DNA from: Deferrisomatales bacterium
GTDB lineage: Bacteria; Desulfobacterota; Deferrisomatia; Deferrisomatales; JACRMM01
NCBI GenBank assembly: GCA_033551855.1
Contig: JAWSUI010000063.1
Location: 1-19,964, forward strand
DNA length: 19,964 bases
Direction: 5' to 3'
Positions 1 to 19,964 of the stretch are shown here, in pieces. Under the pieces are notes generated by a model. It saw nothing but the letters and a program-made list of their open reading frames with translations. It made no database searches and was not told the DNA's origin. Numbering within the stretch: the first letter of the stretch is position 1; each line of letters opens with the position of its first letter. The translations under genes and the position numbers were made by a program.

Positions 1-8
1 CCCGGCCT

Positions 9-51
9 CGTCTGCCGGAGTGGGCGGGCCCACCCGGTCGTTTGCCGGAAG
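9..51. repeat. Dispersed repeat arm; the element is probably truncated by the window start
   Basis: CGTCTGCCGGAGTGGGCGGGCCCACCCGGTCGTTTGCCGGAAG matches 4153..4195 at 41/43 positions. Confidence 0.85.
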
Positions 52-310
52 AACCAATTTTCGGGCTCTTCCGGGAAATGACGGGTTGCCGTACCCGACG
101 CCGGCGGGCAAACGGGTGAGACAAGGGACATTCGCCCTCCGGGGGTCGCCTCTTCGAATCGTCGCGGATGGCGGACTCGGCGCAGGGGGCTCCCGCCCCT
201 GCCCTGAGCCAGGCGGGGAATCCCGGAAGGCGCCACGGTCTTGCGGCGGCACGCCCGGGCGTGTATGGTCCGCCCGCTTCCCCGGCGGCGCCTGCCCGAT
301 CCCAGGGACA

Positions 311-395
311 TGTAGCGAGATCCCGACACTCACCGGCGCAGGGCAGACGGGCCGAGACCAGAAATCTGCCCCCCAAGTGTAGGCTGTGGCCTACG
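311..395. promoter_or_regulatory. Candidate enhancer (UAS) sites for a sigma54 activator
   Basis: TGTAGCGAGATCCCGACA (311-328, TGT-N12-ACA) and TGTAGGCTGTGGCCTACG (378-395, imperfect palindrome) lie about 85-170 bp upstream of a -24/-12 motif. Confidence 0.4.
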
Positions 396-478
396 AGTCG
401 GGCGCGGCCTTCGTCCGGGGAATCGGCCGAACCTCCGAAAACCCCGGAATCTGGCGAATCGAGATCCCCAGGCCGGCA

Positions 479-494
479 CGGCACGCCCCTCGCA
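479..494 (+). promoter_or_regulatory. Putative sigma54 (-24/-12) promoter of the gcd operon
   Basis: CGGCACGCCCCTCGCA has GG-N10-GC spacing and resembles the consensus TGGCACG-N4-TTGCW; it ends 55 bp upstream of the first start codon. Confidence 0.65.
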
Positions 495-548
495 TACAAG
501 CCCGCCCTCAGGCAAACGCATCCGGGCGCGGCCCGAGGGAGGTAACGA

Positions 549-677
549 ATGGGTGAGGCATTCCTCGTGTTCCTGGCAGGGTCCATCGGGGTGTTCCTGG
601 GAATGGGGCTCCTCTACGCCACCATCCGGATCACCGCGGTGGCGGTGGAACGCCTCACCCGGAAGGGGGAGTCATGA
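549..677 (+). CDS. gcdD: Small membrane subunit (delta, OadG-like) of a Na+-translocating decarboxylase, 42 aa
   Basis: Manual translation gives MGEAFLVFLAGSIGVFLGMGLLYATIRITAVAVERLTRKGES. It has a GGAGG RBS at 538-542, one hydrophobic helix, and an ATGA overlap with the beta-subunit start. Absent from the ORF track. Confidence 0.8.
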   Translation: MGEAFLVFLAGSIGVFLGMGLLYATIRITAVAVERLTRKGES

Positions 678-1804
678 CGGAGGGCGCCTTCGCTTCCCTG
701 TCGGAGCTCGTCTTCCTTTCGGGCTTCCCCCACGTCACCTGGGCCTTGGTCGTGATGTGGGCGATCGCGGCCGTGCTCTTGTACCTGGCCATCGCCAAGC
801 AGTTCGAGCCCCTGCTGCTCCTCCCCATCGCCTTCGGCATCCTCGTCACCAACCTGCCCATGACCGGGCTCATGGACGAGGGGCAGGGGCTCCTGTGGCG
901 CTTCTACCACTACGGCATCAAGTGGGAGGTGATCCCCCCCCTCATCTTCCTGGGGCTCGGCGCCATGACCGACTTCGGGCCGGTGCTCACCCAGCCCCGG
1001 CTGATCTTCCTCGGTGCGGGAGCCCAGGTGGGGGTGTACCTGACGTTCTTCTGCGCATACCTCTTCGGGTTCGACCTGAAGGAAGCAGCAACGATCGGGA
1101 TCATCGGGGGGGCGGACGGCCCGACGACGATCTACCTCTCGTCCCGCCTGGCGCCCCAGATGCTCGGCACCGTGGCGGTGGCGGCGTACTCCTACATGGC
1201 CCTGGTGCCGATCCTCCAGCCGCCCGTCATGAAGCTGCTGACGACCCAGTCGGAGCGGCGCATCCGGATGAGCAAGGGCCGCAAGGTCCATCAACTCGAG
1301 AAGATCCTCTTCCCGGTGACGTCCTCCCTGGCCGTCATCCTGTTGATCCCGGCGTCGGCCCCCCTGATGGCCATGTTCATGCTGGGCAACCTCTTCCGGG
1401 AGTCCAAGGTCGTCGAGCGCTTGACGGGCGCCAGCCAGAACGAGCTGATGAACATCGTGACCATCTTCCTGGGGATCAGCGTGGGCGCCACGATGAAGGC
1501 AGAGTCCTTCCTTCGCCCCGACGTGATCTTCGTCTTCTTCCTCGGGCTCATCGCCTTCATGGTGAGCACCGGAAGCGGTATTATCATCGCCAAGCTGATG
1601 AACCTGTTCACCCGGGACAAGATCAACCCCCTTCTCGGGGCCGCGGGGGTGTCGGCCGTGCCCATGGCCGCGCGCGTCGTCCACAAGGTCGGCGCCGAGG
1701 CGGACCGCCAGAACTACCTGCTCATGTACGCGATGGGCCCGAACATCGCGGGAGTGCTCGGCACCCTCATCGCGGCCGGCATCTTCCTGTCCATTCTCGG
1801 GTGA
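674..1804 (+). CDS. gcdB: Na+-translocating decarboxylase beta subunit (OadB/GcdB family)
   Basis: Hydrophobic 376 aa with family motifs FEPLLLLPIAFG, IGIIGGADGPT, AAYSYMALVP, GVSAVPMAARV and AMGPNIAGV. Confidence 0.95.
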   Translation: MTEGAFASLSELVFLSGFPHVTWALVVMWAIAAVLLYLAIAKQFEPLLLLPIAFGILVTNLPMTGLMDEGQGLLWRFYHYGIKWEVIPPLIFLGLGAMTDFGPVLTQPRLIFLGAGAQVGVYLTFFCAYLFGFDLKEAATIGIIGGADGPTTIYLSSRLAPQMLGTVAVAAYSYMALVPILQPPVMKLLTTQSERRIRMSKGRKVHQLEKILFPVTSSLAVILLIPASAPLMAMFMLGNLFRESKVVERLTGASQNELMNIVTIFLGISVGATMKAESFLRPDVIFVFFLGLIAFMVSTGSGIIIAKLMNLFTRDKINPLLGAAGVSAVPMAARVVHKVGAEADRQNYLLMYAMGPNIAGVLGTLIAAGIFLSILG

Positions 1805-1889
1805 CGCAGGCAACGAGGCAGACGGCGCTCCGCGCTCGAGCGGGGGCCCCCAACGGAGAGGCCGGACGATCCGGCAGGGAGACGCAGAC

Positions 1890-2102
1890 ATGATCGAGCT
1901 GAGAGCCCCATTGTCCGGAAAGGTGTGGAAGCTGGAGTGCAAGCAGGGCGACCAGGTGCAACAGGACGACCCCGTCGTGATCCTCGAGGCCATGAAGATG
2001 GAGACCGAGCTGTTCGCCCCGGCAGCGGGGGTCGTGCAGGAGATCCGGGTCAAGGAGGGGGACGCGGTGGAAGAGGACGCCGTGCTGCTCGTGATCGCCT
2101 GA
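1890..2102 (+). CDS. gcdC: Stand-alone biotin carboxyl carrier subunit, 70 aa
   Basis: LEAMKME biotinylation motif in a biotinyl-domain pattern; GGGAG RBS upstream. Confidence 0.92.
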   Translation: MIELRAPLSGKVWKLECKQGDQVQQDDPVVILEAMKMETELFAPAAGVVQEIRVKEGDAVEEDAVLLVIA

Positions 2103-2197
2103 CAGCCCGTTGACACCGTGAGAGGAAAACCTTCGGCGGCAGAGGCCCGGGGCGCAGGGCGTCGGCGGGCCGACGTGGCCCCAGGATGGAGGAGACG

Positions 2198-3931
2198 ATG
2201 AGACCCTATTTCGAGAAGATGCCCGAGTTCGGACAGCCCCTGTCCGAGCGCCAGCTCACCAGCTCGGCGGAGAGCTATGAGGAGATCAAGGCGGTGGAGC
2301 AGGCCCTGGCCGCCGAGGTGGCCCGCGTCCAGGAGGCCGGGCTGCCGGCCAAGAAGATCAACGATCGCGGGCAGATGACCGTGTGGCAGCGCCTGGAGTA
2401 CCTGGTGGACCCGGGCACCTGGTGCCCCCTGCACACCATCTTCGACCCGGCAGACAACGATTACGGAACCACCGGCATCATCGACGGCCTCGCCAAGATC
2501 CAGGGCAAGTGGGCCGTGGTGGTCGGCTTCGACAACAAGGTGATGGCCGGGGCCTGGATCGCGGGCCAGTCGGAGAACATGCTGCGGGTCACCGACCTGT
2601 CCAAGCGGCTCAACGTGCCGCTTGTCTGGATCGTCAACTGCTCCGGCGTGGACCTGCCCAACCAGGAGCTCGTCTACCCCGACCGGCGCGGCGGCGGCAC
2701 GACGTTCTTCCGCCACGCCGAGCTCCAGAAGCTCGGGGTGCCGATCCTCGCCGCCATCTACGGCACCAACCCCGCCGGCGGCGGATACCAGTCCATCAGC
2801 CCCACGATCCTGCTGGCCCACAAGGACGCCAACATGGCCGTGGGCGGCGGCGGCATCGTCAGCGGCATGAGCCCCAAGGGCTATTTCGACGAGGAGGGAT
2901 GCGAGGCCCTGATCGAGGCCACCCGCAAGTTCAAGGAGGTGGCGCCGGGCCGCGTGGAGATCCACCACGGCGCGACGGGGTTCTTCAGGCACGTCTACGA
3001 GACCGAGCAGGGGGTGCTCGACGGGATCAAGGACTACATGAGGAAGCTGCCGGCGTATGACCCGTCGTTCTTCCGGGTGGCCGAGCCCAAGACCCCCAAG
3101 TTCGACCCCGACGAGGTCAACCGCCTGGTGCCCTTCAACCAGAAGCGCACCTACTCCTTCCCCGAGGTGCTCGCGCGCCTGGTGGACGGCAGCGAGCACC
3201 TGGAGTTCAAGCCCGACTTCGGCCCCGACATCTACTGCGGGCTGGTCAAAGTAGACGGGTTCCTGTGCGGGGTCATCGCCAACAACCAGGGCTTCCTGCC
3301 CAAGGGCTACCCGGAGTACGCCGACTACCCGGGCATCGGCGGCAAGCTCTACCGCCGCGGCCTGATCAAGATGAACGAGTTCGTCACCCTGTGCGGCCGC
3401 GACCGGGTGCCGATCATCTGGTTCCAGGACACCTCGGGCATCGACGTGGGCGACACCGCCGAGAAGGCCGAGCTCCTGGGATTGGGCCAGAGCCTCATCT
3501 ACTCCATCGAGCAGACCGACGTGCCCCAGATGCTCGTGGTGCTGCGCAAGGGCACCGCGGCGGCCCACTACGTGATGGGCGGTCCCACGGCCAACAACCA
3601 CAACGCCTTCACGCTGGGGGTTCCCACCACCGAGATCTACGTGATGCACGGCGAGACCGCGGCGGCCGCGAGCTACGCCCGGCGCCTGGTCAAGGAGAAG
3701 GACGCCGGCAAGCCCCTGGGGCCGATCATGGAGAAGATGAACGAGCTGGTGAAGAAGTACTACGACAAGAGCCGCCCCCTCTACTGCGCCAAGCACGGCT
3801 ACGTGGACGAGGTGGTGAGCCTGCCCGACGTGCGCAAGTACATGCAGGCCTTCGCCGGCAGCGCCTACCAGAACCCCAAGTCGATGTGCGCCCAGCACCA
3901 GATGATCCTGCCGCGGATCATCAAGGGCTGA
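2198..3931 (+). CDS. gcdA: Glutaconyl-CoA decarboxylase alpha subunit (carboxyltransferase)
   Basis: Carboxyltransferase motifs NPAGGGY, ANMAVGG, WFQDTSGIDVG and LRKGTAAAHYVMGGP; the N-terminus RPYFEKMPEFG resembles GcdA as I recall it. Start set at ATG 2198, following GGAGGAG. Confidence 0.88.
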   Translation: MRPYFEKMPEFGQPLSERQLTSSAESYEEIKAVEQALAAEVARVQEAGLPAKKINDRGQMTVWQRLEYLVDPGTWCPLHTIFDPADNDYGTTGIIDGLAKIQGKWAVVVGFDNKVMAGAWIAGQSENMLRVTDLSKRLNVPLVWIVNCSGVDLPNQELVYPDRRGGGTTFFRHAELQKLGVPILAAIYGTNPAGGGYQSISPTILLAHKDANMAVGGGGIVSGMSPKGYFDEEGCEALIEATRKFKEVAPGRVEIHHGATGFFRHVYETEQGVLDGIKDYMRKLPAYDPSFFRVAEPKTPKFDPDEVNRLVPFNQKRTYSFPEVLARLVDGSEHLEFKPDFGPDIYCGLVKVDGFLCGVIANNQGFLPKGYPEYADYPGIGGKLYRRGLIKMNEFVTLCGRDRVPIIWFQDTSGIDVGDTAEKAELLGLGQSLIYSIEQTDVPQMLVVLRKGTAAAHYVMGGPTANNHNAFTLGVPTTEIYVMHGETAAAASYARRLVKEKDAGKPLGPIMEKMNELVKKYYDKSRPLYCAKHGYVDEVVSLPDVRKYMQAFAGSAYQNPKSMCAQHQMILPRIIKG

Positions 3932-3951
3932 ACCGCCCGACGGCCCGACGG

Positions 3952-3988
3952 AGAGAAAGCCCGGCTCCCCGAGCCGGGCTTTCTCTTT
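3952..3988 (+). terminator. Intrinsic terminator, possibly bidirectional
   Basis: Perfect 16-bp stem AGAGAAAGCCCGGCTC / GAGCCGGGCTTTCTCT with a CCC loop and a T-rich tail, between convergent genes. Confidence 0.85.
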
Positions 3989-4019
3989 CGCGGCCCTCCG
4001 GCACGTAACCGGCACCTCG

Positions 4020-4195
4020 TTTCCAGAGACGATCGGGTGGGCCCGACCGCGCCGGCAGACGATGCCGGGATGCACGGTGGGTCCGGTCCCACGCCGCATC
4101 CTAGATCTTCGCGAGATCTCGGCTCCCGAAGGGGCTGTCCCGGTCGAACGGCCGTCTGCCGGAGTGGGCGGGTCCACCCGGTCCTTTGCCGGAAG
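4020..4195. repeat. Palindromic ~175-bp MITE/REPIN-like element with imperfect ~40-bp inverted arms
   Basis: 4031..4061 (GATCGGGTGGGCCCGACCGCGCCGGCAGACG) is an imperfect reverse complement of 4153..4183, and the right arm recurs at 9..51. Confidence 0.75.
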
Positions 4196-4221
4196 CACCC
4201 GTCTCCGGGCCCTCCGGGTCC

Positions 4222-4899
4222 TCACCCCAGCCAGACGGCTGCCCCCGCCGCGTAGAAGACGGCGGGCATGAGATTGCCGGTGCGGATCACGGTGAGATTC
4301 AGGAGGTTGATCCCGATCCCCAGGATGAGCAGCCCGCCGGTGGCGGTGACCGCCTCCAGGACCTCCGGGGCCTGGAGAAAGGCCAGGTGGGAGGCCAGCA
4401 GGGTGAGCGAGCCCTGGGCCAGGAGCACGGTGCCCGCGGAGAACGCGACGCCGACCCCCAGGGACGACGCCAGCGCCACCGAGGCGACACCGTCCAGCAG
4501 CGCCTTGACGTACAGGGTCGTCGGGTCCCCGACCGTGCCGTCCTGGATCGAGCCGACGATCATCATGGCGCCGGTGCAGTACAGGATCGACGCCGTCACG
4601 AACCCCTGCACGAAGGTGGCGGACCGCGACCGGAGCCGCGCCTGCAGCCACCCGCCCAGGCTCGCGAGCCGGTCCTCCACCCGCAGCGCCTCGCCCGTGA
4701 CGGCGCCCAGGAGCAGACAGCCGATCGCCAGCAGGGGCCGGCTCCCCGAGAGGGCCATCTGCACCCCCAGGAAGACCACCGAGAGCCCGAGCCCCTGCAT
4801 GAGGATGTTCTTGAAGCGCTCGGGAAGGCGGCGCCCCGCGCCCACCCCGATGAGGCTCCCGGCCACCACCGCCCCCGCGTTCACCACGGTTCCGACCAC
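4222..4899 (-). CDS. DUF554 (YdfK-like) membrane protein
   Basis: 225 aa, multiple TM segments, motifs GTVVNA, GFVTASILYCTGAM, KALLDG, TGGLLILGIG and NLMPA; GGAGG RBS before the GTG start. Confidence 0.85.
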   Translation of the reverse strand: MVGTVVNAGAVVAGSLIGVGAGRRLPERFKNILMQGLGLSVVFLGVQMALSGSRPLLAIGCLLLGAVTGEALRVEDRLASLGGWLQARLRSRSATFVQGFVTASILYCTGAMMIVGSIQDGTVGDPTTLYVKALLDGVASVALASSLGVGVAFSAGTVLLAQGSLTLLASHLAFLQAPEVLEAVTATGGLLILGIGINLLNLTVIRTGNLMPAVFYAAGAAVWLG

Positions 4900-5070
4900 C
4901 GGACACCTCCCTCTCCCGGTCCGCCCCCGAAGAGCCGGGGATCATACGCCCCAGCCGCGGCCCTGGCCAGGGCCGCAGGACCCGTCGGTGGGGTTTACTT
5001 TGACCCCGAATCTGCTGCATAAGGTCCCCTTCAGCCCCGGAGACGCACCCACCCGACGGCGGAGTCTGCG

Positions 5071-5874
5071 ATGACCGAGCATCCCGTAGCCCCCCCCTCG
5101 GTCTGGTGGGGGCGCTACACCCTCGAAGAAGGGCTGACCGGCCGCTGGCGCGTCGGCGCCCTCACCCTCTGGGCCCAGCGCCGCCCCGGCGAGTGGCGCC
5201 TGGCCCACGCGAGCACCAACGACCCCTTCGACGACGAAGTGGCCTCGCAGGTGCCAAGCGCCGAGCCGATCCCCTCCCACGGCGCCACGCTGGTGCGCTA
5301 CGCCATGAAGCACACCGACCGCTTCCTGGCCCTCGAGCCGGCGCTACCGGACCGCCCGGTGGTGTCCCGGCCCGACACCCCCTTCTACGTCCTCGCGGGG
5401 GAGGAAGTCCGCCTCTTCATCAGCACCCCTGTCTGGGTGAGGGTGCTGGCCGGCGCGCGGCGCCTGCTCGAGATCCCCGTCTACCGCCCCTCCGACACCT
5501 GGTTCGGGCCCTCCACCCGGGAGGGGGAGGTTTGCTACGACACCCGGACGAGTTGCCGCAACGAGCTCTCCCAGGTGCCTCGCCGGCCCCATCGGGCGGT
5601 GGCGGCCGTGACCATTCGCAACCGCACCGGCGATGCGGTTCTCGTCGAGCGGCTCAACCTCCCCGTGCCGTACCTCGCGGTGTACGCAGCGCCGGGCGGG
5701 GGCCTGTGGACGCAGGGGGTGACCCTCCAGATGGGGGGGGACGGGGGAAGCGCGGAGCTCCACATCGGCAAGGGGGCGCCGGCGGAGGCCCACGGGGCCA
5801 CTCTGCTCACCGGGCCCCGGGAGGACGCGGACCGCAACATCCTGGTCCGGGCGCTCAGCGCCCTGATCGGGTGA
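5071..5874 (+). CDS. Conserved hypothetical protein, possibly DUF432-like
   Basis: 267 aa with normal GC3 bias, a GGAG RBS and the motifs LPDRPVVSRP, SDTWFGP and GEVCY; 13 bp upstream of mscS. The family assignment is tentative and from memory. Confidence 0.65.
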   Translation: MTEHPVAPPSVWWGRYTLEEGLTGRWRVGALTLWAQRRPGEWRLAHASTNDPFDDEVASQVPSAEPIPSHGATLVRYAMKHTDRFLALEPALPDRPVVSRPDTPFYVLAGEEVRLFISTPVWVRVLAGARRLLEIPVYRPSDTWFGPSTREGEVCYDTRTSCRNELSQVPRRPHRAVAAVTIRNRTGDAVLVERLNLPVPYLAVYAAPGGGLWTQGVTLQMGGDGGSAELHIGKGAPAEAHGATLLTGPREDADRNILVRALSALIG

Positions 5875-5887
5875 GGGAGGAACCCCC

Positions 5888-6793
5888 ATGAACCAGGCCC
5901 TCGACATCCTACGGGATCTGCTCAGCAGCGGGCGGCTGATCTCGGGCTTCAACGCGATGGTCACCCTCGTGGTGGGGCTTCTGCTCACCCGGCTGATCAG
6001 CCGGTACGCGGGCCGGCTCGTCGGCCGGTACATCGGCGCCTCCCAGGGGGTTCTCGCCCGCCGGGTGAGCTACTACGCCCTAATGGCCCTGGTGCTGGTC
6101 TCGGTGCTGCGCGAGCTCGGGTTCGAGCTCACGGTGGTCCTGGGCGCGGCCGGCGTCCTCTCCGTCGCCCTGGGCTTCGCCTCCCAGACCTCGGCCTCGA
6201 ACCTCATCAGCGGCCTCTTCCTCATGGCCGAGAAGCCTTTCGTGGTGGGCGACCTGATCAAGGTCGGCGACACCACGGGCGAGGTGCTCTCGGTGGACCT
6301 GCTCTCGGTGAAACTGCGCACCTTCGACAACCTCTTCGTGCGCGTTCCCAACGAGACCATGGTCAAGGCCGAGATCACCAACCTGACGCGGTTCCCCATC
6401 CGCCGCCTCGACGTGAAGGTCGGGGTGGCTTACAAGGAGGACGTCACGAGGGTGAAGGAGGTCCTCCTCACCGTGGCCGAGAGGAACCCCCTGTGCCTCG
6501 AGGAGCCCAAACCCCTCTTCCTCTTCCTGGGGTTCGGGGACTCCTCCCTGGACCTGCAGTTCTCGGTCTGGGCCCTGCGCCAGAACTTCCTGGAGATCCG
6601 AAACACCATCCACGCCGAGATCAAGGCCGCCTTCGACGCCGCCGGCATCGAGATTCCCTTCCCCCACCGGTCGCTCTACGCCGGGAGCGTCACCGACCCC
6701 TTCCCGGTGCGGCTCGTGGGCGGGGCTCCGCCGGCGGCCGAGCCGCCACTCCAGGTCGCGCCGAGCCCACCCGCAGCCCCCGAGACGCGGTAG
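5888..6793 (+). CDS. mscS: Small-conductance mechanosensitive channel
   Basis: TM3 motif GAAGVLSVALGFASQ..SNLISG, plus EKPFVVGDLI, VRVPNE, FGDSSLD and GIEIPFP. Confidence 0.93.
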   Translation: MNQALDILRDLLSSGRLISGFNAMVTLVVGLLLTRLISRYAGRLVGRYIGASQGVLARRVSYYALMALVLVSVLRELGFELTVVLGAAGVLSVALGFASQTSASNLISGLFLMAEKPFVVGDLIKVGDTTGEVLSVDLLSVKLRTFDNLFVRVPNETMVKAEITNLTRFPIRRLDVKVGVAYKEDVTRVKEVLLTVAERNPLCLEEPKPLFLFLGFGDSSLDLQFSVWALRQNFLEIRNTIHAEIKAAFDAAGIEIPFPHRSLYAGSVTDPFPVRLVGGAPPAAEPPLQVAPSPPAAPETR

Positions 6794-6874
6794 AACCTCC
6801 CCGGCCCAAGAGGGTATACTCCCCCGGTCTCGACGGGGGAAGCACGCCGCGCGCACGCGCCGGAAGGAACTCTC

Positions 6875-8050
6875 ATGTCTCGGTGGTTCGGATGGCAGTG
6901 GTCGGCCGCGCCGGTGCTCCCGGGCTTGGCGCTCGTCTTGGGTTTGGGCCTTTCCCTGGGGGGGTGCGGAAGCGACGACTGGAGCGACGACGACGGTTCT
7001 CCCCGACCGCCGCCCCGGGGCTCCCTCACGGTGGAGCTCGCCGGAGACCCCAGCGTGGCCTACGACCCGGCCCGGGGGCGGACCACCGTGGTGGTGCAGT
7101 TCATCGCCCGGGGGGCCGACGGGGTGCCCCTGGCGCCCTCGGATCTCGCCGTGGAGATGCTGGTGGACGGCCGGGCGGTGGACAACGAGTCGGTCCTCCA
7201 GGAGAGCTCCCAGGAGCTCGCCGCGAGCGTTCTCTACTCCCTGGTGCTCGACGCCAGCGGCTCCATGCTCCAGCACGAGCCCCCCGCCTTCGGCCCCATG
7301 AAGGAGGCGGCGCGCAAGAGCGTGCAGGACGGACGCGACCTCTGGCAGGACCGGCCCGGCACGTTTGCCTGGGACGTGTGCTGGTTCAACGACGTGCTCT
7401 TCCACCGCCAGGGGACGTGGAACCCCGACCACATCTCCTCCATCCCCGCGCCGCCCGACGAAGAAGCGGCCACCAAGCTCTACGCCGCCGTCCAGTTCAT
7501 GGCTCGGGAGATGGCCGACGCCCACGGGGCGGGCACGGCCGCCGGAGTACGGGACCAGCACATCCTGGTGGTCCTCTCCGACGGCGCCGACAACCTGAGC
7601 GGGTTCGACAACAGCATGAGCGCCGTCGACGAGAGAGCTCGCGTCCCCCCCTCGACCGACACAACCTCGACCAGCGCCGGCTACGTGCGTTTCGGGTGGC
7701 CAGCCACGACCCTCGACGACGCCCTCACTGCCATCCGGGCCCACCCCCGGCTCACGGTGCACGTGCTGGCCCTGGGCTCGGAGTTCCGGCCCGGGGATCT
7801 CAACAACCTGGGCGAGATCGCCCAGGCCGGAGGGGGACAGCTGCTCGTGAACCCTTCGAGCGACTCGTCCGAGCAGCTCTTCGACCGGGTCACCCGGGAG
7901 TTCACCACCCTCCAGACCCGGGGGGCGGCCATTCCCCAGCAGTCTGGAGACCACACCTTCACCCTGCGGGTGCAAGGGGTCACCTTTACCGGGGAGGGGA
8001 CCGAGACCTTCCGGTACCGGGCCGGGCCCGAGGCGCAGCTCCTGCCGTAG
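6875..8050 (+). CDS. VWA-domain putative lipoprotein
   Basis: Hydrophobic signal segment ending in the lipobox LGGC; MIDAS elements LVLDASGSM, ATKLYAA and VVLSDG. Confidence 0.8.
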   Translation: MSRWFGWQWSAAPVLPGLALVLGLGLSLGGCGSDDWSDDDGSPRPPPRGSLTVELAGDPSVAYDPARGRTTVVVQFIARGADGVPLAPSDLAVEMLVDGRAVDNESVLQESSQELAASVLYSLVLDASGSMLQHEPPAFGPMKEAARKSVQDGRDLWQDRPGTFAWDVCWFNDVLFHRQGTWNPDHISSIPAPPDEEAATKLYAAVQFMAREMADAHGAGTAAGVRDQHILVVLSDGADNLSGFDNSMSAVDERARVPPSTDTTSTSAGYVRFGWPATTLDDALTAIRAHPRLTVHVLALGSEFRPGDLNNLGEIAQAGGGQLLVNPSSDSSEQLFDRVTREFTTLQTRGAAIPQQSGDHTFTLRVQGVTFTGEGTETFRYRAGPEAQLLP

Positions 8051-8136
8051 GGGACGACCGGTCCGAACGATAGCCGCGGAGACGGCCGCCCCGCTCCGCG
8101 CCGAACGCACCCCCCAGTTCCCCGGGAGGCAACGCC

Positions 8137-9816
8137 ATGGCCGAGCAGGCGGGAAAGCGGTTCCTGTTCCTCGGGGGCGTGCCCGTCTTCGACTACCTCA
8201 TCTCGGTGCGCATGGACGAGATCGCCCGGGCCACCGAGGACCGGGTCGTCACCGTCGGCGACCGCATCCTCCTGCCCCTAGGCACGGTCTTCCGGTTCCA
8301 GGTGGAGGGGTCCGGCGAGACCCGGGTGGTCAACCCCATGGCCAGCCGGGAAGTGCAGCAGGTGCACGACCGGTGCTACTACTCCCTGGAGCTGGGGGGA
8401 AAGCACGCCGAGCAGTATGGCTTCACCCTGTGCGGCGACCTGCCGTCGGCCGCCGCCGAGCTCCGGCAGGCCTTCCCGGACCAGATCCGGGGCGAGAGCG
8501 ACCTGAAGGTGGTGGAGGTCTCCGCCCCGGCGCTGCTGCGGCTGGGGGGGAACAACAAGAACATCGTCGAGGGGATCCACACCCTCTACACCTCCCCGGA
8601 GCTCCGGGACCGGGTCGAGGGGGTGCGCTTCGAGCACCACTTCTTCTGCGATACCCGGGAGCCCAAGCACGGGCTGATCCAGGAGCTCTATGGGCGGCTG
8701 GGGGTCACCCTCGGCCGGCCCGAGGTGATGCACGTGGAGGGGTTGGCGCCCCGCATCGGCTACGTCTTCACCCTGCAGGACCCCTCGGGGGAGCCCCTGG
8801 ACCGGGTCATCCTGGCCAGTCGGACCAACGAGGAGATCATCCCCGCAGAGCAGCTCCGCAAGACCTACTTCGACCTGGAGTACCGCCTGCGGCGCGACCC
8901 CCGGTGGGTGGACACCCACCTGGTCGTCAACTCCATGACCAACCCGGAGGAGGTCCGGCTCCTCCTGCGCCTGCTCCAGACCGCCTACGCCGGGGGGGCG
9001 ATCACCACCGTCTGCCCGACCTTGACGTTCCTGCGCTGCCTGGACCGGCTGGTGGAGGCGCGTTACTTCACCACGGAGGAGGAGAGGTTCTTCTCCTACC
9101 GGAAGGACCTCGTCTACGCGGCCATCCTCCCCTTCGTCCAGTACCTGATCCTGAACCGCGACGAGCTCTCGGCCCTGGACGACGCCGTGGCCAAGCGGGG
9201 CGTCGACGCGACGGCGAGCTTCGTGGCCAACCGGATGAACCGGGGCAAGCGTGAGGACTGCGCCGAGGGGGGCAAGGTCGTGGTGACCGGGGGGAGCAAG
9301 GGCGCCCGCCTCACCGAGCGGCTGAGCCCGGAACGCGCCGCCGTTTTCTGGCGAAAGGCGGAGCTCCCCCCCGACCGGGCGGTGCGGTTCGGGGAGCGCC
9401 GGATCGTCTGCGGCAACGACTACGTCACGGAGCTCACCACCACCCTCGGGGCCGGCGACGTCTTCACGGGGATCTTCATCGGCCTCACGTCCCTGGGCTG
9501 GGACGGGGGCCACGCCCTCCGGGCCGCCACCCTAGGGGCGCAGCACTTCATCCGCCACCGGACCCAGCCCCGGCTGGCGGACATGGTGGCGGTGGACGAG
9601 GAGCACATCCGCCTGGGAACCGAGACCGAGCTCCTGGACGTGATCTCGCACCACCTGGCCGCCGCAGGCGACCCGACCCGCTACGGCACCATCTCCGACA
9701 CCGTGATCACGATCCGGACGACCCAGATCCAGCACCCCTTCCGCGAGATCCTCGCCCTGGAGGCCGACCGCCCGGGACGGTGGGCCGCGTTCTCCCGCCG
9801 CCCGGCCGGGCCGTGA
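8137..9816 (+). CDS. Large PfkB/ribokinase-superfamily carbohydrate kinase, 559 aa
   Basis: LGGNNKN, LNRDEL, VVVTGGSKGA and the anion-hole motif TTLGAGDVF; GGAGG RBS. Confidence 0.75.
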   Translation: MAEQAGKRFLFLGGVPVFDYLISVRMDEIARATEDRVVTVGDRILLPLGTVFRFQVEGSGETRVVNPMASREVQQVHDRCYYSLELGGKHAEQYGFTLCGDLPSAAAELRQAFPDQIRGESDLKVVEVSAPALLRLGGNNKNIVEGIHTLYTSPELRDRVEGVRFEHHFFCDTREPKHGLIQELYGRLGVTLGRPEVMHVEGLAPRIGYVFTLQDPSGEPLDRVILASRTNEEIIPAEQLRKTYFDLEYRLRRDPRWVDTHLVVNSMTNPEEVRLLLRLLQTAYAGGAITTVCPTLTFLRCLDRLVEARYFTTEEERFFSYRKDLVYAAILPFVQYLILNRDELSALDDAVAKRGVDATASFVANRMNRGKREDCAEGGKVVVTGGSKGARLTERLSPERAAVFWRKAELPPDRAVRFGERRIVCGNDYVTELTTTLGAGDVFTGIFIGLTSLGWDGGHALRAATLGAQHFIRHRTQPRLADMVAVDEEHIRLGTETELLDVISHHLAAAGDPTRYGTISDTVITIRTTQIQHPFREILALEADRPGRWAAFSRRPAGP

Positions 9817-9830
9817 CCTCCTGACAGGCG

Positions 9831-10483
9831 AACGCAACATACCGAGGACAGCGACTCCCACGATCGCGGATCGCGCAGCGAAGCGGAAGGCCCCCTCGGA
9901 CCCGGCCCCCTACCTCCGCCCCCTGAGCTCCGGGTCCTAGGGGCTTCGGCGCAGCGGCGCGCCGCCTCCACCGAAGCGGTGCCACCCGCCGAAGCCTCCT
10001 GTGCCGGCCGAACGAAGGATGCAGGGGACAGCGACTCCGACAATCGCGGATTGCGCCGCGAAGCCGAAGACCCCCTCGGGCCCGGAGCACCACCCCCCAC
10101 CACCGCTCCCCTCCGCCCCGGGTCCGTGGGGGGCTTCGGCGCAGCGGCACGCCGCCTCCACCGGAGCGGTGCCGCCCGCCGAAGCCTCCGGTGCCGGCCG
10201 AACGAAGGATGCAGGGGACAGCGACTCCGACAATCGCGGATTGCGCCGCGAAGCCGAAGACCCCCTCGGGCCCGGAGCACCACCCCCCACCACCGCTCCC
10301 CTCCGCCCCGGGTCCGTGGGGGGCTTCGGCGCAGCGGCACGCCGCCTCCACCGGAGCGGTGCCGCCCGCCGAAGCCTCCGGTGCCGGCCGAACGAAGGAT
10401 GCAGGGGACAGCGACTCCGACAATCGCGGATTGCGCCGCAAAGCCGAAGGCCCCCTCGGGCCCGGAGCACCACCCCCCACCAC
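9831..10483. repeat. Tandem array of ~190-bp structured units (three full, one partial)
   Basis: Units start at 9831 (180 bp, diverged), 10011 and 10201 (identical, 190 bp) and 10391 (93 bp partial, 2 mismatches). Confidence 0.95.
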
Positions 10484-10570
10484 TCCTTCCTTGTCACCGC
10501 CGTCCCTCCTGGGGCAGACTTCGGCCCCTCCACCGACGGGGTCCGCCACTCGAGCCGCGGGAGTCCTTCC

Positions 10571-12583
10571 ATGACCCAGCCGTCCGACCTGCTGTCCGTC
10601 AACACCTTGCGTTTCCTGGCCGTGGACGCGGTCGAACGGGCGCGGTCGGGGCACCCCGGGATGCCCATGGGCGCGGCGGCCATGGCCCACGCCCTCTGGA
10701 CCCGATTCCTCCGGTTCGACCCGGCGGAGCCGGGGTGGGCGGACCGGGACCGGTTCGTCCTCTCTGCGGGGCACGGCTCCATGCTGCTCTACGGACTGCT
10801 GCACCTGGCGGGCTTCCCCCTGGGCCTGGACGACCTTCGCCGGTTCCGCCAGTGGGACTCCCTCACGCCCGGCCACCCCGAGTCCTTCGTGACCCCCGGC
10901 GTGGAGACCACCACCGGGCCCCTGGGCCAGGGCGTGGGGGTGGCGGTGGGGATGGCCCTTGCCGAGCGCCACCTGGCGGCCCGGTTCAACCGGCCCGGCT
11001 TCCCCTTGGTGGACCACTGGACCTACGCCATCGCCAGCGACGGGGACCTGATGGAGGGCGTAGCCTCCGAGGCCGCGAGCCTCGCGGGGCACCTGGGGCT
11101 CGGCAAGCTCGTCGTCCTCTACGACGACAACCGGATCACCATCGAGGGCGAGACGGGTCTCGCCTTCTCCGAGGATGTGGAGGCGCGGTTCGCGGCCTAC
11201 GGCTGGCAGACCCTCGCCGTGGAGGACGGCAACGACGTGGAGGCCCTGGCCTCCGCCCTGGAGGCGGCCCGCGCCGACACCGGCCGGCCGAGCCTGATCC
11301 GCGTGCGCACCCACATCGGGTTCGGGAGCCCGGGCAAGCAGGACACGGCCGACGCCCACGGGGCCCCGCTGGGGCCGGAGGAGGCGCGCCGAGCCAAGGA
11401 GAACCTGGGCTGGCCTCTGGAGCCTGCGTTCCACGTGCCGGACGGGGCGCGGGAGCCCTACGCCCGCGCAGCGGCGGCCGGCAGGGGTGCGCGGCAGGCT
11501 TGGGAGGAGCTCCTGGAGGCCTACCGCCGGGCCCACCCGGGCCTCGCCGCCGAGTGGGAGCGCCGAGCGGCGGGCAGGCTCCCCGACGGCTGGGAGACAG
11601 CCCTCCCGACCTTTCCCCCGGATCCCAAGGGGGCGGCCACGCGGGTCTCGGGCGGAAAGGTCCTCAACGCCCTGGCCAAGGTCCTCCCCGAGCTCGTGGG
11701 GGGCTCGGCGGATCTTGCACCTAGCACGAAGACCCTCATCTCCGGCGAAGGGGACTTTAGCCGGCAGAACCCGGCGGGCCGAAACCTGCGCTTCGGGATT
11801 CGCGAGCACGGGATGGCCGCGGTCCTGAACGGCATGGCGGGCCACGGGGGCCTTCGCCCCTACGGCTCGACCTTCTTCGTCTTCGCCGACTACCTGCGCC
11901 CGAGCCTGCGGCTCGCCGCCCTCTCGGGCCTCCCGGTAGTCCACGTCTTCACCCACGACAGCCTCTTCGTGGGGGAGGACGGCCCCACCCACCAGCCGGT
12001 GGAGCACCTGCCCAGCCTGCGGGCCATGCCGGGCCTCACCGTGATCCGTCCCGGCGACGCCAACGAGGCCGCCGAGGCCTGGCGCATCGCCCTGGAGAAC
12101 ACGGCCGGCCCCACCGCCCTGGTGCTCACCCGCCAGGACCTGCCCACCCTGGACCGGGCCGGGCTCGGCCCAGCGGAGGGGCTTCGCAGGGGCGGGTACG
12201 TGCTCAAGGAAGCCGCCGGGGGCGCCGGCACCGCGCGCCTGGTCCTGATCGCCTCGGGCTCCGAGGTCGCGCCGGCTCTGGATGCCGCCGCCCAGCTCGA
12301 GGTTCGGGGCACACCCACCCGGGTGGTGAGCCTGCCCTGCTGGGAGCTCTTCGAGGCCCAACCCCGGGAGTACCGCGACGAGACCCTCCCCCCGTCCGTC
12401 ACGGCGCGGGTGGCGGTGGAGGCCGCGAGCCCCTTCGGGTGGGAGCGCTACGTCGGGCCCCGGGGGGCCGTGGTGGGCATGCCCCGCTTCGGCGCGAGCG
12501 CGCCGGCGGAGGTCCTTGGCGAGAAGTTCGGGTTCACGGCGGAGAACGTGGTGCGGGTGGCCCTCGAGGTGCTGGGGGGCTGA
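10571..12583 (+). CDS. tkt: Transketolase
   Basis: [33 protein letters not shown], the TPP motif [15 protein letters not shown] and GEDGPTHQP. True start taken as ATG 10571 (670 aa). Confidence 0.97.
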
Positions 12584-12663
12584 GGGACGCCGATACTGAG
12601 GGGCGAACCCCTGGACGCCCCGGCCGAACCGCGGTATGAGGGTGCGAGCAAGGAGGCTCCCCC

Positions 12664-14577
12664 ATGCCCGTCGTCACGAGCTGCACCCTCGACTGCCCGG
12701 ACCGCTGCTCCCTCGTCGCCGACGCGGGCCCCGGCGGCGTGCACCTGCGGGGCGACCCGGACCACCCCTACACCCGCGGGTTCACCTGCACCAAGATCCG
12801 GCGCTACCCCGGCCGGCTGACCAGCCCCCACCGCATCCGCGAGCCCTGGGTCCGCTCGGGCGACCACTTCCGCCAGGCGTCCTGGGAGGAAGCCCTCGAC
12901 CTGGTCTGCGGCGCCCTGCGGCGCGCCTGCCGGGAGGACCCCGCTTCGGTGCTCCACGTGCGGGGCTACGGGTCCATGGGGATGACCAAGGTCTTCGTGG
13001 AGCGGGTGTTCTCGCTCCTGGGGGCCCGCACCACCCGGGGGTCCCTGTGCGAGGCGGCGGGGATCGCGGCCCTGGCCCTCGACGCGGGGCGGCTCGACAT
13101 GAACGACCCCCGGGAGATCGACGCTGCCGAGGCGGTGGTCCTCTGGGGCAAGCGCCCGCGGGCGAGCTCCATCCACACCGCGGCCCAGGTGGCCGCCGCC
13201 CGGAAGCGGGGCGCCCCGGTGGTCGCCGTGGACCCGGACCCCGGGAGCCTCCAGGGCCAGGCCGACGCCGTCCTGCGGGTCGCCCCGGGGACCGACCGGT
13301 TCCTCGCCCTGGCCTGCGCCCGGCTCCTCCTCGACGACCCGCGCTGCCGTGCCCCCTGGGACCGGGCGGCCAATCCAGAGGCCTTCCGGGCCCTCCTGGC
13401 CCGCCACGAACTGGACGAGCTCCTCGCGGCCTGCGGCCTGGCCCGGGCGGACGCGCAGCGCCTCGCCTCCCTCTACGCGGCCACGCCGCGGGTCGCCACG
13501 ATCCTCGGGTGGGGCGCCCAGCGCCACCCCCTGGGCGGGGAGAACGTGCGGGCAGTCCACGCCCTGGCCTTCCTCGCCGGCACCCTGGGGAGACCCGGCG
13601 GCGGCCTCTACTACGCCGTCCCCTCCTCCCGGCACCTCCGACCGCCCGGCCTCGAGGGCTTTCCGACCCCGGAACCGCTCCTGCTCCCCCTCCTGTCCGA
13701 TGAGCTCGGCCGGGCGCGGCCGCCCGTGCGTCTCGTGTGGTTCACGTGCTCGAACCTGCTCAACCAGGGGCCCGACGCCAAGGCCCTGCGGGAAGCCTTC
13801 GACGCCGTGGAGACCCGGGTGGTGGTGGACGGCTTCTGGACCGAGACGGCCCGCCGCGCCACCGTGGTGCTCCCGGCGGTGCTCTGGCTGGAGGAGGAAG
13901 ACCTTGCGGCGTCCTACTGGCACGGGGGCATCGGCCCCGCGCGCCGCGTCGTGGACCCTCCGGAGGGGTGCCGCACGGACTTCGAGATCGCCTCCCGGGT
14001 GGCCGACCGCCTGGGCGTGCGGACCCCCTGGCCGACGGCAGACGAGTGGCTCGCTGCCTGCTTGCCCCCCGGGACCCCGTCCCTGGAGGAGGTCCGGAGG
14101 CGAGGGTGGCACGTGGCCCCCGTGCCCCCCGTGGCCTGGGCCGATGGGTCCGCCCACCCGGACGGGAAGTTCCGGCTCCTGGAGCACCTCACCGCCGAAC
14201 CCCCGCCGGATCCGGCCCACCCCTTCCGCCTGCTCACCCTCATCCGGGCCGACGCGCTCCACTCCCAGCTTCTCCCCGAGGAGCAGCGGGGGCCGCTGCC
14301 GGTGCGCCTGAACGCCGAGACCGCGGCCGGCCTGGGCCTCGAGGCCGGGAGCCCGGTTCGGCTGGCCGGGACGGCCGGAGAGCTGGAAGGGGAGGTCCAC
14401 CTCGACCCCCTGCTCCACCCCGGCGCCGTGGCGTGCCCGCGGGGGGGGTGGCTCGGCCTGGGCCAGGGGGTGAACGAAGCCACGACCGCCGCCCTCACCG
14501 ACCTCGGGGAGGGCGCGGCCTACTACGGCACCCGGGTCCGGGTCGAGCCGGCCACCCATCGGCGCGGCGGCCCGTGA
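12664..14577 (+). CDS. Molybdopterin (bis-MGD) oxidoreductase catalytic subunit, substrate unknown
   Basis: N-terminal Fe-S motif CTLDCPDRC..GFTCTK, plus SWEEALD, PGTDRFLA, TETARRATVVLPA and a C-terminal dinucleotide-binding region; AGGAGG RBS; no obvious Tat signal. Confidence 0.88.
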   Translation: MPVVTSCTLDCPDRCSLVADAGPGGVHLRGDPDHPYTRGFTCTKIRRYPGRLTSPHRIREPWVRSGDHFRQASWEEALDLVCGALRRACREDPASVLHVRGYGSMGMTKVFVERVFSLLGARTTRGSLCEAAGIAALALDAGRLDMNDPREIDAAEAVVLWGKRPRASSIHTAAQVAAARKRGAPVVAVDPDPGSLQGQADAVLRVAPGTDRFLALACARLLLDDPRCRAPWDRAANPEAFRALLARHELDELLAACGLARADAQRLASLYAATPRVATILGWGAQRHPLGGENVRAVHALAFLAGTLGRPGGGLYYAVPSSRHLRPPGLEGFPTPEPLLLPLLSDELGRARPPVRLVWFTCSNLLNQGPDAKALREAFDAVETRVVVDGFWTETARRATVVLPAVLWLEEEDLAASYWHGGIGPARRVVDPPEGCRTDFEIASRVADRLGVRTPWPTADEWLAACLPPGTPSLEEVRRRGWHVAPVPPVAWADGSAHPDGKFRLLEHLTAEPPPDPAHPFRLLTLIRADALHSQLLPEEQRGPLPVRLNAETAAGLGLEAGSPVRLAGTAGELEGEVHLDPLLHPGAVACPRGGWLGLGQGVNEATTAALTDLGEGAAYYGTRVRVEPATHRRGGP

Positions 14578-14753
14578 TCTCGGACGAACGGAAACCGAGA
14601 CGACGCGCCGGCCCCGGCCGGCCCCGGCCGGCCCAAAGAACGTCGAGACCGGCGAAAAGCGGAGCCCACGCCCGTCCCACCTCCCTTGCGTCGCCTACGT
14701 CTCTTCCGTAAGGCGACCTTCCCGCCGGCACCTGCACCCGCCCAGGAGGCCCC

Positions 14754-17700
14754 ATGGACGCCAGAACGGAGCTCCGCGTGTACCGCCGCTTTCTCCAGGC
14801 CCTGCACGACCACTGCGAGGCTTCGTCCCGAAGCCTGGAGTGGCTTCGCCGGCACATGCACCCGTACTTCTTCATCACCATGGCCGACGAGACCGAGGCC
14901 GTGGTGAACCTGGCCTCCGGACTCGCGTCCCTGGGGGAGAATCGGCGCATCACCCTGGTGGACCAGGAGAAGAAGCTCGTCTGGGCCTGCATGAACCGGC
15001 CGGGCTCGGTGTACCGGTCGCTCCTCGAGATCCAGGACCGGCCCCTCTCCTACGCGGAGATCACCCACTCCTACCACCCCGTCCCGGAGCTGTGCTGCGA
15101 GCTCGAGATCCAGCGCTTCGAGTTCGACCGCAAGTCGAACGGGGAGGTGGCCCGGGCGGCCCGCAGCGGCCCCGCCCCCGTTCCCGACCGGGTGCGGCGG
15201 GGGGTGTCCCGCGCCCTGCGCGCCCTGTACCCCCGCTTCGACTTCGGGGAACTCCGGAAGGTGCTCGACCTCCTCTGGCTCAACGCCGAGCGCTACGTGG
15301 CGGTCTCGCCCCCCGAGCGGGTGGCGCGGGTGCTCTGGCTCTACCAGCAGGGGCGCCTCCACGACGGTTTGTTCCTCGACGCGGAGAACACCCGAGACGT
15401 GGTGCACCACCGGGAGACCCGGCTCCTCTTCTCGGTGGGCAACCCGGACGAGCGGGGGTTCCTGGCCCAGGCCCTCGAGGTCTTCCACCGCCTGGAGCTG
15501 GCGGTGCGGCGCTCCTACTGCCTCACCCTCTCCACCGGGGTCCACCCCTACTTCCTCGGCACCTTTTACGTGACGACCCGCGAGGGGGGGCTCCTCCAGA
15601 AGGACTCCGAGCTCTTCCGCACCCTCCAATCCGAGCTCTACAACACCCAGATCCTCTCCACCACGGGCCGCACCTACACCGAGTTCGTGGCCGACCGCGT
15701 CATGACCGGGGAGGAGGCGTCCCTAACCAACGCCTTCATCGCCTTCTCCCACACGAACCTGGCCCACAGCCAGCCCGACCGGTTCGACCTGGGGGAGGTG
15801 AGAAGAGCCTTCCACGCGAGCCCCGACGTGGTCCTGCAGCTCGCCCGGCTCTTCCGGGCCCGCTTCGACCCGGACCTGGGAGCGCCCGGGGCGCCGGCCC
15901 GCCGGGCCGCGTGCGACGAGGCGTTGGCGGCCTCCCGGGCCCTGGTGGAGAGCTACAACACGGGCCACCGCCACCTGGACGAGGTCCGGCGGACGATCTT
16001 CCGCACCGCGCTCTTCCTGGTCACCCACACCCTCAAGACCAACTTCTTCGTGCCGGAGAAGCACGCCCTGGCCTTCCGGCTCGACCCCTCGTACCTCCAG
16101 GAGTTCGAGCCCGAGCTCACCGCGGACCTCCCCGCCGGCGAGCCGTTCCGGATCACCTTCTTCTACGGGCGCCACGGGTCGGGCTACCACGTGGGCTTCT
16201 CCGACATCGCCCGGGGCGGGTGGCGAACCGTGCCCTGCACCTCCCCCGACGACTTCCTGGCCGCCGCCAACACCCTCTTCCGCGAGGTCTACGTGCTGGC
16301 CCACACCCAGCACCTGAAGAACAAGGACATCTACGAGGGGGGCTCCAAGATGGTGGTCGTCCTCGACACCTCCGACGTCCACGACCGGGAGCTCCGCACC
16401 CAGCGCCTCTACAAGCTCCAGTACGGGTTCCTGAACGCCTTCCTCGACCTCTTCGTCACGAAGGACGGTCGCGCCGCCCACCCCCGCGTCGTGGACTACT
16501 ACGGCGAGGACGAGCCGATCGAGCTGGGGCCCGACGAGAACATGCACGACGCGATGATCGAGCTCATCGCCCGCCAAGCAGCCCGGCGCGGCTACATCCT
16601 CGGCAAGGGGATCATCTCGTCCAAGGAGGTGGGCATCAACCACAAGGAGTACGGCGTGACCTCCCTGGGGGTCGTCACCATGGCCGAGACCGCCCTCGCG
16701 GAGCTCGGCATCGACCCCCGCCGGGACCCCTTCACGGTCTCGATGACCGGGGGCCCCAACGGCGACGTGGCCGGAAACGCCATGCGGCTCCTGCTGGCCC
16801 GGTGCCCCGGGGTCCGCATCCTCTCCATCGTGGCCGGCTCGGGGGCCGTGTACGACCCCGAGGGGATCGACCGGGAGGAGCTCTCCCGCCTCGTGCTCCA
16901 GGCCAACGTCGACGCCTTCGACCCGGACCGGCTCCACCCCGGGGGATTCCTGCTCCTGCGCCGGGGCCGGAAGCAGGAGGGCCTCAAGGAGCTCTACCGG
17001 AAGCTCGTGCGCACCCCGGCCGGCGTCGCGGAGCAGTGGGTCACGGCGGACGAGCTCCACCGGGAGCTCGACGACCTCATCTTCACCGTCCCCGCGGACC
17101 TCTTCCTGCCGGGGGGCGGCCGGCCCGAGACCATCGACGCCCGAAACGCGGGGCGGCTCTTCCGGGAGGACGGCACCCCGCTCGTGCGAGCCGTGGTGGA
17201 GGGAGCGAACTCCTTCGTCACCCCGGAAGCCCGCACCGAGCTCCAGCGCCGCGGCGTGATCGTGCTGCGCGACGCCTCCGCGAACAAGTGCGGGGTCATC
17301 TCCTCGTCCTACGAGATCCTGGCGAACCTCCTCCTCAGCGACGAGGAGTTCCTGGCGCGCAAGGCCCAGTACGTGGCCGACGTGCTGCGCATCCTGGAAA
17401 AGCGGGCCGGCGACGAGGCCCGGCTCATCTTCCGGCGCCATCGGGAGGCCGGCGGGACGCGCGCCTACACGGAAATCTCCAACGCCCTGAGCGGTGAGAT
17501 CAACGCCCACTACGAGCGCCTCTTCGCCTTCTTCCTGGCCCGGCCCGAGCTGGTGTCCCAGCCATACCTGCGTCGGGTGCTCCTGAACCACCTGCCGGAG
17601 CTGGTGAGCCGAGACCCCGTGCTCCGCCGGCGGGTGGGCCGGCTGCCCTTCAAGATCCGCTGCGCCGTCTTGGCCGTCGAGCTCGCGACCTCCATCGTCT

Positions 17701-17771
17701 ACCGCGGCGGCTGGGAACCCGACCTGGAGAGCAGCATCCGCGCCTACGCGAAGCGGGCGTTCGGGGGGTAG
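14754..17771 (+). CDS. Large NAD-specific glutamate dehydrogenase, 1005 aa
   Basis: DIARGGWR, KNKDIYEGGSK, LGPDEN, HKEYGVTS, TGGPNGDVAGN, VEGANSF and DASANKCGVISSSYE; AGGAGG RBS. Confidence 0.9.
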   Translation: MDARTELRVYRRFLQALHDHCEASSRSLEWLRRHMHPYFFITMADETEAVVNLASGLASLGENRRITLVDQEKKLVWACMNRPGSVYRSLLEIQDRPLSYAEITHSYHPVPELCCELEIQRFEFDRKSNGEVARAARSGPAPVPDRVRRGVSRALRALYPRFDFGELRKVLDLLWLNAERYVAVSPPERVARVLWLYQQGRLHDGLFLDAENTRDVVHHRETRLLFSVGNPDERGFLAQALEVFHRLELAVRRSYCLTLSTGVHPYFLGTFYVTTREGGLLQKDSELFRTLQSELYNTQILSTTGRTYTEFVADRVMTGEEASLTNAFIAFSHTNLAHSQPDRFDLGEVRRAFHASPDVVLQLARLFRARFDPDLGAPGAPARRAACDEALAASRALVESYNTGHRHLDEVRRTIFRTALFLVTHTLKTNFFVPEKHALAFRLDPSYLQEFEPELTADLPAGEPFRITFFYGRHGSGYHVGFSDIARGGWRTVPCTSPDDFLAAANTLFREVYVLAHTQHLKNKDIYEGGSKMVVVLDTSDVHDRELRTQRLYKLQYGFLNAFLDLFVTKDGRAAHPRVVDYYGEDEPIELGPDENMHDAMIELIARQAARRGYILGKGIISSKEVGINHKEYGVTSLGVVTMAETALAELGIDPRRDPFTVSMTGGPNGDVAGNAMRLLLARCPGVRILSIVAGSGAVYDPEGIDREELSRLVLQANVDAFDPDRLHPGGFLLLRRGRKQEGLKELYRKLVRTPAGVAEQWVTADELHRELDDLIFTVPADLFLPGGGRPETIDARNAGRLFREDGTPLVRAVVEGANSFVTPEARTELQRRGVIVLRDASANKCGVISSSYEILANLLLSDEEFLARKAQYVADVLRILEKRAGDEARLIFRRHREAGGTRAYTEISNALSGEINAHYERLFAFFLARPELVSQPYLRRVLLNHLPELVSRDPVLRRRVGRLPFKIRCAVLAVELATSIVYRGGWEPDLESSIRAYAKRAFGG

Positions 17772-17808
17772 GGAGGCGAATCCGGGGGTCCCGGTCGTAA
17801 GGACCACC

Positions 17809-18901
17809 AAGGGGACGTAAGTGAAATCAACACATTCCTCGGGTCACCTCCTCCAGGAGGCGTGTGGCCAGCTCACTGCCCCTCGCGTGGGGCGGCCAGC
17901 GGTTCACGGTCGAGGGCACGACCCCCAGGTACCGTGCCACCGCGGCCCCAGCGTAACCCAACCGGCCGACGGCCACCTCGATCAACGCCCGGCGGGCGGC
18001 GACTGCCGCCCGCCGCTTGCTGGGGCTTCTCAGCTCGTTCTCCTCTACCCCGGTCAACGCCGTGACCCCACGGACCAGCGAATCCAGGGGCACCCGCGCC
18101 TTGCCCAGCACCTGGCGGCGCTCCCAGTCCGCCTCTGCCAAGGTGTCCAGGACGAACTCCGGGCTCCCGAGGATCCTCTCGTCGTACGCCGGCGGACCTT
18201 CCTCGCGGCTTCGCCCCGTTCCTTCCAGCCACGCCCCGCAGCTGCGGCGTAAGCCTCCACCAACCAGGTCTGCCCGATGCCCCTCCCCGACGCCGTCGGC
18301 CACGAACTGCTCGTACCGCTTCCGTGCCGTCGGCACCGACCGCCCAAACCTTCCCAGCACCTCGCCCACATCCTGCCAAGGGCGCTCCACCACGCCGAGC
18401 AACGCGCCGTGGCCCGCGTAGGCTTGGCGCCCCAGCCTCACGAGGCTGTCCACCAAGCCGGCGCGCAACGGGTTGAGGTGGATGTACCGCACCAACTGGA
18501 GAAAGTAAGGCTCCTCCTCGACCACGATGCTTCGGTACCGGTTCTGGAAGAGATGGCCGTGACGCCCGTGGCGAAGATTGAAGGCCACGGCGTAGCCGGT
18601 CATGATCCGCCGCATCACCGCCGGCAGCCCCGCGTCCCCCGTGCGCAGGAGCAGGTGAAAGTGGTTGGGCAGGAGCGCCCACGCGTAGACCCGAGCCCCG
18701 CCCCTGACGACGGCCCTCTCGAGCCTGCGCAGGAAATCCTCGTAGTCGCGTTCCTCCACGAAGATCGCCTTGCGCTCGATCCCGCGGGCGATCACGTGGT
18801 GGAGGGTGCCGGGTGCGTCGAGACGGGCCTGGCGTGGCATGTCCCGAACCCTACCCCCGACCTGCGGCCAGCGCAATGCACAATTTCACTTACGTCCCCT
18901 T
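17809..18901. mobile_element. RAYT-type HUH transposase unit bounded by perfect 19-bp inverted repeats
   Basis: AAGGGGACGTAAGTGAAAT (17809-17827) and ATTTCACTTACGTCCCCTT (18883-18901) enclose the transposase gene; no flanking direct repeat is visible. Confidence 0.8.
17827..18840 (-). CDS. REP-associated tyrosine (Y1/HUH) transposase with a C-terminal HTH-like extension, 337 aa
   Basis: MPRQARLDAPGTLHHVIARG start, AWALLPNHFHLL (HUH), GHLFQNRYRS and RYIHLNP (catalytic Tyr plus NP); the C-terminal AAVARYLGVVPSTV looks like an HTH. Confidence 0.9.
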   Translation of the reverse strand: MPRQARLDAPGTLHHVIARGIERKAIFVEERDYEDFLRRLERAVVRGGARVYAWALLPNHFHLLLRTGDAGLPAVMRRIMTGYAVAFNLRHGRHGHLFQNRYRSIVVEEEPYFLQLVRYIHLNPLRAGLVDSLVRLGRQAYAGHGALLGVVERPWQDVGEVLGRFGRSVPTARKRYEQFVADGVGEGHRADLVGGGLRRSCGAWLEGTGRSREEGPPAYDERILGSPEFVLDTLAEADWERRQVLGKARVPLDSLVRGVTALTGVEENELRSPSKRRAAVAARRALIEVAVGRLGYAGAAVARYLGVVPSTVNRWPPHARGSELATRLLEEVTRGMC

Positions 18902-18911
18902 AGGGTTTTTG

Positions 18912-18947
18912 GTGATGTCTTGACATCACAGCTCATGATGCTAAGGT
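18912..18947 (+). promoter_or_regulatory. vapBC sigma70 promoter overlapped by a palindromic operator
   Basis: The palindrome GTGATGTC-TT-GACATCAC (18912-18929) contains TTGACA (18920-18925); after a 16-bp spacer comes TAAGGT (18942-18947), preceded by an extended -10 TGn. Confidence 0.7.
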
Positions 18948-18986
18948 GACTATTTGGACGGGGCGATGGCACGAGAGGATGGGCAC

Positions 18987-19232
18987 ATGAGGACGACCCT
19001 GCGGTTGGACGACGACGTGATCGACAAGGCGAGGGCGGCGGCGGCGAAGCTCGGTACCTCGTTTCGGGCCGTCGTGAACGAGGCGCTGCGGATGGGGTTG
19101 GACGAGGTGGTCAAGCCGGCGACCCGACGCCCTTATCGAACCAAACCCCACGCCATGGGGCTTCGGCCGGGCTTCAGCCTGGACGATGTGCAGGAAGTCC
19201 TCGCCCAGGCGGAGGGTGAGGACTTCCGGTGA
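18987..19232 (+). CDS. vapB: VapB-type RHH antitoxin, 81 aa
   Basis: MRTTLRLDDDV..VVNEALRMGL RHH pattern, GAGAGGA RBS, and a GTGA overlap with the PIN toxin gene. Confidence 0.88.
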   Translation: MRTTLRLDDDVIDKARAAAAKLGTSFRAVVNEALRMGLDEVVKPATRRPYRTKPHAMGLRPGFSLDDVQEVLAQAEGEDFR

Positions 19233-19660
19233 TCCTGGTCGACGCGAACCTCCTGCTCTACGCCGAGGACCGCCTGAGCCCCCACCACGAGGCGGCTCGG
19301 GGCTGGTGGGACGAGCAGTTGTCCGGGGCTTCACCGGTGTGTCTTTCGTGGCCGGTGATCGGCGCCTTCGTTCGGATCGGGACCAATCCTCGGATCTTCC
19401 GGCGCCCGCTGACCCTCGGGGAGGCGTTGCACCGGATCCAGAGCTGGCTCGAGCAGCCGTGCACACGGGTCGTGGTGCCGACGCAGCGGCACTGGGCGGT
19501 CTTCCGCGAGCTGTTGGAGCGCGGCCAGGCGACCGGAAACCTGGTCCCGGACGCCCACCTCGCCGCACTGGCCGTGGAGCACGGCTGCGAGCTGTGCTCG
19601 AGCGACACCGACTTCGTGCGGTTTCCTGGCCTCACCTGGCGAAATCCCCTCGCTACCTGA
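19229..19660 (+). CDS. vapC: VapC PIN-domain toxin
   Basis: MILVDANLLLYA, GNLVPDAHLAALAVEHG and SSDTDF..F.GL.W.NP, typical of mycobacterial-type VapC. Confidence 0.93.
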   Translation: MILVDANLLLYAEDRLSPHHEAARGWWDEQLSGASPVCLSWPVIGAFVRIGTNPRIFRRPLTLGEALHRIQSWLEQPCTRVVVPTQRHWAVFRELLERGQATGNLVPDAHLAALAVEHGCELCSSDTDFVRFPGLTWRNPLAT

Positions 19661-19694
19661 CGCCGTCGGCAAGTACTCCCGCCCCCCGTCCCTT

Positions 19695-19743
19695 CACCCC
19701 CGATCCGCCGCCCACGAAATGCGCAATTTCACTTACGTCCCTT
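19695..19743. repeat. Direct copy of the RAYT upstream-end repeat
   Basis: CACCCCCGATCCGCCGCCCACGAAATGCGCAATTTCACTTACGTCCCTT aligns with 18852..18901. Confidence 0.88.
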
Positions 19744-19821
19744 CAGCGGTTCGCGGTGCGTGCCCCTCACGGCGATTGTGGAGGCCGTGCCGTTGGCGGC
19801 CGTCCAGCCAGCCCCGACCCG

Positions 19822-19871
19822 CCACCCCGATCCGCCCCCTGCGAAATGCACAGTTTCACTTACGTCCCCTT
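19822..19871. repeat. Direct copy of the RAYT upstream-end repeat
   Basis: CCACCCCGATCCGCCCCCTGCGAAATGCACAGTTTCACTTACGTCCCCTT aligns with 19695..19743 and 18852..18901. Confidence 0.88.
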
Positions 19872-19964
19872 TGGGTTTGGGCTCTTGGAGGAAACATTTT
19901 TCCATCTATCCGGAAGTTCCTGAAAAATTCGTTCCTGAATCGAGGCGAACCCCCTGACATCCCA

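What the first reader, a model, noticed from the sequence alone, without database searches (positions are those of the whole stretch)
17809..19871. HUH/RAYT transposase next to a repeat-delimited cassette array carrying vapBC
Seen in the sequence: the core TTTCACTTACGTCCC(C)TT occurs four times. One copy is inverted at the transposase stop (17809-17827); three are direct, ending at 18901, 19743 and 19871. The three direct copies share ~48 bp (ACCCC(C)GA..GC..AATGCRCARTTTCACTTACGTCCC). They cut the DNA into a ~840-bp unit holding only promoter/operator + vapB + vapC and a ~128-bp non-coding unit. Established: RAYTs are HUH nucleases usually flanked by their REP substrates, and integron arrays often carry self-promoted TA cassettes. 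Inference: this may be an integron-like or peel-and-paste gene-capture system in which the Y1 enzyme inserts or excises cargo at its own end sequence. The array may continue past the window.
Basis: partly seen in the sequence, partly recalled or inferred. Interest (0 to 1): 0.85.

Follow-up and report, generated by a model that had tools for sequence, protein, structure and literature searches.

The report
Transposase end copies bracket extra genes
The repeats are the end sequence of a known but untested type of single-strand transposase element, and comparison with relatives suggests, without proving, that the enzyme cuts about ten bases beyond its own end, copies that end and traps foreign DNA (here a toxin-antitoxin pair) between the copies.

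Summary
The Y1 gene is a TIRYT (subclass 2.1.2), and the repeats are its terminal inverted repeats, not REPs or attC sites. The inverted copy and copy 1 bound a 1.1-kb 'TIRtron'. Copies 2 and 3 are duplicates of its left end, including a ~10-nt tail beyond the core.

Four results point to a fixed joint 8-10 nt outside the core:
- Tandem end-duplications occur at 15 of 88 gene-flanking ends, against 9 of 1,990 control sites.
- Extra cognate ends point outward in 16 of 18 cases, usually match the adjacent end and often enclose unrelated genes.
- A close strain departs from the window exactly 10 nt past copy 2.
- The vapBC operator starts just beyond copy 1's joint.

Best model: nick, copy the end, join foreign DNA. 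This is capture by end duplication, not integron cassette shuffling.

Against a dedicated system: 9 vapBC relatives lack the repeat, solo ends also sit between housekeeping genes, and only 13 of 56 element loci carry extra ends. Nothing shows enzyme activity.

The scan noted TIRYT ends at island joints on other DNA before. In passing: an IS110-family element targets this repeat.

The parts
14754..17771 (+). gdh, large NAD-glutamate dehydrogenase (host gene, context only)
   Evidence: PF05088, PF00208; orthologues in kin show no element end after the stop
17802..17830 (-). Right end of the TIRtron: inverted repeat overlapping the transposase stop codon (core ends at 17812), plus ~10-nt outer tail (tail length inferred)
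   Evidence: G004 copy of the element matches 17807-18901 end to end at 76%
17827..18840 (-). TIRYT: intact 337-aa Y1 HUH transposase (H60-F-H62, Y119-IHL-NP) with C-terminal HTH
18841..18898 (-). Left end (copy 1): predicted transposase promoter (-10 at 18848-18853, -35 at 18871-18876, 17-nt spacer, ATG 7 nt after the -10, so probably leaderless) followed by the inverted repeat; core ends at 18898
   Evidence: read from the sequence; same layout in relatives; promoter is inference and was not picked up by the consensus scan
18899..18908 (+). Tail of copy 1; inferred joint at about 18908/18909
   Evidence: 9 of 10 letters shared with the tail of copy 3, then divergence
18912..18947 (+). vapBC palindromic operator (18912-18929) and promoter (TTGACA at 18920-18925)
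   Evidence: same module upstream of 8 of 9 vapBC relatives
18987..19232 (+). vapB antitoxin, 81 aa
   Evidence: PF09957
19229..19660 (+). vapC PIN ribonuclease toxin, 143 aa
   Evidence: PF01850, TIGR00028
19686..19751 (+). Copy 2: partial left-end duplicate (decayed promoter, repeat, core ends at 19741) plus 10-nt tail; a close strain departs from the window right after 19751
19752..19812 (.). 61-nt non-coding spacer, possibly a decayed copy of the transposase 5' region
   Evidence: weak: 14 of 500 shuffles score as high; not covered in run X1
19813..19878 (+). Copy 3: partial left-end duplicate (core ends at 19868) plus tail
19905..19964 (.). End of an unrelated multi-copy element that breaks the contig
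   Evidence: 98% matches at the ends of C5, C80, C87 and a 48-nt match near the end of C70

Best explanation
17802-18908 is a TIRtron: a TIRYT gene between two outward-pointing ends. Copies 2 and 3 are duplicates of its left end, left behind when DNA was inserted at that end. Proposed steps, all inferred: (1) The enzyme binds the end and nicks the strand that reads into the element, 8-10 nt outside the ACGTCCC core, and stays bound to that 5' end through its tyrosine. (2) The free 3'-OH of the flank primes synthesis inward and copies tail, repeat and a variable length of inside DNA. (3) If the new strand is joined straight back to the tyrosine-held end, a short tandem end-duplication results. 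If it is first joined to foreign DNA, the product is end + tail | cargo | partial end copy + tail | old flank. vapBC came in this way with its own promoter and was probably kept because toxin-antitoxin pairs resist loss. Shown: the anatomy, the position of the joint, the direction and type of the extra ends, and one strain-level break at the joint. Not shown: nicking, which strand is cut, the donor of the cargo, any benefit to the host.
For: Family anatomy: 29 of 54 related loci have the motif inverted on both sides of the gene, 13 on one side, 12 on none. Two genomes hold a near-identical element whose identity stops 8-9 nt outside both cores, with unrelated flanks. Duplications spanning the end occur at 15 of 88 gene-flanking ends, against 9 of 1,990 control sites in this genome (7 of 337 intergenic) and 0 of 127 in the GTDB loci. 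Their outer joint lies about 5-13 nt out, while the inner start varies from 6 to 49 nt. Of 112 pairs of related ends, 79 share 0-4 outside letters, 33 share 5-15 (19 of them 8-10) and none shares more than 15; 32 of 20,045 unrelated pairs share 8-12. In 56 element loci there are 18 extra cognate ends in 13 loci: 16 point outward, 2 inward (p = 7e-4 if independent). Where both ends could be compared, 8 match the adjacent end, 1 does not and 1 is unclear. These outer copies carry 31-696 nt of the element's own inside sequence, in several loci with unrelated genes between the two ends (L002, L010, L025, L026, L087). Run X1, a close strain, follows the window to 19751, exactly 10 nt past copy 2's core, then continues with 474 other letters; 19752-19906 is not covered. 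The vapBC operator starts at +14 of copy 1. A phd gene's match to its paralogue stops at +11 of another end. The chemistry (5'-phosphotyrosine, 3'-OH used for priming or strand transfer) is established for HUH enzymes (PMC8266576, passages).
Against: No activity data exist for this subclass in what I read. Only 13 of 56 loci have extra ends, and part of that set (L070-L121, L218-L237) was fetched because it held the motif, a TIRYT or the IS end; the unbiased GTDB part gives 5 outward and 1 inward. Pairs and copies within one locus or genome are not independent. Nine vapBC relatives have no such repeat, so no donor or empty site was found for this cargo. Solo ends sit without cargo between housekeeping genes whose orthologues lack them. 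Only 10 of 79 TA genes of four families (4 of 40 PIN) lie within 1 kb of an end, and other TA arrays in this genome are divided by other repeat types. TA hits were found in only 9 of 43 GTDB loci (150 of 209 small ORFs scanned). The tail has no conserved sequence beyond +3, unlike the guide-selected cut sites of studied Y1 enzymes. The X1 break is one contig from one run, and I saw only 30 letters of it.
Confidence: 0.55

Rival explanations
1. Pile-up without capture: the TIRtron and solo copies of its ends are selfish repeats that land one after another in tolerant gaps, such as the edges of TA modules. vapBC was already there and is only a neighbour.
For: Cargo-free solo ends between housekeeping genes; gene-less inverted mini-pairs; whole elements move as a unit; TA arrays with other repeat types between modules; vapBC relatives without the repeat.
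Against: Independent landings should give both directions and both end types, but 16 of 18 extra ends point outward and 8 of 9 typed ones match the adjacent end. Copies 1 and 3 share their tail. Kin show no element end after gdh.
Confidence: 0.25
2. Integron-like cassettes: each unit, cargo plus its own end, is excised as a circle and inserted by the enzyme at another end.
For: Direct repeats divide the DNA into gene-sized units here and on contigs C101 and C118; strain-level change at a joint; ends are enriched near TA genes (6 of 20 clusters within 1 kb against 5.2% of intergenic gaps, p = 4e-4).
Against: The outer ends are copies of the resident end, with the element's own inside DNA. No unit was found with the same boundaries at a second site. 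No circle junction was seen (contigs only).
Confidence: 0.12
3. Enzyme-independent slippage or homologous recombination at C-rich repeats made the copies.
For: Many joints show short C-run overlaps; 7 of 337 intergenic control sites also show duplications.
Against: The outer joint keeps its distance from the core although tail sequences are unrelated, and the rate at ends is about 8 times the intergenic control.
Confidence: 0.08

Closest known systems
TIRtron / TIRYT (Di Nocera 2013, PMC3733652) = TnpA-Y1 subclass 2.1.2 (Quentin 2018, PMC6006769) = RAYT group 1 (Bertels 2017, PMC5581495)
   Same: RAYT-like Y1 gene with C-terminal HTH between terminal inverted repeats instead of REPs; GGGG-led end motif; divergent paralogues; dispersed copies of the ends.
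   Different: The end reads GGGGACGT, 6 of 8 against the published GGGGWSAS. The passages I read describe no fixed joint outside the repeat, no end-duplication, no cargo between end copies and no activity. Figure 9 and the supplements were not seen.
REPtron (TnpA-REP groups 2.2 and 2.5; PMC8266576)
   Same: Same HUH fold (best structural match 4er8); an enzyme gene beside its repeated substrate.
   Different: REPs are GTAG-tagged hairpins cut at CT or CA; these ends do not fold and the joint has no conserved sequence.
IS91/ISCR and Helitron rolling-circle gene capture (recalled, not read)
   Same: HUH nick, one fixed end and one variable end, neighbouring genes carried along.
   Different: Different transposase family; no inverted ends; here the end is duplicated in place around the cargo.
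Integrons
   Same: Units in one direction next to the enzyme gene; self-promoted TA cargo.
   Different: No integrase motif, no attC; the site is supplied by the recipient, not by the cassette.
procA clusters beside subclass 2.1 TnpA-REP in picocyanobacteria (10.1101/2020.03.09.984088)
   Same: Same subclass, interspersed with variable small genes and with truncated copies of the transposase.
   Different: [quoted passage not shown]

Membership tests
TIRtron / TIRYT (subclass 2.1.2) | HUH motif and class-2 Y---NP signature | tested here: met
   H60-F-H62 and Y119-IHL-NP; invariant in 38 aligned proteins; fold matches TnpA-REP
TIRtron / TIRYT (subclass 2.1.2) | C-terminal HTH (Bac_DnaA_C, HTH_23 or HTH_28) | tested here: met
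   HTH_23 E 4e-4, below the cut-off; helical C-terminal domain, and the model matches the DnaA DNA-binding domain 3pvp, TM 0.72, E 0.023; paralogues hit Bac_DnaA_C
TIRtron / TIRYT (subclass 2.1.2) | Gene flanked by terminal inverted repeats, not REPs | tested here: met
   19-nt perfect inverted pair; 29 of 54 relatives alike; no hairpin
TIRtron / TIRYT (subclass 2.1.2) | GGGG[AT][CG]A[CG] motif, seen in most but not all described TIRs | tested here: inconclusive
   GGGGACGT matches 6 of 8; it is the consensus of this clade's ends
TIRtron / TIRYT (subclass 2.1.2) | Formal assignment to subclass 2.1 by the authors' profiles or tree | not tested
   their profiles were not used; assignment rests on the features above
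REPtron / classical RAYT | GTAG-tagged palindromic REP flanking the gene | tested here: not met
   fold z-scores -0.8 to +1.3; NF047646 68.5 bits, cut-off 80
IS200/IS605 | Subterminal hairpins and a short transposase, with or without TnpB | tested here: not met
   337 aa, inverted unstructured ends, neighbours are gdh and vapB
Integron | IntI tyrosine recombinase | tested here: not met
   the enzyme is an HUH protein; a crude recalled IntI motif found nothing in the genome, which does not exclude a distant integrase
Integron | attC site after each cassette | tested here: not met
   no RYYYAAC...GTTRRRY pair in 18881-19964; no Rfam match of note
Integron | Excision and re-insertion of cassettes | not testable with these tools
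   only contigs of one run were available
IS91/ISCR rolling-circle elements | Y2-type transposase with ori and ter ends | tested here: not met
   PF01797 Y1 family, no IS91 family hit; a second invariant tyrosine, Y176, exists but its role is untested

The most novel reading that the evidence does not exclude
TIRtrons are a widespread gene-capture device of a kind I did not find described. An HUH enzyme nicks at a fixed distance outside its own end and duplicates that end around each piece of incoming DNA. This builds polar arrays with the newest unit nearest the gene, logically like CRISPR repeat duplication but at gene scale, and enriches stress and defence modules. The ends are stable enough that an IS110 lineage has programmed its guide RNA against them.
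Probability: 0.3. Interest if true: 0.85.

Novelty: new variant of a known kind. Interest (0 to 1): 0.62.

Why it matters
Subclass 2.1 is the second-largest group of these transposases (14.9% of strains in PMC6006769), and I found no described substrate or activity for it in the papers read. This locus gives a specific test: which DNA to offer, where the cut should fall (8-10 nt outside ACGTCCC), which strand, and what product to expect. If the model holds, it is a new route by which bacteria gain toxin-antitoxin and other accessory genes, and a compact enzyme that joins foreign strands at a set distance from a short site. If it fails, the locus is an ordinary TIRtron with decayed end copies.

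Tried and rejected
- REP hairpin: none of 9 folded pieces beat shuffles.
- attC, integrase motif, RNA family: none found.
- Tails made by fold-back copying: suggested by eye for the three copies, rejected. There is no enrichment over shuffled tails in 52 left and 36 right ends, and the window copies are beaten by 94-201 of 1,000 shuffles.
- Metagenome scan with a 17-nt core: 36 hits, most of them chance matches in unrelated genes; about 5 look like real ends.
- Same vapBC unit with the same borders elsewhere: not found in 41 relatives or 401 genomes of the phylum.
- A general position matrix of the ends was too loose and missed most copies in the window. An AT-rich filter gave 35 sites against 20-37 in shuffles. 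The later scan by likeness to gene-flanking ends gave 32 sites against 6 in reversed DNA, so about a fifth of those sites may be false. That scan also missed the window's own right end and the IS-split sites.
- Spacer as a transposase remnant: borderline.
- Consensus promoter scan found nothing, so the promoters are by-eye inferences.
- Sequence search of solved structures was only marginal (4er8, E 0.11).
- The letters that follow copy 2 in run X1 were not found in the genome or in the fetched loci, so insertion and replacement cannot be told apart.
- PMC2700814 (passages) said nothing on these ends.

Full report
Observation. The window is the whole contig C63 of a 4.24-Mb, 70% GC genome. Three direct copies align over 66 nt at 73-80%, spaced 843 and 127 nt apart, and a 19-nt perfect inverted pair brackets the transposase gene. 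The core occurs 8 times exactly in the genome against 0.0004 expected. The large unit holds vapB and vapC. A multi-copy element starts at about 19905 and breaks the contig, so no continuation can be seen.

The enzyme. The 337-aa protein has H60-F-H62 and Y119-IHL-NP, both invariant in 38 aligned relatives. It hits PF01797 and, weakly, HTH_23, and stays under the RAYT equivalog cut-off. Its model (pLDDT 86.6) matches TnpA-REP best, and also the DnaA DNA-binding domain. The passages of PMC3733652 and PMC6006769 fit: a RAYT-like gene with a C-terminal HTH between terminal inverted repeats led by GGGG, with no REP. Figure 9 and the supplements of these papers were not seen and may list this end type.

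The repeat is the element's end. Of 54 related loci, 29 have the ACGTCCC motif pointing outward on both sides of the gene, sharing 6-28 exact letters per element; 13 have one side and 12 none. A genome of the same family holds the element end to end (17807-18901, 76%) in another context. None of 12 gdh orthologue loci shows the end in the 160 nt after the aligned stop; two of these alignments were partial and one had Ns. The ends do not fold, and there is no attC. Copy 1 holds the predicted transposase promoter, and copies 2 and 3 resemble the left end, not the right.

The joint lies outside the core. Tandem duplications that span the end occur at 15 of 88 gene-flanking ends, against 9 of 1,990 control sites in this genome and 0 of 127 in the GTDB loci. 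The inner start varies from 6 to 49 nt; the outer joint stays about 5-13 nt out. Related ends share either 0-4 outside letters (79 of 112 pairs) or 5-15 (33, peak 8-10), never more (pairs within a locus are not independent). Two genomes share a near-identical element whose identity ends 8-9 nt outside both cores. In the window, copies 1 and 3 share 9 of 10 tail letters, and copy 2's tail is similar with small changes. The vapBC operator, conserved in 8 of 9 relatives, begins at +14. One public run holds the locus. Its contigs differ from the window at 36 listed places, follow it to 19751, exactly +10 of copy 2, and then continue with 474 other letters; 19752-19906 is uncovered. This is one contig of one run.

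Extra ends are local copies. In 56 loci with a near-full TIRYT and at least one end, 13 have 18 extra cognate ends. Sixteen point outward, and 8 of the 9 that could be typed match the adjacent end. They carry 31-696 nt of the element's inside. In several loci they enclose unrelated genes: a TrmO-like gene (L010), unannotated ORFs (L025, L026) and a DUF4258 pair in this genome (L087). Part of this set was fetched because it held the motif, a TIRYT or the IS end; the unbiased part gives 5 outward and 1 inward.

How far toxin-antitoxin cargo is special. In this genome 6 of 20 end clusters lie within 1 kb of a PIN, Phd, ParE or HepT gene, against 5.2% of 2,186 intergenic gaps. Contigs C101 and C118 are TA arrays with same-direction ends at several joints. 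But only 10 of 79 such TA genes are near an end, and other arrays are divided by other repeat types. Only 9 of 43 GTDB loci had TA hits (150 of 209 small ORFs scanned). Nine vapBC relatives have no end beside them. Solo ends also sit between housekeeping genes whose orthologues lack them. So capture, if real, is occasional and not specific for TA genes; their excess may reflect what is kept.

Mechanism. HUH enzymes leave a 5'-phosphotyrosine and a 3'-OH that can prime synthesis or attack the tyrosine bond (PMC8266576, passages). A nick on the inward-reading strand 8-10 nt outside the core, inward synthesis of variable length and re-joining would give the observed duplications. With foreign DNA joined in between, it would give end | cargo | partial end copy. 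This one scheme accounts for the fixed outer and variable inner boundary, the direction and type of extra ends, the shared tails, and the lack of ends on vapBC elsewhere. It is inference (0.55). Rivals: pile-up of selfish ends (0.25), true cassettes (0.12), enzyme-free slippage (0.08).

An IS that targets the repeat. In this genome five IS left ends follow end-like sequence (four of them this very repeat), and four right ends are followed by GTCCC, with a 2-nt GT core. Run X1 shows both junctions at 18894/18895, while the intact copy 1 is bridged at depth 11 against 31-33 beside it; I read this as a mixed population. The right end plus GTCCC occurs in 39 of 401 genomes of the phylum, with 0 control matches; the pattern itself demanded the GTCCC. 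Two assembled copies that I scanned encode IS110-family transposases. Four of six inspected copies sit directly in a TIRYT left end. Their downstream non-coding region holds 8 letters matching each copy's own target in 4 of 6, read by eye. PMC11187229 (passages) names attC, REP and Tn21 ends as targets of such elements, not TIRtron ends.

Novelty. The element type is known. Eight literature searches (listings and abstract starts only) showed no paper on capture or end-duplication at TIRtron ends, or on an IS110 that targets them; most subscription journals are not covered. The picocyanobacterial preprint (first half read) reports an association with variable genes but no mechanism. Bertels 2017 (passages) notes that group 1 is the most IS-like RAYT group. 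This scan has noted TIRYT ends at island joints and end-duplications on other DNA. What this locus adds is the measured joint, the strain-level break at it, the side-matching count and the IS110 link. Verdict: new variant of a known kind, interest 0.62.

Noticed in passing
window 18894-18895; G000 C47, C62, C94, C100, C104, C118, C120, C121 ends; L221-L225, L230: An IS110-family element with a downstream non-coding region inserts into the TIRtron end at the GT of ACGTCCC. Its right end plus target occurs in 39 of 401 genomes of the phylum, and the putative guide letters follow each copy's target in 4 of 6 copies read by eye. Joined ends would form a TTGAC-17-TATA promoter.
   Followed up: partly
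L086 (G000 C101), L090 (C118), L092 (C92), L087 (C42): TA arrays with several different TIR types at module joints, mostly in one direction. One type heads a repeated ~270-nt remnant of a gene of no known family (L092:1822-2049).
   Followed up: partly
G000 C24:1-8200, C48:1-6200, C77:2000-7000, C99:1500-7000: Further TA arrays divided by other repeats (periodic 7-9-nt word arrays, GTAG-type REPs). The genome has 40 PIN genes.
   Followed up: no
L088:101-164; L102:4419-4484 and 6372-6438; L147; L176: Gene-less inverted mini-pairs of the ends, 35-65 nt apart, some next to TA genes.
   Followed up: partly
L207/L218, L211/L219, L224: IS110 right end plus GTCCC is followed by a short repeat of itself, as if the split end still undergoes duplication.
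   Followed up: no
window 19905-19964: End of an unclassified multi-copy element, also at the ends of C5, C80, C87 and near the end of C70.
   Followed up: partly
L145, L152: The same end and tail in two metagenome contigs with different genes on both sides, followed by letters that recall a group II intron 3' end (recalled, untested).
   Followed up: no
P0001 residue 176: A second tyrosine is invariant in all 38 aligned TIRYTs.
   Followed up: no
window 5071-5874, 4222-4899, 6875-8050, 8137-9816: Predicted genes that I left unexplained: three had no Pfam or NCBIfam hit; 4222-4899 was not scanned.
   Followed up: no
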